Of a stretch of 64,000 bases of DNA, positions 1 to 64,000 are shown one piece after another. The number at the start of each line of letters is the position of its first letter. Within the stretch, counting starts at the first letter, position 1. The notes beneath the pieces are model-generated. The model saw nothing but the letters and a program-made list of their open reading frames with translations, was not told the DNA's origin and ran no database searches. The translations under genes and the position numbers were made by a program. Source of the stretch: an uncultured bacterium (lineage in GTDB: Bacteria; Gemmatimonadota; Gemmatimonadetes; Gemmatimonadales; GWC2-71-9); contig CBFGRM010000001.1 of assembly GCA_965651205.1 (NCBI GenBank), forward strand, positions 5,621 to 69,620, read 5' to 3'.

Positions 1-1
1 C

Positions 2-757
2 GTACACCATCGACACGATGTTGACCGCGGTGCCGAGTGTGTCGGGGATCTCGTGCAGGCGACGGTAGTCGATCGCCCTGCGGGTGTTCCAGGAGTCGAA
101 GACCGCCGCGATCGCTCCCCAGAGCTGCTCCATCGGCGACTCGGGGAATGCGCCCCGGTCACCGGCTTCGGCGATGGTCTTGAAGCGCGCGACGGTGGCC
201 CTGAGCGCGGCAACCGGCAGGTCGATCGCCTGTTTCACATCGTGGGCCTCTAGAGTCTCGTCGATCACCGCATCGAACGGCGCCTTGGGCAGGTCGAGCA
301 CCACCGCGGCGTACATCTGCACGAAGCGGCGGTAGCAGTCCCACGCAAAGCTGGCATTCCCGGACCGGCGCGCCAGCGCCTCCACAGTTTCGTCGTTGAG
401 GCCGAGGTTGAGGATCGTGTCCATCATTCCCGGCATCGATACCGCGGCACCAGATCGTACCGACACCAGCAGGGGATTCTCGCTGCCGCCGAACTCCTTC
501 CCGGTGGCGGCTTCGAGTCGTTGCAGTGCCTGCTCGACTTCGCGACGCAGACGGGCCGGAAACGAGTGAGTGTCGATCCAGGTCTGGCAGAGTGTTGCCG
601 AGATGGTGAATCCCGGCGGCACCGGGATCCCGAGATTGGTCATCTCGGCCAGTCCGGCCCCCTTGCCGCCGAGGATGTCCTTCATCGCCGAGGTGCCGTC
701 GGCACGACCTTGGCCGAACGAGTACACCAACGGTTGCTGCTGGAAAGTCTCGGTCAT
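2..757 (-). CDS. ppdK: pyruvate, phosphate dikinase (N-terminal part, truncated by window edge)
   Basis: Not in the ORF track; hand translation from ATG at 757 gives MTETFQQQPLVYSFGQGRADGTSAMKDILGGKGAGLAEMTNLGIPVPPGFTI, the PPDK N-terminal signature. ATG overlaps the purF stop (ATGA). Confidence 0.95.
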   Translation of the reverse strand, partial: MTETFQQQPLVYSFGQGRADGTSAMKDILGGKGAGLAEMTNLGIPVPPGFTISATLCQTWIDTHSFPARLRREVEQALQRLEAATGKEFGGSENPLLVSVRSGAAVSMPGMMDTILNLGLNDETVEALARRSGNASFAWDCYRRFVQMYAAVVLDLPKAPFDAVIDETLEAHDVKQAIDLPVAALRATVARFKTIAEAGDRGAFPESPMEQLWGAIAAVFDSWNTRRAIDYRRLHEIPDTLGTAVNIVSMVY

Positions 758-2148
758 CCAGTTGCTCCGATGGTCGGGGCGGTCCAGCGGTGCTCGAGGG
801 CGTCCTCCGCCAGCGGCGTCGGATAATCGCCCGAGAAGCAGGCGTGGCACCAGTCGCCGTGATGGCTGGTGGCGTCGATCATTTCATCCAGCGTCAGGTA
901 CTCCAGCGAGTCCACGCCGAGGTACTGGGCGATCTCGTCGCGGCTGTGGCTGGCCGCGATCAGCTCCGATCGGGTCGGCGTGTCGATGCCGTACAGGCAG
1001 GGTCCGGTGATCGGTGGTGATGCGATGCGCAGGTGAACCTCACGAGCACCGGCGCCCCGGATCAACTGTACCAGGCCCTTGCTGGTGGTGCCGCGCACCA
1101 GTGAGTCGTCGACCACCACCACGCTTCGGCCCTTGATGACCTCGCGAACCGGGTTGAACTTGATCCGCACCTTGGCCACCCGGAGCGCCTGGGTGGGGTT
1201 GATGAATGTGCGACCGACATAGTGATTGCGGATCAGGCCGTGTTCCAGCTTGACACCGCTCACTTCGGAGTAGCCCAGAGCCATCACGTTGGCCGAGTCG
1301 GGCACCGAGAACACCACGTCGGCGCCCGGCGCCGCGTGGTGCCTGGCGAGCTGGCGACCGAGTTCGCGGCGCACGCCATCGACCGATTCCCCGAAGATGG
1401 TGGAATCGGGCCTGGAGAAGTACACCAGTTCGAAGATGCAGCGGGTGACGCGTCGGGGCAGCAACGGCTTGAGGTCCGTGATGATGCCGTCGTCGACACG
1501 GATGAAGTCACCCGGCTGCAGTTCCCGCTCCACGGTTGCACCCACCAGGTCGAAGGCACAGGTCTCGCTGGCCAGCACCACACCCTGGCCGATCCGGCCC
1601 ACGAACAGGGGCCGGAAGCCGCGCGAATCCACCGCCGCGTACAGCGTGCGTCCCACGCTGATGATCACCGTGCAAGCTCCCTCGGCGCGCTCGATCGCCT
1701 CGCGGATCTGCGCTTCAGGTGTCGGGGCGTTGCTGCGTGCGATCAGGTGGATCAGCGCCTCGGTGTCACTCGAGGACTGGAAGATCGCGCCTTCCTCGGT
1801 GAGCTCGTCGCGCAGGTCCTGGGCGTTGGTGAGGTTGCCGTTGTGGGCCAGTGACAGCGGCCCCTCGCGGTAGTTGACCAGGTAGGGCTGGGCGTTGGCG
1901 AGCACCGTGCTGCCGGCGGTGGAGTACCGGGTGTGTCCCACCGCGACATCGCCCTCCAGCTCACGAAACCGCTGTTCGTCGAACAGGTCGGCTACCAGCC
2001 CCATACCGCGGTGGATCCGCGCCTTGCCACCGTGGTCCAGCGCGACGATCCCCGCACTCTCCTGGCCACGGTGCTGCAGCGCATAGAGGCCGAGATATGC
2101 CACCCGAGCTGCGCCGTCGAGACCCGAGACTCCGAAGATGCCGCACAT
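754..2148 (-). CDS. purF: amidophosphoribosyltransferase
   Basis: N-terminal MCGIFG (Ntn Cys), QHRGQESAG, GHTRYSTAG, PRT motif VVVVDDSLVRGTT. Confidence 0.98.
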   Translation of the reverse strand: MCGIFGVSGLDGAARVAYLGLYALQHRGQESAGIVALDHGGKARIHRGMGLVADLFDEQRFRELEGDVAVGHTRYSTAGSTVLANAQPYLVNYREGPLSLAHNGNLTNAQDLRDELTEEGAIFQSSSDTEALIHLIARSNAPTPEAQIREAIERAEGACTVIISVGRTLYAAVDSRGFRPLFVGRIGQGVVLASETCAFDLVGATVERELQPGDFIRVDDGIITDLKPLLPRRVTRCIFELVYFSRPDSTIFGESVDGVRRELGRQLARHHAAPGADVVFSVPDSANVMALGYSEVSGVKLEHGLIRNHYVGRTFINPTQALRVAKVRIKFNPVREVIKGRSVVVVDDSLVRGTTSKGLVQLIRGAGAREVHLRIASPPITGPCLYGIDTPTRSELIAASHSRDEIAQYLGVDSLEYLTLDEMIDATSHHGDWCHACFSGDYPTPLAEDALEHRWTAPTIGATG

Positions 2149-2151
2149 TGT

Positions 2152-4443
2152 TCAGTCCTTCCTGCCACCAGGTGAGCCACCCATTCGCCTGGGCAGTGCA
2201 TTGAGGAAAATCTGCCGCAACGATGCCGACTGCCACTTCCACTGCCGATCCTCGCGCCTGACGATGATCTCTCCACCAGTATCGCCCACTTGCCCGAGGT
2301 AATGACACGGCAGGCCGAAACCGGCCGCGAGCTGCTGCAACGCCAGCACGTCGGCCGGACTGGCGGACACGATTGCCCGGGCGCCGTCTTCACCGAACAG
2401 CCAGCCGTCATCGGCCACTGCCTCGGCGTGCGCGTCGAGGTTCACCTCGGCACCGAAGGTGGCAGTCGCCCACGCCCCGCCGATGCAGCACTCGGCCAGT
2501 GCCACCGCCAGCCCGCCGTCGCTCAGGTCGTGCGCCGAGACCATCAGGCCGCGCCTTGCCGCAGCGACCAGGAACTGTTGCAGGCTGCGCTCCAGCTCGA
2601 GGTCGATCGGCGGCGGCGAGCCGGCCACGGTGTCGAGCACCTCGGCCCAGTAGGCCGAACCACCGAGGTGGCCATTGGTGTGCCCGATCAGCAGGATGGC
2701 GTCACCGGCACTCCGGAAGTGACTCGGTACGGCCTGGGTCACGTCTTCCAGCAGGCCGATCATTCCCACCGTCGGCGTCGGATCGATCGCACCCGTGGGA
2801 GACTGATTGTACAACGACACGTTGCCGCCGGTCACCGGAGTGTCAAACGCCCGACACGCATCGGATATCCCGCGGCAGGCTTCGCGGAACTGGAAGAACA
2901 CATCCGGGCGCTCGGGGTTGCCGAAGTTGAGGCAGTCGGTGATGCCGAGTGGCTGGGCCCCGGTGCAGGCAATGTTGCGTGCGGCCTCGGCGACCACGCC
3001 CTTGCCGCCCTCGTACGGATCGAGCAGCACGTGCCGGGCGTTGCAGTCCACGGTCATCGCGAGTGCGAACGAGGTGTCCTCGACCTGCAGCACTCCTGCG
3101 TCGCCGCCCGGCGTGATCACGCTCAGGCCACGCACGGTGGTATCGAACTGCTCGAACACCCAGCGCTTGCTGGCGATGGTAGGCGCGTCCAGGAGCTGCT
3201 CAAGAGCTGCGACGTGGTCGGGTGCCCGCCCGGAAGGACTGGCTGCGCGGCGTGCGACGGCTGCCTCCGATTCCGCGGCATCCGGATAGTAGACGGGACA
3301 GCCATCAACCAGTTGCTGCCCGGGAATCGACGCCACCAGGCGGCCGTCGTGGATGATCCGGTAAAGGCCGTCGTCCGTGATCCTGCCGATGACGGCCGCC
3401 TCAAGCTCCCACTTGCGGCAAACCGACACGATCTCGTCGACCCGATGCGGCTCCGCCACCACCAGCATTCGTTCCTGCGATTCCGAGAGCATTATCTCGT
3501 ACGGGGTCATTCCGGGTTCACGAGTCGGCACCGCGCTGGTGTCCAGTTCGACGCCCACACCGCCGCGCGCCGCCATTTCCGCGGACGAAGAAGTGAGTCC
3601 CGCTGCACCCATATCCTGGATCGCGACGATGTAGTCGCCGTGGATCAGTTCGAGTGAGGCCTCAAGCAACAGCTTCTCGGTGAACGGATCGCCTACCTGT
3701 ACCTGCGGTCTCCGTGCCTCGCTGGCGGCAGTGAGATCCTCGGAGGCGAACGACGCCCCGTGGATACCGTCGCGTCCGGTGCGAGCACCGACAGCGATCA
3801 GCAGGTTTCCGACACCCTGCGCCTTGGCGGTGATCAGGTCGTCTGCCCTCAGCAGCCCGACCGCCATCGCATTCACCAGCGGATTGCCGCTGTAGCCGGG
3901 GGCGAACACCACCTCGCCACCCAATGTCGGAACGCCAACGCAGTTCCCGTAGTCGCCCACGCCCTTGACGATGCCGGCGAACAGGTAGCGATTGCGAGCA
4001 TCATCGAGCGGCCCCAGGCGAAGCGAGTTGAGCAGCGCCACCGGACGGGCACCCATCGTGAACACGTCGCGCAGGATGCCGCCCACACCGGTCGCGGCAC
4101 CCTGGTACGGTTCCACTGCGCTGGGGTGATTGTGCGATTCGATCTTGAACGCCACCGCCCATCCGTCGGGCAGCCGCAGCACACCGGCGTTCTCGCCGGG
4201 ACCCTGCAGCACCTGGGCGCCCTCGGTGGGGAACTGCCTGAGGATCGGCTTGGTGTGCTTGTACGAACAGTGCTCCGACCAGAGCGCGGAAAAGATCCCG
4301 AGTTCGGTGAGTGTCGGCGTGCGGCCACCGAGCAGTTCGAGAATCGCCGCGTACTCGGTCGCATTGAGCTTGTGCTCGGCCACAACCTCGTCGGTGACCG
4401 GACGCTCGCCGGGGAATCCCTCGGGGGTCATCGTCGTGGTCAC
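2152..4443 (-). CDS. purL: phosphoribosylformylglycinamidine synthase subunit PurL (small type)
   Basis: [39 protein letters not shown] motifs. Confidence 0.98.
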
Positions 4444-5141
4444 GCCGGCACCCCCGTGAGACGACAGATCAGGCCCCTGAAGAAGCGCTGGCCGACATCG
4501 GAACCCAGCACGGGGTCCGCCAACCGCTCCGGGTGGGGCATAAAGCCGACCACGTTGCCGGCCGGGTTGCAGATGCCGGCGATGTCGCGGGCGGAACCGT
4601 TGGGATTGTGGGGTGCATCGCTGCCATCGACAGCCACGTAGCGCAGCACCACCCGGTTGTCACGTTCGAGGTTCTCGAGCGTTTCGGGAGTGGCCTCGTA
4701 GCGGCCCTCTCCGTGTGCCTGCGGAATGCGGATCACCTCGCCCTGCCGGAACTCCGAGGTGCAGATCGTGCTGGTCCGTTCAATTCGAATGTCGACCGGT
4801 CGCGATGAAAACCTGCGGTTGGCGTTGTGTTGCAGTGCACCCGGGAGAAGGTGTGCCTCGCAGAGAATCTGGAAGCCGTTGCAGATGCCGAGCACTGCAC
4901 CCCCGGCCTCCGCGTGCTCCCTGATCGCCGCCATCACCGGGGCGAACCGGGCAATCGCACCGCTGCGGAGATAGTCGCCGTAGGAGAAGCCACCCGGAAG
5001 TATCACTGCATCGGCACCGCCGATGCCGCCGGCGCGATAGTCGAGCAGCACTGCCTCCGCCCCGGCCCTTTCCACGGCCCGAAGTGTCTCCACTTCGCAA
5101 TTGGTGCCGGGAAAGCGGACCACTGCAACACGTGGGCTCAC
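4440..5141 (-). CDS. purQ: FGAM synthase glutaminase subunit PurQ
   Basis: [29 protein letters not shown]; GTG at 5141 overlaps the purS stop. Confidence 0.97.
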
Positions 5142-5386
5142 CCTTCCACCGCCACGACGAAGTCCTCGGTCACGGGATTGGCGAGCAGTTGTTCGCACAT
5201 CCGCCGGGCCTCGGCCTCGGCCTTGCCGCGGTCGGCGGCTTCGATCTGCATTTCGATCGCCTTGCCGATGCGCGTGTCGCCGACACCAGCAAATCCGAGC
5301 GAGGCCAGCGCGTGTTCCACCGCCTGGCCTTGCGGATCCAGCAGGCCGGGGCGGGGCATCACGCGGATGTGGACACGAAAGTTCAT
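5138..5386 (-). CDS. purS: FGAM synthase subunit PurS
   Basis: 82 aa, LDPQG..V, RIGK, LLANPV.E; directly upstream of purQ-purL. Confidence 0.97.
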   Translation of the reverse strand: MNFRVHIRVMPRPGLLDPQGQAVEHALASLGFAGVGDTRIGKAIEMQIEAADRGKAEAEARRMCEQLLANPVTEDFVVAVEG

Positions 5387-6216
5387 CTGGGGTCCTCTGG
5401 GCGTCGTTGGTTCAGTGGGTCGGATTCGGGGTCATCACCGTTGTGTTCGTCGACTGCGTCGTCGTTGCGCTCGGTGATCGAGTGCCAGACGGCACGCACC
5501 ACACCGTAGGTGATGTAGGTGAGTGCAAGCGGGAACAGGAAATACTCCGGCACCAGAAGTCCGCCGGCGAGAATCACCAGGTACAACAGCAGGCCAAGGA
5601 TCCGCGCGGTGGAGCCGAGGCCTGCCGCCGGCCAGCGGGGATACTTGATGTTGCTCACCATCAGCACGGCGATCAGCACGGTGAGGATCGCCAGCCCTTG
5701 CTGCTGCAGGTCGAGAAAGGAGAGCGAGGCGGTGTACCACGGCGTCTGCGAGAAGGCGTAGTAGACGGCCAGCGTGGCTCCTGCGGCCGGCGACGGCAGC
5801 CCGGTGAACCAGCCAGTGGGCTTGGCCGGGACGCCTGCCAGCACATTGAAGCGTGCAAGGCGGAGCGCCGCGGCGACCACGTAGATGTAGCAGATGAGCC
5901 ACGCGAACCTGCCTGAGGTGCTGAATTCCTGCAGGTACACCAGCAACGCCGGTGCAACCCCGAACGAGATCAGGTCGACAAGCGAGTCCAGTTCGGCGCC
6001 GAAACGCGAGCCGGCGTTGGACAGTCGTGCCAGCCGGCCATCGAACATATCGAGGATCGCCGCGAACACGACGCACCAGCCGGCCCAGATGAAGTTGCCG
6101 TTGATGCCCGATACGATCGCCCAGAAGCCGAACAACAGGTTGCCGAGGGTGAAGGCGCTTGGCACCACCACGACGACGCGGCGAATCCTGCCGCGGCTGT
6201 TCGTCTCGGTTCTCAC
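5383..6216 (-). CDS. pssA: CDP-diacylglycerol--serine O-phosphatidyltransferase
   Basis: PSAFTLGNL, DMFDGRLAR..FGAELDSLVDLISFGVAP CDP-alcohol phosphotransferase motif, RLARFN; GTG at 6216 coupled to the psd stop. Confidence 0.93.
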   Translation of the reverse strand: MRTETNSRGRIRRVVVVVPSAFTLGNLLFGFWAIVSGINGNFIWAGWCVVFAAILDMFDGRLARLSNAGSRFGAELDSLVDLISFGVAPALLVYLQEFSTSGRFAWLICYIYVVAAALRLARFNVLAGVPAKPTGWFTGLPSPAAGATLAVYYAFSQTPWYTASLSFLDLQQQGLAILTVLIAVLMVSNIKYPRWPAAGLGSTARILGLLLYLVILAGGLLVPEYFLFPLALTYITYGVVRAVWHSITERNDDAVDEHNGDDPESDPLNQRRPEDPR

Positions 6217-6839
6217 TGCCACTCCGCCAGAACGGTTTCGCCGGCGCGGACATTCTGGTCCAGTTGCACCCTCACCGGCACATCGGCGGGCAGGAACACG
6301 TCCACTCGGGAACCGAACCGGATCAGCCCCATCCGCTCGCCCTGTCGCGCCGGGTGACCGACATCGTGGTCGGTGATGATTCGCCTGGCGACCAGCCCGG
6401 CGATCTGGCGCACCAGCATCGGGCCGCCCGCTGTGCGCAACCCGATGTCGCTCTGCTCGTTTTCCAGGGCCGCCTTTTCGGTGGCTGCATTGAAGAACGC
6501 GCCAGGCCGGTGGCGGCGGAAGGTGATCTCGCCGTCGGCAGGATAGCGGTTGACGTGCACGTTGAAGACGTTCATAAAGATCGAGATCCGGACGGCCGGA
6601 CCGCCCACCACCTCCGGTTCGTCGATCGGGATGATGCTCACCACCTTGCCGTCCGCCGGTGAGATCACCAGGCGTTCGCCCCGGGGACCGTTGCGGATCG
6701 GGTCGCGGAAGAACGCCACAACCCAGATCGTGATGATCGCCATCACCGCGAAGGTGATCCACCATCCGGCAATCACTGGTGCCAGGGTCATCAGTGCGGC
6801 AACAATGATGAACGGCCAGCCTTCGGGGGCAATGCGCAT
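6213..6839 (-). CDS. psd: phosphatidylserine decarboxylase proenzyme
   Basis: FFRDP.R, SPADGKV, FMNVFNVHVNR, FGSRVD self-cleavage site. Confidence 0.95.
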   Translation of the reverse strand: MRIAPEGWPFIIVAALMTLAPVIAGWWITFAVMAIITIWVVAFFRDPIRNGPRGERLVISPADGKVVSIIPIDEPEVVGGPAVRISIFMNVFNVHVNRYPADGEITFRRHRPGAFFNAATEKAALENEQSDIGLRTAGGPMLVRQIAGLVARRIITDHDVGHPARQGERMGLIRFGSRVDVFLPADVPVRVQLDQNVRAGETVLAEWQ

Positions 6840-7762
6840 CAGGCCTCCGTCACCAGGGACGTTCCGGTGAGTCGTTGGTATGCCTCGAGGTACCGCGCGC
6901 TGGTGGCGGCCACGATGTCCTCCGGGATCGGGGGCGCCGGGGCGTTGCCATCCCAGCGACCCGCTTCACGCTGGGCGTTCAACCAATCGCGCAGCGGTTG
7001 CTTGTCGAAACTTGGCTGCGAGCGTCCCGGCTCGTAGCCATCGCTGGGCCAGAAGCGTGAGGAGTCGGGGGTGAGCACCTCGTCGATCAGGAGCAGCCTG
7101 CTGTCGCGGTCGAGGCCGAACTCGAACTTGGTGTCGGCAAGGATCAGCCCCCGCGTGGCGGCGGTGTGCCGACCGGCAGCGTACAGCGCCAGCGACCGGT
7201 CGCGCAGCGCAGCCGCAAGCTCGACTCCCAGATCGCTGCGCATCCGGTCGAACGTCACGTTCTCGTCGTGACCGGTCTCCGCCTTGGTGGCCGGCGAAAA
7301 GATCGGCGGCTCCAGTGCGGCACTCTCGGTGAGATCGGGTGGCAGCGGCTGACCCGCAAGAGTGCCGTGCTTCTGGTACTCCGACCACGCCGATCCGGCG
7401 ATGAAGCCGCGCACCACGCACTCGAACGCGATCGGCACGGTGCGCCGCACCAGCATCGAACGGCCATCGACCTGGTCGCGCACCGGCGCCAGGGCGGGGA
7501 TAGCCGCGATGATGTCGTCGGTGTCAGCCGTGATGAAGTGCGACGGCGACAACGGCGCCAGGCGGCGGAACCAGTGCGCCGAGAGTTGCGTGAGCACCCG
7601 CCCCTTGTGGGGAATGGCAGGATCGAGGATCACGTCGAAGGCACTGATGCGATCGCTGGCGACCAACAACAGGTGTGCGGGATCCACCTCGTACACATCG
7701 CGGACCTTGCCGCGACGCCACAGCGGCAGCGGCAGTGAACTCTCCGCCATAGTCGACGTCAT
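6839..7762 (-). CDS. purC: phosphoribosylaminoimidazolesuccinocarboxamide synthase
   Basis: GKVRDVY, SDRISAFD, ADTKFEFG, DEVLTPDSSRFW, FDKQ.LRDWL. Confidence 0.98.
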   Translation of the reverse strand: MTSTMAESSLPLPLWRRGKVRDVYEVDPAHLLLVASDRISAFDVILDPAIPHKGRVLTQLSAHWFRRLAPLSPSHFITADTDDIIAAIPALAPVRDQVDGRSMLVRRTVPIAFECVVRGFIAGSAWSEYQKHGTLAGQPLPPDLTESAALEPPIFSPATKAETGHDENVTFDRMRSDLGVELAAALRDRSLALYAAGRHTAATRGLILADTKFEFGLDRDSRLLLIDEVLTPDSSRFWPSDGYEPGRSQPSFDKQPLRDWLNAQREAGRWDGNAPAPPIPEDIVAATSARYLEAYQRLTGTSLVTEA

Positions 7763-9198
7763 ACCCTGAGTTCCCCGGCCGCCGCGCTGCCTGCCAACGG
7801 GCGCGCAGCCGACAGCAGTGGATCCAGATACTCGGCAATGAACTCCGCGACCTGTTCGGGTGCGCGTCCCACGTAGCGAACCGGGTCCAGCTCGGCCCGG
7901 AGCCGACCCTGATCGACCGACGCGAAGGCCGGGTCGCCTGCCAGGCGCTCCAGCAAGTCGTTGCTGGCGCCCTCCGACACCCGGCGAGCCACGGCCATCG
8001 AGTGCTGCCGGATGACCTCGTGCAGCGACTGGCGATCACCGCCGGCCTGCACCGCCAGCATCAGCCATCGCTCGGTTGCCATAAAGGGCATTTGCTCCGC
8101 CACCTTCCGGGCGATAACTGCCGGGCGCACCTCCAGGCCCTTGGCGATATTGGCGGCCAGCAACAGGATTGCATCGACAGTCAGGAATGCCTCCGGCAGC
8201 GTGAGCCGACGGTTGGCCGAATCATCGAGCGTGCGTTCCAGCCACTGGGCGGCTGCGGTGTGGGCAGTGTTCTGCTGCAGCGAGATCAGGTGGCGTGCCA
8301 GTGCGTTGATCCGCTCCGAGCGCATCGGGTTGCGCTTGTAGGCCATCGCGCTCGAGCCGATCTGTTCCGACTCGAACGGCTCCAGCAACTCGCCCTCGTG
8401 CTGCAGCAGGCGAAGATCGTTGGCAAACTTGGCCGCGCTCTGTGCGATTCCGCTCAACACGTCGAGCACCTGGGCGTCTGCCTTGCGGGGATATGTCTGT
8501 CCGGTGACCGCGAACACCGCGGGATGCCCGAGCCGCTCGGCGACCCGCTGCTCCAGTCGGCGCACCTTGTCGTGATCGCCGGCGAACAGCTCGAGGAACG
8601 ACGCCTGGGTGCCGGTGGTGCCCTTGCAGCCTCGCAACCGCCAGTTGTCCAGCAGGTGAATCATCGACTCGATGTCGAGCGAAAAGTCCTGTGCCCATAG
8701 CGTGGCCCGCTTGCCCACCGTGGTGAGCTGTGCCGGCTGAAAGTGCGTGTAGGCGAGGCAGGGCAGGGCGGCGTGGGCCTCTGCCAGGTCGCGAAGCGCA
8801 TCGGCCACGGTCAGCAGCCGGCCGAGAGTCATCGTGAGGGCGTCGCGCAGGATCAGCCCGTCGGCGTTGTCGGTGACGAATGCACTTGTGGCACCCAGGT
8901 GCAGCCACGGTCGGGCGGCCGGTGCCTGTTCGCCGAAGGCGTGCACGTGTGCCATCACGTCGTGACGTAGCCGCTTCTCGTGTTCAGCGGCGCGCGCCAG
9001 GTCGGCATCGTCCAGGTGCTGCCGGATTTGGGAGATCGCCTCGTCGGGGATCGCGATGCCCAGTTCGCGCTCGGACTCTGCCAGCGCAAGCCAGACACGG
9101 CGCCACTGACCAATGCGATGCGGCTCGCTCCAGAGCTGCAGCATCGCCTGCGAGGCGTAGCGGCCGGAGAGCGGGGACTGCCAGCGTGGCTCGGTCAT
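7759..9198 (-). CDS. purB: adenylosuccinate lyase
   Basis: SPL..RYAS, RHDVMAHVH, HLGATS, GSSAMAYKRNPM signature. Confidence 0.97.
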   Translation of the reverse strand: MTEPRWQSPLSGRYASQAMLQLWSEPHRIGQWRRVWLALAESERELGIAIPDEAISQIRQHLDDADLARAAEHEKRLRHDVMAHVHAFGEQAPAARPWLHLGATSAFVTDNADGLILRDALTMTLGRLLTVADALRDLAEAHAALPCLAYTHFQPAQLTTVGKRATLWAQDFSLDIESMIHLLDNWRLRGCKGTTGTQASFLELFAGDHDKVRRLEQRVAERLGHPAVFAVTGQTYPRKADAQVLDVLSGIAQSAAKFANDLRLLQHEGELLEPFESEQIGSSAMAYKRNPMRSERINALARHLISLQQNTAHTAAAQWLERTLDDSANRRLTLPEAFLTVDAILLLAANIAKGLEVRPAVIARKVAEQMPFMATERWLMLAVQAGGDRQSLHEVIRQHSMAVARRVSEGASNDLLERLAGDPAFASVDQGRLRAELDPVRYVGRAPEQVAEFIAEYLDPLLSAARPLAGSAAAGELRV

Positions 9199-10619
9199 CA
9201 GTTCGTGAGCATCAGGTAGGAGAACTGGCCGTTGCGTTCATACCAGAGCCGGAATCGTTCGCCGGGACCGACCTGGTCCAGGGCGGCCGCGAAGTCCTTG
9301 GCCGAGCGGATCGCCGCCTGCACCTCGCGGCGACCCGACACGAAGTCGAGCCTTACGATCACGTCCCCATCGCGCAACCCGGTCAGCCTGCTCGTCTCGG
9401 GGGGAACTTCGATCAGTGCGGCACCACTCTCGGACCTGATGCCGAGTTCGGCACGGACGGCGGGAGTCACGGTGACGAGATCGAGGCCCCGAAGCCGGAT
9501 TCGTTCGGCGGTGACGGTTGGCAGGTCCACCGGCGAGATGCGGCGCTCGAGGTCGCGTCCCTGCCGGCGCAGGCGCACTTCGACCACGTCACCCACGTGA
9601 AGGTCCAGCAGCACCGCCTCCCAATCGAGATAGTTGCGGAGGCGCTTTCCGTTGGCTTCAAGCAGCACGTCGCCGGTGGTTATTCCGGCCGCCGCCGCCG
9701 GACCGTCGGGCACCACCTGCACCACCGGCACGCCGCCGGCACTCTTCCAGTCGCCCATCCGGTCGGCACCGGCAACATCGAGTCCTACCCACGCGCGTCG
9801 CACCGCGCCGTTGCGGATCAGCTCGCTGGCGACCCGCATCGCACGCTCGATCGGAATTGCGAAGCCGACACCAACCGACTCGCCGGTGTTGGAGAAGATC
9901 GAACTCGACACCCCGATCACCTCGCCGAGCGCGTTGACCAGCGGTCCACCCGAGTTGCCGGGATTGATCGCGGCGTCGGTCTGGATCATATCGTAGTAGC
10001 GGCCGGCCTGGCCGCCGCTGGGGAGGATGTTGCGGCCGGTGGCAGAGATCACGCCGGCGGTGACGGTCGGCTCGGAGTTGCCGAGCAGGAATGAGTACGG
10101 ATTGCCAAGTGCGATTGCCCATTCGCCGATCAGCAGGTTGGACGAGGAACCGATCGCGGCCACTGGCAGGCCATCGCGTTCGATCTTGACCACTGCGATG
10201 TCGGTGAGCGGATCCTCGCCCAGCACTCGGCCCTCGGCGTCGGAGCCGTCGGCAAGCGTGATTGTCAACTGTTCACTGCCGGCGACCACGTGCTGGTTGG
10301 TGAGGATGATGCCGTCCTCGCGGATCACGAAACCGGTACCGAACGATTGCGCCGTCTGCTCGCGCGGGCCGCCGAAGAAGAACGCGTCGAATGCAGAGGG
10401 CTGCACGCGCTGGCGCGTGATGGCCCGCACCGAAACAACAGCAGGGGCAACCCTTGCCGTGGCATCGACGATCGCGGTGCGTCGAGAGGCATCTATTGCC
10501 GCGCTCCGGGTGGACGCGCTTGTCGGCGGGAATGTGGGTTGCTGTGCCCGCACCGGTTCATCGGATACGCACGCTCCGATCAGGAGCGCGAGGACGGCGA
10601 CACGCGGCACCCGGCTCAC
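9198..10619 (-). CDS. degP: HtrA/DegP-family serine protease with PDZ domains
   Basis: Signal/lipoprotein-like N-terminus, GTGFVI, TNQHVV, TDIAV, DAAINPGNSGGPL, PDZ domains; start taken as the GTG overlapping the truA stop. Confidence 0.9.
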   Translation of the reverse strand: MSRVPRVAVLALLIGACVSDEPVRAQQPTFPPTSASTRSAAIDASRRTAIVDATARVAPAVVSVRAITRQRVQPSAFDAFFFGGPREQTAQSFGTGFVIREDGIILTNQHVVAGSEQLTITLADGSDAEGRVLGEDPLTDIAVVKIERDGLPVAAIGSSSNLLIGEWAIALGNPYSFLLGNSEPTVTAGVISATGRNILPSGGQAGRYYDMIQTDAAINPGNSGGPLVNALGEVIGVSSSIFSNTGESVGVGFAIPIERAMRVASELIRNGAVRRAWVGLDVAGADRMGDWKSAGGVPVVQVVPDGPAAAAGITTGDVLLEANGKRLRNYLDWEAVLLDLHVGDVVEVRLRRQGRDLERRISPVDLPTVTAERIRLRGLDLVTVTPAVRAELGIRSESGAALIEVPPETSRLTGLRDGDVIVRLDFVSGRREVQAAIRSAKDFAAALDQVGPGERFRLWYERNGQFSYLMLTN

Positions 10620-11395
10620 CAGGCCACCTCGGGACCGAGCCAGATATCCTCGGGGTACCACGCCTGAATGAAGCTCAGCCCCCGAGCGGGGGCGGGCGCT
10701 GCGGTTTCACGATTGTGTTCAAGCGCAAGCAAGTGACGCATCGATTCCTCCTGTCGATAACCCAGGCCGATCTCGACCATCGTGCCAACGAGGAAGCGCA
10801 CCATATGGTGGAGGAAGCGGTCGGCTGCGATCACCAACCGCAACAGGTGCTGTCCCTCCGGTCGCCAGGCCGATTCGCTGATCCGGCAGCGATAGTGTGG
10901 CTTGGGCTCACGCAGCACGGCAAAGGCGCGAAAGTCGTGTTCACCGGAAATGACGCTTGCAGCCCGGTCGAGCGCACCGAGGTCGAGGGGTTTGGCCAGT
11001 GGCCAGCAGGTCCGTGCCGTAAACGGCGAGCGCGCGGCTGCAGTGATGCCGATGTCGTAGTGATAACGCCGTCCCAGGGCGTGCCGACGCGCGTTGGTGC
11101 CGGGCCGAACCTCACGGATCGCGGCGACCGCGATGTCGGCTGGCAGCAGGGCATTGGCGGCGCGCAACAGATCGGCAGACTCCCATCGTGGCGGCATTTC
11201 GACGGTAACGGGCATCGCGAGGGCGTGGACACCAGCATCGGTTCGGCCGGCTGCCACCGCCTTGGTCGGCAACCCCGCGAGCCGCGACATCACCGCCTCG
11301 ACTTCGCCCTGGACCGAGCGCCCCGATGCCTGGCGCTGCCAGCCGCAGAACTCCGTCCCGTCGAACTGCAGTTTGAGGAGAAATGCGCGGCCCAT
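10616..11395 (-). CDS. truA: tRNA pseudouridine(38-40) synthase
   Basis: FDGTEFCGWQRQ, AGRTDAGVHA, GEHDFRAF, FLHHMVR..VG, APARGL. Confidence 0.97.
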   Translation of the reverse strand: MGRAFLLKLQFDGTEFCGWQRQASGRSVQGEVEAVMSRLAGLPTKAVAAGRTDAGVHALAMPVTVEMPPRWESADLLRAANALLPADIAVAAIREVRPGTNARRHALGRRYHYDIGITAAARSPFTARTCWPLAKPLDLGALDRAASVISGEHDFRAFAVLREPKPHYRCRISESAWRPEGQHLLRLVIAADRFLHHMVRFLVGTMVEIGLGYRQEESMRHLLALEHNRETAAPAPARGLSFIQAWYPEDIWLGPEVAW

Positions 11396-11405
11396 AGAGC
11401 CCACA

Positions 11406-11434
11406 AGAATAGCCGGATCGGATTTCAGCGGCAA
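11406..11434 (-). promoter_or_regulatory. sigma70-like promoter for the truA...ppdK run
   Basis: Minus strand TTGCCG-17 bp-TATTCT, 10 nt before the truA ATG; no Shine-Dalgarno. Confidence 0.6.
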
Positions 11435-11456
11435 CTGTCGTAAACCCTTGTCCGCG

Positions 11457-11486
11457 TTGACAAAACAGCCTCTCGCCCGGTACGCT
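11457..11486 (+). promoter_or_regulatory. sigma70-like promoter for trpD
   Basis: TTGACA-18 bp-TACGCT, 9 nt before the trpD ATG. Confidence 0.65.
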
Positions 11487-11495
11487 TGCGCGGCT

Positions 11496-12545
11496 ATGCA
11501 CTCCACTGACCCCGCCCTCCGCTCCGCGCTCGAGCACCTCGCCAGCGGCACCCCGCTCGGCGAGGATCTGGCCCATCGCGCCTTCCGCTCGATAATGGCC
11601 GGTCGCGCCACCGAGGCCCAACTCGGCGCAATCCTGCTGGCGCTGCGCGCCCGCGGCGAGACCGTCGACGAACTGGTCGGTGCCGTCCGCGCGCTGCGCG
11701 AGGCGATGCAGCCGGTGGACCTGGGCAATCCCGATCAATTGGTGGACACCTGCGGCACCGGTGGCGGTGCGGTCCGCACCCTCAACATCAGCACCGCCGC
11801 GGCGCTGGTGACCGCCGGCGCCGGCGTACGGGTCGCCAAGCACGGCAACCGCTCCTTCACGTCGCGTTCGGGCTCGGCCGACGTGCTGGAGGCGTTGGGT
11901 GTCGGGGTGGAGCTCTCAGGTGGGTCAGCCGCGCACCTGATCGACGAGGCCGGCCTGGTGTTCCTGTTCGCCCCTTTGCATCACCCGGCGATGCGGCACG
12001 CATCCGGGGTTCGGCGCGAACTCGCGGTGCCCACCGTGATGAACCTGATCGGGCCGCTGGCCAACCCTGCCAACGTGCTCCGACAGGTGGTGGGTGTGGC
12101 CGAGGCCCGCCACGGCGCGTTGATGGCAGGTGCGCTCCAGCGGCTGGGGTCGGTGCACTCGATGGTGGTACACGCAGCGCTCGGACTCGACGAGATTGCC
12201 TCGCTCGGCGAGACCACGGTGTGGGAGGTGCAGGGTGGCAATGTGCGTGAGTGGCGGCTCGATCCGGCCAGGTTCGGCCTTGCCACCCCGAATCTTGCCG
12301 GCATCGAGGGCGGAGATCCGGCCGACAACGCCGCGGCAATCGAAAGGCTGCTGGAGACTCCGGACGAAGTGCCCGAGGCGCTGCGCGCCGCCGTACTCCT
12401 CAACAGCGCCGCGGCCATCACGGTCTCCGGGATGGCAGGGGACCTTGCAGCGGGCGTGGTGGCCGCCCGGCGCTCATTGTCCAGCGGGGCGGCTCTGGAT
12501 CGCCTGAACCGCCTGCGGCGGCTCATCCCGCTCAGAACTTCCTGA
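11496..12545 (+). CDS. trpD: anthranilate phosphoribosyltransferase
   Basis: DTCGTGG, NISTAAA, KHGNRS.TSRSGSAD.LEALG, GLDE. Confidence 0.98.
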   Translation: MHSTDPALRSALEHLASGTPLGEDLAHRAFRSIMAGRATEAQLGAILLALRARGETVDELVGAVRALREAMQPVDLGNPDQLVDTCGTGGGAVRTLNISTAAALVTAGAGVRVAKHGNRSFTSRSGSADVLEALGVGVELSGGSAAHLIDEAGLVFLFAPLHHPAMRHASGVRRELAVPTVMNLIGPLANPANVLRQVVGVAEARHGALMAGALQRLGSVHSMVVHAALGLDEIASLGETTVWEVQGGNVREWRLDPARFGLATPNLAGIEGGDPADNAAAIERLLETPDEVPEALRAAVLLNSAAAITVSGMAGDLAAGVVAARRSLSSGAALDRLNRLRRLIPLRTS

Positions 12546-13140
12546 TCACCCCGACGACCACACCCTGGATGAGCACGTCGCTCTCCTGGAAGCGGAGCGG
12601 ACGCATAGTGGGGTTGGAGGGCTGGAGCCGGATCCAGCCGCCCGGTTCGCGATAGAACCGCTTGACCGTGGCTTCACTGCCATTGACCAGGGCGATAACC
12701 ATCTCGCCGTTGTCGGCGGTCTCGCGACCGTTGACCACAACGAGGTCGCCATCGCTGATCTGCTCGTCGATCATCGATTCGCCTCGAACCTTGAGCGCGT
12801 AGTTGGGGCCCCGGCGGGGCAGCATCTCGTCGGGAACCGATAGCACCTCGCCGGCCATTACCGATTCTATCGGCATCCCGGCGGCCACCGTGCCGAGCAA
12901 CGGGATTTCGGTGGCACCGACGCGGCCTCGAGGCGGCAGCACCTCGATCGACCGCGATTCGTTGTAGGACCGGCGGATGTAACCCTTCCGCTCGAGGTTG
13001 GTGAGATGTTCGTGTACCGTCGCCAGCGACTGGTAGCCGAACTGTTCCGCGATCTCCTCGAGCGAGGGAGCGTAGCCCTGACTGTCGATGGCGCTGGTGA
13101 GGTAGTCGAGGATGTTGCGTTGCTTGCGTGTAAGTGACAC
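12532..13140 (-). CDS. lexA: SOS repressor LexA
   Basis: LTRKQ..IL HTH, SLATVHEHL..LERKGYI, AAG cleavage site, GESM catalytic Ser, TVKR catalytic Lys; GGAGG RBS before GTG at 13140. Confidence 0.97.
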   Translation of the reverse strand: MSLTRKQRNILDYLTSAIDSQGYAPSLEEIAEQFGYQSLATVHEHLTNLERKGYIRRSYNESRSIEVLPPRGRVGATEIPLLGTVAAGMPIESVMAGEVLSVPDEMLPRRGPNYALKVRGESMIDEQISDGDLVVVNGRETADNGEMVIALVNGSEATVKRFYREPGGWIRLQPSNPTMRPLRFQESDVLIQGVVVGVIRKF

Positions 13141-13155
13141 AATGCCTCCGGACCA

Positions 13156-13203
13156 CGAAGAGAACCCGAACACCATATTCACATTACCCGAAGGTAACCC
13201 GAA
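13156..13203. promoter_or_regulatory. two direct-repeat operator candidates (CGAA-N7-CGAA), putative LexA boxes
   Basis: CGAA at 13156, 13167, 13189 and 13200 (spacing 11/22/11); one pair fills the -35/-10 spacer, the other lies just downstream of the predicted start site. Confidence 0.6.
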
Positions 13204-13209
13204 GCGCAA
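13181..13209 (-). promoter_or_regulatory. lexA promoter
   Basis: Minus strand TTGCGC-17 bp-TAATGT upstream of the lexA RBS. Confidence 0.65.
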
Positions 13210-13210
13210 G

Positions 13211-13999
13211 ATGGCTATCCTCGACCAGATTCTCGCCGACAGCCGCCGCCGGCTGCCAGACCTGCAGGTCCGGGCCGCCGCTCTGTACACCGCGGCGGGG
13301 AGTCGCGAGACCCCGCCACGCTTTCTGGCCGGTGTCCGCGACGCGGAACGGGTGGCCGTCATCGGCGAGGTCAAGCGGCGGAGCCCCAGTCTGGGGGCGA
13401 TCAATGAATCGCTCGACCCGGTAGGTCTGGCCAGTGCCTACGAGGCGGGTGGCGCCGCGGCGATCTCGGTGCTTACCGAGGAGGCGCGATTCGGCGGCTC
13501 GATTGCCGATCTGGATGCAATCTCCCGGGCGGTCCGGCTGCCGACGCTCCGCAAGGACTTCATCGTCAACGAGCTGCAGGTGGTCGAGGCGCGGGCTGCC
13601 GGTGCGTCGGCGGTGCTGCTGATCGTCCGGGCCCTCGATGACGACGAACTTGCGTCGATGCTGGAAGTAGCCCACTTCCACGGCCTGGCGGCCCTGGTGG
13701 AGGTGCACAATCGCGCCGAGCTGGACCGCGCCGTCCGGTCCGGGGCCAGCATCATCGGAGTCAATGCCCGCGACCTCGACACGCTGGAGATCGATATCCC
13801 GGCCTCCCTGGCTCTGATTGCAGAGATCCCCGGCGACCGGATCGCAGTGGCAGAGAGCGGAATGCACTCGGCCGCCGACGTCCGGCGAGCCGCTCAGGCC
13901 GGCGCCGACGCGGTGCTGGTGGGCAGCTCACTGGCTGCGGCGGCCGATCCACTGGCGCTGACCCGCGAACTCTCCGGAGTGAAGCGCAGTGGCCGTTGA
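13211..13999 (+). CDS. trpC: indole-3-glycerol phosphate synthase
   Basis: IGEVKRRSPS.G, ISVLTE..FGG, LRKDFI, GASAVLLI, EVH, GVNARDL, VAESG. Confidence 0.97.
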   Translation: MAILDQILADSRRRLPDLQVRAAALYTAAGSRETPPRFLAGVRDAERVAVIGEVKRRSPSLGAINESLDPVGLASAYEAGGAAAISVLTEEARFGGSIADLDAISRAVRLPTLRKDFIVNELQVVEARAAGASAVLLIVRALDDDELASMLEVAHFHGLAALVEVHNRAELDRAVRSGASIIGVNARDLDTLEIDIPASLALIAEIPGDRIAVAESGMHSAADVRRAAQAGADAVLVGSSLAAAADPLALTRELSGVKRSGR

Positions 14000-14648
14000 A
14001 GCCAAGATCTGCGGCGTGATGCGGCCCGAAGACGCCGCCTGGGCAGCCCAGCAGGGGGCGGCACGGATCGGGGTGGTGCTGGCCTGGGGTCGCAGGGTGG
14101 TGAGTCCCGAACTGGCCCGCGAGATCGCGATGGCGGCCGGCGGGGTACCGGTGATCGGGGTTCTGGGGCCGGGCGGTATCGACGCCTGGCTGGACCTGGC
14201 CGGACGGGCCGGTCTGGCAGGGGTGCAGTTACACGGGGGCAGCACCCCGGCACAGGCGGAGGCGCTTCGAGCGGCCGGTCTGGAGGTCTGGCGGGTGGCC
14301 ACGATCGGCCCCGACCAGACCCCCGAGGCAGCCACCGCAGCCGCGATGGCATCGGCCGATGCTGTGCTGGTGGAGCCCGCCACGACCGGCCGCGGTGGTG
14401 GCCTGGGGATCAGGCTCGACAGCAAGCTGGCTCGCCAGGCCCGCAAGAGTCTCCAGCGGCACCGGATGGTGCTGGCCGGAGGCCTCGACCCGGACAACGT
14501 CGCCGAGGCGATTCACCTCGTCGGACCCGACCTGGTGGATGTAAGTTCCGGCGTTGAGCTTTCGACTGGAATCAAGGACAAGGAGCGGGTGACCCGCTTC
14601 CTGGAGGCGGTACGTGACACTGGTTCCCCCACCCGTCGCGGTCACTGA
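13989..14648 (+). CDS. trpF: phosphoribosylanthranilate isomerase
   Basis: [26 protein letters not shown]...GIKD. Confidence 0.96.
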
Positions 14649-15816
14649 CGGCCGATTCGGTCCCTACGGGGGCCGCTACGTGCCCGAGACGCTGGTGCCT
14701 GCGCTGGAGGAGCTGGCCGGACTCTATCAGGAGGTCCGGAAGGATCCGTCGTTCTGGGCAGAGTATCACGCACTGCTCGTCGAGGTGGTCGGGCGACCCT
14801 CGCCGATCACCGAGGCACCGCGCTGGAGTGAGCGCGTCGGTTGCAGGATCCTGCTCAAACGCGAAGATCTCAACCACACCGGCGCCCACAAGATCAACAA
14901 CACGATCGGCCAGGCGTTGCTCGCCCGGAGAATGGGCAAGAGTCGCATCATCGCCGAGACCGGTGCCGGACAGCACGGCGTGGCCACCGCCACGATCTGC
15001 GCTCGCTTCGGCCTGGAGTGTGTCGTGTATATGGGCGCCGAGGACGTCGCTCGCCAGTCCCTCAACGTGTTCCGGATGCAGTTGCTCGGTGCCACGGTGG
15101 TCCCGGTCGAATCGGGCACGCGCACTCTCAAGGACGCCACCAACGAGGCGCTGCGCGATTGGGTCACCAACGTGCCGACCACGCACTACATCATCGGGTC
15201 GGTGGTCGGTCCGGATCCGTACCCGCGAATGGTGCGTGACTTCCAGTCGGTGATTGGCGTCGAAGCGCGCAGGCAAGTGCTGGAGCGCACCGACCGCCTG
15301 CCGTCGGCGGTGGTGGCGTGCGTGGGCGGTGGCTCGAATGCAATCGGTATCTTCGCCGGCTTCCTCGAGGATGCTGCCGTCGATCTTGTCGGCGTCGAGG
15401 CTGCCGGTGAAGGGATCGACACCGGTGCTCATAGCGCCACCCTCACGATGGGCCGTCCCGGCGTGCTGCACGGCGCGCTCAGTTACCTGCTGCAGGATGC
15501 GGATGGACAGGTTGCACCGGCGCATTCCGTGTCGGCCGGGCTCGACTATCCGGGTGTCGGTCCCGAGCATTCGTGGTTGCGAGACAGCGGCAGGGTCGCC
15601 TACGCAGCGGTCGACGATGCAGCGGCACTTGCTGCCTTCCAGCAGTTTGCGCGGTTGGAGGGCATCCTGCCGGCGCTCGAGACCGCACACGCGATTGCGT
15701 GGATCGACTCCGAGCGAGGCCGGCGTGATCCAGACGACATCCTGCTGCTGTGCCTGAGCGGACGGGGTGACAAGGACGTGGCGCACGTGGCTCGCCTGCT
15801 CGAGGCCACCACGTGA
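14614..15816 (+). CDS. trpB: tryptophan synthase beta chain
   Basis: [26 protein letters not shown] (PLP Lys), [25 protein letters not shown]. Confidence 0.98.
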
Positions 15817-17501
15817 GTGCGCCCACGGGAGCGGCACCGGACGCCGTGGAGGCACGCGCGGTCGAGGAACTGGTGCGGTCGATCTCCAAGGCGCAGCGCG
15901 CCTTGCAGATGTACCTCCCGAACAACCCGGTCTACCATCGCACTCTCGCCCAGATGAGCGAGAGCTTCGCGCCGGTCTGGGCGATCACCGGCCGACTGGT
16001 GCTCGACATCGAGGAACAGGACATTCTCTGGGAGGGTGTCTCGGTGGCGCCCGGCAGCGACCGCGGCGACGGACTGGCCTGGCAACTTTACAAGGACGGA
16101 CTGCGGCGACTCACGCTGCTGCCGGGTGTCGAGAGCGAGGAAATCGTCCGTTTCCTCGAGGTCGTCAACCGGGCCCGCCTGCTGGCAACCGATGCCGGCG
16201 ACGACCTGCTGACACTGCTCTGGGAACAGGAATTCGTGCTGATCACCTACGCCTTCATAGAGGCACTGGGTGACGGGATCGAATTCCTGCAGGAGAGCCC
16301 GATCCGGGAGCAGCCCGCACCGCAACCCGGCGCTGCCAGGGACGAAGTCGCGGAGGCGGAGCGCGGTGGCCCCGAGGGCCTGGTGGAGATCGGCGACTCG
16401 GACTCCACGCCGTACTTCCTCGACGAGGCCGAAGTCCGCTTCATCCGCGCCGAGCTGGAGGACGAGTATCGTCGCGACATCCGGACCAGCGCGATCGACG
16501 CGCTGCTCGATGTGCTGGAGACGGTGCCGGATCCGGCGGTGCGTCGCGAGGTGGTTTCGCTGCTCGAGGACGTGCTGCCGAGTCAGTTGGCGGTGGGCGG
16601 ATTCGGGGCGGTGGCGCACATCCTCCGCGAACTTCGCGTGATCGTTGCCCGCCTGCCTGGACTGGATCAGGAGTTGCACGCTGCGGTGCTGTCGTTCGAG
16701 TCACGACTGAGCGAGCCTGCGATCCTCGAACAGCTCTTCCGTGTACTGGAGGATCGCGGTGTCGGTACACGCGACGAGGATCTCGGCGCGGTGCTCCGCG
16801 AACTGAAGCCGACCGCCCTGCCGATCCTGCTGGCACACGTGGGCACGCTTGCCGACAGCGGAGTGCGGCAGGTGCTGCTCAGCAGTGCCGAGGAACTGGC
16901 GAGGGCGCAGCCTTCGATGCTGTCGGGGTTGCTCGAGCAATCGACGCCGGCGGTGCTGCAGGCTACGCTCGAGCTGATCGGTCGGCTCAAGTTGCAGCCG
17001 ATGGTGCCCAAGGTGATCAGTCTCACGTCCTCGGAGGATCCCGACATCCGGCTCGCGGCGGTGCGCTCGCTGATCCTGCTGGCCACGCCCACCGCCATAG
17101 ATGCCGTCGAGCGCGCCCTGCTGGATGAGGATCGTGTGGTCCGCCAGGCGGCACTCGCCGCCTTGCTGGAGCGCGGCGGCAGTGGTGGCACCCGGCAGGC
17201 ACTAGAGCAACTGCTGTTCGGCAAGGACGATCGCAACATCGAGCGCAGCGAACGTCGAATGTTGTTCGAGGCCTATGCCCAGGTCGCAGGCGGCGACTCA
17301 CTGGCGAAGTTCCGCGACCTGCTCGAACCGCGCGGACTGTTCCGCAGGCAGGCCCCGCCGGAAATTCGTGCCTGCGCAATCTTCGGCCTGGCCCGACTCG
17401 GCTCATTCGAGGCACGACTGCTTGTCGATCGCTTCACCGGCGACAAGGAGCCGGTGGTGCGCTCGGCGGCGAACGGGGTGCTGCGGGAGTGGCAGGCGTG
17501 A
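15813..17501 (+). CDS. HEAT-repeat (alpha-solenoid) protein of unknown function
   Basis: 562 aa; acidic N-terminal domain, C-terminal HEAT-like units ([35 protein letters not shown]); start overlaps the trpB stop. Confidence 0.8.
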
Positions 17502-18946
17502 CAAGTCGACCGGAACCCTCGGACGACGCCCATATCCGGCAGTTGGGCAGGGCGCTGCTGGTGGCCACCTATGGTGCCGCGCGGGCGCTCAAGCTGTATC
17601 CGCTGGAGAACACCGCCGTACAGCGGGCACTCGACGAACTGGTGGGCTCCTCGGTGGCACTGCTGTCGCTGGAGGGCCAGGTCGAAATCCGGCTCTCGGG
17701 CGAGTTCATCTTCGTGAACCAGACCCGGCTCCGCCTAGGGCTCGACAACTTCGCGGCGTTCAGCGGGTTTGTCGGGATGCTGCGCGACAACGGCATCGGG
17801 GTGTTGCGAATCGACGACGGGGTGACCCGGCGCGAGTGGCAGGCGTTCCTGTCGGCGATTCAGGGGTTGTCGGCCGACCTGCTACCCGACGAGCGACTCG
17901 ACCAGTTGCGGAAGCGGCTGCAGCAGGGCGACGTGATCAGGATCGATGTCGACGCCGGGGGCGAGAGCGATCCGCGCGACAATGAAGGCGACGAGGCGCT
18001 CGAGCGGGCCAAGCGGACGTATGCCCACGGCGTGGCGGTGGCCCGCGACGTGGTTCAGGGCGTCCGGATGGGTCGCGCACCCAACACGCGCCGTCTCAAG
18101 CGCGCCGTGCAGTTGCTGGTCGACCAGGTGCTCGAGAACGAATTGTCGATCACCGGGCTGACCACGCTGCGTGACTACGACGAGTACACCTTCACGCACT
18201 CGGTCAACGTCTGCATCTTCGCAGTGGCACTGGGGCGTCGGTTGGGGCTGCAACGAATGCAGCTCTACGATCTCGGCCTGGCTGCGCTGCTGCACGACAT
18301 CGGCAAGGCGCGCATCGATCTGGGGATCCTCAACAAGGATGCCGCGCTGGACGACTCCGAATGGCGCAGGATGCAGGCCCATCCCTGGCTGGGCACCCTG
18401 ACACTGTTCCGGATGCGCGAGGGTGAAGACCTGCCATATCGCGCCATCCTGGCGGCTCACGAGCACCATATGAAGGTCGACCTGAGCGGTTACCCGCGCG
18501 CCCTCAGGCCGCGTCGACTGGCCTTCTTCTCGCGACTGGTGGCGGTGGCCGACGGCTACGACGCGGCCACCACCAGGCGTTCGTACCAGGCCGATCCGTG
18601 GCAGCCGGTACAGGTGCTGCGCGAGATGTGGCTCAACCCCGGTCGCGGTTACGACCCGGTGCTGGTCAAGGCGCTGATCAACCTGCTCGGCATATATCCT
18701 GTCGGCACGGCGGTGATACTCGACACATTCGAAGTCGCAATAGTCGCCGGGCCGGGTTCGGACTCCGAGCAACTGCACCGGCCACTGGTGCGGATCGCGA
18801 CTGATGCCCACGGTGCCAGGTACCAGGCACCAGGCGTGTTGTGCGACCTTGCGCACACCAATGCAGACGGCAGCTATCAACGCACCATCGTCAAGGTTAC
18901 TTCTCCGGATCGCTATGGCCTCGTTGTCGGTGACTACTTCGTCTGA
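17498..18946 (+). CDS. HD-GYP domain protein (probable cyclic di-GMP phosphodiesterase)
   Basis: YTFTHSVNV, LLHDIGK, HPWLG, EHHMKVDLSGYP, VADGYDAATTRRSY; GTG at 17498 overlaps the HEAT-gene stop. Confidence 0.88.
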   Translation: MTSRPEPSDDAHIRQLGRALLVATYGAARALKLYPLENTAVQRALDELVGSSVALLSLEGQVEIRLSGEFIFVNQTRLRLGLDNFAAFSGFVGMLRDNGIGVLRIDDGVTRREWQAFLSAIQGLSADLLPDERLDQLRKRLQQGDVIRIDVDAGGESDPRDNEGDEALERAKRTYAHGVAVARDVVQGVRMGRAPNTRRLKRAVQLLVDQVLENELSITGLTTLRDYDEYTFTHSVNVCIFAVALGRRLGLQRMQLYDLGLAALLHDIGKARIDLGILNKDAALDDSEWRRMQAHPWLGTLTLFRMREGEDLPYRAILAAHEHHMKVDLSGYPRALRPRRLAFFSRLVAVADGYDAATTRRSYQADPWQPVQVLREMWLNPGRGYDPVLVKALINLLGIYPVGTAVILDTFEVAIVAGPGSDSEQLHRPLVRIATDAHGARYQAPGVLCDLAHTNADGSYQRTIVKVTSPDRYGLVVGDYFV

Positions 18947-19721
18947 TTCGCGGCTCGCCCGCGCCTGGCAGCAGCTCCGGAGCGAGGGTCGCACGGCGCT
19001 GGTGCCGTTTCTCACTGCCGGACATCCCGATCGCGCCACGTCGCTCGAAGCGCTGCGTGCGGCGGAGATGCGCGCCGACATACTCGAGGTCGGCGTGCCG
19101 TTCAGTGATCCGCTGGCCGATGGCCCGACCATCCAGGCCGCCACCTTCCGCTCGCTCGAGCAGGGGATGACCCTGGCTGGTACGCTCGACCTGATTCGGG
19201 AGGCCGAACTCGATGTGCCGGTGGTGCTGTTCTCCTACCTCAACCCGGTGCTGCAATACGGGGTCGACGCGCTGTTGCGCGAAGCGGCGGAGATCGGCAT
19301 TGCCGGCCTGCTGCTGACCGACCTGCCAGCCGGGGCCGATCCTGTCATCGAAGACGCGGTGCGGGCATCGCCACTCGACCTGATCCGCCTGGTGGCGCCC
19401 ACTGCGAGTCCGGAACGGATTCGTCGCGCAGTGGCCGATGCGGAAGGATTCATCTACCTGGTGTCGCGACTCGGCGTGACCGGTGTGGCGCAACAACTTG
19501 CCGCGGGACTGGGCGACTCGGTGGCAGCGGTCCGTCGGGAAACCACCCTGCCGATCGCCATCGGCTTCGGGATCTCCACTCCGGAGCAGGCCGCGATGGT
19601 CGCCGGACTGGCCGACGGGGCGGTGGTGGGAAGCGCACTGGTGGCGGCCCTGGACCACGGTGGCGTGGCGGAGATGACCGAGCTTCTCGACGCACTGCGC
19701 ACCGCGATCGACCAGGCGTGA
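18915..19721 (+). CDS. trpA: tryptophan synthase alpha chain
   Basis: LEVGVPFSDPLADGPTIQ, FSYLNP, LVAPT, YLVSRLGVTG, IGFGIST; start uncertain (18915 or 18930). Confidence 0.97.
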   Translation: MASLSVTTSSDSRLARAWQQLRSEGRTALVPFLTAGHPDRATSLEALRAAEMRADILEVGVPFSDPLADGPTIQAATFRSLEQGMTLAGTLDLIREAELDVPVVLFSYLNPVLQYGVDALLREAAEIGIAGLLLTDLPAGADPVIEDAVRASPLDLIRLVAPTASPERIRRAVADAEGFIYLVSRLGVTGVAQQLAAGLGDSVAAVRRETTLPIAIGFGISTPEQAAMVAGLADGAVVGSALVAALDHGGVAEMTELLDALRTAIDQA

Positions 19722-20137
19722 CCGGCCGCGCACGTCGCGCCTGGATCGCGCTCGGCAGCAATCTGGGTGACCGCCACAAGGCGATTGCCGATGCATCGAC
19801 CCGACTGGCAGCACTGCCGGGTCTCCGGGTCGTGGCGGAAACGTCGCCGATCGAGACCGCTCCGCTCGGGGGCAAGGCGCAGCCCGACTACCTGAATGCG
19901 ATGATGCTGGTCGACTGGCGCGGAAGCACGATGGAACTGCTGACTGCCTGCCAGGAGATCGAGCACGCAGGCGGACGCAAGCGCGAGGGGCACTGGGCTT
20001 CGCGGGTCATCGACCTCGACCTGGTGTGCGTCGCGGGCGAGTTGTGCGATCTTCCGGGTCTGACGCTGCCGCATCCCGGGCTTCGGGATCGCTCCTTCTG
20101 GGCCACTTCAATTGCGGAACTCGACACCAATGGCTGA
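19718..20137 (+). CDS. folK: 2-amino-4-hydroxy-6-hydroxymethyldihydropteridine diphosphokinase
   Basis: IALGSNLGD, QPDYLNA, R.IDLDL, LTLPHP. Confidence 0.93.
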   Translation: MTGRARRAWIALGSNLGDRHKAIADASTRLAALPGLRVVAETSPIETAPLGGKAQPDYLNAMMLVDWRGSTMELLTACQEIEHAGGRKREGHWASRVIDLDLVCVAGELCDLPGLTLPHPGLRDRSFWATSIAELDTNG

Positions 20138-20936
20138 ACCACGCCTGACGCTGCCCGGCCTCACTGCCCGCAAGCAGGCCGGTGAGCGGATCGTGATGCT
20201 CACCTGCTATGACGCGCTTTTCGCACGACTGCTCGACCAGGCCGGTGCCGACATCCTGCTGGTCGGCGACTCGCTCAACCAGGTCCTCGCCGGTCGCGCC
20301 AGCACCCTCAGCGCAACACTGGACCAGATGATCTACCACGCCTCGGCAGTGCGGCGCGGCACCGAGCGACTGCCGATCGTGGTGGACCTGCCGTTTCTCA
20401 GCTATCAGGTCAGTGTGGAGGATGCCATCCGCAACGCCGGTCGGGTGATGGCGGAAACCGAGTGCGACGGAGTCAAGCTGGAGGGTGGGCGGGTGATGGC
20501 ACCGGTGGTGTCCGCACTGGTCGAGCGCGGTATTCCGGTGATCGGGCACCTCGGACTCACCCCCCAGTCGGTGCACGCACTGGGTGGCTACCGGGTGCAG
20601 GGCCGTGACGCCGACGCCGCCCGCGACCTGGTCGACGATGCGCTGTCACTGCAGGAAGCAGGCGCTTCGGCCGTGGTGCTGGAACTGGTGCCCCGGGAGC
20701 TGGCTCGCAAGGCCACCGATGCGCTGGGAATCCCCACGATCGGAATCGGGGCCGGGATGCACTGCGACGGCCAGGTGTTGGTCCTGCACGACCTGCTCGG
20801 GCTGAACGAGGGGTTCGCTCCCCGGTTCCTCAAGCGCTATGCGGAACTTGGCGCGAGCACGCGCGACGCGGTGAGTGCATTCGCGGCGGATGTGCGCAGT
20901 GGTGCATATCCCGATCAGGATCATTCGTTCGACTGA
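20130..20936 (+). CDS. panB: 3-methyl-2-oxobutanoate hydroxymethyltransferase
   Basis: MLTCYD, LVGDSL, VDLPF, VKLEGG, GHLGLTPQS, GIGAG..CDGQVLV. Confidence 0.97.
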   Translation: MAEPRLTLPGLTARKQAGERIVMLTCYDALFARLLDQAGADILLVGDSLNQVLAGRASTLSATLDQMIYHASAVRRGTERLPIVVDLPFLSYQVSVEDAIRNAGRVMAETECDGVKLEGGRVMAPVVSALVERGIPVIGHLGLTPQSVHALGGYRVQGRDADAARDLVDDALSLQEAGASAVVLELVPRELARKATDALGIPTIGIGAGMHCDGQVLVLHDLLGLNEGFAPRFLKRYAELGASTRDAVSAFAADVRSGAYPDQDHSFD

Positions 20937-21787
20937 TGGCTGCCACACTGATATCGGAGATCACCGCACTCCGCGACCACCTGGCACGGCAACGAAGCAC
21001 CGGCGGACGCCTCGCGCTGGTCCCCACGATGGGTGCCCTGCACGAGGGACATCTCGCGCTGATCGACTCGGCCCGGCAGGCAGCCGACCTCGTGGTGGTG
21101 AGCATCTTCGTCAACCCGCTGCAGTTTCGTCCCGGCGAAGACCTGGCAAGGTATCCACGACAACTTGAACAGGACGTGGCACTCGCCGAAGCGCGGGGAG
21201 CCGACGTGATCTTCGCACCCGCCGTGGAGGAGATGTACGCCCAAGGCGAGCAGATTCGGGTGGTGGCCGGTGAGCTGGCTTCGCGCTGGGAGGGTGCGTC
21301 GCGCCCCGGGCACTTCGACGGAGTGCTCACCGTAGTTGCCAAGCTGTTCAACATCGTGCAGCCGGACCTCGCAGTGTTCGGCCGCAAGGACCTGCAGCAG
21401 GCCACCCTGATTGCACGGATGATCGCCGAGTTGAACTTCCCGGTCGAACTCGTGCTGGTCCCCACGGTGCGCGATGCCGATGGCGTCGCCCTGTCTTCGC
21501 GCAACGCCTTCCTGTCGCCGGCGGAACGTGAGTTGGCTCGCCGGATCCCGGCTTCGCTGGCCGCTGCCGACGCTGCCTGGCGGGATGGAGAACAGCATCC
21601 GGTGCGCCTGGAAGCAGCGATCCGGGATGTGCTCGGAACCGATCCGGCCCTCGTCATCGACTATATTGCGGTGGTCGACCCAGACCGCCTGGAACCGGTT
21701 GAAACCGTGGTTCCCGGCACGGTGATCGCGGTCGCGGTACGCGTCGGGACCACCAGGCTGATCGACAACACAGTCACAGGGGAGTAG
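20936..21787 (+). CDS. panC: pantoate--beta-alanine ligase
   Basis: VPTMGALHEGH, SIFVNPLQF, RPGHFDGV, FGRKD.QQ, ALSSRN, RLIDN. Confidence 0.98.
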   Translation: MAATLISEITALRDHLARQRSTGGRLALVPTMGALHEGHLALIDSARQAADLVVVSIFVNPLQFRPGEDLARYPRQLEQDVALAEARGADVIFAPAVEEMYAQGEQIRVVAGELASRWEGASRPGHFDGVLTVVAKLFNIVQPDLAVFGRKDLQQATLIARMIAELNFPVELVLVPTVRDADGVALSSRNAFLSPAERELARRIPASLAAADAAWRDGEQHPVRLEAAIRDVLGTDPALVIDYIAVVDPDRLEPVETVVPGTVIAVAVRVGTTRLIDNTVTGE

Positions 21788-21797
21788 GGGCAAGGCG

Positions 21798-22169
21798 ATG
21801 CAGCGAAGGCTGATGAGGAGCAAGATCCACCGCGCCACGATTACCGGGGCAGACCTCAACTACGAGGGGTCGCTGACGCTGGATACCGATTTGATGGCAG
21901 CGGCCGACCTGGTCGAGTACGAGGAAATCCAGGTGGTCAACATCAACAACGGCCAGCGCTTTTCCACCTACGTGATTCCCGGTCCGGCCGGTTCGGGTGC
22001 CCTCCAGCTCAACGGGGCCGCTGCTCGTCTCGGGATGCCCGGCGACCTGGTGATCCTGATCGCCTACGGCAATTTCGACGAGGCCGAGGTGTCGAACCAC
22101 CGGCCTGCGGTGGTGTTCGTTGATGGGAGGAACAGGATCGTGCGAACCCCGCTGCAGATCGAGTCCTGA
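21798..22169 (+). CDS. panD: aspartate 1-decarboxylase
   Basis: SKIHRATIT, YEGSLT self-cleavage site, NG.RFSTY, LNGAAAR. Confidence 0.98.
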   Translation: MQRRLMRSKIHRATITGADLNYEGSLTLDTDLMAAADLVEYEEIQVVNINNGQRFSTYVIPGPAGSGALQLNGAAARLGMPGDLVILIAYGNFDEAEVSNHRPAVVFVDGRNRIVRTPLQIES

Positions 22170-22174
22170 GGCCG

Positions 22175-22735
22175 ATGTCGCAACCGGCAGATCCGACGGC
22201 CCAGGATGGCTTGCCACCCTGGGCCGTCGTCACGTCGAAGCGCGCCGATCACGTGTGCCGGGTGGTGGCGCTGCTGGAAGAATGGGCTCGGGTCGGCGGC
22301 GTGCGGAAGCTGGTTCGCGATCGCTGGGTACGGGCCGGTTGGCTCCACGATGCGCTCCGCGATGCAGACGAGGCCACGCTGCGTGAATTGCTGCCGGGTG
22401 TCGACGATGCGATGCCGTTTCTCCACGGTCAGGCCGCGGCCGTGATGGCACTGCGCGAGGGTGAGAATGATGAGAGCGTGCTCGATGCGGTGCGCTGGCA
22501 CACGATGGGTTGCGCCGATTGGGATGACACCGGGCGGGCACTGTACGCCGCGGACTTTCTGGAGCCGGGCCGCAAGTTCCTGGTCGAGGAACGCGCCGCT
22601 CTCGCCAGCCGCTGGCCCGAGGATCCTGTCGGCACGCTGCGTGAAATTGTTCGCCTCCGCGAACAACACCAGGCCGACAAGGGCCGGATCAGCCATCCGA
22701 TAAGCGTCACCTTCCGTCTCGCGGTGCTGGGATGA
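22175..22735 (+). CDS. yqeK: YqeK-like HD hydrolase (Ap4A hydrolase family)
   Basis: R..H..RV, WLHDA, LHG.AAA, AVRWHT.G, LYAADFLEPGR. Confidence 0.8.
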   Translation: MSQPADPTAQDGLPPWAVVTSKRADHVCRVVALLEEWARVGGVRKLVRDRWVRAGWLHDALRDADEATLRELLPGVDDAMPFLHGQAAAVMALREGENDESVLDAVRWHTMGCADWDDTGRALYAADFLEPGRKFLVEERAALASRWPEDPVGTLREIVRLREQHQADKGRISHPISVTFRLAVLG

Positions 22736-23163
22736 ACTGGTTGAAGGCGGGTGGCACCACCATCGTGGCGGGATTGGTCCTGCTGCTGGCCTGGCGGGCC
22801 ACCCGGGGCGCCGCGGACTCACCCGACCGCGACAGCCAGCGGTCCTGGGAACCCCTGCCGAGAAGTGTCTCCGTCGAGGTTTTCAACGGCGGCGATACTC
22901 CAGGTGCTGCCCGCGATGCCGCCCTGCGGCTCCGCCGAGCCCGGCTCGACGTGGTCGACTGGAGCAACGCCCCGGAGTCGCTGCGGGACACCAGTATCCC
23001 GGTGACGCGGATCCTGGTCCGTCGCGGCGACACCACTGGGGTCGGGAGGGTGGCCGAGGTCCTCGGCGCCACCGAGGTGATCGATCAGCCGGACGAGCGC
23101 AGGTTGGTGGACCTCACCGTGATCGTCCCGCGCGGGCACAGGGAACCCGAAACCAGCCAATGA
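22732..23163 (+). CDS. membrane-anchored LytR C-terminal domain protein
   Basis: N-terminal TM helix; VEVFNG...PGAA..A...LR, NAP, D.TVIV pattern. Confidence 0.75.
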   Translation: MNWLKAGGTTIVAGLVLLLAWRATRGAADSPDRDSQRSWEPLPRSVSVEVFNGGDTPGAARDAALRLRRARLDVVDWSNAPESLRDTSIPVTRILVRRGDTTGVGRVAEVLGATEVIDQPDERRLVDLTVIVPRGHREPETSQ

Positions 23164-23199
23164 CGTTCTCATCGTGACCTGAAACAGAGAGGTAGTACG

Positions 23200-23616
23200 A
23201 TGGGTCCGACCAACGAGAATCTGCTGCACGCCCGGCTCCACCTTGCACGCGAGGCCGCATTCGAGATCCACGGTGTATTGCTGGAGGCGACGCGCAGGGA
23301 ATACGAACGTGACTTCGGCCGCGTTGCTGACGCTGCGACGCTGCTCAAGCTGGTCACCAGCGAACCGGCATTTTCCTGGATCAGGCCGCTGACTGCGGCG
23401 ATTGCCGATGCCGACGAGCTGCTGGCAAGCAGTGAACCAGAACCCGGCCATATGCGGGTGCTGGTCGAGGCGATCACCCAGTTGCTCAAGGCCGATGCCG
23501 AAGGTGCGCCATTCCAGCGGCGCTATCACAATGCGATTCAGGCTTCTCCTGACGTTGCCGTGACACATTGCCAGGCCATCAGGCGCCTGCGTGGCATCAC
23601 GGTGACCTGGACCTGA
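23200..23616 (+). CDS. conserved-looking hypothetical helical protein
   Basis: 138 aa with its own GAGG RBS; fills the gap between flanking genes; YER.FG, F.W.RPL, Y..A.Q.SPDV pattern. Confidence 0.65.
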   Translation: MGPTNENLLHARLHLAREAAFEIHGVLLEATRREYERDFGRVADAATLLKLVTSEPAFSWIRPLTAAIADADELLASSEPEPGHMRVLVEAITQLLKADAEGAPFQRRYHNAIQASPDVAVTHCQAIRRLRGITVTWT

Positions 23617-23637
23617 ACCGCTACTGCTGCGTCGCAC

Positions 23638-24828
23638 TCAGGGGCGGCGCAGCAGTACCAGCACCAGGTCGGCCACATTGGTTCCTGTGGCACCAGTGCG
23701 GAACAGCGCCCCGGCACTGTCGAGTGCGGGATGACTGTCAGCCCGCAGCAACGCCTCCCTCACCGAAACTCCCGCAGAACTGATCGAGGCTGCGGTCGTC
23801 GCGTCGACGACGGCACCGGCCGCATCCGTAGGGCCGTCCTGTCCGTCGGTACCGGCAACCAGCACACTCACGGCATCCGTCGCCAATGTGGCAAGCTGCC
23901 CTGCCACGGCCAGGGCCATATGCTGTGCCCTGCCGCCGGTGCCGTGATCAATCGGCAGGCTCACCGTGGTCTCGCCGTGCCAGGCGTGCATTTCCCAGGC
24001 GCCTGGGGTGGTTGCGCCGATCGTCGATCGGATCCAGGCCGACAGTTGCCGACCTGCAGTCGTGGCGTCGCCGGTGATCGGTTCGCGATGCAGTATGGCA
24101 TCGAAGCCGTCTCGCTCTGCCGCCTGGCAGGCCGCCTCGGCCGCCGTGGCACCGTCGGCAATGATGTGGTGTACCACCCCGGACTCGCCTGATTCCGCCA
24201 CCAGCGGACCCGAACCGATGGTCGCGAGGTCGTTGCCGACGACATCCGAGATCACCCACGCGGTGACATCGCGGTCACCCAGGGCTTGGGCCAGCCTGCC
24301 ACCGCTCCAGCGAGTCAACTTCCGTCGCTCGGCATTCATCTCCCGGATGTCCAATCCGCGTCGGTGCAGTTCCCTGAATGCCTCGCACAGTTCCTGGTCG
24401 CCGAGCCCATTCCGGGGAGCGGCGATCAGCGAACTGGCGCCGCCGGACAGGAGCACCCACACCGGCCGGTGCTGGGGCAGTGTGGCCACCAGTCGCTCCA
24501 ACCCGGCCGCGGCCAGGCTTGAACCGGGACCAGGGCTGGGGTGGTCCCCCCGAAACATCTGGAACGCCTCGGAGGGTGGTTCGGCATCGAGGTTGGAGAT
24601 CACCACGCCAGGGGCGGGCGCCAGGTCGTTCGATTCGAGCCAGTGGGCCGCTGCTCTGGCCATCGCAGGTGCGGCCTTGCCGATGGCGATGATGCTGGGT
24701 GGCGAGGTTGGGACCGGTTGCGACCGCAACGCCCGTCGCAATGCCTCGCCGCCTTCGACCCGGGCAACGGCGGCGCCGAACCAGGACTCCAACAAGCTGC
24801 GGCGGTGCTCTCGATGGATCTCCGGCAT
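23638..24828 (-). CDS. glycerate 2-kinase, MOFRL/DUF4147 family
   Basis: IAIGKAA..MA, GDHP.P...S, LLSGGASSL, ISDVVG..L..IGSGP, GTDGQDGPTDAAG, TGATGTNVAD. Confidence 0.92.
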   Translation of the reverse strand: MPEIHREHRRSLLESWFGAAVARVEGGEALRRALRSQPVPTSPPSIIAIGKAAPAMARAAAHWLESNDLAPAPGVVISNLDAEPPSEAFQMFRGDHPSPGPGSSLAAAGLERLVATLPQHRPVWVLLSGGASSLIAAPRNGLGDQELCEAFRELHRRGLDIREMNAERRKLTRWSGGRLAQALGDRDVTAWVISDVVGNDLATIGSGPLVAESGESGVVHHIIADGATAAEAACQAAERDGFDAILHREPITGDATTAGRQLSAWIRSTIGATTPGAWEMHAWHGETTVSLPIDHGTGGRAQHMALAVAGQLATLATDAVSVLVAGTDGQDGPTDAAGAVVDATTAASISSAGVSVREALLRADSHPALDSAGALFRTGATGTNVADLVLVLLRRP

Positions 24829-24834
24829 CTGCCC

Positions 24835-24863
24835 TCGCAACGGGGATGCAGCCAACTTACACT
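24835..24863 (+). promoter_or_regulatory. probable leaderless promoter
   Basis: TCGCAA-17 bp-TACACT followed 5 nt later by ATG 24869. Confidence 0.5.
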
Positions 24864-24868
24864 CCAGT

Positions 24869-25858
24869 ATGACTACTTCCAGTTCTTCCGGGCGTCCCCG
24901 ACTGGTGGTGACGCGACGATTGCCGCGCACGGTCGAGGCTGCGCTGGTGGAGCGGTTCGATACCGTGCTGTCCCCCGACGACCACCAGATGGACGCCGCC
25001 GAGTTGCAGCGTGCCCTGGCGGAGGCGGACGCGATCCTGTGCACGATCAGTGACCGGATCACCGCGGAGGTGTTGGCTGCCTATCCGATCCGGGCGCGAA
25101 TGCTCGCCAACTACGGGGCCGGTGTGGATCATATCGACCTCGCCGCGGCCCGCGCGCACGAGATTACCGTAACCAACACGCCCGGCGTGCTGACCGAGGA
25201 TACCGCCGACCTCACGATGACGCTGATCCTCTCGGTGCTGCGGCGCGCAGGCGAAGGCGAGCGCCAGTTGCGCAATGGCCGCTGGCCAGGTTGGCATCCC
25301 ACCCACCTGATCGGTCGTCGCGTCACGGGGAGGACGCTGGGTATCGTCGGTGCCGGGCGGATCGGTCGTGCCGTTGCGGCACGCGCCCATCACGGTTTCG
25401 GGATGCGGGTGCTGATGTGGGGCAGGACCAGGCCCAGCCCCGAGGAACTGCAATCGCTCGGTGCCGAATGGCATCCATCACTCGACGGGATGCTGGTGGA
25501 GTGCGACATTGTCTCACTGCACGTGCCGGGCGGTGACGCGACTCACCAGATGATCGATGCGCGCCGCCTGGCATTGATGCCACCCGGTTCCTATCTCGTC
25601 AACACTGCGCGCGGCGGTGTTGTCGACACCGATGCACTGATCGCCTCGCTGCTGGCGGGGCATCTGGCCGGAGCCGGCCTCGATGTCTACCCGCACGAAC
25701 CTCGGGTCGATCGCCGCCTGCTCGGGATGGAGCAGGTGGTCCTGTTGCCGCACCTCGGCTCTGCCACGCAGGAGGGTCGTGAGGCGATGGGACTCCGAGC
25801 GATCCTCAATCTCGAAGCGTTCTTCACCGATCGAACCCCACCGGATCTCGTGGAGTAG
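24869..25858 (+). CDS. D-glycerate dehydrogenase / glyoxylate-hydroxypyruvate reductase
   Basis: NYGAGVDHID, NTPGVLTEDTAD, GIVGAGRIG, VNTARG, GLDVY.HEP, PHLGSAT. Confidence 0.93.
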   Translation: MTTSSSSGRPRLVVTRRLPRTVEAALVERFDTVLSPDDHQMDAAELQRALAEADAILCTISDRITAEVLAAYPIRARMLANYGAGVDHIDLAAARAHEITVTNTPGVLTEDTADLTMTLILSVLRRAGEGERQLRNGRWPGWHPTHLIGRRVTGRTLGIVGAGRIGRAVAARAHHGFGMRVLMWGRTRPSPEELQSLGAEWHPSLDGMLVECDIVSLHVPGGDATHQMIDARRLALMPPGSYLVNTARGGVVDTDALIASLLAGHLAGAGLDVYPHEPRVDRRLLGMEQVVLLPHLGSATQEGREAMGLRAILNLEAFFTDRTPPDLVE

Positions 25859-25863
25859 CCGAT

Positions 25864-26835
25864 ATGCTTGCCGCACTGATGCTGGCCACAACCCTGGCGA
25901 CACCGCCCGACACCGTCCGCGAACGCGAGCTGGCCATTCCCGGCCCGGTGCCGCTCAGCGGTACGCTCACGCTTCCGGCAGGCGAGGGTCCGTTTCCGGT
26001 GGTGGTGGTCGTGCACGGTTCCGGACCGGGAGATCGCGACGGCACTGTGGGACCCAACCGCCCCTATCGCGACATCGCTCGTGGGCTGGCCGAGCGCGGT
26101 GTGGCCGTGTTGCGCTACGACAAGCGCAGTCGGGCCAACCCGCTCTGGTACCTCAATCGCCCCTTCACGGTCGACGACGAGGTGATCCAGGATGTCGTGA
26201 GTGCGCTCCGCACCGTTCGCGGCGAGCCCGACATCGATGCCGAGCGCAGTTTCGTGCTCGGTCACTCGCTTGGGGGGTACCTGGCACCGAGGATTGCTTC
26301 CGCAGATGGGCAGCTTGCCGGGCTGATCCTGATGGCCGGTGCCTGGGCGAAGCCGCTGCCCGAACTGATGCTGACGCAACTCGACTACATCGCTTCGGTG
26401 ATGCCGGCCGACTCGGCGCGCATCCGGGGCCAGCGCACCGTGATCGCTTCGATGACGGCAAGGATCAATGCCCTGACACCGGCAGACAGTGCCTCACTGG
26501 TGCTGCTGATGGGAGCACCAGCGGCCTACTGGCTCGACCTGCGCGACTACGACCCGGTCGAGGCATTGCGGTCGCGTCCCGAACCGGCGCTGCTGCTGCA
26601 GGGTGAGCGCGACTACCAGGTGACGCCGCAAATGCTGGACGACTTCCTGGCCCGGCTCGGCGAGCGTAGCAACACCACGGTAAAGCGGTATCCCGGTCTC
26701 AATCACCTTATGATCGCGGGAAGCGGTGCCCCCAGCCCGGCGGACTATGCGGTCGAGGGCACCGTGGATGATCGCGTGATGGCGGACATCGCGGCCTGGA
26801 TTGCCGCGATCAGCGACCGATCAACCGACGGGTGA
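25864..26835 (+). CDS. secreted alpha/beta-hydrolase
   Basis: Signal-like N-terminus, HGSGP.DRD, LRYDKR, GHSLGG nucleophile elbow, GERDYQV, LNHL. Confidence 0.88.
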   Translation: MLAALMLATTLATPPDTVRERELAIPGPVPLSGTLTLPAGEGPFPVVVVVHGSGPGDRDGTVGPNRPYRDIARGLAERGVAVLRYDKRSRANPLWYLNRPFTVDDEVIQDVVSALRTVRGEPDIDAERSFVLGHSLGGYLAPRIASADGQLAGLILMAGAWAKPLPELMLTQLDYIASVMPADSARIRGQRTVIASMTARINALTPADSASLVLLMGAPAAYWLDLRDYDPVEALRSRPEPALLLQGERDYQVTPQMLDDFLARLGERSNTTVKRYPGLNHLMIAGSGAPSPADYAVEGTVDDRVMADIAAWIAAISDRSTDG

Positions 26836-27882
26836 GTCGGCGCGCCGGCGCCGTTCCATCCTGACGTGCAACTGGCCGCAGGCCGCGTCGATGTCCAGTC
26901 CACGGCTCCGGCGGAGCACCGCCTCGATACCGGCGTCCGTCAGTTGTTGCCTGAACTCGCGGATCCGTGACGTGCTGGTGGGCACGAGTGTCGGGTCGCC
27001 ACCGGGGTGCAGCGGCAGCAGGTTCACGTGTGCACCGAGGCGATGTGCCAGGCCGATCAGGGCGGAAGCGTCACTGTCGCGATCGTTGCGACCGGCGATC
27101 ATCACGTACTCGAACGTGATGCGCTTGCGGAACGACTCCGCCACCTTGAGCACTTCGCCGACCGGATACTTCTTCTCGATCGGCATCAGGGCCCGCCGCT
27201 CGGCGGGGTGCGGGGAGTGGAGCGAGATCGCCAGGCGGAACTGTTCGGGCCGTGCCGCCAACCGGCGCATCCCGGGCACGATGCCGACAGTGCTGACCGT
27301 TATGTGACGGGCTCCGATTCCGAGGCCGTCGGGTTGGTTGAGGGTGGTGAGCGCCGTGTCGACCGAGTTCCAGTTGAGCAGCGGCTCGCCCATACCCATA
27401 AAGACGATGTTGGTGGGCTTGTCCTCGGGATTGGCCAGGATCACCTCGCGCACCTGGCCGACGATCTCCGAGGGACGCAGGTTGCGGCGGAAGCCCATCA
27501 GGCCGGTGGCGCAGAACACGCACCCCAGCGCGCATCCTGCCTGCGACGAGATGCACAGGGTGCGGCGGCTGGCGGTCGGGATCAGCACCGACTCGACCTT
27601 CTCGCCGTCGGCAAGTTTCCAGAGGAACTTCCTGGTGCCGTCGGCCGAAACCTGGATCACCTCCGCCTCGAGCCGGGTGAGCGGCAGTTCCGAGTCCAGA
27701 CGGGTCCGCAGCTCGCGCGGGAGTTCGGTTGCGTCCTCCCACCGCGCCACCGGCTGCTGCCACAGCCGCCGGTGCATCTGCGCCGCCCGGTAAGCCGGCA
27801 GCCCTGCCGCGGCGACCCATTGAGCGAGTCGCTGGCCGGCTTCGGCCGGGGTCAGGTCGAGGAGTTGGGTGTCGCTGGCCAT
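26821..27882 (-). CDS. rlmN: dual-specificity RNA methyltransferase RlmN (radical SAM)
   Basis: CISSQAGCALGCVFCATG, MGMGEPL, ISLHS, FEYVMI, DIDAACGQL. Confidence 0.96.
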   Translation of the reverse strand: MASDTQLLDLTPAEAGQRLAQWVAAAGLPAYRAAQMHRRLWQQPVARWEDATELPRELRTRLDSELPLTRLEAEVIQVSADGTRKFLWKLADGEKVESVLIPTASRRTLCISSQAGCALGCVFCATGLMGFRRNLRPSEIVGQVREVILANPEDKPTNIVFMGMGEPLLNWNSVDTALTTLNQPDGLGIGARHITVSTVGIVPGMRRLAARPEQFRLAISLHSPHPAERRALMPIEKKYPVGEVLKVAESFRKRITFEYVMIAGRNDRDSDASALIGLAHRLGAHVNLLPLHPGGDPTLVPTSTSRIREFRQQLTDAGIEAVLRRSRGLDIDAACGQLHVRMERRRRADSPVG

Positions 27883-27888
27883 CAGCCA

Positions 27889-27894
27889 AACTTA
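27889..27894 (-). promoter_or_regulatory. -10 element of a probable leaderless rlmN promoter
   Basis: TAAGTT exactly 6 nt upstream of the ATG; no SD. Confidence 0.45.
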
Positions 27895-27989
27895 AGGGGG
27901 AGGCCCGCTTACTCTCTGGGCGTTAGTTTTCCGCACTCGACGCGCGGCGACCGGTTTCGCCGCCTGGTGCCGTCTCTTGCCCCCGGATC

Positions 27990-29768
27990 TTGATGTCGCA
28001 GACCGCATTTCGAAGTCACTACGCCGGCTCGCTCACCGCCGCCGAGATCGGAACCACCGTCCGCCTCGGTGGCTGGGTCCATCGTCGCCGCAATCTTGGC
28101 GGCATCGTGTTTCTCGATCTCCGCGACCGCGAAGGGCTGGTCCAACTGGCCTGCGACCCCGAATGGACCCCCGCGGCGGTGACCGAGCGCGCCGCCGCGG
28201 TGGGAGTAGAATCGGTGGTGCTGGTCGACGGCGTGGTCGAACGCCGGGCCGAGATAGGGCGGGATGCCGGGATGCGTTCGCGCGAGGTGGAGGTCAGGGT
28301 CACGGCGCTCGAGGTAGTCGGCCCGGCCATCACGCCGGCGATCCCGGTCGCGCGTCGGGAGGGCGAGGCACTCGCGTCGGAGGAACTCCGGTTGCAGCAT
28401 CGGGTGCTCGACCTGCGCCGCGCCGAGCTGCAGCGCTCGCTCGAACTGCGGCATCGGCTGGCACAGCGGGCCCGTCGCACCCTGGCCGACCGCGGCTTCC
28501 TCGAGATCGAGACACCGATCCTTACCAAGCCCACTCCGGAGGGTGCCCGCGACTTCCTGGTGCCGAGCAGGGTGCATCCCGGCGAGTGCTTTGCGCTGCC
28601 GCAATCGCCGCAGATCTACAAGCAGTTGCTGATGATGTCGGGCTTCGATCGCTACTTCCAGATCGCCCGTTGCTTCCGTGACGAGGACCTGCGTGCCGAC
28701 CGCCAGCTCGAGTTCACCCAGATCGACCTCGAGGCATCGTTCGTTTCACAGGATGATGTCATCGAAGTGATCGAGGCAGTTCTCGCTGACCAGTGGCACG
28801 AGGCCGGTGTCGAGGTGCCGTTGCCGTTTCCCAGGCTCTCCTGGCGAGACGCAATGGAACGGTACGGTATCGACAAGCCCGACTTGCGCTACGACCTGAC
28901 CGTCACCGACTGGACCGGCGCAGTCGGCGATGACGCTGCGCCGTTCGTCCACGATGCGATCTCGGCCGGAGGGCGCCTGCGGGGCATCCGCGCCCCGGCT
29001 CTCGGCACGATGTCACGCAAGGAGATCGATGCGCTGGCCGCGCTGGCCAAGGCAGCGGGTGCCGGTGGGCTGCTGTGGGCCCGGCTGGGCGATGGCGGCT
29101 GGGAAGGGCAGGGCGTCAAGGCGTTCGGCGCCGCGGCACTCGCCGCGATCGCCGCCGATGTCGGCGACCTGGTTGTCGCTGTCACCGGTCCGGATCGGAT
29201 CACCTCTGCCGCGCTGCACTCGGTGCGGATGGCGTTGGTGGCGCGCCCCGACGTGGCGCCGGTGGCCGAACACGCCTTCTGCTGGGTCGTCGACTTCCCG
29301 CTGTTCGAGGAGGACCCCGACACCGGCAAGTGGATTTTCACGCATCACCCGTTCACTTCGCCGCACCACGAGGACATTGCGCATCTCGAGTCCGATCCGG
29401 CGCGTTGTCGGGCGTTGCACTACGACGCGGTATACAACGGCAACGAACTCGGTTCGGGTTCGATCCGGATCACCGACCCCTCGCTTCAGGCCAGGGTGTT
29501 CAAGCTGCTCGGCATCTCGCCGGAGGAACAGCAGAGACGGTTCGGGTTCCTGCTCGACGCGCTCGCATCGGGCGCGCCGCCGCACGGCGGCTTCGCGCTC
29601 GGCTTCGACCGGATCGCGATGCTGCTATCCGGGGCGACATCGCTGCGCGACGTGATCGCCTTCCCCAAGACCACCCAGGCCCGTGCGCTGTTCGAGGGTG
29701 CGCCGGTGCCGGTGTCCGCCGAAGAACTCGGCGTGCTGCATCTCGCCCCGATCGACGAGGATGGTTGA
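27990..29768 (+). CDS. aspS: aspartate--tRNA ligase
   Basis: GWVHRRR.LGG..F.DLRD, PQSPQIYKQ, CFRDEDLRADRQ.EFTQID, HHPFTSP, GAPPHGG.A.G.DR. Confidence 0.98.
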   Translation: MMSQTAFRSHYAGSLTAAEIGTTVRLGGWVHRRRNLGGIVFLDLRDREGLVQLACDPEWTPAAVTERAAAVGVESVVLVDGVVERRAEIGRDAGMRSREVEVRVTALEVVGPAITPAIPVARREGEALASEELRLQHRVLDLRRAELQRSLELRHRLAQRARRTLADRGFLEIETPILTKPTPEGARDFLVPSRVHPGECFALPQSPQIYKQLLMMSGFDRYFQIARCFRDEDLRADRQLEFTQIDLEASFVSQDDVIEVIEAVLADQWHEAGVEVPLPFPRLSWRDAMERYGIDKPDLRYDLTVTDWTGAVGDDAAPFVHDAISAGGRLRGIRAPALGTMSRKEIDALAALAKAAGAGGLLWARLGDGGWEGQGVKAFGAAALAAIAADVGDLVVAVTGPDRITSAALHSVRMALVARPDVAPVAEHAFCWVVDFPLFEEDPDTGKWIFTHHPFTSPHHEDIAHLESDPARCRALHYDAVYNGNELGSGSIRITDPSLQARVFKLLGISPEEQQRRFGFLLDALASGAPPHGGFALGFDRIAMLLSGATSLRDVIAFPKTTQARALFEGAPVPVSAEELGVLHLAPIDEDG

Positions 29769-30724
29769 TGACAACTGAATCACGGCACCAGATCGCGGCG
29801 GAAGGAGCGGATCCCCTGCTGCTCGCCGGGGTCAACGACGTCAATTTCGTCGAGTTGCAGCGTGCGCTCGGTGTCCGGGTGTCGCAGCGCGGCGATGTGC
29901 TCACCCTGAGCGGCACCGTCGAGCAGATCGAGCGCGCAGTGCCGGTGGTGCAGGGGATGATCGACCAGGCCAGAAGTGGCCAACCGGTCTATGCCGAGGA
30001 AGTGTTTCGTGCCGCGACCGAGGGGTTCTCGCCCAGCGATCTCGGTTCACCCCAGGACCTGGTCAAGGTGGTGCTGCCGGGGATGCGTCGGGCGATCCAG
30101 CCCAAGACCCCGGGGCAGCGCGAATATCTCAACCTGATCCACGAGAACGACGTCGTGGTGGGGATCGGTCCTGCCGGCACAGGCAAGACTTATCTCGCGG
30201 TCGCCAAGGCGGTGGAGGCGCTGGCTCGCAAGCGGGTGCGCCGGATCGTGCTCGCTCGCCCTGCGGTGGAGGCCGGCGAATCGCTGGGCTTCCTGCCCGG
30301 CGACTTGCAGCAGAAGGTCGACCCGTACCTGCGCCCGCTCTACGATGCGCTGGAGGATATGATGCCTCCTGAACGGGTGCAGCGCGCGCTCGAGACCAGG
30401 GTGATCGAGATCGCGCCGCTGGCCTATATGCGTGGTCGCACTCTCAATGACGCCTTCATCATTCTCGACGAAGCCCAGAACGCGACCGGTGCCCAGATGA
30501 AGATGTTCCTGACCCGCCTCGGCGTGAACAGCAAGGTGGTGGTCACTGGTGACAAGACCCAGATCGACCTGCCAAGCCGCGAGGATTCCGGGCTGGTGCA
30601 GATCGAGCGCATCCTGCCGGGAATCGAGGGAATCGGATTCCACTACCTCACCGACGCGGATGTGGTCCGGCACCGACTGGTCAAGGAGATCGTGCGCGCC
30701 TATGCCGAGGATCAGGCGGGGTGA
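29768..30724 (+). CDS. phoH: PhoH-family ATPase (YbeZ)
   Basis: GPAGTGKTYLA, RPAVEAGE.LGFLPG, PLAYMRGRTL, DEAQN, TGD..Q.DL. Confidence 0.96.
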   Translation: MTTESRHQIAAEGADPLLLAGVNDVNFVELQRALGVRVSQRGDVLTLSGTVEQIERAVPVVQGMIDQARSGQPVYAEEVFRAATEGFSPSDLGSPQDLVKVVLPGMRRAIQPKTPGQREYLNLIHENDVVVGIGPAGTGKTYLAVAKAVEALARKRVRRIVLARPAVEAGESLGFLPGDLQQKVDPYLRPLYDALEDMMPPERVQRALETRVIEIAPLAYMRGRTLNDAFIILDEAQNATGAQMKMFLTRLGVNSKVVVTGDKTQIDLPSREDSGLVQIERILPGIEGIGFHYLTDADVVRHRLVKEIVRAYAEDQAG

Positions 30725-31143
30725 TGATTGCCGGTGACGTGACCGTTCACGGCGAGGGTGCCCTCGAGCCGACCGAGGTGGAACGGGTGGTTACCGGCGT
30801 GCTGCAGGCCGAGCATCGGACTGCCTCGCTGTCGATCACCTTTCTTGACGCCGGTGCGATGCAGCAGCTCAACGCCGTCCACAAGGGTCACGACACGCCG
30901 ACCGACGTGCTGTCGTTTGCCTTGCCCCAGCCCGACGGGTCGCTGGCCGGCGACATCTACGTCTGCGCATCGGTTGCTGCAACCGAGGCAGCCGAGCGGG
31001 GTATCCCGGTACGACAGGAACTGATCCGGTTGGTGGTGCACGGCGTTCTGCACACGCTGGGATACGATCACCCGGAGGGCGATGCCCGGGCGGAGTCCGA
31101 GATGTGGCAGCTCCAGGAGCGATACGTGGAAGCACTGTCGTGA
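30721..31143 (+). CDS. ybeY: rRNA maturation endoribonuclease YbeY
   Basis: LN...G.D.PTDVLSF, GDIYV, HG.LHTLGYDH. Confidence 0.96.
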   Translation: MMIAGDVTVHGEGALEPTEVERVVTGVLQAEHRTASLSITFLDAGAMQQLNAVHKGHDTPTDVLSFALPQPDGSLAGDIYVCASVAATEAAERGIPVRQELIRLVVHGVLHTLGYDHPEGDARAESEMWQLQERYVEALS

Positions 31144-32330
31144 TCGCCTTCCTCCAGGGCTGGTTGCCTGAGATATCCGGACTGCTGATGATCTGGGCGG
31201 CGCTGATCGGCGTTGCGGGGGCTGGCGGCACCGCAATGCATCGGGCGATGGTGGGCCGCACGAACGGACCGACGCTGCCGCCGGAGCGCATCCTTCACGT
31301 GATGCACCTGGCCACCATCACGTTGGCGGCGGCACTGGCCGGTACTGCCACCGGATGGTGGGCGTTTACGCCTATGGTCGGCTTGATCCGGATCGGCCTG
31401 GTGGCCCTGCTGGTATGGTCAGTGGGAGACTTGGTGCCGCGGCTGCTGGCGGTACTGGCACCGGAACTGGTCCAGCACGCCCGGCGCATCGCGCTCGGCG
31501 CCGCGCCGGTTTACCGGCCACTGCTTTGGATCGCCGAGCGACTGGACTCCCCTGGCGAAGTGAGCGACGCGGACACCGCGGAGCGCATCGGCACCTCGCA
31601 CGAAATGATGCGGGGGGCGTTCTCGCTCAAGGATATGACCGTTTCCGAGGTGATGACTCCCCGGCTCGACGTGGTCACGGTGCACGTTGATGATGACGAA
31701 TCGAGCGTGGTTCACACGCTCCGGCACAGCGAGCACGCCCGGCTCCTGGTGGATCAGGGCACCGCCGACGACGTGGTGGGAGTCATCTACGCCAAGGACG
31801 TGCTGCCGCGACTCGCGGGCAACGGCGCCGCAACCGAACCTTGGCAGTCGTTGGTGCGGCCGGCTTCATTCGTTCCCGAGGCCAAGACGCTCGACCGGCA
31901 ATTGCGGGACTTCCAGCGCGGGCCCGCGCACATCGCCGTTGTCGTGGACGAGTATGGCGGTACCGCCGGAATCATCACGCTGGAGGATATCCTCGAGCAG
32001 ATTGTCGGCGAGATCCAGGACGAATACGATGTCGACGAGGTCGCACCGGTGACTCGCCATCCCGATGGCAGACTCACGGTGCAGGGCGGGGTTGCACTGG
32101 TGGATCTCGAGAAGGAACTCGACCACGAGTTCGAGCGCGACGACGTCGACACGGTGGGTGGCCTGGTGCTGGCCGAGCTGGGGCGGGTTCCCAGAATGGG
32201 CGAGTCGCTGACCCTGGATGGCTGGCAGTTCACCGTGGAGGTGGTGATCCGGCGCCGGGTCCGTCGCGTGACCGTCAGGCCGGTGGTCCCCACCCGGACT
32301 GCAGTCGCGGCCGAGGAGTCCGACTCGTGA
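31140..32330 (+). CDS. CNNM/CorC-family protein (TM + CBS pair + CorC_HlyC), copy 1
   Basis: GDLVPR, VSEVMTPR, HIAVVVDEYGGTAGIITLEDILEQIVGEIQDEYD, DTVGGLV. Confidence 0.9.
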   Translation: MIAFLQGWLPEISGLLMIWAALIGVAGAGGTAMHRAMVGRTNGPTLPPERILHVMHLATITLAAALAGTATGWWAFTPMVGLIRIGLVALLVWSVGDLVPRLLAVLAPELVQHARRIALGAAPVYRPLLWIAERLDSPGEVSDADTAERIGTSHEMMRGAFSLKDMTVSEVMTPRLDVVTVHVDDDESSVVHTLRHSEHARLLVDQGTADDVVGVIYAKDVLPRLAGNGAATEPWQSLVRPASFVPEAKTLDRQLRDFQRGPAHIAVVVDEYGGTAGIITLEDILEQIVGEIQDEYDVDEVAPVTRHPDGRLTVQGGVALVDLEKELDHEFERDDVDTVGGLVLAELGRVPRMGESLTLDGWQFTVEVVIRRRVRRVTVRPVVPTRTAVAAEESDS

Positions 32331-33520
32331 GCGCGCTGCTGCTGCTGCTGGGCCTGTTGCTTGCCGTGCTGGGTGCAGCGGGCGCTGCGGCACTGGTGAC
32401 GACCGCCCGTTCCGAACTCGCAGATGCCGTGTCGCGCCGGCTTCGTGGTGCCGATGTGTCGTTTGGCTGGCTTGCCGATCGCGAACTGCAGGTCGTGGCG
32501 TCGTCGGCGCTCGCCGCCCTGGGTGTGACCGTCGTGGGGGTGGTGATTCCCGGCATTTTCGAATCGCTCAGCCTGCCGGGACTCGTCGCGGTGTTGATGC
32601 TGGCTGTCGTGCCGGCCACGCTCACGGTGGGCTACCTGGTGCCTCACTGGTTGACGTTGCCGCGTGCCGAGCGTGTCGTGTCCGCCGTGGGCGGCCTGCT
32701 CCGTGCGATCACCGCGGTGCTGCGAGTGGTGCTGCCGGGAGTGCGTCACCCTGCCAGCGACGGTATCGTGGCCCTCACCAGGGAAGGCAATGCCTCCGGT
32801 GTCCACGTCTACGAAGAGTTCGCCGTCGTGGGGGGCGTGATGTCGTTTGCCGAACGACCGGTCCGCGAGGTGATGACCGCCCGCACCGACGTGGTCGCAG
32901 TGCCCGCCGATGTCGAACGTGCCGAACTGCTGGGGATCTTCGCCGAGAGCGGCTACACCCGCCTGCCGGTGTACCGCGAGGAGCTCGACGAGATTGTCGG
33001 GATGATCCACGCATTCGACCTCTTCAAGGTTGGTGCCGAGGATCGGATTCCCGTCAGGCCGGTGGTGCACGCGCCGGAGACGCGCAGCGCGGCAGACCTG
33101 TTGATCGATATGCAGCAGCAGCGCCGGCACCTGGCGGTGGTGATCGACGAGTTCGGCGGCACCGCGGGGATCGTCACGCTCGAGGACCTGCTCGAGGCGC
33201 TGGTGGGTGAGATTGCCGACGAGGACGACGCCGAAATGCCGCCCGCGCCCGCTGCGCACGAACTGCTCGCCATCGACGGTACCGAGGGCGTGGAAGACGT
33301 TGCCGAGCACTTCGGCGTGATCATACCGCGTGGCACCGCGGTCAGCTTTGCGGGACTGATCATCGAGCGCCTCGGCCGGATTCCCCGGGTTGGCGAGCGC
33401 TTCCGCCTGGGCGGCCTGGATGTTGACGTGGTCGCGGCCACGCCGGCCCGGGTCGAGCGCCTGGTGGTCCGGCGGCGCACACCTGCCGCGGTGCCGCTCG
33501 ACCGCGAGCGTGCCGGATGA
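32327..33520 (+). CDS. CNNM/CorC-family protein (TM + CBS pair + CorC_HlyC), copy 2
   Basis: VREVMTAR, GYTRLPVY, AVVIDEFGGTAGIVTLEDLLEALVGEIADE; GTG overlaps the stop of copy 1. Confidence 0.9.
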   Translation: MSALLLLLGLLLAVLGAAGAAALVTTARSELADAVSRRLRGADVSFGWLADRELQVVASSALAALGVTVVGVVIPGIFESLSLPGLVAVLMLAVVPATLTVGYLVPHWLTLPRAERVVSAVGGLLRAITAVLRVVLPGVRHPASDGIVALTREGNASGVHVYEEFAVVGGVMSFAERPVREVMTARTDVVAVPADVERAELLGIFAESGYTRLPVYREELDEIVGMIHAFDLFKVGAEDRIPVRPVVHAPETRSAADLLIDMQQQRRHLAVVIDEFGGTAGIVTLEDLLEALVGEIADEDDAEMPPAPAAHELLAIDGTEGVEDVAEHFGVIIPRGTAVSFAGLIIERLGRIPRVGERFRLGGLDVDVVAATPARVERLVVRRRTPAAVPLDRERAG

Positions 33521-34863
33521 ACGCGGCCGGCAGCCCGGAGGAACCGCTGGAGGAACTGGTCACGCTGGTGCGGGACGGCCACACCGATGCCTTCATCGAG
33601 CGTGCCTGGCAACTCGAGCCAGCCGACCTGGCCGACGTGCTCGCCTCACTCACCGATGACGAGCGGATCGAGTTGGTGCGCGCGATGCCGGCGGAGTTGT
33701 CATCGCAGGCGCTGGTCGAAATGCCCGACCACGCGCACGCGGAGGTCACCCTCGCTGCGCTCGATCCGGAACACGCGGCCGAGATCGTCACCGAGCTGGA
33801 GGACGACGATGCCGCCGACCTGCTGGGTGAACTGGAGCCCGAACAGCAGGAGCGCATTCTCGCCGGGGTGGAGGACCGCCACGACGTCGACCGCCTGCTG
33901 CGCTACGACGAGGAGAGCGCCGGCGGCCTGATGACCACCTACCTCGTCACGGTGACGGATGTCGATACCGTGGCGTTTGCCCTCGAGGCAATCCGGCGCC
34001 AGGTGGAGGATGTCGAGGACGTTTCGGAGATCTTCGTTGTCGATGCCCACCGGCGCCTGGTGGGTTTGCTGCCATTCAAGGAAGTGGTGCTGAGCTCGCC
34101 TTCGGCGCTGGTTCGCGACGTGATGCTGCCGGCAGATGTGCGGGTCGCGCCGGAGGAGGACCAGGAAGAGGTCGCCCGCCAGATGGCCCGCTACAATGTG
34201 CCCAGCATTCCGGTGGTCGATCCGGCGGGACGGTTGCTCGGCAGGATCACCTATGACGACGTGATCGACGTGGCCGAGGCCGAAGCCACCGAGGACCTGC
34301 TGCGTTTCGGTGGTGTTTCACCGGATGAAGGACTGGCCGCCACGTGGTCGGCAGCAGTGCGGTCGCGGCTTCCCTGGCTGTATGTCAACCTGCTCACCGG
34401 TTTCCTCTCCGCTGCCGTGGTCTATTTCTTCAAGGGCGCGATCGAACGGATGTCGGTGCTGGCAGTCTGGATGCCGATCGTCGCCGGAATGGGCGGCAAT
34501 GCGGGCACGCAGGCGCTCGCGGTGACGGTGCGCCGCTTGTCGCTGGGTCTGGTTCCCGCTGCCCAGATCCGTCAGCTCGTGCGCAAGGAACTCGTGGTCG
34601 GCCTGGTGAACGGTGTCGCCATCGGCACCGTGCTGGCCGTCGTGTCGGTGCTGCTGGGTGAATCGTGGCGACTGGGCGCAGTGGTCTTCCTGGCGATGTC
34701 GCTCAACCTGTTCGTGGCCGGATTCGGCGGATCCTTCGTGCCGGTGCTGCTGGAGCGACTGGGGGTCGATCCGGCCATCGCCTCGTCGGTGTTCGTGACC
34801 ACGTTGACCGATATGTGCGGCTTCGGACTGCTCTTGGGACTGGCTTCGGTGTTGCTGCTCTGA
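33517..34863 (+). CDS. mgtE: magnesium transporter MgtE
   Basis: PADLAD, ESAGGLMT, CBS pair, RLPWL, P....MGGNAGTQ, DPA.AS..FVTT.TD. Confidence 0.97.
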   Translation: MNAAGSPEEPLEELVTLVRDGHTDAFIERAWQLEPADLADVLASLTDDERIELVRAMPAELSSQALVEMPDHAHAEVTLAALDPEHAAEIVTELEDDDAADLLGELEPEQQERILAGVEDRHDVDRLLRYDEESAGGLMTTYLVTVTDVDTVAFALEAIRRQVEDVEDVSEIFVVDAHRRLVGLLPFKEVVLSSPSALVRDVMLPADVRVAPEEDQEEVARQMARYNVPSIPVVDPAGRLLGRITYDDVIDVAEAEATEDLLRFGGVSPDEGLAATWSAAVRSRLPWLYVNLLTGFLSAAVVYFFKGAIERMSVLAVWMPIVAGMGGNAGTQALAVTVRRLSLGLVPAAQIRQLVRKELVVGLVNGVAIGTVLAVVSVLLGESWRLGAVVFLAMSLNLFVAGFGGSFVPVLLERLGVDPAIASSVFVTTLTDMCGFGLLLGLASVLLL

Positions 34864-34974
34864 CGGGCGGCAGCGATTAGCTTTGATCAAGGCAGACTGG
34901 CGCGGTCAACCGGATTGCAACCGGAAACCGCGAGGCAACCGGGTATCCGGCAGAACATCAGCGAGGGATGTGAT

Positions 34975-36123
34975 ATGGCCACAGCCAAGCAGGCAGCCGC
35001 AGATCGTGATCTCCTCCGAATGAAGCCGGGCAAGCACCCGGTGGTGACCTGCTACCTCAAGATCGAGCCCCGAGACCGGGTCCGTCGCAAGTACCTGACC
35101 AAGGCCCGCAACCGCGTCAAGCAACTGCTGTACTCATTGCCCTCGCTGACGACGGACAAGGCGCATCAGGAGGCGATCAAGTCGGATTGCAAGCGGATCA
35201 TCGATTGGCTCTCCGACAGCGACAAGCTGCCCAGTTCGCACGGCGTGGCGATCTTCGCGTCCAAGGGCCAGAAGCTGTTCGAGGTACGACCGCTGCCACG
35301 CGTGCATCGTTCCCGCCTGGTCGTCGACCGGACCCCCCTGGTGCGAGAGCTGGCGGCCAGCGAGGAAGACTTCGGTCGTCTCCTCACGGTGGTGCTGGAT
35401 CGCGCCTCGGCGCTGATCTGGGAAGTCAATGCCTGGGAAGCCAAGGTGCTGCGCAAGGTCACCACCGAGGTCACCCGCGGAGGCCGGTTCCACTCTCCGT
35501 CACGATACGATCTCACTGGCGAGCACGCCTACCACAACCGGATCCAGAACGAGAAGAAGCGGCATCTGGAAGCGGTGGCGCGGGCGCTGTTCGAGCTGGG
35601 GCGCGAGACTCCCGGACACCAGATCGTGATCGCAGGTGCAGGCAACGACGCCGCGGCGCTGGAACCGTTCCTGCACACCTACGTCGCCGACCGCCTGATC
35701 GGGCTGGCACGGCTGGCTCCGAAGGACGCCACCGCCCGCAGCGTGCACGAGCTCACGATGGATGTTCGCGATGCACACATCCGGGCATCGGAGAATCGTC
35801 ACCTCGACGAACTGAGGGAAGGCCTCGGCAGCGGCTGGGCAGTCAATGGCGTCAAGGAGACGCTGCGGGCGCTGGGTCAGGGGCAGGTGCGCACGCTGCT
35901 GGTCGATGGTGCCGCATCGATGCCGGGGTTCAGGTCGATGGCCACTGGCCGACTCGCGATCGGGGCTGTCGACTTGCGCAGTGACGGCGAGGTGGTGCCG
36001 ACATTGGACGTGATCGACGATGCCATCGAAGAGGCACTCCGTCAGCGGGTGACGCTCGACGTGATCCACGAGGATGGCAATGACGAGATCGACGGTCTCG
36101 CTGCGCTGCTGCGCTTCAAGTGA
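34975..36123 (+). CDS. bacterial aeRF1-like (baeRF/VLRF1 superfamily) ribosome-associated factor
   Basis: N-terminal PVVTCYL, G.AIFA, RNase H-like core (LTVVLDR..A, IVIAG), C-terminal eRF1_3-like AVNG..ETL.AL..G.V..LLV and GLAALLRF; no GGQ. Confidence 0.8.
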   Translation: MATAKQAAADRDLLRMKPGKHPVVTCYLKIEPRDRVRRKYLTKARNRVKQLLYSLPSLTTDKAHQEAIKSDCKRIIDWLSDSDKLPSSHGVAIFASKGQKLFEVRPLPRVHRSRLVVDRTPLVRELAASEEDFGRLLTVVLDRASALIWEVNAWEAKVLRKVTTEVTRGGRFHSPSRYDLTGEHAYHNRIQNEKKRHLEAVARALFELGRETPGHQIVIAGAGNDAAALEPFLHTYVADRLIGLARLAPKDATARSVHELTMDVRDAHIRASENRHLDELREGLGSGWAVNGVKETLRALGQGQVRTLLVDGAASMPGFRSMATGRLAIGAVDLRSDGEVVPTLDVIDDAIEEALRQRVTLDVIHEDGNDEIDGLAALLRFK

Positions 36124-36159
36124 GCGACGGATCAGCCTGATGCCAGCGCCGGCGAACGG

Positions 36160-37815
36160 GTGGGTCGCAGCCCACGGGCGGCACCGACCGTCGTGACCGG
36201 GCCAACCAGGGAAGGCGGCCGGCTGCGTCGGCTCACCGGTGAGTATCTGGAACTCGCTGCCGGTCTTCGCGAAGGTGGTGGCGCCGATCGCGTCAAGCGG
36301 ATGCACGACAAGGGCCAGTTGTCGCCTCGTGAGCGTGTGACCGGCCTCCTGGACCCCGACAGCCAGTGGTTCGAGATCGGCCTCCTGGTGGCTCACGATC
36401 GCTACGATGGCGACGCACCCGCGGCAGGAGTGATCACCGGAATCGGGATGGTCGCCGGCAGGCACGTCGTGGTGGTGGCCAATGACGCGACAGTCAAGGC
36501 CGGTGCCTGGTGGCCTGAGACCATCACCAAGATCCTCCGCGCCCAGGAGATCGCGATGCGGCAGCGCATCCCGATCGTCTACCTGGTCGATTCCGCCGGC
36601 GTCAACCTGCCGTATCAGGGAGGCGTGTTCCCCGGCCAGTACGGCGCCGCGCGGATCTTCTACTACAACTCGCTGATGCGCCGCTACCTGCACGTGCCGC
36701 AGGTGAGTGCGGTGATGGGAAGCTGCATCGCCGGTGGTGCCTATCTGCCGGCACTTTCCGACGTGATCTATATGGTCGATGGCACCTCGTTCCTGGGCCT
36801 GGGCGGACCCAACCTGGTCAAGGGTGCCACCGGCCAGGTGGTCGACGCCGAGACGCTGGGAGGGGCCACCACGCACACCGAGATCAGTGCAGTGGCTCAC
36901 TACAAGGTTGCCGATGACCGCGAATGCCTCGTCCGGATCCGCGAGTACATCGACCGCCTGCCGCGACCTCCCGTTGCCCGACCGAGCGGCGAAACCACCG
37001 CTGCGGCCAGCGATGCCGACCGGCTTTACGATCTGCTCCCCGAGGATCACCGGATGTCGTACGACACCCGGCAGGTACTCGACGCAATTCTGGATGGCGG
37101 CCGGTTCGACGAGTTCCAGCCGGCGATCGCCGGCGAGCTGCTCTGCGGGCACGGACGGATCGCTGGGCACGCGGTGGCAGTGATCGCCAACCAGCGTGGC
37201 CTGATAAAGGGCAGGCCCGGCACCCGACCACGGTTCGGCGGAATTGTGTATCCGGAAAGCGCCGAGAAGGCAGCGTACTTCATCGAGAATGCCGACCGGG
37301 AAGGGATCCCGATCCTGTTCATCCAGGACGTATCCGGGTTTATGGTGGGCACCGAGGCAGAGCACGACGGCATCATCCGGGCCGGGGCGCGCTTCGTTGA
37401 GGCGATGGCCACGGCACTTGTTCCCAAGCTGGTGCTGACCGTCAATCACGCCTCTGGTGCCGGCTACTACGCGATGGCGGGGCAGGGATTCGATCCAGAC
37501 TTCATCGTGAGCTGGCCCACCGGCCGGATGGCTGTGATGGAAGGTGAGAGCGCCATCGTTGCGGTGCACGGAGCTGCCATTGCCAAGGCCGCCGCGGAGG
37601 GCCGTCCGCTTGATCCGGACGCTGAAGCGGCAATCGAATCGATGCGCGCCGACTACGAGCATCAACTGAGTGCGACATACGCGGCGGCACGCGGATTCGT
37701 CGACGCGATCGTGGTGCCGGAGGAAACGCGCCAGTTGCTCGCGTTCCTGCTCGATGTCACCTCCTGGCACGACGGCCCCCACCTCGGACCGTTCGTCCTC
37801 GACCGGTTCCGATGA
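36160..37815 (+). CDS. acyl-CoA carboxylase carboxyltransferase (beta) subunit
   Basis: G.LSPRER...LLD, ANDATVKAG, VDSAGVNLP.Q, CIAGGAY, QDVSGFMVG..AE..GII. Confidence 0.93.
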   Translation: MGRSPRAAPTVVTGPTREGGRLRRLTGEYLELAAGLREGGGADRVKRMHDKGQLSPRERVTGLLDPDSQWFEIGLLVAHDRYDGDAPAAGVITGIGMVAGRHVVVVANDATVKAGAWWPETITKILRAQEIAMRQRIPIVYLVDSAGVNLPYQGGVFPGQYGAARIFYYNSLMRRYLHVPQVSAVMGSCIAGGAYLPALSDVIYMVDGTSFLGLGGPNLVKGATGQVVDAETLGGATTHTEISAVAHYKVADDRECLVRIREYIDRLPRPPVARPSGETTAAASDADRLYDLLPEDHRMSYDTRQVLDAILDGGRFDEFQPAIAGELLCGHGRIAGHAVAVIANQRGLIKGRPGTRPRFGGIVYPESAEKAAYFIENADREGIPILFIQDVSGFMVGTEAEHDGIIRAGARFVEAMATALVPKLVLTVNHASGAGYYAMAGQGFDPDFIVSWPTGRMAVMEGESAIVAVHGAAIAKAAAEGRPLDPDAEAAIESMRADYEHQLSATYAAARGFVDAIVVPEETRQLLAFLLDVTSWHDGPHLGPFVLDRFR

Positions 37816-40625
37816 TCCGGCCTGCGGCGCTCGCTCTCCTGCTCGCCGCGTGCGCCGGCACTCCAGCGCCGGCTCGATTGCCGGACCCGGAGCCGGTGGT
37901 GCTGCCACCGGTGGTGGAGGGAACCGTGCTGGTGGCACCGGTTCGCCCACTCGACCGGCACGACGCCGCACTGGCTGCGTATCGCGCCGGCCTGATGCCG
38001 TTGCACGCAACCGGCGTGTCGCGCTACGCCGAACTCGCGCCGGAGCGCGATGGCCGTGGCGTGCTGATCGCTATCCTCGACAGCGGCATCGACCCTGCTG
38101 TCGATGGACTGCAGTCGACCAGCGAGGGCCGTCCCAAGCTGATCGACCTGCGCGACTTTTCCGGCGAGGGGCGTGTCGAGCTGCAGCCGGTGGTGCCCGA
38201 TGGCGACGTGATCACCGTTGGGCGATTCCGAATGAGTGGTGCCAGTGTGGTGCGCGGGCGGCTCGGTGGCACTCTATGGGGCGGCCTGGTGAGCGAGGCA
38301 CGATTCGGGACCGCGCCTGCGGCCGACCTGAACGGCAGTGGTTCCGCCACCGACACCCTGGTGGTGATCGTGGGACGGGGCAATCACGGCTGGGCATTGT
38401 TCGTCGACGCACACGGAGACGGTTCGCTGGCAGACGACCAGCCGATTCACGACTTCGCGGTGGCGCAGGAATGGTTCGGATGGTCGCGCGCCGATGCGCC
38501 GCCGATCGGCATCGCGGTCAACCTGGCCGACAGCAGCGGCACGCCACTGCTCGACCTGGTGTTCGACAATTCCGGGCACGGCACCCACGTGGCCGGCATC
38601 GCGGCAGGTCACTCTCTTTACGGCGTCCGCGGTTTCGACGGGGTGGCGCCCGGCGCGAGGTTGCTCGGGCTCAAGATCGCCAACAACGCGCGCGGTGGCA
38701 TCACCACCTCAGGGTCGATGCAGCGCGCGTTGGCCCACGCCATAGCCGTCGCGGCCGACCGTAGAATGCCACTGGTGGTGAATCTCTCCTTTGGCGTCGG
38801 CAACCAGCACGAGGGAACTGCCGACATCGACCACCTCATCGATTCGACCCTGCGGGCAAACCGCGGGGTGGTGATGGTGGTGTCCGCATCCAATGATGGT
38901 CCCGGGCTCTCGACACTGGGTTTTCCCGCCAGCGCATCGGAAGTGCTGTCGGTGGGCGCGACGTCGCCGCTGGTGTTCGACGGACTGCCAGCCGATCCGA
39001 TGCGGTCCGATCCGGTGGCATTCTTCTCGAGCCGCGGCGGCGAGCGTCACGGCCCCGACCTGGTGGCACCCGGAGTGGCTTGGTCGTCGGTGCCACGCTA
39101 CGACGCCGGCTCGGAGGAGAAAAGCGGCACCTCGATGGCAGCCCCCCACGTTGCCGGCCTGGCGGCACGACTGCTGAACGTTCGTACCAGCGACGGTCGG
39201 CTGCCAACTCGTGCGATGATCGAGCAGGCGCTCACCGCCAGCGCGCGCCCCATTCCCGATGCAACAGTGCTCGACCAGGGCGCCGGGTTGCCGGAGATCG
39301 GCGCGGCGGCACGCTGGATCGCAGCTCACTCGACCGTGCCCCGACTGCACGCCGTCGACCTCGCAAATCAGCGGCTGGATGCCATCTGGTTGCCGAGCGG
39401 GGTTCCCGCCGAGGCACCGCGGGTGCGGGTCGAGCGAATCGACCGCGACGTGGCTATGCAGATCCGCCTCAGGTCCAGCGCTGCCTGGCTCGACGTTGCC
39501 GGTCCTGCCGTCCGCTCCCTGCCTCCGGAAGGGGCGACGCTGGAATTGAAGTTGGACAGCGATCTGCTGATGCAGCCGGGTACTCACGTCGCAACCTTGT
39601 TCGTGGACGACGCCCAGGACGAGGGCCTCGGCGTGCTGCTGCGGATTCCGGTCACGGTGCAGGTGCCGATCGCTACCGACGGAACCAACGCCGGGCTGGC
39701 AACCATTCATCCCGGTGCTGCTGCCCGTGCCACCTTCCTGGCCGACACGGGACTCGGCCTCCAGGTGCGAGTGGAAACGGCGTCGCGTGACGGCGTGGTG
39801 CTCGCCGCATTGCACGAACCGGGCGGCCAGCCCTTCCGGGACGTGCCGATCCTGCCGGCCGGCAACGGCGAGCGTGCCGGGGTGATCGAGGTCGATGCCC
39901 GGGACGTTCGTTCCGGCAGCTACGAGGTGGTGATGCTCGCGCCACCCCGAGTAGGTGTCGCCGCGCGAGTGGCGGTGCGCGCCTCGCCGCTCAGGTTGGG
40001 CGGAATGGTCCAGCGCGATTCGCTGGTGATCAACGCGCTCAACGTCTCGGCCGACACAGTTGCGGCCAGGCTCCGGGTGGCATTCAGTGGCGCAGAACGG
40101 CAATTGCTGATGCAGGCACCGACAGCGCGAATCACCGACACGTTGGTGGGCATTCCGGAGTGGGCCGGCCACCTGGTGCTGGATGTCGCGATGGCAGAGG
40201 ACGATTGGTCGCGCTTCACCGACTTCGGTGTCACCCTGTGGCACCGCGATGGCCGAATATTGGCCACCGAGCCACTCAATTACGCCTTCGGCCGGATGCG
40301 ACTCGACATCCCCCCGGCACTGCGTGGCGATACGCTCTCTCTCGAGCTCGCGCCGGCCGACGCGGTTCCGGGTCGCGACACGCCGTGGCAGGTTGAAGTG
40401 GCGATCCGCTTCCTGGCCGAGCGGCCGGTGGTGCTCGATGGCGGCGGCACCGAAGTCAATTCACTGCCGCCGGGCGCAATCACTCGCGCCGCGTATCCGC
40501 TGATGAAATGGCCGCTGCCGCTGGGCGCCGACCTGGCACCGCTGGTCACCGTGGTCGCTCTCCAGGGTGACACCGCGCCGTGGACCCGTGAGATTGTCCT
40601 GACACACCGTGAGGGAGGGCACTGA
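37812..40625 (+). CDS. S8 subtilisin-like serine peptidase, probable lipoprotein (TPP II-like)
   Basis: Lipobox LLAAC; triad ILDSGID, GHGTHVAGI, SGTSMAAPHV; long insertion between the Asp and His motifs. Confidence 0.9.
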   Translation: MIRPAALALLLAACAGTPAPARLPDPEPVVLPPVVEGTVLVAPVRPLDRHDAALAAYRAGLMPLHATGVSRYAELAPERDGRGVLIAILDSGIDPAVDGLQSTSEGRPKLIDLRDFSGEGRVELQPVVPDGDVITVGRFRMSGASVVRGRLGGTLWGGLVSEARFGTAPAADLNGSGSATDTLVVIVGRGNHGWALFVDAHGDGSLADDQPIHDFAVAQEWFGWSRADAPPIGIAVNLADSSGTPLLDLVFDNSGHGTHVAGIAAGHSLYGVRGFDGVAPGARLLGLKIANNARGGITTSGSMQRALAHAIAVAADRRMPLVVNLSFGVGNQHEGTADIDHLIDSTLRANRGVVMVVSASNDGPGLSTLGFPASASEVLSVGATSPLVFDGLPADPMRSDPVAFFSSRGGERHGPDLVAPGVAWSSVPRYDAGSEEKSGTSMAAPHVAGLAARLLNVRTSDGRLPTRAMIEQALTASARPIPDATVLDQGAGLPEIGAAARWIAAHSTVPRLHAVDLANQRLDAIWLPSGVPAEAPRVRVERIDRDVAMQIRLRSSAAWLDVAGPAVRSLPPEGATLELKLDSDLLMQPGTHVATLFVDDAQDEGLGVLLRIPVTVQVPIATDGTNAGLATIHPGAAARATFLADTGLGLQVRVETASRDGVVLAALHEPGGQPFRDVPILPAGNGERAGVIEVDARDVRSGSYEVVMLAPPRVGVAARVAVRASPLRLGGMVQRDSLVINALNVSADTVAARLRVAFSGAERQLLMQAPTARITDTLVGIPEWAGHLVLDVAMAEDDWSRFTDFGVTLWHRDGRILATEPLNYAFGRMRLDIPPALRGDTLSLELAPADAVPGRDTPWQVEVAIRFLAERPVVLDGGGTEVNSLPPGAITRAAYPLMKWPLPLGADLAPLVTVVALQGDTAPWTREIVLTHREGGH

Positions 40626-41998
40626 TGGCTGCCGATGGCACCGTACGGATCGCGGCCGGACAGGGGTTCTGGGGTGACTGGATCGAGGCGCCGCTCCGGC
40701 AGGTCGAGGGCGGCCAGATCGACTACCTGGTGCTCGACTACCTTGCCGAAGTCACGATGTCGATCCTGCAGAAGCAGCGCAATCGTGATCCGGCGATGGG
40801 GTATGCCCGCGATTTCATCAGCCAGGTCGCACGGATCCTACCCTGGGTGGCCGACCGCAACGTCAAGGTGATCTCCAACGCCGGCGGCGTGAATCCCCGC
40901 GCCTGTGCCGCCGCACTGCGACAGGCCGCTGACTCAGCGGGCGTGGGCGACAAGATCCGTATCGCGCTGGTGACGGGTGACGACCTGCTGCCTGAACTAG
41001 ATCGCTACGTTGTCGACGGTGAGCCGATGTCGAATATGGATACCGGTCGGCCACTGGCCGATGTGCGCGACTCGGTGGTGTCGGCAAACGCCTACCTCGG
41101 GATGCAGCCGATAGTGGAGGCGCTGGCCCGGGGAGCCAACATCGTGGTCACCGGCAGGGTCACCGACACCGGACTCACGCTGGGGCCGCTGGTACACGAG
41201 TTCGGCTGGAAAACCGACGACTGGGACCGCATCGCCGCCGGCACTGTCGCAGGACACATCCTGGAATGTGGCGCACAGAGTTCAGGTGGCAACCTGCTGC
41301 ACCAATGGCGGAAGGTGAAGCGCCTGGAGGACGTGGGGTTTCCGATCGTGGAGGTCAAGGAAGACGCCACGTTCGTCGTCACCAAGCATCCCGGCACCGG
41401 CGGGGTGGTCAATGTCCCGTCCGTCACCGAACAACTCGTCTACGAGATGGGAGATCCGGAGGAATACATCACGCCCGATGGTGTGGCCGACTTCACCACG
41501 ATCGCGCTACGGAAGCAGGGCAGGAACCGGGTCGAGGTTTCCGGCGTGCGGGGCAAGCCGCGCACCGACAAGCTCAAGGTGTCGATCGCCCATACCTGGG
41601 GCTGGAAGGCCATCGGCACTCTGGTCTACGCCTGGCCGGACGCCTACGACAAGGCGCGTTCAGCGGACCGTGTTCTCCGCAAGCGGCTGTCCGCACTCGG
41701 TCTGGAGTTCGACCAGATTCTCACCGAGTATGTCGGCGTGAATGCCACTCACGGCAAGCTTGCGGGCAACCCGGATCCCGACATCGCCGAGGTGATGCTC
41801 CGGGTCGGGGTCCGCAGTCGTGAACGCGCTCCGGTGGAACGCTTCACTCGGGAGATCGCGCCACTGGTCCTGACCGGACCGCCCAGCGTGACCGGGTTTG
41901 CCGGTGGGCGGCCCCAGGTCGAGGAGATCATCGCCTACTGGCCGGCGCTGGTGTCACGCGAACGGATCGAGTCCAACGTCAAGGTGGAGCTGCTCTGA
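40625..41998 (+). CDS. atuA: acyclic terpene utilization AtuA-family (DUF1446) protein
   Basis: GQGFWGD, DYL..DYLAEVTMSIL, NAGG.NP, SANAYLG, AGHILECGAQ..GGN, EQLVYE..DP..Y.TPD. Confidence 0.9.
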   Translation: MAADGTVRIAAGQGFWGDWIEAPLRQVEGGQIDYLVLDYLAEVTMSILQKQRNRDPAMGYARDFISQVARILPWVADRNVKVISNAGGVNPRACAAALRQAADSAGVGDKIRIALVTGDDLLPELDRYVVDGEPMSNMDTGRPLADVRDSVVSANAYLGMQPIVEALARGANIVVTGRVTDTGLTLGPLVHEFGWKTDDWDRIAAGTVAGHILECGAQSSGGNLLHQWRKVKRLEDVGFPIVEVKEDATFVVTKHPGTGGVVNVPSVTEQLVYEMGDPEEYITPDGVADFTTIALRKQGRNRVEVSGVRGKPRTDKLKVSIAHTWGWKAIGTLVYAWPDAYDKARSADRVLRKRLSALGLEFDQILTEYVGVNATHGKLAGNPDPDIAEVMLRVGVRSRERAPVERFTREIAPLVLTGPPSVTGFAGGRPQVEEIIAYWPALVSRERIESNVKVELL

Positions 41999-42351
41999 TG
42001 ACCCGGATGCTGCAATTGCGATGGCTGGCCCACGCACGCTCGGGGGACAAGGGCGACGCCGCCAACGTCGGCCTGATCGCGCTCGAGCCCGAATGGTACG
42101 AACTCCTCCGCGAGGAAGTCACCGCCCCACGGGTTGCGCGGCACTTCAAGGGGATGGTGACCCGGGTCGAGCGCTTCGAACTGCCCAACCTGAACGCGCT
42201 CAACTTCCTGCTGCACGGTGCACTCGATGGTGGCGGAACACTGTCTCTCAAGACCGATGCACAGGGCAAGGTGTACTCCACCGCACTGCTGCGGATGGAA
42301 ATCCCCGTGTCGCGCGCGGTCGAACGCAAGGCGAGGAAGGCCTCACGATGA
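41998..42351 (+). CDS. AtuA C-terminal-like small protein
   Basis: L..LAHARSGDKGD.ANVG, V.RFELPNLNALNF..L.GGG, D.QGK. Confidence 0.8.
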   Translation: MTRMLQLRWLAHARSGDKGDAANVGLIALEPEWYELLREEVTAPRVARHFKGMVTRVERFELPNLNALNFLLHGALDGGGTLSLKTDAQGKVYSTALLRMEIPVSRAVERKARKASR

Positions 42352-43106
42352 GCGACCACCTGACCACGGCACTTGCCGACGGCATCCTGACGATCACGCT
42401 CAACCGGCCCGACAAGCGGAACGCGCTGTCGTCCGCGATGATCGGCGACCTGGCCACCCAGCTCGCCCGGGCTGAACTCGACGGCGACGTCCGCGTGGTG
42501 GCTCTGCGCGGTGCGGGCAGGGACTTCTGTGCCGGCGCCGATCTGGCCGAGCTGCTGGAATCGGTGGATCGGAGTGTCGACGAGAACGAACGGGACGCAC
42601 TCCATCTCGGTGAGGTGTTCATCGCCCTCCGGCAATTGCCCAAGCCGGTGGTCGCGGTGGTGCAGGGCAGGGCTCTCGCTGGTGGTGCCGGATTGGCAAC
42701 TGCCTGCGACCTCGTGCTGGCCGGCAGGAGCGCCGCGTTCGGGTACCCCGAGATCGAGCGCGGCTTCGTTCCGGCAATGGTGATGACATCGCTGCGTCGC
42801 TGCATCGGCGAGAAGCGGGCCTTCGAACTGGTTGCCACTGGCAGGGTCGTGTCGAGCGACGAGGCGTTGTCGCTCGGTCTGGTCAGCAGGGTGGTCCCGG
42901 ACGATGCGCTGGAACAGGCAGCAGCCGGGCTGCTGGCCGAGCTGGCCTCACGTTCGGCAACAGCATTGGCGCTGACCAAGCAGCTCTTTACCGATCTCGA
43001 CCAGCGCAACTTCGACCAGGGGGTTCTGCTCGGCGCCCGGGTCAACGCCCTGTCGCGCAGCACCGCGGAGTTCAAGGCTGCGGTTGCCGGGTTCCTGGAC
43101 AGATGA
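42348..43106 (+). CDS. enoyl-CoA hydratase/isomerase (methylglutaconyl-CoA hydratase-like)
   Basis: LNRPDKRNAL, FCAGADL, GRALAGGAGL..ACD, PE...G..P. Confidence 0.92.
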   Translation: MSDHLTTALADGILTITLNRPDKRNALSSAMIGDLATQLARAELDGDVRVVALRGAGRDFCAGADLAELLESVDRSVDENERDALHLGEVFIALRQLPKPVVAVVQGRALAGGAGLATACDLVLAGRSAAFGYPEIERGFVPAMVMTSLRRCIGEKRAFELVATGRVVSSDEALSLGLVSRVVPDDALEQAAAGLLAELASRSATALALTKQLFTDLDQRNFDQGVLLGARVNALSRSTAEFKAAVAGFLDR

Positions 43107-43270
43107 CTACCCTCCGCCGGATCAAGCTGGCCTTCGTCGCAATCGGCCTGGTCGGAGCCGTAGTTGCCGTGGCCACCGAGGATCGCAGGATCACCTGGGT
43201 TGCGATCGCCTTCCTGGCCGCTTCGCTGGTCATTCGCCTGCTCGACAGGGGAAGGCCCCCGACCCCATAG
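43103..43270 (+). CDS. small 55-aa two-TM membrane protein (below the ORF-track cutoff)
   Basis: ATG overlaps the hydratase stop (ATGA); MTTLRRIKLAFVAIGLVGAVVAVATEDRRITWVAIAFLAASLVIRLLDRGRPPTP*. Confidence 0.7.
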   Translation: MTTLRRIKLAFVAIGLVGAVVAVATEDRRITWVAIAFLAASLVIRLLDRGRPPTP

Positions 43271-43354
43271 CAGGACGGCTCGCGACGCATTGACGGGTCA
43301 CGGTCGTCGTCGCAAGGTACCACGCTTCCGGGGCTGACCGATTCGGTTTCCCCG

Positions 43355-44689
43355 ATGCTCGCCTCCGCCACGGCACTGCTCCAGCGAACCTTCGGGTTCC
43401 ACTCCTTCCGACCGCTCCAGCAGCGGGTGTTGCTGCCAGCGTTGGCAGGACGCGACGTCCTCGCGGTCCTGCCTACTGGCGGCGGCAAGTCGCTCTGCTT
43501 TCAGGTGCCGGCCCTGGCCGACGGTGGTCTTACCATCGTGGTGTCGCCGCTGATTGCGCTGATGCAGGATCAGGTCTCCCGGCTCCAGTCCCTGGACATA
43601 GCCGCTGCCACCCTGTCGGGCGACGTCGATCGGGCCGTCGAGGCGGCTACGCTTTCGCGGGCCGCGCGCGGTGAACTCCGGCTGCTTTACCTCTCCCCCG
43701 AACGACTGCCCAGAATCGCTGATGTGCTGCGAGCGCGGCAGGGCAGGGTCAGCAGGATCGCCGTCGATGAGGCTCATTGCATAGTCGAGTGGGGCCACGA
43801 TTTCCGGCCAGCATATCGGCGGATTCGTGCCGTCAGACTGGCGCTGGGACGGCCACCCTGCATCGCACTCACCGCATCGGCCACACCAGCCGTGCGGGTC
43901 GGGATTCGCGAAGCGCTCGGGCTAGGGCCGGACACCGCGGAGATCGTAGGATCCTTCGATCGCCGGAATCTGCGCTTCGAGGTTGTCCCGGTGCGGAGTA
44001 CCGAGGACCGGCTGGCCAGGATGGTGGTGCTGGTGCGAACAACCCGAGGGCCTGCGATAGTGTATGCCCCGACACGTGGGCTCACCGAGGGACTCGCCGC
44101 AACCTTGGTCGAGAGTGGCGTAAGCGCCGCACCATATCACGCCGGAATGCGTTCGGACGAACGGCGCCGGGTGCTGGACGACTTCCTCGCCGATCGTACC
44201 CGAGTGGTCGTTGCCACCTGTGCGTTCGGTATGGGGATCGACAAGCCCGATGTGCGACTGGTGGCACACTGGACACTGCCGTCGACTCCGGAGGCGTACT
44301 ACCAGGAGGCCGGTCGGGCCGGTCGAGATGGAGGCCTGGCGCGCTGCGTCCTGATGTTCCACCCGGCCGACGAGAGGCATCCGAGACGACAGATTTCGAC
44401 GACCTTCCCCGACGAGCGGGTGGTCGAATCGATCTGGCGCGAACCCGCCCTGCGCTGCAGGCACACCGATGCGATCGTGGCTGCAGCGGATCGACTCGGT
44501 GCGGAGTTGCGGCCCGATCGCAACGGCGTGGATTGGACCCCGGTGCGTCGCCGAAGGCGCGAAGCCGAGCGGCGACTGAGGGCAATGATCGGGTACGCAA
44601 CCACCCGGCGCTGCCGCCGGGCTGCGCTGCTGGCGTGGTTTGGTGAAACGGTGAGTCGTTGCAGCGGCTGCGATACCTGCCGCCGCTGA
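43355..44689 (+). CDS. recQ: RecQ-family DNA helicase (short form)
   Basis: LPTGGGKSLCFQ, SPLIALMQDQV, DEAHC..EWGHDFRP, FGMGIDKPDVR, QEAGRAGRDG, C-terminal CRR...C.GCD.C. Confidence 0.94.
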   Translation: MLASATALLQRTFGFHSFRPLQQRVLLPALAGRDVLAVLPTGGGKSLCFQVPALADGGLTIVVSPLIALMQDQVSRLQSLDIAAATLSGDVDRAVEAATLSRAARGELRLLYLSPERLPRIADVLRARQGRVSRIAVDEAHCIVEWGHDFRPAYRRIRAVRLALGRPPCIALTASATPAVRVGIREALGLGPDTAEIVGSFDRRNLRFEVVPVRSTEDRLARMVVLVRTTRGPAIVYAPTRGLTEGLAATLVESGVSAAPYHAGMRSDERRRVLDDFLADRTRVVVATCAFGMGIDKPDVRLVAHWTLPSTPEAYYQEAGRAGRDGGLARCVLMFHPADERHPRRQISTTFPDERVVESIWREPALRCRHTDAIVAAADRLGAELRPDRNGVDWTPVRRRRREAERRLRAMIGYATTRRCRRAALLAWFGETVSRCSGCDTCRR

Positions 44690-44707
44690 TCACTCGGGGA
44701 TACGGAC

Positions 44708-46612
44708 TCAGGGCAGCGGGCGAAGTTTGCCATCGCCGCCGATGATCCACGGCGCCTCGAAGATTTCCTCGTTGAGTTTCAGCTTGGTGCCCAGCGGTAT
44801 CGCGAAATCGCGGATTGCCGGCACAAACGGTTCGGCTTGAGCCGGATCGACGACGTAGCCGAGGTCGGCGATCGCACCAACGGTCACGGCGGTGAGCGGC
44901 ATATGGATTCCGGCAGGCTCTATCCAGCCGGTCATTATCTCCTCGACCATCACCGATTCACGCCAATGGGAACCGGCTGTCCCGCTGCCACCGGTGTTCT
45001 CGATCGGCACCGGATTGCCGGCGTAGCTGATTCCGAGCAACGGCCAGCCGGCCAATCCCCCGGCGCCGGTGTAGTACGGATCCGCTCCGTTGACCATCAG
45101 GTTGTGGAAGGTCCACCTCGGCTCCAGCAGCCCGAGGACGTGTCCCATTTCGTGGATCACGACGTGGCGGAACTGGTCCGGCGTCAGGTTGAGTGCGTCG
45201 GCCTGGTCGAACTCCATATAGCCGATCGCGGTGAGCCTGCTGCCACCGCGTTCGCCGACACTGCACGGTCCGGCTCGTGCGAGCACTCCTCCCGGGCCGT
45301 CGCCCGGCCCGATCCTGGCGTAGATCACCAGGTCGTCAATCGTGCCGGTGGTCGCAGGCAGCGTCACGTTGACGCAGCTCCAGGGTGTCGGCAAGTTGGC
45401 GATGAAGTCGGGCAGGTCGCCCACTATCACCTCCATCCAGCGCATCGCACCAGCCACGTAGCCGTCGCGAAGATCGGCGTCGGGGGTGTTGAGAAATCGG
45501 ATGTCGATGGTGAAGGCACGCTCGACTCCCGAAACCGTGAACGAGGTTGGCGGTCCGTCATAGCCGGGCACCGTGGCATCCACCTGCGAGAACGGCTCCG
45601 AGCCCAGTTTCCAGTCGGCAAGTGCGGCCACGCCTTCGGCATCGGTTATCACCGTGTCACCGAGGATCGAACCGTTGCCGGCGACCATCGTGAACACCAC
45701 TGGCACGCCCTGGATATCGGCACCGAACGAGTCGGTCACTCGGACTCGGGGGACCTTCGGCACTGCGAAATCGAGATAGCCGGCCTGGTCAGTGGGCGAC
45801 GTCGCAGTGATCGCTTCGGGAATGCCCACCCCGATGGCATTGAAGGTGGCCACGATGCTGGTAGTGGTGCGCGCCTGGAGCTGGTTGGTGCCACTCACGG
45901 GCCCGAGTCGCCAGCCGGTCACGGTGGTGCGGCCCTCGGCATCGGTGCGGGTGATCGAGGGCCCGGTGAGACTGCCGCCGCCGCTGGTCACCAGCCAGGT
46001 TACTTCGGTGTCGGGGATCGGATTGCCGAAACTGTCGCGGACCCGGACCGCAGGTCTGGGGGTCACCTCCTGCTCAACCACCGCGGAGAGATTGGCACCT
46101 CCGGTAACGATCTGGATCGTGGCCGGCGCGCCCGGGCCGGCGGTGGCATTGATCTGCACCGACAAAGGGTGGTTGAGCACCTGGGCGCGCAAGATGTTGG
46201 TACTCGGGAGCGGCCCCAGTCGCCACTCGCCCACCGTCGCCAGGCCCTGGCCGTCGGTGACCACCGAGTCCAGTGTCACCACGCCGCCGCCCTGGAGGAT
46301 ATCGAACTTGACACTCAGTCCGGGCACGCCCCGACCCGACGCGTCGCGAACCCGGACCCCGGGAGCGATCGCAACTGCCCGTCCGACGGTGCCCTGTTGG
46401 TCAGCACCCGCCGCCACGGTGATCGATGCTGGTGGGCCGACCGGGCCGGTGCCGTCGCCGCCGCAAGCCAGGGCCGACAGCAGGAGTGCTACGGGAAGCC
46501 ACACGTGGGACTGGGGGCGCTGTGGAATCGGTCTGCTCCGGTGGGAGGTCAGCAGAAGTATATGCCCACGGGGTGCAGGGTGAGAGCTCGCCGGGCCGGG
46601 AGCCACCGACAT
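44708..46612 (-). CDS. Ig-like-repeat zinc metalloprotease, leishmanolysin (M8)-like, probable lipoprotein
   Basis: Lipobox LSALAC, three Big_1-like repeats (V.V.D..G.P, TD..G.A....W.LG), HEMGHVLG, GSHWRE, EIMTG; start uncertain (may be nearer 46504). Confidence 0.8.
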   Translation of the reverse strand: MSVAPGPASSHPAPRGHILLLTSHRSRPIPQRPQSHVWLPVALLLSALACGGDGTGPVGPPASITVAAGADQQGTVGRAVAIAPGVRVRDASGRGVPGLSVKFDILQGGGVVTLDSVVTDGQGLATVGEWRLGPLPSTNILRAQVLNHPLSVQINATAGPGAPATIQIVTGGANLSAVVEQEVTPRPAVRVRDSFGNPIPDTEVTWLVTSGGGSLTGPSITRTDAEGRTTVTGWRLGPVSGTNQLQARTTTSIVATFNAIGVGIPEAITATSPTDQAGYLDFAVPKVPRVRVTDSFGADIQGVPVVFTMVAGNGSILGDTVITDAEGVAALADWKLGSEPFSQVDATVPGYDGPPTSFTVSGVERAFTIDIRFLNTPDADLRDGYVAGAMRWMEVIVGDLPDFIANLPTPWSCVNVTLPATTGTIDDLVIYARIGPGDGPGGVLARAGPCSVGERGGSRLTAIGYMEFDQADALNLTPDQFRHVVIHEMGHVLGLLEPRWTFHNLMVNGADPYYTGAGGLAGWPLLGISYAGNPVPIENTGGSGTAGSHWRESVMVEEIMTGWIEPAGIHMPLTAVTVGAIADLGYVVDPAQAEPFVPAIRDFAIPLGTKLKLNEEIFEAPWIIGGDGKLRPLP

Positions 46613-46640
46613 TGCCGTAACCCCCTTGTAACCATAGCTT
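46612..46640 (+). promoter_or_regulatory. sigma70-like promoter upstream of RNase E/G
   Basis: TTGCCG-17 bp-TAGCTT. Confidence 0.6.
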
Positions 46641-46646
46641 TCCGAA

Positions 46647-47034
46647 ATGTCAGCCAAGCTGTCGTATCTGCTCGACACTGTGACCTCTCGGGGTAGCGTC
46701 CTCGGGTTGTGGCTGACATCCGTATTGCGCATCAACCCGCGCCGACTTCCGGCCCTGTCCCCAACGCATCGCCCAGTTCACGTGACCCGACAGCTTCGTC
46801 GCCCCACCGGCGCCGGGGAGGTATCGGGCGGCAACGGCACGGCCTGCCTGTTGACGTCCCATTCCTTCCGGTATCGGCGGGGGAGGACGGTGCTTTCGGC
46901 CGCGATGCGACGCAGCCCGAGGGCTGCCCGTGGCACAGTCGGCAATCGGCTGACCCTGGCCAGGTGGCCAGCGTCACCTTCCTACCTGTATTCGGGGCGG
47001 TCGCTCGAGCCGCGACTTCCCGATCGAGACTTCC
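46647..47034 (+). promoter_or_regulatory. long structured 5' leader of the RNase E/G gene
   Basis: ~390 nt with no credible CDS and several hairpins, e.g. CGGGTTG/CAACCCG, GCAGCC-CGAG-GGCTGC (46912-46927), TGAC.CTGGCC-AGGT-GGCCAG.GTCA (46951-46976). Confidence 0.5.
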
Positions 47035-48675
47035 GTGAAGCGCGAAATCCTCATCTCCGGTACCCCGCGCGAGACGCGTGTGGCGATTCTGGAAGACGAT
47101 CATCTCGTCGAGCTGCTGGTTGACCGCCCCGACCGAAAGCGGATCATCGGTGACATCTACCTGGGGCGGGTAGAAGCGGTACTACCCGGAATCCAGGCCG
47201 CCTTCGTGGACATTGGCCTGGAGAAGTCGGCCTTCCTGCACGCCTCCGACCTGCTGGAGCCGGAGGACGACGACGAGGCCGAGGAACTCTCCGATGCTGA
47301 AGTGGAGATCGACGAGCCACCCGCTGTCGACGGCGAATCCGGTGATGCGACCGCGACAGCCACTGTGGTCGCCCCGCGGCGTCGCGGCGAGGGGGGGCGG
47401 CGCGAAGTCGGCGCGCGACGCGCCGCGGTCCCCGACATCTCCGAGCTGCTCAAGAAGGGCCAGACGCTGCCGGTGCAGGTGATCAAGGAGCCGATCTCCA
47501 CCAAGGGCAGCAGGGTCACCGCGCAGATCTCGCTCGCGGGCCGGTTCCTGGTCTATATGCCGTACGCGTCGCGAGTCGGCGTGTCGCGCAAGATCGAGTC
47601 GCGCGAACAGCGCGCCCGTCTCAAGGAGATGGTCGCACGACACCTGCCGCCTGATGCAGGTGGGATGATCGTTCGCACCGTGGCGGAGGGAGTCACCGAG
47701 GAGCATTTCCGGCGGGAGATCGAATCGCTGCTGGCGCTGTGGCAGAAGGTCAAGCGCAAGCAGCACTACGTCAAGAAGGCGCCGGCGCTGCTGCACCGGG
47801 AGGCGTCGCTGACTCGTGCGCTGGTGCGCGACGTGTTCTCCGCCAAGGTCGATGCTCTGTGGATCGACTCCCGGGAGCTGATGGGTGACATCGGTCAATA
47901 TCTCGAGCAGGTAGATCCCGAGCTGCTGCCCAGGGTGCACCTGTACGAGGATGCGGTGCCGCTGTTCGATCACTTCAGGATCGAGCAGGAAATCCGCGAC
48001 CTGTTCAAGCAGCGCGTCGACCTGCCCACCGGTGGCTACGTGATCATCCAGCCCACCGAGGCCCTGATCTCGGTGGACGTGAACACCGGCCGATACACCG
48101 GGAAGCGTGACCCCGAAAAGACCATCCTCCGGACCAACCTCGAGGCGGCGCGCGAGATCGCCAGGCAGATCCGGCTCCGCGACGTGGGCGGCATCATCGT
48201 GGTGGACTTCATCGATATGGAGTCGCGCACCAACCGCGAGCGGGTTCTCCAGGAACTGCGGACCCACCTGGGGCGCGACCGGGCGAGGACCCGGGCCTTC
48301 GCCGTCTCCGAACTCGGATTGGTGGAGATGACCCGCCAGCGGGTCAGGGCGTCGCTGTGGGCCTCGATGACCCGCGAATGCCCGACCTGCAGCGGCACCG
48401 GCAGGGTGTTTGCCCCCGAGGTGGTGGCCAGGCGCCTCGAACGGGCACTCAGGCGGGTCGGAGTCGAGCACAAGGAGCGCAAGCTGGCAATCAGGCTCCA
48501 CCCCGACGTGGCGATCTACCTCCTCGAGGAGGAGCCCAAGCTGGTCCAGCTCCTGGGCCGCCAGGGGTCGCTCGACCTGGAGATTCGCGACGACCCGATG
48601 CTCCGGCTGGACGAGTTCCGCCTGATGTCCCGGCCGGCCGGTCGTGACGTGACCGAACTCTACGCGGTGGCCTGA
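47035..48675 (+). CDS. rng: ribonuclease E/G family protein (catalytic domain, no scaffold tail)
   Basis: GDIYLGRV..VLPGIQAAFVDIG, VQVIKEPI.TKG, GRFLV, DVNTG, TNLEAA, GGII.VDFIDM, C.TC.GTG. Confidence 0.93.
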   Translation: MKREILISGTPRETRVAILEDDHLVELLVDRPDRKRIIGDIYLGRVEAVLPGIQAAFVDIGLEKSAFLHASDLLEPEDDDEAEELSDAEVEIDEPPAVDGESGDATATATVVAPRRRGEGGRREVGARRAAVPDISELLKKGQTLPVQVIKEPISTKGSRVTAQISLAGRFLVYMPYASRVGVSRKIESREQRARLKEMVARHLPPDAGGMIVRTVAEGVTEEHFRREIESLLALWQKVKRKQHYVKKAPALLHREASLTRALVRDVFSAKVDALWIDSRELMGDIGQYLEQVDPELLPRVHLYEDAVPLFDHFRIEQEIRDLFKQRVDLPTGGYVIIQPTEALISVDVNTGRYTGKRDPEKTILRTNLEAAREIARQIRLRDVGGIIVVDFIDMESRTNRERVLQELRTHLGRDRARTRAFAVSELGLVEMTRQRVRASLWASMTRECPTCSGTGRVFAPEVVARRLERALRRVGVEHKERKLAIRLHPDVAIYLLEEEPKLVQLLGRQGSLDLEIRDDPMLRLDEFRLMSRPAGRDVTELYAVA

Positions 48676-48693
48676 ACCCGCTGCCCCACGGGG

Positions 48694-48722
48694 TTGCGGC
48701 CATTGGTCAGATCCGCTATTCT
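48694..48722 (+). promoter_or_regulatory. sigma70-like promoter of rplU-rpmA
   Basis: TTGCGG-17 bp-TATTCT. Confidence 0.65.
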
Positions 48723-48762
48723 TCGGGGCTACGTCCCGAATTCACGGACTCGAAGGATCGTT

Positions 48763-49080
48763 ATGTACGCGATTTTCAAGGCTTTGGGCAAGCAGTTCCG
48801 CGCCGAGAAGGGTGCCACCCTGCAACTCCCCTATATGGAGGAGAAGCAGCCGGGTGACGAGCTCTCGTTCGACGAGGTGCTGCTCACGTCCAACGGCGAT
48901 ACCATCCAGGCTGGCACGCCGATCGTGTCCGGCGCCAAGGTGACTGCCGAAGTGGTCGGCCACGGCAAGGAAGACAAGATCTACGTCTTCAAGTTCAAGC
49001 GTCGCAAGAACTACCGCCGCAAGACCGGCCATCGGCAGAAGTTCACCGAGGTCAAGATTACCGACGTCGTGCTCGGGTGA
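48763..49080 (+). CDS. rplU: 50S ribosomal protein L21
   Basis: MYAI...[27 protein letters not shown]. Confidence 0.98.
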
Positions 49081-49088
49081 GGTGAGAT

Positions 49089-49346
49089 ATGGCACATAAA
49101 AAGGGCGTCGGCTCCAGCCGCAACGGCCGCGATTCCAACCCGCAGTACCTCGGCGTCAAGCGCTTCGGGGGCGAGACGGTCACCGCCGGATCGATCCTCG
49201 TCAAGCAGCGTGGCACCAAGTTTCATCCCGGCAAGAATGTCTTCGTTGCCAAGGATGACTCGCTGCACTCGTACATTGACGGCGTCGTCAGGTTCGAGCA
49301 CAAGAACAAGCAACGGATGAAGGTGTCGGTCTACCCGGTCGCCTGA
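49089..49346 (+). CDS. rpmA: 50S ribosomal protein L27
   Basis: [30 protein letters not shown]. Confidence 0.99.
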
Positions 49347-49369
49347 ATCGGCGCACCAGGGTGTGCAAT

Positions 49370-49405
49370 GGGCCGGCTCCCCAAGGGTGCCGGCCCTTCT
49401 TTCTT
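49370..49405 (+). terminator. intrinsic terminator after rpmA
   Basis: GGGCCGGC...GCCGGCCC 8-bp stem (plus inner CCC/GGG) followed by TTCTTTCTT. Confidence 0.8.
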
Positions 49406-49423
49406 GCCGATGCTGCCCACCAC

Positions 49424-50092
49424 TCAAGCATCCAGGCAGATTCCCGCCACCCCGAGCGCCAACAGGTCACTCGCCCGCTCAACAGGGACCGTCCAGGCAA
49501 TCACCTCCAGCGACGCCTCCTCGCACCGCCTGATCAGGTCGGTGTCGATCAACTGCCACTGTTGCCAGAGGATGCTCGCTCCGGCATCACGGCACTGCCG
49601 CTCGGGGAACACCGGATACGAGCAGGACAGCACCCCATAGCCGAAAGCCGTGTCCAGCCCGCGGAGACGCTTGATGACCCTGTGATCAAAGGAGTGGAGG
49701 TAGTAGCCCTCAGGATTGGGGCCATCGTGAAGTACCCTCAACAGCTCGCGATCCGCCGATTCGTCCAGACCCTTGGCCTCGACATAGACATCGAGTGTCC
49801 CCAGCACGGCCAGCGCCTCGCTCAAGAGGGGAATCAGGGAGCCGTCCGACAATCGCTCCCGGCGCAGCTCGGCCAGGCTGCTTTCGGCGATGACCCTGCC
49901 GCCGGCAGTGACCGGATCGTGGTGCAGGATGATCTGGCCATCGGCGGTGCTGTGGATATCGATTTCGACGCCGGTCAATCTCGGCTCCGAGATATCCACA
50001 GCGGCAGCCAGGGCGCTGATCGAGTTCTCCGGACCCCGTGAGGTGACGCCGCGATGACCGATCAGGGGTAGTGACTCGGGTGTGTAATCCAA
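49424..50092 (-). CDS. glycerophosphodiester phosphodiesterase family protein
   Basis: GHRG..PENS, EIDIH.T.DG..ILHHD, VEAK, SFD, WTV. Confidence 0.9.
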   Translation of the reverse strand: MDYTPESLPLIGHRGVTSRGPENSISALAAAVDISEPRLTGVEIDIHSTADGQIILHHDPVTAGGRVIAESSLAELRRERLSDGSLIPLLSEALAVLGTLDVYVEAKGLDESADRELLRVLHDGPNPEGYYLHSFDHRVIKRLRGLDTAFGYGVLSCSYPVFPERQCRDAGASILWQQWQLIDTDLIRRCEEASLEVIAWTVPVERASDLLALGVAGICLDA

Positions 50093-50191
50093 GTGGATCC
50101 CCTTGTGGAGACAGTGTCGACACTGTGGAAATGACTTGATGTGGCAATAGTTATCATCATTGTCTACACCGCTTTATGTACATTATCCACA
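50092..50191. other. AT-rich DnaA-box cluster (candidate oriC or DnaA-binding locus)
   Basis: Perfect TTATCCACA at 50183-50191, three 2-mismatch boxes in the same orientation and four degenerate inverted boxes; 43% GC over 50091-50190 by hand count. Confidence 0.6.
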
Positions 50192-50346
50192 AGGCGGCTG
50201 AGGCCAGACCCAGCGACAACTTTGGACCGCTTGGTCCCGGCCCGCAAGCCAGTGCAGGGTAATGGCGCAAGTCGTTGCGCGACAAGAAGACTGGCGGGTG
50301 CTACATTTCGGCTCGGTCAGCCACATATTCCTGGAGACGCCCCGGT

Positions 50347-51690
50347 ATGCGACGACTCATCGGAACCACCCTGGGTTTGCTCGCGGCCAGCGTCTCGATT
50401 CAGGCTCAGGATGCGGTGGTCTATCGCATCCCCATTTCAGGCACGATCGAGCACGGTTTGGCGCCTTACGTGGCCCGGGCAATCTCGGAGGCCTCCGCCG
50501 ATGGTGCGCGCCTGGTGGTCCTGGACATCGACACTCCGGGCGGCCGGATCGACGCTGCCGAGCGAATCGTTGACGCTGTCAGGAACTCCCCGATTGACGT
50601 CATTGCCTACGTCAACCCCCGCGCCTGGAGTGCCGGGGCGATGATCGCCCTGGCCGCCGATCAGATCTGGGTGGCGCCCGGCGGCGCATTGGGTGCGGCG
50701 ACACCTGTCGACGGATCGGGGACCAAGGCGGCCGAAAAGATCGTCAGCGCGATGCGGGCCGAGTTTCGTTCGCTGGCAGAGGCGCGCGGGCGCGATCCGG
50801 CGATCGCCGAGGCAATGGTCGATGAGTCGCTAGGGGTGGAGGGGCTTGCAGCACCTGGGCAATTGTTGTCGCTGAGTGCCAATCAGGCGGTCGAGGCGGG
50901 TTTTGCCGAGGGCCAGGCGGCCACGCTGGATGAACTGCTGGCCAGCTTCGAGCTTGCGCAGCCGCGGGTGGTCACCCCGGACGCCAATTGGGCCGAGAAC
51001 CTGGTGCGGTTCCTGACCAATCCGATGGTGGCACCGCTGCTACTTTCGCTCGGTATGCTGGGGCTGATCTTCGAGATCAAGACCGGCGCTTTCGGTCTGG
51101 GGGGACTGCTGTCACTGGGCGCCCTGGGACTTTTCTTCGGTTCATCGTACCTGATCGGACTCGCCGGATGGGAGGAGATCATCCTGCTCGGCGTCGGCCT
51201 GATCGCACTTGGTGTCGAGGCCTTCGTGTTGCCGGGCTTCGGCGTCGCCGGGATCCTGGGGGTGGCTGCCGTCAGTGGCGCAGTGGTGTTGGCGCTGCTC
51301 GGCTCCGCCCCGTCTGGAGGAGATATCACGATGGCACTGGCAGTACTCGGCGCCGCGTTGGTGATTACCGGGGCGGTGGTGTTTGCGTGGCTTCGGCACC
51401 TGCCCAATTCGGAGCGGTGGGGCGGCTTGCTGCTCAAGGGATCGGTGCATCGCGATGAGGGCTACCTGTCTGCCCCGGCGCGCGACGAACTCATCGGGCG
51501 CGTCGGTGTGGCGCTGACCGATCTGCGACCCTCCGGGACGGCGGTGGTCAGCGACGAACGGATCGACGTGGTGAGCGAAGGTGAATGGGTCCGGGCCGGT
51601 GCCGAGGTGGTCGTGGTGCGCTCGGAAGGATACAAGCACGTGGTGCGGGCAGCCCCGCAGGCAACCACAACCCCTGACGCAGGAGCTTGA
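50347..51690 (+). CDS. nfeD: NfeD-family membrane serine protease
   Basis: Signal peptide, [29 protein letters not shown] block, C-terminal OB fold ([10 protein letters not shown]). Confidence 0.93.
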
Positions 51691-51695
51691 GCAGA

Positions 51696-52691
51696 ATGGA
51701 TCAGGATTCGGCCGGACTTGCCACTCTCTTCGTGCTGGTGATCTTCGGATTCCTGGCGCTGGTCATCTTCTTCCGCTTCATCCCGATCGGCCTCTGGATC
51801 CGCGCCGCCGCGAGCGGCGTGCGGGTGCCGTTCATCACGCTTTTCGGGATGCGGTTCCGGAAGGTTGACCCGACCCGGATTGTCGACCCGATGATCACCG
51901 CAACCAAGGCCGGACTCGACCTGCAGATCAATCCGCTGGAGGCGCACTACCTGTCGGGCGGCAATGTCGCCCGGGTCGTCAATGCGCTGATCTCGGCGGA
52001 CAAGGCGGGCATCCCGCTCACGTTCAAGCAGGCGACCGCGATCGACCTCGCCGGTCGGGACGTGCTTGAGGCGGTGCAGGTGAGCGTGAATCCGAAGGTG
52101 ATCACCACGCCCAAGGTTGCAGCGATGGCAAAGGACGGCATTCAGCTCCTGGCGATGGCGCGTGTTACCGTCCGTGCCAATGTCAACCGGCTGGTCGGTG
52201 GTGCCGGTGAGGAAACGATCATCGCGCGAGTCGGCGAGGGAATCGTCAGCACCATCGGTTCGGCCGATTCGCACAAGAAGGTGCTGGAGAACCCCGATAT
52301 GATCTCCAAGACGGTGCTCGCCAAGGGTCTCGACGCCGGCACGGCATTCGAGATTCTCTCGATCGACATCGCCGACGTCGACGTCGGCAAGAACATCGGT
52401 GCCGAGCTGCAGACCGACCAGGCCGAGGCGGACAAGCGTATCGCGCAGGCGAAGGCGGAGGAGCGTCGCGCACTCGCGGTGGCGATGGAGCAGGAATACA
52501 AGGCGGAGGCGCAGAATCAGCGCGCCAAGCTGATCGCCGCGGAGGCGTCGATTCCGCTGGCGATGGCCGACGCGTTCCGCAGCGGCAACTTCGGGGTGAT
52601 GGATTACCAGCGCTATCGCAACGTCGAGGCCGACACGGATATGCGGCGTTCGATCGCCTCTGGTGACGCCACGGAAACCAGCGAGAGCTGA
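51696..52691 (+). CDS. floA: flotillin-like protein FloA (YqfA)
   Basis: [48 protein letters not shown]. Confidence 0.95.
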
Positions 52692-52696
52692 TCCCG

Positions 52697-53284
52697 GTGG
52701 AACTCGAACCGCTCGTAATCTTCGGGATCATCTACGCGATCCTGTCGGTGGTCGGCGCCGTTACCAAGGCCGGCAAGCGATCCCGGGCCGGTCAGCGTCC
52801 GCAGCCCGCCCGGCCCCGGGCGGAGCGGTCGGCACCTGGCACCTTCGACGAATTGCTCGAGGAGATGCGGCGTCAGGTCGAGGGCTTGCAGGACCAGCAG
52901 CATCCCGATTCGATCGAGGCGGGGCAGTGGCAGGAAACGGATGCAAGCCAGGACGATTCGTGGGCTGGCGATCCTGCGGTGGTGTCCACCGAAACCGAAA
53001 TGGCCGAATGGGATCGGCTCGGGCACGACCCGGAAGCCGAGGCGGAACTGCTGGTGCAGCAACGGATTGCCGCGGCCCTCGAGCGCAATCGATTCCGCCG
53101 GGAGCAGGAGGAGCACCGCGCCCGTCTGGCGGCCCGTGAACGGAAGCAGTTGCGGCAGTCGAAGCCGCAACGAGTGGCGCCGAAGGCAATTTCGTTGCGG
53201 GATGCGATGGTGTGGCGCGAGATACTCTCGCCCCCGGTGGCGCTGCGCGACCCTCAGGAGCGGGCGGGGAACTCCTCGTTGTAG
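52697..53284 (+). CDS. YqfB-like hypothetical protein
   Basis: N-terminal TM, charged linker, C-terminal LRDAMVWREILSPPVALR; third gene after nfeD-floA as in Bacillus yqeZ-yqfA-yqfB. Confidence 0.7.
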   Translation: MELEPLVIFGIIYAILSVVGAVTKAGKRSRAGQRPQPARPRAERSAPGTFDELLEEMRRQVEGLQDQQHPDSIEAGQWQETDASQDDSWAGDPAVVSTETEMAEWDRLGHDPEAEAELLVQQRIAAALERNRFRREQEEHRARLAARERKQLRQSKPQRVAPKAISLRDAMVWREILSPPVALRDPQERAGNSSL

Positions 53285-53808
53285 CGGGCGATCGCCTCGT
53301 CGATCGCCTGCAGCGCACCATCGCGCTCCTCGAACCCGCGACTCTCGGTGCGGGTGCCCTCAAGGTCCTTGTACACCAGGAAGAAGTGCTCGATCTCCTT
53401 GAGCGCGTGTTCGGGGAGATCGGAGAGGGAACTGATCTTCCGGTAGTATGGATCGGCCACGGGCACCGCGATGAGCTTCTCGTCTTCCTCGCCCCGGTCC
53501 ACCAGGCGAAACACTCCCACCGGCCGTATCTCGATGAGGCAACCTGTGAAGGTCGGCTCGGTCATCAGCACCAGCACGTCGAGCGGGTCACCGTCGCCGG
53601 ACAGTGTCCGGGGCACGAAGCCGTAGTCCCCGGGGTAGTGGACCGAGGAGTGGAGCACCCGGTCGAGCCGGAAGACCCCGAGCTCCTTGTCGAGCTCGTA
53701 CTTGTTTCGTTCGTGCTTGGGGATCTCGATGACGGCGGTGACGGCATCGGGCGGGGCGCTGCCCGTCGGGATGTCGTGCCAGGGGTGGAAGGGCCGGGGT
53801 GATATCAT
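53254..53808 (-). CDS. ppa: inorganic pyrophosphatase (family I)
   Basis: IEIPK..RNKYE.DK, YPGDYGFVPRT, DGDPLDVL, DEKLIAV, FF..YK.LE. Confidence 0.97.
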   Translation of the reverse strand: MISPRPFHPWHDIPTGSAPPDAVTAVIEIPKHERNKYELDKELGVFRLDRVLHSSVHYPGDYGFVPRTLSGDGDPLDVLVLMTEPTFTGCLIEIRPVGVFRLVDRGEEDEKLIAVPVADPYYRKISSLSDLPEHALKEIEHFFLVYKDLEGTRTESRGFEERDGALQAIDEAIARYNEEFPARS

Positions 53809-53814
53809 CGCAAC

Positions 53815-53820
53815 AAGTTA
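53815..53820 (-). promoter_or_regulatory. -10 element of a probable leaderless ppa promoter
   Basis: TAACTT exactly 6 nt upstream of the ATG; no SD. Confidence 0.45.
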
Positions 53821-53863
53821 ACGCAGGATGCACTCGCAGGGGCAGCGTTGCGCCCGGTCCCCG

Positions 53864-53872
53864 TGCTATCTT
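53864..53872 (+). promoter_or_regulatory. extended -10 promoter for tRNA-Leu
   Basis: TGCTATCTT (TGn + TAnnnT) 11 nt before the tRNA. Confidence 0.5.
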
Positions 53873-53883
53873 TTCCCTCCTTG

Positions 53884-53966
53884 GCCCGAGTGGCGGAATG
53901 GCAGACGCAGCGGACTCAAAATCCGCAGCCGGCAACGGCGTGTGGGTTCGACTCCCACCTTGGGCA
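53884..53966 (+). tRNA. tRNA-Leu (CAA), CCA not encoded
   Basis: Acceptor GCCCGAG/CTTGGGC, D arm TGGCGGAATGGCAGACG, anticodon stem GCGGA-CTCAAAA-TCCGC, long variable arm, GGTTCGACTCC T arm; discriminator A followed by CT. Confidence 0.97.
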
Positions 53967-53973
53967 CTGGCGA

Positions 53974-54012
53974 CGGCTGACTGATCGAACGGGTCGGGCA
54001 GCCGGGTTTATC
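53974..54012 (+). terminator. possible terminator/processing hairpin after the tRNA
   Basis: CGGCTG/CAGCCG outer stem with inner G-U-containing stem, followed by GGTTTATCTT. Confidence 0.45.
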
Positions 54013-54064
54013 TTCGACGCCATCCTGGCTGCAGGGCCGGACCGACACCCTCCATCGGACTTCT

Positions 54065-55540
54065 ATGCCTCTCCAAGCATCGCTGCGGGCCGCCGACGCG
54101 GTCGCCCACGACAGTCAACTCCTGATCGTTCCAGTTGCCGCTTCCCCCAGCCTGCCCGGGACGCTCGCCGCGCTGGACGGTGTGACCGGCGGCGCCATCG
54201 CCACCGCCTGGCGACACGGCGATTTCACCGGCAAGCGCGACGAGACGGCGCTGTTCTACCGGAGCGACGACGGTCGCCGGATCCTGCTCGTCGGGATGGG
54301 TGACCCCACCAAGCTGAACCGTCGGGGGGTTCGTCGTGCCGCGATGATCGGTGGCAAGCGCGCCCGGACAATCGGCGTGTCGGCGCCCGCGGTGGCGATG
54401 CCGGAGACCACCATTGCACCGGCCGAAGTGGCCCAGGCGATTGCCGAGGGAGTGGCGTTCGGGGCCTGGCATTTCGGCGCGCTCAAGAAGCCCGCGGATC
54501 CGCCCAAGGATCCGGTCGAGCGAGTGGACATCATCGTCGCCGCCATCACTGCAGAGATCGAGGCGGGCGTCGCGCGCGGCAACGGGATCGCTGCCGGCCA
54601 GCGCCTCACCCGTGAGCTGCAGGTGCTGCCGGCAGACACCTGCACACCGGCCTTCATCGCCGGCCGTGCCCAGGAACTCGCCACGCGCCACGGGATGAAG
54701 ATCACGGTGCTCGACCGGGCCGATCTGGAGCGCGAGGGGATGCAGGCGATCCTGGCGGTCGGCAAGGGCAGCGCCAACGAGCCGCGCTTCATAGCGATCG
54801 AGTACGAAGGCGCCGAAGCCGCGCCGGTGGTGCTGGTGGGCAAGGGTGTCACCTTCGACACCGGCGGCATTTCGATCAAGCCGGCCCAGGGTATGGAAGA
54901 GATGAAGTATGATATGTCGGGCGCCGCCGCAGTGCTCGGCACGTTCGAAATGCTCGGGACACTGCGCCCGGCGATCCGCGTTGTGGGGCTGATCCCGAGC
55001 GCAGAGAATATGGTTTCAGGCAATTCGTACCGCCCGGGAGACGTGGTCGGATCACACCTTGGCAAGACCATCGAAGTGCTCAACACCGACGCCGAGGGCC
55101 GGTTGCTGCTCGCCGATGCACTGTCGTGGGCGCGACGTTACCAACCGGCTGCCGTGGTCGATTGTGCCACGCTCACCGGCGCTGTCGTCATCGGTCTGGG
55201 ACACACCGCGACTGCGGTCCTGGGCAACGATGAAGGACTGATCGCATCGCTCACGGCAGCCGGTGAAGCTTCGGACGAACGGGTGTGGCCGCTGCCGATG
55301 TGGGACGAGTATCACGAGCTGATCAAGAGCGACATAGCCGATATGAAGAACACCGGCGGTCGGGCGGCCGGTACCATCACTGCCGCGTGGTTCCTGCGGG
55401 AATTCGCCGAGGGGTATCCGTGGGCACACCTGGACATCGCTGGCACCGCATACACCGATCGCGACCAGCCCACCCAGGCCAAGGGGCCGACGGGAGTGCT
55501 GGTGCGGCTCTTCAGCGAGTTTCTCCTCGCACGGAGCTGA
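54065..55540 (+). CDS. pepA: leucyl aminopeptidase (M17)
   Basis: VGKGVTFDTGGISIKP, MKYDMSGAAAV, NTDAEGRL.LAD, ATLTGA, HLDIAG. Confidence 0.97.
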   Translation: MPLQASLRAADAVAHDSQLLIVPVAASPSLPGTLAALDGVTGGAIATAWRHGDFTGKRDETALFYRSDDGRRILLVGMGDPTKLNRRGVRRAAMIGGKRARTIGVSAPAVAMPETTIAPAEVAQAIAEGVAFGAWHFGALKKPADPPKDPVERVDIIVAAITAEIEAGVARGNGIAAGQRLTRELQVLPADTCTPAFIAGRAQELATRHGMKITVLDRADLEREGMQAILAVGKGSANEPRFIAIEYEGAEAAPVVLVGKGVTFDTGGISIKPAQGMEEMKYDMSGAAAVLGTFEMLGTLRPAIRVVGLIPSAENMVSGNSYRPGDVVGSHLGKTIEVLNTDAEGRLLLADALSWARRYQPAAVVDCATLTGAVVIGLGHTATAVLGNDEGLIASLTAAGEASDERVWPLPMWDEYHELIKSDIADMKNTGGRAAGTITAAWFLREFAEGYPWAHLDIAGTAYTDRDQPTQAKGPTGVLVRLFSEFLLARS

Positions 55541-55544
55541 CCCG

Positions 55545-57404
55545 GTGAGCATCGGCGGTTCGGTCCGCAGCGTGTTGCTGGCCGTGCTGCTGTGCGGTCC
55601 GGCGACGGCAATCGCGCAAGATCCTCCACCAGCCGATTCGCTGGCCGCCGATTCCGTCGCCGTGCGGCCGGATTCGACTTCCACCGAACGACTTCTCGCG
55701 GTCGAGGGCAGGCAGGAAGTCCGGCTTGCCCCGGTGCCGCCGATCCAATGGGCCGACGTGCAGCCGGCCGGCAGTCGCATCGTGCTCACTCGGGATTCGA
55801 TCGACTGGTCTCCGTCACGCACGGTCGGCGAACTGATCGGCGCGAGTGCCCCGGTGTTCCTCTGGCGTGGTGGCTGGCGCGGCAGGCCCGAGATTCCCAA
55901 CTATCTCGGCCGCGGCGCAAGCAGCGTGGAGTACGAGGTCGATGGACTGCCCTGGCTCGCGATTGGTCCGGATTCGCTTGCAGTGGATCCGTCGCTCTGG
56001 ACCCTGGAACTGTTCGAGCGCGTCGAGATCGAACGCAACCCGGGCCGGTTGCGGGTCTACCTGTTCACTCGCGATCACGATCGCCTGGCACCGCGCACCA
56101 GGATCGGTGTCGAAACCGGTGACCGGGGCTTCTCGCGCTACTTCGGCTCGTTCGAGCGGCGCTGGCCCAGGGGATTCTCCCTCGGGATGGCCGCCGACTA
56201 CATCGGCGTCAACGCCCCCAACGGTGGCAGTGGTGCCGCCAACGTCGTCAACGGCTGGTTGCAGGGCGCCTGGATGCCGACGTCGAAGTTGTCGGTGGAG
56301 GCACAACTGCTGTTGCAGGCCCCCGATCGCGACCCGTTGCTGCGCGATGGCGAGTCAGAGTCAGCCGACACGCTGGATCCCGGTATCCAGGGAAATCATC
56401 AGGCCACACAGCTCCGGATTTCGTGGGGTGACCGCAACAATCCGCTCGGCCTTCACGTCGATGGTTGGGCTGCGCGATCGAGCTGGGACAACGACACCGT
56501 AAAGCACGACATCGGCACCTTCGGGGCGCAGGTCGGCTACCGGCGGCCGACCTGGTCCGCGGACTTCCGGGCACTGCACCACACCGAGTGGACACCGCTG
56601 GACTTGCGCCTTGCCCTGGGCTGGAGTCCGATGACGCTCGCCACTGTCGCGATCGAGGGAGTCCGCAAGGACCACGAAGGCGATCGGCGGTCGGAATATG
56701 CCACCGCGCGGCTCGGCTTCGAGGTGCCACGCGGCAGTCGGCTCCTGTTGGGAATCAGGATGCCTGCAGCGCTGCAACTGGGTGCGGCGGCCTCGTACGG
56801 CGAGCGGGTCGACGTGCCGGCATTGTCCGAATCGGGTGTGGCGTCCTTCGCCGATTATGAAGTGATGGCGGGACTGAACTTCGGCCGACTGGCCGTCGAG
56901 GGTCGGTTGCTGAGCACCGATGTATGGCAGCCATTGCCGTACCGCAACTTCGCGGCAGTGCCTGCGATGGCACGCCAGGATCGCACCGAGTGGCTTGCGC
57001 TCAAGGCGCATCTCGCACCGACGAGCTGGTTCAGCGTTGCGTCGCACTACGAGCATCCTCTCAACGGGGCCACGCCGGACGGCGTGCCGCCGCACCACGC
57101 CTGGACCACTGCCACGGTCAATTCGCGGTTCCTGCGCAACTTCCCGAGCGGGATCTTCCGGCTCAAGGTGCAGGGTGTGCTGGAGAGCTGGAGTCCGGGA
57201 GTGATCGGTCGTGACGCCGAGGGTGAGGCGATCGAGCTGCGCGGACTCACCTTCGTTCGGGGCATCCTCCAGCTCCAGTTGGGTCCGTTCATCGCCTTCT
57301 GGGACCGGGTCAACTTCCAGGGCACCAGGCCGGGGCAGGTTCCCGGCTACCCGATCCTGTCGCTGGGGTCGAGCTACGGCATCCGCTGGGAATTCCAGAA
57401 CTGA
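55545..57404 (+). CDS. outer-membrane protein with a TonB-dependent-receptor plug-like domain
   Basis: Signal peptide (AIA/Q), plug-like GRGA....VDGLP...DPSL......ERVEIER, amphipathic beta-strands, aromatic-rich C-terminal strand YGIRWEF. Confidence 0.65.
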   Translation: MSIGGSVRSVLLAVLLCGPATAIAQDPPPADSLAADSVAVRPDSTSTERLLAVEGRQEVRLAPVPPIQWADVQPAGSRIVLTRDSIDWSPSRTVGELIGASAPVFLWRGGWRGRPEIPNYLGRGASSVEYEVDGLPWLAIGPDSLAVDPSLWTLELFERVEIERNPGRLRVYLFTRDHDRLAPRTRIGVETGDRGFSRYFGSFERRWPRGFSLGMAADYIGVNAPNGGSGAANVVNGWLQGAWMPTSKLSVEAQLLLQAPDRDPLLRDGESESADTLDPGIQGNHQATQLRISWGDRNNPLGLHVDGWAARSSWDNDTVKHDIGTFGAQVGYRRPTWSADFRALHHTEWTPLDLRLALGWSPMTLATVAIEGVRKDHEGDRRSEYATARLGFEVPRGSRLLLGIRMPAALQLGAAASYGERVDVPALSESGVASFADYEVMAGLNFGRLAVEGRLLSTDVWQPLPYRNFAAVPAMARQDRTEWLALKAHLAPTSWFSVASHYEHPLNGATPDGVPPHHAWTTATVNSRFLRNFPSGIFRLKVQGVLESWSPGVIGRDAEGEAIELRGLTFVRGILQLQLGPFIAFWDRVNFQGTRPGQVPGYPILSLGSSYGIRWEFQN

Positions 57405-57473
57405 CCCTGCCCACGGCGAGACCGGGGCCGATCGGCTATCTTTCCGGGCTACCCGCAGCGCGGAGGGCGGTTC

Positions 57474-58343
57474 TTGGCATCGAGTATGACCGGTTTCGGC
57501 GCGGCCGAAGCGGAAGTGGCCGGACGCCGGGGCAGGGTGGAGATCCGAACAGTCAACCACAGGCACCTGAGCACTTCGCTGCGGCTGCCCCCGGAATTGA
57601 CTGCCTCGGAGGGCGCCTTCCGGGAGCGGATCAAGGCCTCGATCGGCCGGGGGCACGTGACCGCGGTTGTCGGCTGGGCCGAGGCAAGGGGACGCGCCGC
57701 ACTGCAGATCGACTGGGAGGCCGCCGAGATCGCGGTGGCCACGCTCACCAAACTCAAGGCCCGGTTCGAACTGGCCGGTGAGGTGACCGTCGAGCAGGTG
57801 GCCCGCTTTCCCGATGTGCTGGGGCAGGGACGTGATCAGGCGAGCAGTGAGTGGGAGGACTGGGTTCCGGTGGTAGACGCCGCGATCGAGGCGTGCCTGG
57901 CTGATCGCCGCCGCGAGGGTGAGGCCCTGGCAGCGGTGATCGCAGCCCGGATCGACGCCATCGGCACCGGGCTCTCGGAGCTGGCACCGCTGCTGCCGGC
58001 CCGGTTGGGCCGTGAGCTGGAGCGGCTGCGGGCCAACACCCGGGAACTGCTGGACGGGGCTGAGATCGCTCCGGAGCGGCTGGCGCAGGAAATCGCCCTG
58101 ATCGCCGATCGGGTGGATGTCACCGAGGAGACGGTGCGGCTCGGGGTGCACCTGGACGCGGCGCGCCGGCTGCTGGCCAGCGACGCTCCGATCGGCAAGC
58201 AGCTCGGGTTCCTGGCACAGGAAATCGGCAGGGAGATCAACACGATCGGCAGCAAGGCCAACGACGCGAGCATTGCCCAGATCGTGGTGGTGATGAAGGG
58301 AGACCTCGAGAAGGTGCGGGAGCAACTGGAGAATCTCGAGTGA
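57474..58343 (+). CDS. yicC: YicC/YloC family endoribonuclease
   Basis: SMTGFG, EIRTVNHR, DVTEE..RL..H, G..L.FL.QE..RE.NTIGSK, EQ..N.E. Confidence 0.95.
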   Translation: MASSMTGFGAAEAEVAGRRGRVEIRTVNHRHLSTSLRLPPELTASEGAFRERIKASIGRGHVTAVVGWAEARGRAALQIDWEAAEIAVATLTKLKARFELAGEVTVEQVARFPDVLGQGRDQASSEWEDWVPVVDAAIEACLADRRREGEALAAVIAARIDAIGTGLSELAPLLPARLGRELERLRANTRELLDGAEIAPERLAQEIALIADRVDVTEETVRLGVHLDAARRLLASDAPIGKQLGFLAQEIGREINTIGSKANDASIAQIVVVMKGDLEKVREQLENLE

Positions 58344-58987
58344 CGCCGCTGGTGGTCGTACTCTCGTCGCCCTCGGGTGGTGGCAAGACCACTATCGCCA
58401 GGCGGCTGCTGGCCGAGCGCGAAGACACCGGCTACTCGGTGTCGGCCACCACGCGCCAGCCGCGCGAGGGCGAGGTGGGCGGGCGCGAGTATCATTTCCT
58501 CGGGCACGAGGAATTCGAGAAGCGGGTGGCTGCCGGTGAATTTCTCGAGCACGCCAGCTACAACGGGCAGCGCTACGGAACGCTCGAGCGCGAGGTGCGA
58601 CGGGTGCTCCAGTCGGGGCGGCACGTCCTGCTCGACATCGAGGTGATCGGGGCGCGCAACGTTCGTGAACGGTTCCCCGATGCGGTGCTGATCTTCGTGG
58701 TCCCGCCCAGCGGTAGAGTGCTGGCGGAGCGGTTGCGGGCGCGGGGGAGCGAGTCGGAGACGGTGATCACTGCCCGGCTGGAACGAGCGGTGCTCGAACT
58801 CGCCGCCGCAACCGAGTACGACTATCTGGTCGTCAACGACGACCTCGACGCCGCTGTGCGCGCCGTGCACGGCATCATCGATGTTGAGTCACGGCGCACC
58901 AGCCGGCAGCGCAGCAGCAGCGTGCTGCTCGACAGATTGCAGAACGAAGTCGCCGCCGAGATCGCGCGTGCGACGGCGACGACCTGA
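58340..58987 (+). CDS. gmk: guanylate kinase
   Basis: SSPSGGGKTTI, SVSATTR.PR.GE..G.EYHF, YGT, IFV.PPS. Confidence 0.97.
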   Translation: MTPLVVVLSSPSGGGKTTIARRLLAEREDTGYSVSATTRQPREGEVGGREYHFLGHEEFEKRVAAGEFLEHASYNGQRYGTLEREVRRVLQSGRHVLLDIEVIGARNVRERFPDAVLIFVVPPSGRVLAERLRARGSESETVITARLERAVLELAAATEYDYLVVNDDLDAAVRAVHGIIDVESRRTSRQRSSSVLLDRLQNEVAAEIARATATT

Positions 58988-59007
58988 AACACCAGAGGAG
59001 CAACGAG

Positions 59008-59235
59008 ATGGAAGTGTTCACCCCGCAGGAAGTGGCGCGTCACACCGGCTCGAAGTACCGCGGCATCCTGGTTGCTGCCAAGTTTGCCCGGTACCTCAAC
59101 GAGTTTCCGCGCGAGACAGTGGCCCAGTTCGAGCGCGCCGAAGGCGTCAAGAAGCTCACCACCCTGGCGCTCAAGAAGCTCACCAGTGGCGAACTGACCT
59201 TCCGCGAGTTGCGCCGGCGACGCACCGAGGCCTGA
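59008..59235 (+). CDS. rpoZ: RNA polymerase omega subunit
   Basis: 75 aa, SKY..ILVAAK.AR.L, K.TT.AL..L; between gmk and coaBC. Confidence 0.88.
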   Translation: MEVFTPQEVARHTGSKYRGILVAAKFARYLNEFPRETVAQFERAEGVKKLTTLALKKLTSGELTFRELRRRRTEA

Positions 59236-59236
59236 G

Positions 59237-60430
59237 ATGTGGCGTGGCCGCCAGATCGTCATCGGCGTGACTGGCGGGATCGCCGCGTACAAGAGCGTCC
59301 ACCTCGCCCGGGAGCTGACTGTTCGCGGCGCGCTGGTGGACGTGGTGCTCTCACGCGGTGCCACCCGTTTCGTGGGGGCCGCCACCTTCGAGGCGGTCAC
59401 CCGGCGGCCGGTGAGGACATCACTCTGGGAACCGGGTACCGCTCTCGACCACATCGAGTTGGCCGATCGCGCCGACCTGATCATCGTTGCACCGGCCACT
59501 GCGCACTTCCTCGCCCGCGCAGCGCTCGGGCTGGCGGACGACTTCCTGCTCGCGATGCTGCTGGCCAACAGCGGACCAGTACTGGTGGCACCGGCGATGA
59601 ACGACGAGATGTTCGCTGACGCCGCAACCAGGGCCAACCTGGCCCGACTCGTCGAGCGTGGCTGGTCGGTGGTCGGCCCGGACACGGGGCCGCTGGCCGA
59701 AGGCGACTCGGTGCGGCCAGGCCGGATGTCGGAGCCGGAGGAGATCATCGCCCGCAGTGAACGGGTGCTGGCAGGCGAGGGCCCGTTGCACGGGCTGACC
59801 GTGCTGGTGACCGCGGGTCCGACTCGTGAATCGATCGACCCGGTGCGCGTGGTCACCAATCGCAGCAGCGGCAAGATGGGCTACCGCCTGGCCGAGGCCG
59901 CCTGGCGCCGCGGGGCGGAGGTGGTGCTGGTCTCGGGTCCGTCGAGCGAGCGACCGCCATTCGGCGTGACACTGCTCCGCGTGGAAACAACCGAGGAGAT
60001 GGCCCAGGCGGTGCGACGCAACCTCAGGAAGAGTGACGTGCTGATAATGGCCGCAGCTCCTGCCGACTACCGACCGGTGGTCACGCGCGACGCCAAGTTG
60101 CCTCGTTCCGACGGTGGATTTTCGCTTTCATTCGAGTCCACCGAGGACATCCTGATCGGCACCCTGCCCGAGCGTCATCCCAACCTCACGACCGTGGGCT
60201 TCGCGCTGGAGACCGGCAACGCGCTCGAGAAGGGCCGCGCCAAGCTGGAACGCAAGCAGCTCGATCTGGTGGTGATCAACGATGCCCTCGAACCGGGTGC
60301 CGGCTTCGATGTGGATACCAACGCGGTCACGATTCTCGATGTCCGGGGGATCGTGACCCCGGTGTCGCTGCGTGACAAGCGCGACGTCGCCGAGGCAATT
60401 CTCGACGCGATCGAGCTGTACCGTGGCTGA
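59237..60430 (+). CDS. coaBC: phosphopantothenoylcysteine decarboxylase/synthetase
   Basis: GVTGGIAAYK, APAMN..M, TAGPTRE.IDPVR..TN.SSGKMG, VGFALET. Confidence 0.97.
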   Translation: MWRGRQIVIGVTGGIAAYKSVHLARELTVRGALVDVVLSRGATRFVGAATFEAVTRRPVRTSLWEPGTALDHIELADRADLIIVAPATAHFLARAALGLADDFLLAMLLANSGPVLVAPAMNDEMFADAATRANLARLVERGWSVVGPDTGPLAEGDSVRPGRMSEPEEIIARSERVLAGEGPLHGLTVLVTAGPTRESIDPVRVVTNRSSGKMGYRLAEAAWRRGAEVVLVSGPSSERPPFGVTLLRVETTEEMAQAVRRNLRKSDVLIMAAAPADYRPVVTRDAKLPRSDGGFSLSFESTEDILIGTLPERHPNLTTVGFALETGNALEKGRAKLERKQLDLVVINDALEPGAGFDVDTNAVTILDVRGIVTPVSLRDKRDVAEAILDAIELYRG

Positions 60431-61259
60431 CCCCCGTCGCGCCTGGCTCGAACTGCAGCGTGACCTCGGCGGCGACGAGGTCTATTTCGATTCGCCGCTC
60501 GAAGCGTCGCTGCCGACGGCTGGCAAGCCGGTTTCGAACGCGAGCCGGTCGAAACCCGCCGAGCCGCCCGACCCCGCAGCGCCACCGGCCGAGGTGGTGT
60601 ATCGCCCGCGGCAGTACCCGGCCGGGCAGGAACCGGCCTGGCTCAAGGGCGCACCCGCGATTCCGGCGTCGGGATTGGTGATCGAGGCGCCGGCCACACC
60701 TGCCTGGTCGTCGCTGGAGGAGATTGCCGGACTGGTGCGCGAGTGCACCAAGTGTCCGCTGTGCAGCGGCCGGACCAACGCGGTTCCCGGCGAGGGTGAT
60801 CCTGCTGCCGGATTGATGTTGGTGGGCGAGGGACCGGGCGAACAGGAGGACCGGTCGGGGCGGCCTTTCGTGGGACGTGCCGGCGAACTGTTGGACAAGA
60901 TGCTCGCCAGCATCGAGGTTTCCCGCGAGGCCGCGTTCATCGCCAATGTCGTCAAGTGCAGGCCACCCAGGAATCGCGCCCCGCTGCCGGATGAACGTTC
61001 GGCGTGCCTGCCGTATCTTTACCGTCAGATCGCGCTGGTGCGGCCCCGGGTCCTGCTCGCCCTGGGAGCCACCGCAGCCGAGGCGCTGCTCGGTGTCAAG
61101 CGGCCGCTGGGTGACCTGCGGCTCAAGGTACATCGGATCGACGGAGTGCCGCTGGTGGTCACCTACCACCCGGCCGCACTGCTCAGGAACCCGAACTGGA
61201 AACGGCCCGCGTGGGATGACGTCCGTATCGCACGACAACTCCTTGACCGGCTCGACTGA
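60423..61259 (+). CDS. udg: uracil-DNA glycosylase, family 4 (Fe-S)
   Basis: C.KC.LC, GEGPG..ED..G.PFVG.AG, VVKCRPP.NR, TYHPAA.LR; Pro-rich N-terminal linker. Confidence 0.93.
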   Translation: MADPRRAWLELQRDLGGDEVYFDSPLEASLPTAGKPVSNASRSKPAEPPDPAAPPAEVVYRPRQYPAGQEPAWLKGAPAIPASGLVIEAPATPAWSSLEEIAGLVRECTKCPLCSGRTNAVPGEGDPAAGLMLVGEGPGEQEDRSGRPFVGRAGELLDKMLASIEVSREAAFIANVVKCRPPRNRAPLPDERSACLPYLYRQIALVRPRVLLALGATAAEALLGVKRPLGDLRLKVHRIDGVPLVVTYHPAALLRNPNWKRPAWDDVRIARQLLDRLD

Positions 61260-62616
61260 GTCCGCCCCCGGGGGACGCAGTGTGCCCTGGAGCCAGGAGG
61301 CGGAGCAGGCAGTGCTCGGCGCGATGCTGCTCGATGGTGACGCGGCGGTGCGCGGGCTGGAACTGCTCGACGACGGCTTGTTCTACCGCGAGTCACATCG
61401 CAGGCTGTTCCGTGCGCTGAACACGCTGGCACAACAGCAGATGGTGATCGACTACGTCACCGTTCGCGAAGAATTGTCCCGCCGGGGCGACCTCGAGGCG
61501 ATTGGCGGGGTGGAGTATCTCGACGAGCTGGCCGGTGCGGTGCCGACCGCCGCAAACCTCGAGTTCCACGCCCGGATCCTGCGCGAGAAGGCAATCCAGC
61601 GCCGCCTGATCGAGGCCGCCACTCAGATCATCACCGACACCTACGAGCAACGACAGAGCGCAGCCGACCTGCTCGACGCAGCCGAGAGCAAGATCTTCCG
61701 GATCTCCGAGACGCGCCGTGACGACTCGTTCCGCCGCATCAAGGAGATGCTCTGGCCGACGATGGAGCAGATCGAGCGGATCCAGCAGGGCAAGGGCGAG
61801 CTTACTGGCGTGCCGACCGGTTTCAGTGAACTTGACGAGATGACCACCGGATTCCAGCGCTCGGAACTGATCATCGTGGCCGCCCGGCCGTCGATGGGCA
61901 AGACCGCATTCTGCCTCAACATTGCCACCCACGCGGCATTGGAAGGGCACGGGGTGGCGATCTTTTCGCTGGAAATGTCCAAGGAATCCCTGGTGCAGCG
62001 AATGCTGTGCGCAGAGGCGCGGGTCGACTCGCAACTGGTTCGTCGCGGCCAACTCGGCGAGGCCGGCTACACCCGGCTGGCTCGTGCCGCAGGCGTGCTG
62101 CAGACCGCGCCGATCTGGATCGACGACACGCCCGCCCTCACCCTGCTGGAGATGCGCTCCAAGGCGCGTCGTCTCCGCGCCGAGAACGACGTACGGATGC
62201 TGGTAGTGGACTATCTGCAGTTGATGCGCAGCCCGGAGCACTCGGAGAATCGCGTGCAGGAGATCTCCGACATCTCGCGCTCGCTCAAGGCGCTGGCCCG
62301 CGAGCTGGAAGTGCCGGTGGTGGCGCTGTCGCAGTTGTCGCGCGCGAGTGAACAGCGTGGTGGTGACCGTCACCCGATGCTCTCCGACCTGCGCGACTCC
62401 GGTGCAATCGAGCAGGATGCCGACCTGGTGCTGTTCATCCACCGGCCCGAGATGTATCGCGATCTTCGCGAGAAGGCGGAGCAGAAGGGTGAATCGCTCG
62501 ACGGGCGTGCCGACATCCTGCTGGCCAAGCACCGCAACGGACCGACTGGGTCGATCGACCTCTTCTTCCACAAGAACTTCACCAGGTTCGACAACCCTCG
62601 CGATCAGGACAACTGA
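61216..62616 (+). CDS. dnaB: replicative DNA helicase
   Basis: EAEQAVLG, GVPTGF, AARPSMGKT, FSLEMS, DYLQLM, SQLSR, DLRDSGAIEQDAD, KHRNGPTG; start uncertain. Confidence 0.97.
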   Translation: MTSVSHDNSLTGSTESAPGGRSVPWSQEAEQAVLGAMLLDGDAAVRGLELLDDGLFYRESHRRLFRALNTLAQQQMVIDYVTVREELSRRGDLEAIGGVEYLDELAGAVPTAANLEFHARILREKAIQRRLIEAATQIITDTYEQRQSAADLLDAAESKIFRISETRRDDSFRRIKEMLWPTMEQIERIQQGKGELTGVPTGFSELDEMTTGFQRSELIIVAARPSMGKTAFCLNIATHAALEGHGVAIFSLEMSKESLVQRMLCAEARVDSQLVRRGQLGEAGYTRLARAAGVLQTAPIWIDDTPALTLLEMRSKARRLRAENDVRMLVVDYLQLMRSPEHSENRVQEISDISRSLKALARELEVPVVALSQLSRASEQRGGDRHPMLSDLRDSGAIEQDADLVLFIHRPEMYRDLREKAEQKGESLDGRADILLAKHRNGPTGSIDLFFHKNFTRFDNPRDQDN

Positions 62617-63975
62617 GTGGCGCGGGCCAAGTCGGTCTGGCGTTGCGCCGAATGCGGCCACGGCCATCCCAAGTGGGTGGGCCGCTGCGAAAGCTGTGGC
62701 GCGTGGAACAGCGTGTCCGAAGAGCCCGGCGAAACCGCGGCACGCCGTGGGGTACGCACCGCGGGAAACACTGCGACACCGCTGGTCAGGCGGCTACGTG
62801 ATGTCGACGCCGAGCGGATTCATCGCTGGAGCACCGGCCTGCCCGAGCTGGACTTCGTGCTGGGAGGCGGACTGGTGCCGGGGTCGATGACGTTGATCGG
62901 GGGCGAACCGGGGATCGGCAAGTCCACCCTGCTGCTCCAGGCCGCTGCCCGGCTCGAGGCAAGTGACAGGGCCGTGCTCTATGCCAGCGGCGAGGAGAGT
63001 GCCGAGCAGTTGCGGCTCCGTGCGGACCGGCTCGGCGGTGAGACCGGGGCCGTGCACGTGCTGGGCGAGACCCGACTCGAGGCGGTGCTCGCCGCCGCAC
63101 GGGCAGTCGATGCATCCGTGCTGGTGCTCGACTCGATCCAGACCGTGTACACCGACGCACTCGAAAGCGCCCCGGGCAACGTGGGGCAGGTGCGCGAATG
63201 CGCCGGACTGCTGATGCGGTTTGCCAAGGATACCGGCACTGCGGTGGTGGTGGTGGGCCACGTCACCAAGGGTGGCGGTCTCGCCGGCCCCAAGACTCTC
63301 GAGCACATTGTCGACACGGTGCTGTACTTCGAGGGCGAGTCCACTCTCGATTACCGATTGCTGCGCGCCACCAAGAACCGCTTCGGCTCGGTGGACGAGC
63401 TCGGCGTGTTCGAGATGACCGGGTCGGGACTGGTTGCGGTCTCCAATCCGTCGGCACTGTTTCTCGCTGCTCGTTCCACCGGCACCGCGGGCAGCGCAGT
63501 GACCGCATTGCTTGAGGGGACCCGCCCGGTGCTGGTGGAGATCCAGGCGCTGGCTGCACCGTCGGGATATGGGACGCCACAGAGAGTTGCCACCGGAATC
63601 GACCCGCGTCGACTGGCGGTGATACTTGCCATACTCGAACGTCGCGCCGGTGTGTCGTTTGCCGGTGTCGATGTCTTCGTGCAGGTGACCGCGGGTGTCA
63701 GACTGACGGAGCCCGGCAGCGATCTCGCCGTGGCCTCGGCGCTGATCTCGTCGATCCACGATCGTGCCACGCCGTCCGATGCGCTGTATCTCGGCGAGCT
63801 GGGACTGGGTGGCGAAGTGCGGCCGGTGGGTGGCGCCGAACGACGCCTGGCCGAGGCGGCACGAATGGGATTTCGGCAAGCGTACGGATCTGCGCGTGCC
63901 AAGGTCGAGGTGGCAGGACTCAGGCATCGTGGCCTGGAACACGTCGACGAACTGGTGCGATCTCTTGCCGCGTGA
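62617..63975 (+). CDS. radA: DNA repair protein RadA/Sms
   Basis: C..CG...KW.G.C..C..W zinc finger, GGEPGIGKSTL, KNRFG, C-terminal Lon-like domain. Confidence 0.98.
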   Translation: MARAKSVWRCAECGHGHPKWVGRCESCGAWNSVSEEPGETAARRGVRTAGNTATPLVRRLRDVDAERIHRWSTGLPELDFVLGGGLVPGSMTLIGGEPGIGKSTLLLQAAARLEASDRAVLYASGEESAEQLRLRADRLGGETGAVHVLGETRLEAVLAAARAVDASVLVLDSIQTVYTDALESAPGNVGQVRECAGLLMRFAKDTGTAVVVVGHVTKGGGLAGPKTLEHIVDTVLYFEGESTLDYRLLRATKNRFGSVDELGVFEMTGSGLVAVSNPSALFLAARSTGTAGSAVTALLEGTRPVLVEIQALAAPSGYGTPQRVATGIDPRRLAVILAILERRAGVSFAGVDVFVQVTAGVRLTEPGSDLAVASALISSIHDRATPSDALYLGELGLGGEVRPVGGAERRLAEAARMGFRQAYGSARAKVEVAGLRHRGLEHVDELVRSLAA

Positions 63976-64000
63976 CGTCGGCGTGATCGTCGTGGCGGCC
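63965..64000 (+). CDS. ispD: probable 2-C-methyl-D-erythritol 4-phosphate cytidylyltransferase, first 12 codons only
   Basis: TTG start overlapping radA gives MPRDVGVIVVAA, matching the IspD-type ..IVVAAG start; radA-ispD adjacency is common. Confidence 0.6.
   Translation, partial: MPRDVGVIVVAA

Follow-up and report, generated by a model that had tools for sequence, protein, structure and literature searches.

The 70-bp spacer between lexA and the divergent trpC gene of an uncultured bacterium carries four copies of TTCG on the minus strand, all in the same orientation, and it raises the question of whether these are operators through which LexA controls its own synthesis, and in what geometry the repressor would read them. 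The spacer lies in the window, that is, the whole stretch of 64,000 nucleotides analysed here (contig C1, positions 5621-69620), which belongs to a 2.38-Mb metagenome-assembled genome with a G+C content of about 66.6-66.7%. The closest relatives of its LexA are all labelled Gemmatimonadales or Gemmatimonadota. The features of the locus, in window coordinates, are as follows.

12532-13140, minus strand: lexA, 202 aa, GTG start (TIGR00498, E 4.6e-60).
13145-13149, minus strand: Shine-Dalgarno sequence GGAGG, read from the sequence, about 4-5 nt ahead of the lexA GTG.
13170-13155, minus strand: candidate operator 2, TTCGGGTTCTCTTCGT, direct repeat with 11-bp period, 21.4 bits with the position-specific scoring matrix (PSSM) described below.
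13181-13186, minus strand: predicted -10 element TAATGT (TAnnnT); TA...T is invariant and lies exactly 17 nt after TTGnnn in 109/109 upstream sequences.
13203-13188, minus strand: candidate operator 1, TTCGGGTTACCTTCGG, direct repeat with 11-bp period, filling the -35/-10 spacer, PSSM score 22.0 bits.
13204-13209, minus strand: predicted -35 element TTGCGC (TTGnnn); TTG is invariant directly 5′ of operator 1 in 109/109 sequences.
13211-13999, plus strand: trpC (indole-3-glycerol-phosphate synthase; NF001377, E 3.9e-78), divergent from lexA.

On the minus strand the spacer reads CTTGCGC-TTCGGGTTACCTTCGGG-TAATGT-GAATATGGTG-TTCGGGTTCTCTTCGTGG-TCC-GGAGG-CATT-GTG. The four TTCG start at 13203, 13192, 13170 and 13159, which gives the 11/22/11 spacing and the coordinates reported in the preliminary description of this DNA. 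As also reported there, one pair exactly fills the 17-bp spacer between TTGCGC and TAATGT, and the other sits just past the predicted start site: operator 2 begins 10 nt past the -10 hexamer and would span about +5 to +20 if transcription begins some 7 nt past the -10. The palindrome GAAC-N4-GTTC was looked for in the lexA-trpC spacer and is absent; every site there is head-to-tail. The lexA promoter was not called in a scan with the sigma-70 consensus, because each hexamer fits at only 3/6 positions. The assignment of the -35 and -10 elements therefore rests on their conservation and not on consensus strength. GGAG at the Shine-Dalgarno position of lexA is likewise kept in the relatives in the promoter alignment.

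The genome has a single LexA match, and the protein aligns over its full length with the LexA structures 3k2z and 1jhh/3jso. The cleavage site A87-G88 (VAAG), the catalytic Ser122 (GESM) and Lys160 (TVKRF) are all kept. The recognition helix of the winged helix-turn-helix domain, S38-L46, reads SLATVHEHL and is aligned with SPNAAEEHL of E. coli LexA. These motifs are conserved in 120 Gemmatimonadales homologues, among which the SLATVHEHL helix is almost invariant. The helix had been called Firmicutes-like, a comparison that refers to the B. subtilis LexA sequence ...SSTVHGHLARLE....

Conservation upstream of lexA orthologues had been named in the preliminary description as a check on the proposed operator, and the repeats are indeed kept in about 100 Gemmatimonadales genomes. 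In an alignment of 22 lexA promoters of the same genus (LexA 82-90% identical; mean column identity about 60%), the invariant columns are the four TTCG(G), a TTG six nt ahead of repeat 1, and the TA..T that directly follows the second repeat. The same promoter layout is found in two other families of the order (7 promoters; LexA 61-68% identical) and in 80 further Gemmatimonadales genomes. Across about 100 related lexA promoters the four TTCG are invariant, against an identity of only about 60% in the flanking coding DNA. Both pairs are present in 105/109 lexA upstream sequences, and the remaining 4/109 keep only the promoter-embedded pair. These single-pair promoters, also from Gemmatimonadales (L054, L096, L100 and L108), have a degenerate TTTGGG in place of operator 2.

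The logo of operator 1 is G[CT]nC-TTCGG-N6-TTCGG-GTA, and the consensus of operator 2, obtained from 69 distinct sites, is TTCGG-gnTCTn-TTCG[GC]. The base before TTC may be C, G, A or T without preference (G in 16-43%), while GG after TTC is 98-100% conserved. The half-sites had been given as CGAAG/CGAAC; the conserved half-site is instead TTCGG (CCGAA on the opposite strand). The period within a pair is always 11 bp, at the lexA promoters and at all other sites. The distance from the second to the third TTCG, by comparison, ranges from 13 to 22 bp among the 105 two-pair promoters, with 14 bp the commonest and 22 bp seen in this genome alone. A fixed period within pairs together with a variable distance between them argues for two separate 16-bp operators, each an independent site for a dimer. 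The 22-bp gap results from 6-8 extra bases between the -10 element and operator 2 (13171-13180, the GAATATGGTG region), present in this genome only when compared with about 100 relatives; operator 2, which would otherwise cover the start site, is thereby displaced to about +5. Since the 22-bp gap is not conserved, helical phasing of the two operators was rejected. The earlier statement that all four repeats lie on one helical face is thus true of the 22-bp gap in this genome but does not extend to the relatives, where the gap varies and the operators are independent.

The occurrence of the motif was then counted in the window and in the genome. TTCGG-N6-TTCG occurs 3 times in the window against 0.4 expected from shuffles, and 2/3 of these are the lexA sites, 33 bp apart. 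The third match, 34101-34115 on the plus strand, falls within a 478-aa open reading frame and most likely arose by chance. Genome-wide, the number of TTCG(G) pairs mainly reflects codon periodicity (multiples of three). Coding and non-coding DNA were separated with a codon-usage gene caller whose starts are somewhat over-extended, and "non-coding" here denotes the part of the genome, about 13%, that is either outside genes or no more than 60 nt into one. In this fraction the exact TTCGG-N6-TTCGG occurs 9 times genome-wide; 29 other orderings of the same five letters occur 0-4 times, as does TTCGG at each period from 6 to 22 except 11. A 16-position PSSM was built from the lexA sites and applied to the genome with a threshold of 13 bits. 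It returned 30 matches of at least 13 bits, 16/30 of them non-coding or at the 5′ end of a gene, compared with the roughly 13% of the genome that this fraction represents.

Some exact matches are evidently chance, since those at C4:53168 and C29:19562 have no obvious SOS target and the exact site in infB is inside coding sequence; the infB, murC and LVIVD-like matches were judged to be chance. The 46 non-coding sites with one mismatch were set aside, being mostly terminator-like hairpins and sites at unrelated genes. At C29:19562-19591, a doubtful operator candidate, three TTCG(G) spaced at 11 bp are found shortly after the start of a 601-aa subtilase-like open reading frame; the 2 kb around them have a G+C content of only 56-60% and may be of foreign origin.

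The best-scoring PSSM site, TTCGGGTTATCTTCGG on contig C123 (24.5 bits), is upstream of a gene for a Y-family polymerase (dinB/imuB-like; IMS domain, PF00817, E 2e-33). It is followed in score by a DUF1697 gene, lexA operator 1, uvrB, lexA operator 2 and recA. The DUF1697 gene (PF08002, E 3e-31), a putative SOS gene, has two head-to-head TTCGG-N6-TTCGG in its promoter (C34:7207-7246), with TAGATT after the first, as at lexA. At uvrB the site is inverted and lies 21 nt ahead of the start codon. Upstream of recA the sequence reads CTTGC-TTCGGGACATTTTCGG-TGC-TAGTTT, with a second, weaker site, TTTGG-N6-TTCGG, 22 bp downstream. The repeat at recA is 2 nt nearer to TTG than at lexA, and the spacing from TTG to TAnnnT is still 17 bp; that the operator shifts under a constant spacing speaks for TTG and TAnnnT as elements of the promoter and not of the operator. 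The two copies of uvrA, ssb and recN have no upstream site in this genome, even at two mismatches. Enrichment at SOS genes, the other check that had been put forward, was therefore seen for recA, uvrB, the Y-family polymerase and the DUF1697 gene, but not for uvrA, ssb or recN.

Conservation at recA was followed in one metagenome scan with RecA as query. TTCG[GTC]-N6-TTCGG was found within about 100 nt upstream of recA in 11/11 Gemmatimonadota-like contigs (RecA 73-85% identical), in one of them inverted. Contigs from other phyla (RecA 63-68% identical) have other boxes upstream of recA, for example GAAC-N4-GTTC. On one further contig (L121; RecA 70% identical) the region upstream of recA holds four copies of GTTC with a period of 8 bp, GTTCTCTTGTTCGAATGTTCCATTGTTCC, which may be another non-canonical SOS box. 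In four relatives with uvrB 82-89% identical, CCGAA-N6-CCGAA is located at -36/-37 in 3/4, and a forward TTCGG-N6-TTCCG is present in the fourth. An RNA element was considered and rejected, as the orientation of the site flips (inverted at uvrB, a head-to-head pair at DUF1697); freedom of orientation indicates a site in DNA, presumably bound by protein.

The uvrB region has further peculiarities. The gene seems to be leaderless or nearly so, with a -10-like TATCTT/TATATT 6-7 nt before the ATG (C15:41177-41215, and around 560-603 in L191, L192 and L194), and in the same four loci an inverted LexA-type site lies directly upstream of the -10-like element. Outside the window, the genome contains about 190 short tandem arrays whose unit is 7-8 bp long and which fall into three families (GAGAAGG, GCGAGAAR and GAGACGT). 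An inverted copy often follows the array, so that the two make a long hairpin; most arrays are intergenic, and contig ends are a very frequent location. Examples are C15:41214-41281 (beside the uvrB operator), C15:9206-9260 (in the recA leader), C8:23874-24052 and C11:11118-11311. For contig C1, of which the window is a part, Tandem Repeats Finder listed no array with a 7- or 8-bp unit. Upstream of uvrB, relatives have other units in the corresponding position (GCGACAG in L191, CTCACCC/TTCTCCC in L192).

Beyond the order, many 50%-identity cluster representatives with LexA 44-60% identical to the present protein carry the helix S[LV]ATVHKH[LIV], and the lexA upstream region was read for six of them. 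In 4/6 (L195, L196, L197 and L200), TTCG[CT]-N6-TT[CT]GC lies exactly between TTGnnn and TAnnnT, as in the L200 promoter, TTGACA-TTCGCTTTTTCTTCGCC-TAAATT; in the other 2/6 (L198 and L199), no TTCG repeat is present upstream of lexA. The G+C content is 71% at L195, 62% at L196 and 52% at L197. For L196, the sole organism name among the listed homologues is Candidatus Binatia, from one 66%-identical protein. The change of E to K in the helix may track the change from G to C at position 5 of the half-site, although with six loci that lack a taxonomy this is only a hint. It is possible, with the balance leaning somewhat against it, that TTCG[G/C]-N6-TTCG[G/C] is the operator of one widespread LexA class with the helix S[LV]ATVH[EK]H[LIV], found in several distant phyla and not a peculiarity of Gemmatimonadota. 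Such a class may span Gemmatimonadota, Binatia-like and other uncultured lineages. The box had been described as lineage-specific, which is too narrow in view of the variant repeat at these 44-60% identical lexA genes. If the class is real, recognition of direct repeats by LexA would be old or horizontally spread, as against the phylum-by-phylum re-invention of current reviews; one pairing of helix and half-site common to several phyla is what the present loci hint at.

Could the repeats be functionless, the product of chance or of low-complexity repetition? TTCG is a common tetramer in a genome of 66.6% G+C, and TTCG-N7-TTCG occurs 81 times genome-wide. Against this, about 100 genomes keep the repeats without change, the excess of exact non-coding sites is confined to period 11 (9 versus 0-4 in the controls), and the sites co-occur at SOS genes, so that chance is effectively refuted as an explanation. 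Nearly as improbable is that the repeats are part of the promoter architecture (spacer or UP-like elements belonging to a lineage-specific sigma factor) or that they serve to regulate trpC. The invariant TTG and TAnnnT that flank operator 1, and the fact that the spacer is common to lexA and trpC within the genus, are what one would expect from such elements. Operator 2, however, is equally conserved without these flanks, the recA repeat is offset by 2 nt while the 17-bp spacing is retained, and the sites are inverted at uvrB and DUF1697. The genes that carry them are a DNA-repair set, none of them beside trpC, and at the distant loci with the variant repeat lexA lies beside other genes. Since operators of this kind also occur where trpC is not adjacent, at recA and uvrB among others, trpC is an adjoining gene outside the lexA switch.

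A more serious alternative is that another DNA-damage regulator, standing above lexA, recA and the repair genes, binds these sites. Such regulators are known, namely DdrO/PprI in Deinococcus and PafBC in Actinobacteria, and there are other phyla in which recA and uvr genes belong to damage regulons independent of LexA. The reading of LexA as the binding protein comes here from sequence comparison, and several classic LexA targets are missing from the regulon, uvrA, ssb and recN having no site. We nevertheless consider this alternative unlikely. The site is doubled and most constant at lexA itself, in about 100 genomes, which is a signature of autoregulation; its placement in the promoter spacer and over the start site fits a repressor and not an activator; and in distant lineages the small helix change from E to K goes together with the half-site change from TTCGG to TTCGC at the same promoter position.

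The observed sequences, positions, conservation and enrichment of the sites make it highly probable, on comparative-genomic grounds, that the TTCGG-N6-TTCGG sites upstream of lexA are LexA operators of direct-repeat geometry. From the autoregulation pattern and the association with recA and repair genes (guilt by association), we infer LexA as the protein that binds them and represses the gene at the predicted promoter and start site. The central proposal of the preliminary description, a LexA operator built as an 11-bp direct repeat at repressor positions, is thus borne out by the conservation at lexA, recA and uvrB and by the enrichment, as far as genome comparison can indicate.

In the mechanism we propose, lexA would be autoregulated through two LexA operators, each a head-to-tail TTCGG-N6-TTCGG with a period of 11 bp, or one helical turn. 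Each operator would be bound by one LexA dimer. The head-to-tail arrangement at 11 bp implies that the two winged-helix domains of the dimer would point the same way along a single face of the DNA, which the flexible hinge presumably allows, as has been proposed for other direct-repeat LexA boxes. LexA on operator 1, within the -35/-10 spacer, would keep RNA polymerase off the promoter, and LexA on operator 2, at or just past the transcription start, would form a second block. Upon DNA damage, RecA filaments would induce self-cleavage of LexA between Ala87 and Gly88 by Ser122/Lys160, and the promoter would be freed. A small SOS regulon, comprising lexA, recA, uvrB, the Y-family polymerase gene and the DUF1697 gene, would be under the control of this operator.

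For Gemmatimonadota, a major phylum of soils in which the response to DNA damage has so far gone undescribed, these results supply a first core regulon and a concrete, testable candidate for the SOS box, TTCGG-N6-TTCGG. They also offer a clean case for the question of how a symmetric LexA dimer reads head-to-tail half-sites. As a type of switch, LexA autorepression from an operator in the promoter spacer is textbook; the sequence version found here appears to be undescribed for Gemmatimonadota. A literature search for Gemmatimonadetes, Gemmatimonadota or Gemmatimonas together with a LexA motif, or for a TTCGG SOS box, returned no description among the sources that it covered, which excluded most subscription journals.

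Among the known LexA boxes, that of the Gram-positive bacteria (Firmicutes and Actinobacteria) is CGAAC-N4-GTTCG, an inverted repeat in which 9 bp separate the centres of the half-sites. The TTCG/CGAA core of the half-site is common to that box and the one described here, and the recognition helix of B. subtilis LexA is similar to the one here. The geometry differs: the Gram-positive box is a palindrome, whereas here the half-sites are head-to-tail and 11 bp apart.

The alphaproteobacterial LexA box is the direct repeat GTTC-N7-GTTC, as given in PMC8565304. It resembles the present box in being a direct repeat, in its 11-bp period, in the TTC core and in its occurrence at SOS promoters including those of lexA and recA, the LexA function being presumed in our case. 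The conserved letters, however, are shifted. In the present box the GG after TTC is invariant and the preceding base is free, whereas the G before TTC is conserved in the alphaproteobacterial box; the two thus have the 11-bp direct-repeat period in common but not the conserved GTTC tetramer. The recognition helices differ as well, SKSGIHRLI in Caulobacter LexA and SLATVHEHL here. The GTTC-N7-GTTC box was reportedly found also in Acidobacterium capsulatum by Mazon et al. in 2006, a study listed as ref. 53 in PMC7739468.

Direct-repeat LexA motifs are reported for Acidobacterium, Patescibacteria and Balneolaeota in PMC7739468. According to the same paper, the Balneolaeota motif, TTACACATATTTTWTACATA, is a direct repeat validated by EMSA. 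The discovery route there was the same as ours, namely motif discovery in lexA promoters combined with comparative genomics, and the sequence of that motif is unrelated to the box described here. The direct-repeat motif of Patescibacteria is attributed to Sanchez-Osuna, Barbe and Erill (Environ Microbiol 2017) in PMC7739468 and PMC8565304, neither of which gives its consensus. It is likened to ours by its description: it too is a direct repeat, in another phylum, and its regulon is small and built around genes for repair and translesion synthesis. Should the Patescibacteria consensus prove to be TTCGG-N6-TTCGG, the Gemmatimonadota box would be the same motif in a second phylum.

Follow-up and report, generated by a model that had tools for sequence, protein, structure and literature searches.

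The 64,000-nucleotide stretch of DNA analysed here (the window) encodes a HEAT-repeat protein and, directly downstream, an HD-GYP phosphodiesterase, and the two proteins begin with homologous N-terminal domains. The presence of this gene pair in three phyla suggests a signalling unit of two proteins that has no tie to tryptophan synthesis and is undescribed in the literature searched. In our reading, the two genes are probably inherited vertically as a self-standing module, with the HEAT protein acting as the phosphodiesterase's partner by way of the paralogous N-terminal domains. Of the two classes of c-di-GMP phosphodiesterases, HD-GYP proteins are the less well understood and, to our knowledge, both the gating of their activity and the role of N-terminal heads other than REC and GAF are largely unknown. 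Here, the head domain of the enzyme has a paralogue on a conserved and co-translated partner protein. Pairing of the two domains, if it occurs, would be a new way to build a regulated phosphodiesterase, as a split sensor or a scaffold arrangement, and would offer a first clue to the function of a domain found in ~2500 sequence clusters. The module would also be a first way into second-messenger signalling in two phyla, Gemmatimonadota and Nitrospirota, that are abundant in soils and sediments but little studied.

The shared N-terminal domain

The HEAT-repeat gene (15813-17501, plus strand) encodes a protein of 562 aa (P0001), and the HD-GYP gene (17489-18946, plus strand) one of 485 aa when read from the GTG at 17489. 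The N-terminal domains of the two proteins, residues 15-120 of the first (15855-16172) and residues 18-126 of the second (17540-17866), are homologous, as confirmed by profile comparisons. An initial annotation of the sequence had aligned the two N-termini by eye. Its pattern, A-x-RAL-x2-Y-x3-N-x4-R-x-L ... G-x3-L-x4-GV-x3-E-x3-FL, proved exact and matches the conserved columns of both families, with the paired residues (HEAT/HD-GYP) R29/R32, Y34/Y37, N38/N41, G96/G104, G105/G113, E110/E118, F114/F122 and L115/L123. The HD-GYP copy carries the motif RALKLYPLENTAVQRAL ... NGIGVLRIDDGVTRREWQAFL.

The resemblance could in principle be due to chance or composition, the adjacency of the genes then being accidental synteny without any functional relation. 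Pairwise BLASTP of the HEAT protein against the HD-GYP protein was indeed not significant (the N-to-N alignment had an E of 67), and profiles built from close orthologues of the two N-domains gave only 9% probability (E 0.0037). However, hhalign alignment of diverse N-domain profiles (103 and 72 sequences) reached a probability of 96.8% (E 2.1e-10, score 63.8), so that the profile similarity the annotation had proposed to look for is significant. In the controls, 60 column shuffles scored 13.3 +/- 2.5 (maximum 19.2) and the reversed profile 10.4, placing the real score ~20 standard deviations above the shuffled profiles. Full-length profiles aligned the same two residue ranges with each other (93.8%, E 1.7e-7). 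When all six-frame ORFs of the window were searched, the HD-GYP ORF was the sole cross-match of the HEAT N-domain HMM (E 2e-5) and the HEAT ORF that of the HD-GYP N-domain HMM (E 6e-4), making the matches reciprocal and unique within the window. The AF2 models of both domains, predicted with high pLDDT, agree in the order of their helices and strands, which are in register with the alignment, and the pairing of the genes is maintained in three phyla despite differing surroundings (see below). The profile comparisons, locus adjacency and HMM cross-matches effectively refute the idea of two unrelated genes, to which we give next to no credence.

In the AF2 models, the domain is an alpha/beta unit of ~105 residues composed of two long helices followed by beta-beta-(beta)-alpha-beta-alpha. 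The predicted elements are H11-33, H39-58, E62-66, E70-73, E76-80, H88-94, E97-102 and H110-123 in the HEAT protein (pLDDT >90), and H11-36, H42-62, E64-70, E73-76, H85-100, E105-109 and H114-125 in the HD-GYP protein. The annotation had been unable to name the family, in agreement with the Pfam and NCBIfam collections, neither of which holds a model covering the domain; the HEAT copy had no Pfam match even at E <= 10. An assignment to DUF3391 was also considered and rejected, as hhalign against nine DUF3391 sequences gave background values (score 12-16, probability 0.2-0.7%). A profile search with the HEAT N-domain retrieved 2530 clusters at 50% identity (E <= 1e-3), and most of the 150 clusters listed had lengths of 550-610 aa.

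Gene linkage and the tryptophan setting

The gene order in the window is trpB (14614-15816, plus strand; TIGR00263, 602.9 bits, cut-off 392), the HEAT-repeat gene, the HD-GYP gene and trpA (18915-19721, plus strand; TIGR00262, 231.6 bits, cut-off 102). Both the coordinates and these family identities agree with the earlier observation that the pair splits trpB from trpA. Family models also identified trpC, trpF, trpD, folK and lexA near the pair, the last (12532-13155, minus strand; TIGR00498, 202.6 bits) being divergent from the trpC-trpF-trpB-HEAT-HD-trpA string. Genes overlap at all three junctions from trpB to trpA. The trpB stop codon overlaps the HEAT start codon in a GTGA at 15813-16. 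A second GTGA, at 17498-17501, joins the HEAT stop codon to the HD-GYP gene if the latter starts at 17498; this GTG, which gives a protein as long as the database entry P0123 (482 aa), is more likely the real start than the one at 17489. The HD-GYP and trpA genes overlap by 32 nt when trpA starts, as is most likely, at the ATG at 18915 (268 aa, as in orthologues), and an identical 32-nt overlap is present in locus L001. No terminator-like site was found on the plus strand between 12400 and 23000. Overlapping start and stop codons and the lack of a terminator make co-expression of the pair with trpCFB and trpA almost certain in this genome, a prediction that upholds the annotation's proposal on this point.

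A survey of co-occurrence, also proposed there, found the pair together without exception: the HD-GYP gene lies directly 3' of the HEAT gene in all 93 loci examined, which belong to Gemmatimonadota, Nitrospirota and Nitrospinota. The codon aligned with HD-GYP residue 12 lies no more than 65 nt past the HEAT stop codon. As called, the two genes overlap by 4-11 nt in L001, L004, L086, L088, L090, L091, L092 and L093. The genes are strictly adjacent in three phyla and their start and stop codons overlap or abut, which implies coupled, roughly stoichiometric synthesis of the two proteins. The surroundings of the pair differ among the three phyla, and those in Nitrospirota and Nitrospinota are unrelated, with tatAC in one and carAB and ubiD in the other.

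The position of the pair invites the explanation that in Gemmatimonadota it senses or regulates the status of the tryptophan pathway (indole, Trp or serine), or docks on the TrpA/TrpB complex. Placement between trpB and trpA with overlapping codons is kept in 52 of the 87 Gemmatimonadota loci, an old arrangement that is widespread in the phylum, the deepest tree branches included (e.g., L089 and L088). Yet the other 35 loci have no trp gene within 6 kb and keep the pair beside lexA, which lies divergent and directly upstream of the HEAT gene, and trp genes are likewise absent next to the pairs of Nitrospirota and Nitrospinota. The gene string in the window also contains folK and panBCD and is therefore a mixed housekeeping string. 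Taken with the trp-less loci and the unrelated contexts elsewhere, this makes a functional link to tryptophan very improbable: the gene pair is the unit and its trp setting is lineage-specific, a conserved synteny of one large Gemmatimonadota lineage. The description of the genes as inserted between trpB and trpA, in the sense of a local event linked to Trp biosynthesis, thus does not hold. The trp setting serves as a caution, since tight operon embedding here reflects old synteny and not shared function. The one neighbour of the pair kept in every Gemmatimonadota locus with enough upstream sequence is lexA, found upstream on the minus strand in all 39 such loci of the trp type and all 35 of the trp-less type.

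Architecture of the two proteins

The HD-GYP protein is a putative cyclic-dinucleotide phosphodiesterase of a three-part type, with an N-domain, an HD-GYP domain and a C-terminal beta domain. Its catalytic domain (residues 228-391, 18170-18661) matched PF13487 HD_5 at 56.1 bits (cut-off 27.2) and HD at 42.1 bits (cut-off 22), and these models were matched by all 54 family members. Residues H237, H269-D270, K273, H298, H326-H327, D331, G334-Y335-P336 and D355 are invariant. The predicted metal-binding set among them (H237, H269, D270, H298, H326, H327 and D355), invariant in 54 sequences and aligned with the motifs of PmGH and V-cGAP3, looks complete. The signature loop is HHMKVDLSGYP (H326-H327-M-K-V-D331-L-S-G334-Y-P), in which the His-His, Asp and GYP elements of the extended consensus HHExxDGxGYP (PMC3188283) are retained, whereas at least 90% of family members have Met in place of Glu and Leu in place of Gly. 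In the AF2 model (mean pLDDT 83.7), the catalytic domain is preceded by a long helix (residues 160-201, 17966-18091), which weakly resembles the C-terminal helix of DUF3391 (PF11871, 16.3 bits, cut-off 27.8, profile positions 93-134 only; this weak match recurs in 41 of the 54 members), and followed by a C-terminal beta-rich domain of five strands (residues 401-485, 18689-18943). Foldseek matches of the model were 3tm8 (E 4e-7), 4mcw (4e-7), 9rbz (6e-6, TM 0.69 on target) and 4r8z (2e-5).

The best of these matches, Bd1817 (PDB 3TM8), is a DUF3391-HD-GYP enzyme, a type to which PA4108 and VCA0681 also belong. Such enzymes share the layout of the present protein, in which a long linker helix joins an N-terminal head to the HD-GYP domain and a beta-rich domain forms the C-terminus. 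As a test case we used the Citrobacter plasmid protein QNM21398.1, which has a bona fide DUF3391 domain (125 bits); hhalign aligned it with residues 186-479 of the HD-GYP family (E 4.6e-39), and the linker helix, catalytic and C-terminal beta domains are homologous to those of the DUF3391-HD-GYP protein. The head, in contrast, differs from that of DUF3391 enzymes, with PF11871 scoring 16.3 bits on the protein and 17.9 on the family consensus (cut-off 27.8), over profile positions 63-135 only, and we therefore did not place the protein in the DUF3391-HD-GYP subfamily, which is defined by an N-terminal DUF3391 domain. Unlike DUF3391, the head contains an extra two-helix hairpin and has a paralogue on the separately encoded HEAT protein, and the signature loop, HHMKxDLxGYP, also departs from that of DUF3391-HD-GYP enzymes.

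The HEAT protein matched PF13646 HEAT_2 at 62.2 bits (cut-off 27.7) and HEAT PF02985 at 32.4 bits (cut-off 23.5). Its AF2 model (mean pLDDT 88.4) shows an all-helical alpha-solenoid over residues ~205-559, and Foldseek returned HEAT/ARM repeat proteins only (alphaRep, ARM and HEAT). The NblB/phycobilin-lyase HEAT protein family (NF045915) was rejected, with 20.1 bits against a cut-off of 300, as generic repeat similarity only. The best-conserved segments are the N-domain and an extension of it specific to the HEAT family (residues 121-162, 16173-16298), tied at a column identity of 0.52-0.53 versus 0.42 for the repeats. The extension (H132-139, E144-152 and E156-161 in the AF2 model) comprises a near-invariant DDLLTLLWE motif, with D131, L132, T134 and W137 as invariant columns, and a beta-hairpin. 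One Nitrospinota HEAT protein has two tandem copies of the HEAT-type N-domain, and its HD-GYP neighbour retains a copy of its own. This modularity of the domain counts in favour of the proposed two-gene module; the tandem consists of two HEAT-type copies and not of one of each type, and it is therefore no Rosetta-stone fusion.

Proposed pairing and regulation

The HD-GYP enzyme carries the ~105-residue N-domain in place of the usual DUF3391 head, and the paralogous copy heads the HEAT protein encoded just upstream. In the probable module, the two N-domains may form a pseudo-symmetric heterodimer, comparable to the pairing of identical sensor domains in homodimeric HD-GYP enzymes, and the HEAT solenoid would thereby become a non-catalytic subunit that regulates or targets the phosphodiesterase. 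This subunit could act as a gate on activity or as a tether to a third partner. In this genome the module is almost certainly transcribed within the trpCFB-...-trpA-folK-panBCD string. Points against this account are that the Nitrospinota tandem is no fusion of the two domain types, that the signature loop departs from the consensus (HHM for HHE and DL for DG) and that the single-chain AF2 models have a pTM of ~0.6.

Alternatively, the N-domain could bind a small molecule or nucleotide, each protein sensing the same signal separately without mutual binding of the N-domains; the phosphodiesterase would then be one output, and the HEAT protein would serve as a second output or as an adaptor. What the two families conserve in common are polar residues (Arg, Tyr, Asn and Glu) located in loops, with R/Y/N at the alpha1-alpha2 turn and G/E at the beta4-alpha4 turn, which fits a ligand pocket as well as an interface, and the N-terminal domains of HD-GYP proteins are usually sensory (REC, GAF or PAS), e.g., in the PDB matches 4mcw and 9rc0. 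Still, strict adjacency with overlapping codons in every locus of the three phyla is more typical of the subunits of one complex, and a HEAT solenoid by itself lacks any output activity. We regard such parallel sensing as rather unlikely, and pairing of the two N-domains as the better account.

The solved enzymes PmGH (GAF-HD-GYP, 4MCW), PA4781 (REC-HD-GYP, 4R8Z), DvhD (PAS-HD-GYP, 9RBZ and 9RC0) and V-cGAP3 (5Z7C) have a homologous catalytic domain (E 9e-27 to 8e-12 by sequence, E 4e-7 to 7e-4 by fold) and, like the present protein, follow the principle of an HD-GYP enzyme headed by a regulatory domain. Unlike in those enzymes, the regulatory domain here belongs to no named family and is duplicated onto a second, non-catalytic and always co-encoded polypeptide; no comparable partner subunit for the four was described in the literature searched. 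More tentatively, the shared domain might represent a new fold family for heterotypic pairing, one that defines a multi-phylum class of cyclic-dinucleotide phosphodiesterases obligately built from two subunits, an HD-GYP protein for catalysis and a HEAT solenoid for regulation or targeting, and the altered HHMKxDLxGYP loop could change substrate or control relative to classical HD-GYP enzymes. We judge this wider proposal possible but doubtful.

PP2A-type holoenzymes, too, combine a metal-dependent phosphoesterase with a HEAT solenoid that is not itself catalytic, a likeness to the proposed pair in working principle only. The comparison is an analogy and not one of family membership, as the homology does not go beyond the generic repeat and docking in the proposed pair would occur via the shared globular domain, not the solenoid surface. 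The PP2A A subunit was among many generic HEAT matches of the HEAT model in Foldseek.

The gene string around trpB and trpA

The initial annotation had described two coupled genes parting trpB from trpA, and this arrangement is borne out by the gene order and the overlapping junctions in the window. The DNA has a G+C content of ~67% and its nearest relatives are Gemmatimonadales metagenome-assembled genomes. The genes trpD (plus strand, ending at 12545), lexA (minus strand, 12532-13155), trpC (between lexA and trpF), trpF (13989-14648), trpB (14614-15816), trpA (ATG at 18915, end at 19721) and folK (3' of trpA) were all named by NCBIfam equivalog matches above cut-off. For panB, panC and panD, which come after folK, the names rest on the Pfam families to which their orthologues in syntenic loci belong, and not on the window's own ORFs. 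Between trpB and trpA lie the genes encoding a HEAT-repeat protein of 562 aa (P0001, 15813-17501) and an HD-GYP protein of 485 or 482 aa (P0002, starting at 17489 or 17498 and ending at 18946). GTGA is common to trpB and the HEAT gene, and also to the HEAT and HD-GYP genes if the latter starts at 17498, the start that gives 482 aa, the length of the database entry for the HD-GYP protein (P0123). The HD-GYP gene overlaps trpA by 32 nt, with an identical overlap in the orthologous locus L001, and no plus-strand terminator-like site was found in the trp-HEAT-HD-GYP stretch of the window. As lexA and the HEAT/HD-GYP pair both interrupt the trp genes, these lie in three pieces.

Several minor features of this string were recorded. 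The 3' ends of trpD (plus strand) and lexA (minus strand) overlap by 14 nt (12532-12545). A 186-aa ORF after panD (22175-22735, plus strand) contains the HD-like motif WLHDALRD, and the orthologous position in two other loci carrying the pair (L002 and L004) is annotated as PF01966 HD, making it a candidate second, small HD-family gene of the same gene string. A 767-aa representative database protein (P0272) is a frameshifted TrpB-into-HEAT chimera, a gene-calling artefact that again shows the adjacency of trpB and the HEAT gene.

Homology of the two N-terminal domains

Pfam and NCBIfam recognized HEAT repeats alone in P0001, from around residue 300 on, and the HD and HD_5 domains alone in P0002 (residues 228-391), leaving ~200 residues at each N-terminus without an assignment. 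Pairwise BLASTP gave no significant match between the two proteins; their N-termini aligned with each other only at E = 67. With profiles of 31 close orthologues each, hhalign returned exactly the N-to-N alignment at 9% probability (E 0.0037), a weak result from profiles of too little diversity (Neff ~2). Support for homology grew with profile diversity. After the addition of members from 80 GTDB loci, five metagenomic loci and 32 representatives of clusters at 50% identity, 103 HEAT-protein and 72 HD-GYP-protein N-domain sequences aligned over 103 columns with 96.8% probability (E 2.1e-10, score 63.8); 60 column-shuffled profiles of the HD-GYP copy scored 13.3 +/- 2.5 (maximum 19.2) and the reversed profile scored 10.4. 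Full-length profiles gave 93.8% (E 1.7e-7), with residues 15-120 of the HEAT protein aligned with residues 18-126 of the HD-GYP protein. When all six-frame ORFs of the window of at least 60 aa were searched, the sole match of the HEAT N-domain HMM was the HD-GYP ORF (19.5 bits, E 2e-5), and the sole match of the HD-GYP N-domain HMM was the HEAT ORF (15.2 bits, E 6e-4).

AlphaFold2 models (mean pLDDT 83.7 for the HD-GYP protein and 88.4 for the HEAT protein, mostly >90 in both N-domains) gave both domains the order alpha1, alpha2, beta, beta, (beta), alpha3, beta, alpha4, the elements registering one by one with the hhalign alignment. The residue pattern first aligned by eye falls on the columns conserved in both families, R-A-L-x2-Y-x3-N at the alpha1-alpha2 turn and G ... 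G-V-x3-E-x3-F-L around beta4-alpha4. The claim of similar N-termini thus holds by hhalign, by reciprocal HMM matches and by matching predicted secondary structure: the shared N-terminal domain is real, and the heads of the HEAT and HD-GYP proteins are paralogous.

The domain had been left without a family name and it keeps that status, with no Pfam match at E <= 1 among 54 HD-GYP or 50 HEAT members and none at E <= 10 for the family consensus sequences. The nearest signal was DUF3391, at 16-18 bits (below the 27.8 cut-off) on residues ~131-202 of the HD-GYP protein; this sub-threshold match involves only the C-terminal part of the profile and lies outside the shared domain. Both copies scored at background in hhalign against a small alignment of nine DUF3391 sequences from plasmid-borne DUF3391-HD-GYP genes, and the idea of a divergent DUF3391 was therefore rejected as far as sequence similarity can show. 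A PDB sequence search with both family profiles found no solved structure of the N-domain, the matches covering only the HD-GYP and HEAT parts. Foldseek was run against PDB with the full-length models only, where the catalytic domain and the solenoid dominate, and was uninformative on the fold of the N-domain. Assignment of the HEAT proteins to NblB, PBS-lyase, TIGR02270 or DVU0298 was likewise rejected, all scores being far below cut-off.

The gene pair and the HD-GYP enzyme

A survey of loci found the HEAT gene directly followed by the HD-GYP gene, in the same orientation, in 93/93 cases from three phyla: Gemmatimonadota, Nitrospirota (Thermodesulfovibrionales, Nitrospiraceae and Ca. Sulfobium) and Nitrospinota. 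The Gemmatimonadota loci include all of the best 80 of 579 GTDB matches, and four loci of the set (L088-L091) are divergent. Throughout the 93 loci, the codon matching residue 12 of the HD-GYP protein lies no more than 65 nt past the HEAT stop codon, and the two genes overlap by 4-11 nt wherever genes had been called. The adjacency is obligatory and the translation signals are coupled; chance is excluded as an explanation of either the N-domain resemblance or this adjacency.

Few segments of the HEAT protein are as conserved as the N-domain, which has a mean column identity of 0.52 versus 0.42 for the repeats, and the N-domain profile retrieved 2530 clusters (50% identity) at E <= 1e-3 and 1050 at E <= 1e-10. 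One Nitrospinota HEAT-type protein (P0268, encoded at 5001-7091 of L086) carries two tandem N-domains (residues 8-146 and 152-292). A Rosetta-stone fusion, in which one copy would be HD-type and the other HEAT-type, was considered and rejected: both copies are of the HEAT type, and the neighboring HD-GYP protein retains its own HD-type copy.

In the rest of its length, P0002 clearly follows the DUF3391-HD-GYP type. It aligned with a Citrobacter plasmid protein bearing a bona fide DUF3391 domain at E 4.6e-39 in hhalign (residues 186-479), a stretch that includes the C-terminal beta domain, and its top structural match in Foldseek was Bd1817 (3TM8), followed by PmGH, DvhD and PA4781. A DUF3391-HD-GYP-type body under a head that is not DUF3391 indicates that this HD-GYP subfamily has exchanged its DUF3391 head for the shared domain, which also heads the neighboring HEAT protein. 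The catalytic site looks intact, with every metal-binding His and Asp, the HDxGK Lys and the GYP motif invariant in 54 sequences. The extended signature reads HHMKxDLxGYP, with Met and Leu conserved across the HD-GYP family, where the published consensus is HHExxDGxGYP (PMC3188283). Judging from its sequence, the HD-GYP protein is probably active as the predicted enzyme.

The initial annotation had proposed that the two proteins dock through their common domain. We find it fairly probable that the heads of the HEAT and HD-GYP proteins pair with each other, and, if they do, the HEAT solenoid would act as a subunit that regulates or targets the phosphodiesterase. The main rival, in which the paralogous heads are ligand sensors used in parallel by both proteins, is less likely. 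Full-text literature searches found no description of a HEAT and HD-GYP partnership or of the shared domain. Where unassigned N-terminal heads come up in a 2026 survey of HD-GYP proteins in Leptospira, they are treated only as possible relatives of DUF3391 (PMC12943098). What is new is a predicted HD-GYP phosphodiesterase whose head domain is uncatalogued and which comes with a partner protein of its own.

Genomic settings and upstream sequences

The proposed connection with Trp biosynthesis stood in part. The pair does lie between trpB and trpA in the window and is flanked by trp genes in 52 trp-type loci, 50 with TrpB upstream and two (L062 and L065) cut at the HEAT gene with TrpA downstream; however, no trp gene lies within 6 kb of the pair in 35 loci of Gemmatimonadota, and the pair lies elsewhere in the other phyla. 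The backbone of the 35 trp-less loci is that of the window minus trp, purC-purB-htrA-truA-lexA (minus strand), HEAT-HD, (GAF-MCP) and folK, and a divergent lexA lies upstream in 35/35 trp-less loci and in 39/39 trp-type loci with enough upstream sequence. In Nitrospirota, tatA-tatC precede the pair and a GAF-GGDEF gene faces it, and in Nitrospinota the pair is flanked by carAB and ubiD/ubiA. The trp-less loci and these unrelated contexts make the gene pair a unit, independent of genomic context, and the Trp link is a lineage-specific synteny. A Trp-specific role of the pair, which the trp-type loci might evoke, is unlikely. A quick maximum-likelihood search gave a midpoint-rooted tree of the HD-GYP protein in which trp-flanked loci form the deepest branches on the Gemmatimonadota side (the divergent loci L089 and L088) as well as several clades. 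The trp-less loci fall into one clade of 25 members and scattered rows, and at least three changes are forced. Such a quickly built, midpoint-rooted tree fits an old trp-embedded arrangement from which the trp genes may later have been lost or relocated.

At every Gemmatimonadota locus examined, lexA is divergent from the HEAT/HD-GYP gene string. A CCGAA repeat array adjoins the lexA start in the window (13156-13204, in the lexA-trpC gap), and the same array is found ~100-190 nt 5' of the HEAT start in L027, L029, L030, L033, L036, L038, L042, L044, L045, L053, L054, L055, L059 and L069. Its form is ...CCGAA-N6/7-CCCGAA ... ACCCGAA-N5/6-CCCGAA-gNgCAAG, and loci of both kinds, with and without trp, have it by the lexA start; this appears to be a conserved, putative LexA promoter/operator region. 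The trp-less loci also have a conserved TAnnTTTG(CA) box ~60-90 nt 5' of the HEAT start (e.g., GCTATTTTGCA and TAGCTTTTTGCA), seen in L030, L033, L036, L038, L044, L053, L055 and others, which we take to resemble the Bacteroidota -7 promoter element. No such box lies near the HEAT gene of the window, the two window matches both being far off.

Other signaling genes adjoin the pair at some loci. In two Nitrospirota loci, a GAF-GGDEF gene of the diguanylate cyclase type lies convergent just downstream of the pair (L092, 9145-10545; L093, 9305-10702), with tatA-tatC and a 92-aa ORF upstream; this neighborhood hints at a local pair for c-di-GMP synthesis and degradation. A gene with GAF and MCP-signal domains, resembling a soluble chemoreceptor, lies upstream of folK and directly downstream of the module in L004 (9254-11335, after trpA) and L030 (9106-11151, after the HD-GYP gene). 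It is absent from the window, and a size-matched gap before folK suggests the same insertion in other Gemmatimonadota loci.

Follow-up and report, generated by a model that had tools for sequence, protein, structure and literature searches.

The 100-bp array of DnaA boxes at positions 50092-50191 of an uncultured Gemmatimonadales genome is, based on the alignment of orthologous upstream regions, the predicted core promoter and 5' leader of a gene encoding a glycerophosphodiester phosphodiesterase (GDPD). With about even confidence, we suggest that the array serves as a DnaA-responsive promoter of this gene and also as a secondary DnaA-binding cluster. A sequence-only reading of this DNA had proposed a chromosomal origin of replication (oriC) unlinked from dnaA; the lack of a polarity switch at the array, the promoter alignment, and a larger box array on another contig (C66) speak against that proposal. 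The same reading had named a DnaA-regulated promoter or a datA/DARS-like site as a caveat, and with boxes lying on a conserved predicted promoter, the evidence favors this caveat.

The array and its surroundings

The assembly is a 2.38-Mb, 152-contig draft Gemmatimonadales MAG with a GC content of 66%. The window, i.e., the whole stretch of 64,000 nucleotides that was analysed, corresponds to positions 5621-69620 of the 143-kb contig C1. The array occupies one side of a 254-bp gap (50093-50346) between two divergent units, which are the GDPD gene on the minus strand and the nfeD-floA operon on the plus strand. The 222-aa GDPD product is identical in three further assemblies of the same species. 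nfeD has its own predicted promoter with a -35 and an extended -10 element, which starts ~90 nt past the last box of the array; its TACATT element is kept in the relative L072, while TAGATT-type elements are present at the equivalent place in genus relatives. The features of the region are as follows, with elements of the array numbered E1 to E7 in the direction of GDPD transcription:

47035-48675, 48694-49080, and 49089-49346, plus strand: rng, rplU, and rpmA (Pfam), transcribed towards the array
49424-50092, minus strand: GDPD gene, 222 aa, TTG start at 50092 (Pfam PF03009)
49951-49959, minus strand, and 49992-50000, plus strand: two one-mismatch boxes ATATCCACA in the GDPD coding sequence
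50092-50104, minus strand: ribosome-binding region of GDPD, with Shine-Dalgarno sequence AAGGGGA (50098-50104), spacer GGATCCAC, and start codon
50104-50112, minus strand: box E7, GTCTCCACA, in the predicted GDPD 5' leader (11.0 bits with the lineage matrix)
50111-50126: E6, a perfect 16-bp palindrome ACAGTGTCGACACTGT with core TGTCGACA, read from the sequence
50124-50132, minus strand: box E5, ATTTCCACA (14.4 bits with the lineage matrix), overlapping the predicted -10 and start region
50129-50134, minus strand: predicted GDPD -10 element, TCATTT, from the alignment of orthologous upstream regions
50140-50148, minus strand: weak box E4, ATTGCCACA (10.0 bits with the lineage matrix), within the predicted 17-nt promoter spacer
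50152-50157, minus strand: predicted GDPD -35 element, ATGATA, from aligned orthologous upstream regions (sets of 6 and 18)
50160-50168: E3, TGTAGACA / TTGTCTACA, from alignments of 6 and 18 syntenic regions
50174-50182: E2, TTATGTACA, poorly conserved; relatives have CCCACAA or GTGCATA (CCACA-like)
50183-50191, plus strand: box E1, perfect TTATCCACA; relatives have TTGTCCACA, TTGTCGACA, TTGTGCACA, and similar words (TGT-NN-ACA)
50279-50346, plus strand: predicted promoter and leader of nfeD, read from the sequence, with -35 GCGACA (50279-50284), TGc-TACATT (50299-50307), and Shine-Dalgarno sequence GGAGA (50333-50337)
50347-51690, plus strand: nfeD (Pfam NfeD1b_N, NfeD_membrane, and NfeD), in an operon with floA
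51687-52691, plus strand: floA (Pfam FloA), in an operon with nfeD

The sequence-only reading had listed eight 9-mers as boxes, and all eight are where it placed them. Among them, the perfect box TTATCCACA at 50183 is the sole perfect box of the window (0.07 expected) and one of four copies in the whole 2.38-Mb assembly. The 23-bp repeat of abutting box pairs is real, and the hand-counted GC contents of 43% (50091-50190) and 37% (50131-50190) were computed as 43.0% and 36.7%. Consistent with the description of the array as the most AT-rich stretch, no other 60- or 100-bp stretch of the window comes close to it in GC content (47% and 50%, respectively, for the runners-up); in the whole assembly, its 60-bp GC of 35% is the joint lowest and its 100-bp GC ranks third. 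Six boxes with at most two mismatches were observed in 50092-50191, compared with a mean of 0.56 in 2,000 dinucleotide-preserving shuffles of this interval, none of which reached six. Genome-wide, the array is the top cluster by consensus-mismatch score and joint top for the TCCACA core (5 per 300 bp vs 0.07 expected). Using a lineage-specific box matrix built from the invariant C66-type boxes, it ranks second with six matches and 79 bits, ahead of a third place with four matches and 42 bits.

The claim that all eight 9-mers are DnaA boxes stood only in part. TTATCCACA, ATTTCCACA, GTCTCCACA, and perhaps ATTGCCACA resemble the conserved boxes of the lineage, while the others do not: TTATCATCA is the -35-like element, TTGTCTACA is an element of the TGT-NN-ACA type, TTATGTACA is poorly conserved, and the three-mismatch box AGTGGATCC consists of the spacer of the GDPD ribosome-binding region and the start codon. 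In L072, a relative at 63% identity, GAGGATCCAC-GTG is conserved. Thus, the non-coding part holds three to four credible boxes, all within 50104-50191. The two ATATCCACA boxes in the coding sequence (49951-50000) coincide with codons for the conserved (V/I)DI / IDIH motif of GDPD, and coding constraint may therefore explain both. It might be argued that the array is merely an AT-rich promoter that by chance holds box-like words, given that boxes with two or three mismatches are weak on their own and that other elements account for three to four of the eight 9-mers. However, the shuffles, the outlier position of the array in the genome, and an excess of boxes that is kept in 16 of 18 orthologous loci, at ~9-fold over composition-matched shuffles, make this explanation highly improbable.

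A conserved module upstream of the GDPD gene

Orthologous loci were gathered from many assemblies by GDPD-anchored searches. In L075, L078, L079, and 12 metagenome loci, rng-rplU-rpmA is followed by GDPD on the opposite strand and then by ECF sigma-antisigma-LTXXQ-nfeD-floA. We conclude that this layout is ancestral and conserved within the order Gemmatimonadales, and that the three-gene sigma cassette was lost in the species carrying the array; the same loss is found in L072. As a consequence of this loss, the upstream region of GDPD now abuts the promoter of nfeD itself. In the genus relatives, the region upstream of nfeD had seemed to lack conservation because the sigma cassette sits in between. 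Similarly, blastn with the intergenic DNA of the array gave no real match among 51 genus genomes because the conserved core is too short and too diverged, and it was found only via the gene-anchored loci. Within the species, the array is identical in three other assemblies; a comparison of same-species contigs gave three SNPs in the 155 bp beside the array and none in the array, which is weak evidence.

A module of ~85 nt recurs in 16 of the 18 syntenic loci, at GDPD identities of 42-63%, and is absent from L101 and L103. In the direction of GDPD transcription, it comprises E1, E2, E3, a -35-like element, 17 nt, a -10-like element, E5, E6, and E7, followed by a Shine-Dalgarno sequence and the start codon. 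The core in relatives has TTGATA or GTGATA as the -35-like element, a 17-nt spacer, and TAAtTT as the -10-like element; ATGATA and TCATTT occupy these positions in this genome. The promoter hexamers come from the alignment only, and a simple sigma-70 and terminator scan of 49900-50500 gave no call, the predicted GDPD hexamers included. The start of GDPD transcription is predicted near 50120-50128 on the minus strand. Because the 60-bp AT-rich stretch (35-37% GC) aligns with the conserved -35/-10-like core, what looks like an unwinding element is best explained as a promoter.

The remaining elements differ in their conservation. The E5 position has (A/G)TTTCCAC(A/G), ATATCCACA or ACTTCCACA in 12 of the 18 syntenic loci and TTTCAAC in four, and the T-rich 5' half of E5 may be the -10 hexamer. 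At the E7 position, TCCACA, TCCACC, or TCAACA is conserved, and at the E4 position relatives have TTGTGAC. E6 is xACA in relatives and a 16-bp palindrome in this genome; its core TGTCGACA recurs at the E6 place in L072, and L075 and L076 carry it at their distal element. E3 in relatives is TTGTCCACA, TTGTAAACA, or TTGTCAACA, i.e., of the TTGT-NN-ACA class, and both E1 and E3 vary as TGT-NN-ACA, including the poor DnaA boxes TGTAAACA, TGTCAACA, and TGTAGACA. In this genome, the outer boxes form a perfect 9-nt inverted repeat, CCTTGTGGA (50101-50109) and TCCACAAGG (50186-50194), that brackets the core promoter. Folded as a single strand, the array has a modest z-score (-2.1) that is due to its inverted boxes and palindrome, and an Rfam scan of 48600-50600 gave no match at E<=1.

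The 150 nt upstream of GDPD contain a mean of 2.17 matrix matches in the syntenic loci, with at least one match in 16 of 18. By comparison, the mean is 0.12 for GDPD homologues in other contexts (at least one match in 4 of 50) and 0.23 for composition-matched shuffles; syntenic and non-syntenic GDPD loci differ with a Mann-Whitney p of 3e-11. Individual boxes turn over between species, with 0-4 matches per species, and the promoter core is the best-conserved part of the module. The conservation in relatives that the sequence-only reading had suggested as a check was found as a box excess at orthologous loci, with turnover of individual boxes.

Replication polarity and the origin

Like a bacterial oriC, the array has DnaA boxes in both orientations beside the most AT-rich DNA of the region; its box density is the highest or second highest in the genome, and its 60-bp AT-richness is joint highest. 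dnaA is outside the window, as the sequence-only reading had noted. It lies on contig C35 next to dnaN and is canonical, with N-terminal, AAA+, and DNA-binding domain IV regions, a point in favor of a DnaA-responsive promoter at the array. The dnaA flanks had been named as a place to look for missing boxes, and they carry only one matrix match: the dnaA-dnaN spacer has a TAGTAGTAG run and a single weak box. Finally, no other locus of this fragmented genome carries a proven origin signature, the array on C66 being without a sign change in its own contig.

Strand asymmetry argues against an origin at the array. Contig-level GC skew has two modes, at about +/-0.02-0.05, and is correlated with the strand bias of the genes, which makes a polarity test informative in this genome. 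A skew inflection at the array had been proposed as support for oriC; rather, raw GC skew is positive from 45 kb to the left to 87 kb to the right of the array on the 143-kb contig. GC3 skew is equally flat, both for plus-strand genes (-0.028 left vs -0.025 right) and for minus-strand genes (+0.132 left vs +0.098 right), and with the effect of the transcribed strand removed by comparing same-strand genes, it is +0.052 vs +0.037/+0.043 across the array. Subtracting the genome-wide coding-strand bias leaves a replication component of +0.043 to the left of the array and +0.025 to its right, based on ~8,900 third positions on each side, while an origin would predict about -0.04 on the left. By skew, the array sits in the middle of a replication arm. 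In a change-point scan of all contigs, only short-range switches were found, and there were no box clusters at these.

The gene arrangement and the sequence of the core point in the same direction. The plus-strand genes directly to the left of the array, rng, rplU, and rpmA, point at it; the ribosomal protein genes are not oriented outward from it, and rplU and rpmA would run head-on into a leftward fork. The sequence-only reading had seen no clear DnaA-trio tract and none was found at the array: the 60-bp AT-rich stretch has neither a TAG/TAA trio run nor repeated 13-mers, and it aligns with the promoter. Unlike oriC, the array is small, overlaps a promoter, and lacks an asymmetry switch, a divergent gene orientation, and a DnaA-trio or 13-mer-type unwinding element. 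Together with a larger array elsewhere, these observations leave it very improbable that the array is a chromosomal oriC unlinked from dnaA.

A better box cluster elsewhere had been named as a finding that would count against oriC, and such a cluster is present on contig C66, with ~10 boxes in a gap of ~530 bp between the genes for class II fructose-bisphosphate aldolase (fba) and pyruvate kinase (pyk). This gap has a blastn match in 12 of the 51 genus genomes, and across 10 species the boxes GTTTCCACA, ATCCACA, TTTTCCACG, TTATCCACG, TCTTCCACA, TGTGGAG, and TTTTCCACA are invariant, with variable spacers between them. Polarity switches at the fba|pyk array in two of three relatives with long contigs: the replication component is -0.019 on the left and +0.044 to +0.091 on the right in G058, and -0.030 and +0.052, respectively, in G012, while it is ambiguous on both sides in G014. 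In this genome, the 10.6-kb contig C66 itself gives -0.077 vs -0.030, i.e., no sign change, from few sites. A pseudo-scaffold C11-C66-C50-C51, ordered by the synteny of a relative and with adjacency in this genome assumed, was also considered, and the skew did not clearly switch at C66. Judged from the gene order in a relative, the C66 array is not within ~70 kb of the contig that holds the window. Based on box number and conservation, we suggest that the C66 array is a better origin candidate than the GDPD array. A literature search for an oriC in Gemmatimonas gave no relevant result.

DnaA or another regulator at the GDPD promoter

At the GDPD promoter, boxes of the array fall on the predicted -10 element, in the leader, and in the upstream flank, and E5 is of the same type as the strongest invariant C66 boxes, GTTTCCACA and TTTTCCACG. 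Strong boxes are rare in this genome, with 25 in non-coding DNA. Two of them are upstream of the gene for ribonucleotide reductase, which is a classic DnaA target in other bacteria; a box cluster lies upstream of a sigma-70-family gene, and other strong boxes flank two tRNA genes. It is plausible that the strong boxes mark DnaA targets in this genome and, judged from their sequence context, resemble promoter elements.

For the GDPD promoter, we propose that DnaA would bind E5 (ATTTCCACA) over the -10 and start region, the leader box GTCTCCACA, and the distal perfect box TTATCCACA. The promoter is bracketed by the inverted repeat of the distal and leader boxes, and DnaA oligomerising or bridging over the AT-rich core would occlude RNA polymerase. 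GDPD transcription would then track DnaA activity, as possibly would, in relatives, transcription of the divergent ECF-sigma/LTXXQ/nfeD-floA operon. The dense cluster may also keep part of the DnaA from the origin, like the non-origin clusters of Bacillus. We infer both the binding of DnaA and the direction of this regulation.

The main alternative is that the TTGT-NN-ACA(A) palindromes, or the xCACA direct repeats phased at ~10-11 bp, are operators of a different GDPD regulator, e.g., a local GntR-like palindrome-binding repressor or a response regulator of the PhoB/PhoP type, and that the likeness to DnaA boxes is partly incidental. Palindromes of this class are found at E1 and E3, 23 bp apart, and as TGTCGACA at E6. 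The middle of E1 and E3 is variable (between the constant arms TGT...ACA, the central dinucleotide is CC, AA, CA, AG, CT, GC, CG, or GG), four taxa have TTTCAAC at E5, and part of E5 may be the -10 element, which makes such a regulator a serious rival; a dimeric regulator fits the TGT-NN-ACA and TTTCAAC variation at least as well as DnaA does. Also, L075 and L076 carry TTGTCGACAA as a perfect palindrome, this genome has the 16-bp palindrome ACAGTGTCGACACTGT, and the core in L075 and L072 has GTCACAAT/GTCACAAC, a word that is repeated upstream of the phoB-phoR-pst genes of this genome. Moreover, GDPD genes (glpQ/ugpQ) belong to Pho or GlpR regulons in model bacteria and are typically under Pho or GlpR control elsewhere, and to our knowledge GDPD is not a known DnaA target. 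However, the region upstream of phoB lacks boxes of the TCCACA type and has its repeats at a distance of 19 bp, and the corresponding word at the array, GTGGCAAT, differs from GTCACAAT at two positions. No other non-coding region of the genome contains TTGTNNACAA, and non-coding DNA is not enriched for TGTNNACA, so that no regulon is visible. E5 and E7 (TTTCCACA, TCCACA) misfit the palindrome and fit the DnaA boxes of the lineage, and it is specifically for the DnaA matrix that the array is a genome-wide outlier. From the sequence comparisons, we regard control by another regulator as possible, if rather unlikely.

More specific forms of this idea were pursued and rejected. The phoB-phoR-oprP-pst operon on C25, which was located by its PstB signature, has two copies of GTCACAAT at a distance of 19 bp in its upstream region, a motif that differs from the array and does not identify it as a Pho box. 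Similarly, a palindrome regulon was set aside because the rest of the non-coding DNA has neither an excess nor further copies of TTGTNNACAA and TGTNNACA, except that a sigma gene on C4 is preceded by a similar site.

A DnaA-responsive GDPD promoter also has to be weighed against a dedicated DnaA-control locus akin to datA, DARS, or the DnaA-box clusters (DBCs) of Bacillus, which would titrate, inactivate, or reactivate DnaA and affect the promoter only secondarily. The array ranks second in the genome for box density and has a perfect consensus box, its inverted boxes bracket an AT-rich, bendable core, and the cluster is conserved across the order. Against this, the non-coding part has just three to four credible boxes, and it is the promoter core that is conserved best while boxes turn over at 0-4 matches per species. 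On this evidence, a dedicated control locus appears doubtful.

DnaA-box clusters outside the origin are well known, as are promoters under DnaA control. In Bacillus subtilis, DBCs lie in intergenic regions such as yqeG-sda, ywlC, and yydA. Like these, the array is an intergenic box cluster off the origin that overlaps the predicted promoter of a flanking gene, and a combined role as operator and DnaA sink is plausible; unlike these, it is smaller, with three to four credible boxes in 100 bp and two in coding sequence, and it is mixed with TGT-NN-ACA palindromic elements. Promoters repressed or activated by DnaA include those of dnaA itself (autoregulation), nrdAB, sda in B. subtilis, and the DnaA regulon of Caulobacter. 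As in these promoters, a box in the array overlaps the predicted -10 and start region and further boxes flank it; however, the target here is a cytoplasmic GDPD and the divergent unit in relatives is an ECF-sigma/LTXXQ/NfeD-flotillin operon. In datA and DARS, an IHF (and Fis) site lies between defined DnaA boxes, and the loci affect the nucleotide state of DnaA. Distant from oriC, and with boxes of opposite orientation clustered within a short stretch around bendable, AT-rich DNA, the array resembles Escherichia coli datA, DARS1, and DARS2; it differs from them in lacking sequence homology and in that its best-conserved part is the promoter core.

We know of no experimental work on replication control in Gemmatimonadota and of no mapped origin in the phylum. 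Our analyses remove a false origin candidate and document a conserved promoter module bearing DnaA boxes. They also indicate that origin prediction in high-GC draft genomes can go astray when it relies on box density and AT-richness, and that it needs polarity tests over 50-100 kb of flanking sequence; the fba|pyk gap, with its genus-conserved array of 10 boxes, is a better place to seek the real origin. If DnaA does bind the GDPD promoter, then GDPD, and possibly the envelope-stress/flotillin operon, would join the DnaA regulon of the phylum. More speculatively, and with little confidence, DnaA in Gemmatimonadales might directly gate GDPD, as an enzyme that recycles phospholipid head groups, and also, via the intergenic region that the two units share, the divergent ECF-sigma/LTXXQ/NfeD-flotillin operon. 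In this species the module, with its perfect box and its bracketing inverted boxes, might have become a datA-like sink after the loss of the sigma cassette. If true, the gating of the GDPD/flotillin region by DnaA would couple membrane lipid turnover and the state of the envelope to the replication cycle.

Candidate origin and local skew switches

By box count, the best origin candidate of the genome, still unproven, is an array outside the window that is unlinked from dnaA:

C66:5980-6300 (equal to L027:1701-2021), DnaA-box array, ~10 boxes in ~330 bp of non-coding DNA

The array is flanked by genes for a class II fructose-bisphosphate aldolase (minus strand) on one side and pyruvate kinase (plus strand) on the other. 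Across 10 species of the genus, its boxes are invariant and its spacers variable. A polarity switch coincides with the C66-type array in two of three relatives with long contigs; in the short contig of the genome itself, no sign change was seen at the array. The replication component of GC3 skew also has local minus-to-plus switches, from about -0.07 to +0.05, on contigs C34 (~13.4 kb) and C29 (~8.6 kb). No DnaA boxes lie within 600 bp of these two switches, which may be rearrangement scars or noise.

The dnaA-dnaN spacer and a DnaA-like AAA+ protein

C35:6175-6408, dnaA-dnaN spacer, TCGTCGTAGTAGTAG run followed by a G-rich stretch
C23:3672-5999, minus strand, gene for a protein of ~658 aa with a tandem pair of DnaA-type AAA+ modules (loci L002/L003)

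The spacer contains just one DnaA box, which is weak. Its TCGTCGTAGTAGTAG run consists of DnaA-trio-like TAG repeats and may be either a remnant or a minimal unwinding element. The C23 protein has two matches to Pfam Bac_DnaA, together 292 bits, and lacks the DnaA_C DNA-binding domain; the downstream neighbor of its gene, on the minus strand, codes for a TPR-rich protein.

Other DnaA boxes and a repeat in AT-rich DNA

C11:16920-16961, pair of strong DnaA boxes (GTTTCCACA, TTTTCCACA) at a distance of 33 bp
C11:14184-16928, minus strand, ribonucleotide reductase large-subunit gene
C46:8397-8815, three DnaA boxes flanking two tRNA genes
C4:49413-49560, DnaA-box cluster upstream of a sigma-70-family gene
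C25:17020-17055, minus strand, two copies of C(G/C)GTCACAAT, 19 bp apart, within an AT-rich stretch

The C11 pair lies directly upstream of the reductase gene and likely marks a DnaA-regulated nrd promoter. The C46 boxes are among the highest scoring in the genome; here, the order is one TGTGGAAAA, the tRNA genes, a hairpin terminator, TGTGGAAAAC, 16 nt and TGTGGATAAC, in a gap bounded by convergent protein genes. The C4 cluster and the window site (the DnaA-box cluster upstream of the GDPD gene) have words in common, i.e. TGTGGACAGTGTGCAG compared with TGTGGAGACAGTGTCGAC, and TGTAGACA in both, and the two promoters may have regulators in common. The C25 repeat, located upstream of a phoB-phoR-oprP-pstSCAB(B)-phoU operon, may represent a Pho box or a promoter of the lineage.

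The region upstream of nfeD-floA

In other Gemmatimonadales (loci L075, L078 and L079, set against 50093-50346 of the window), GDPD and nfeD-floA are kept apart by a three-gene cassette for an ECF sigma factor, a putative anti-sigma factor and an LTXXQ protein. The species analyzed here and the relative L072 have both lost this cassette.

Window 50243-50278, direct repeat CGCAAGCCAGTGC / CGCAAGTCGTTGC, 23 bp apart

The repeat directly precedes the predicted -35 element of nfeD. After the cassette loss, nfeD-floA is predicted to be left with only its own TACATT-type promoter.
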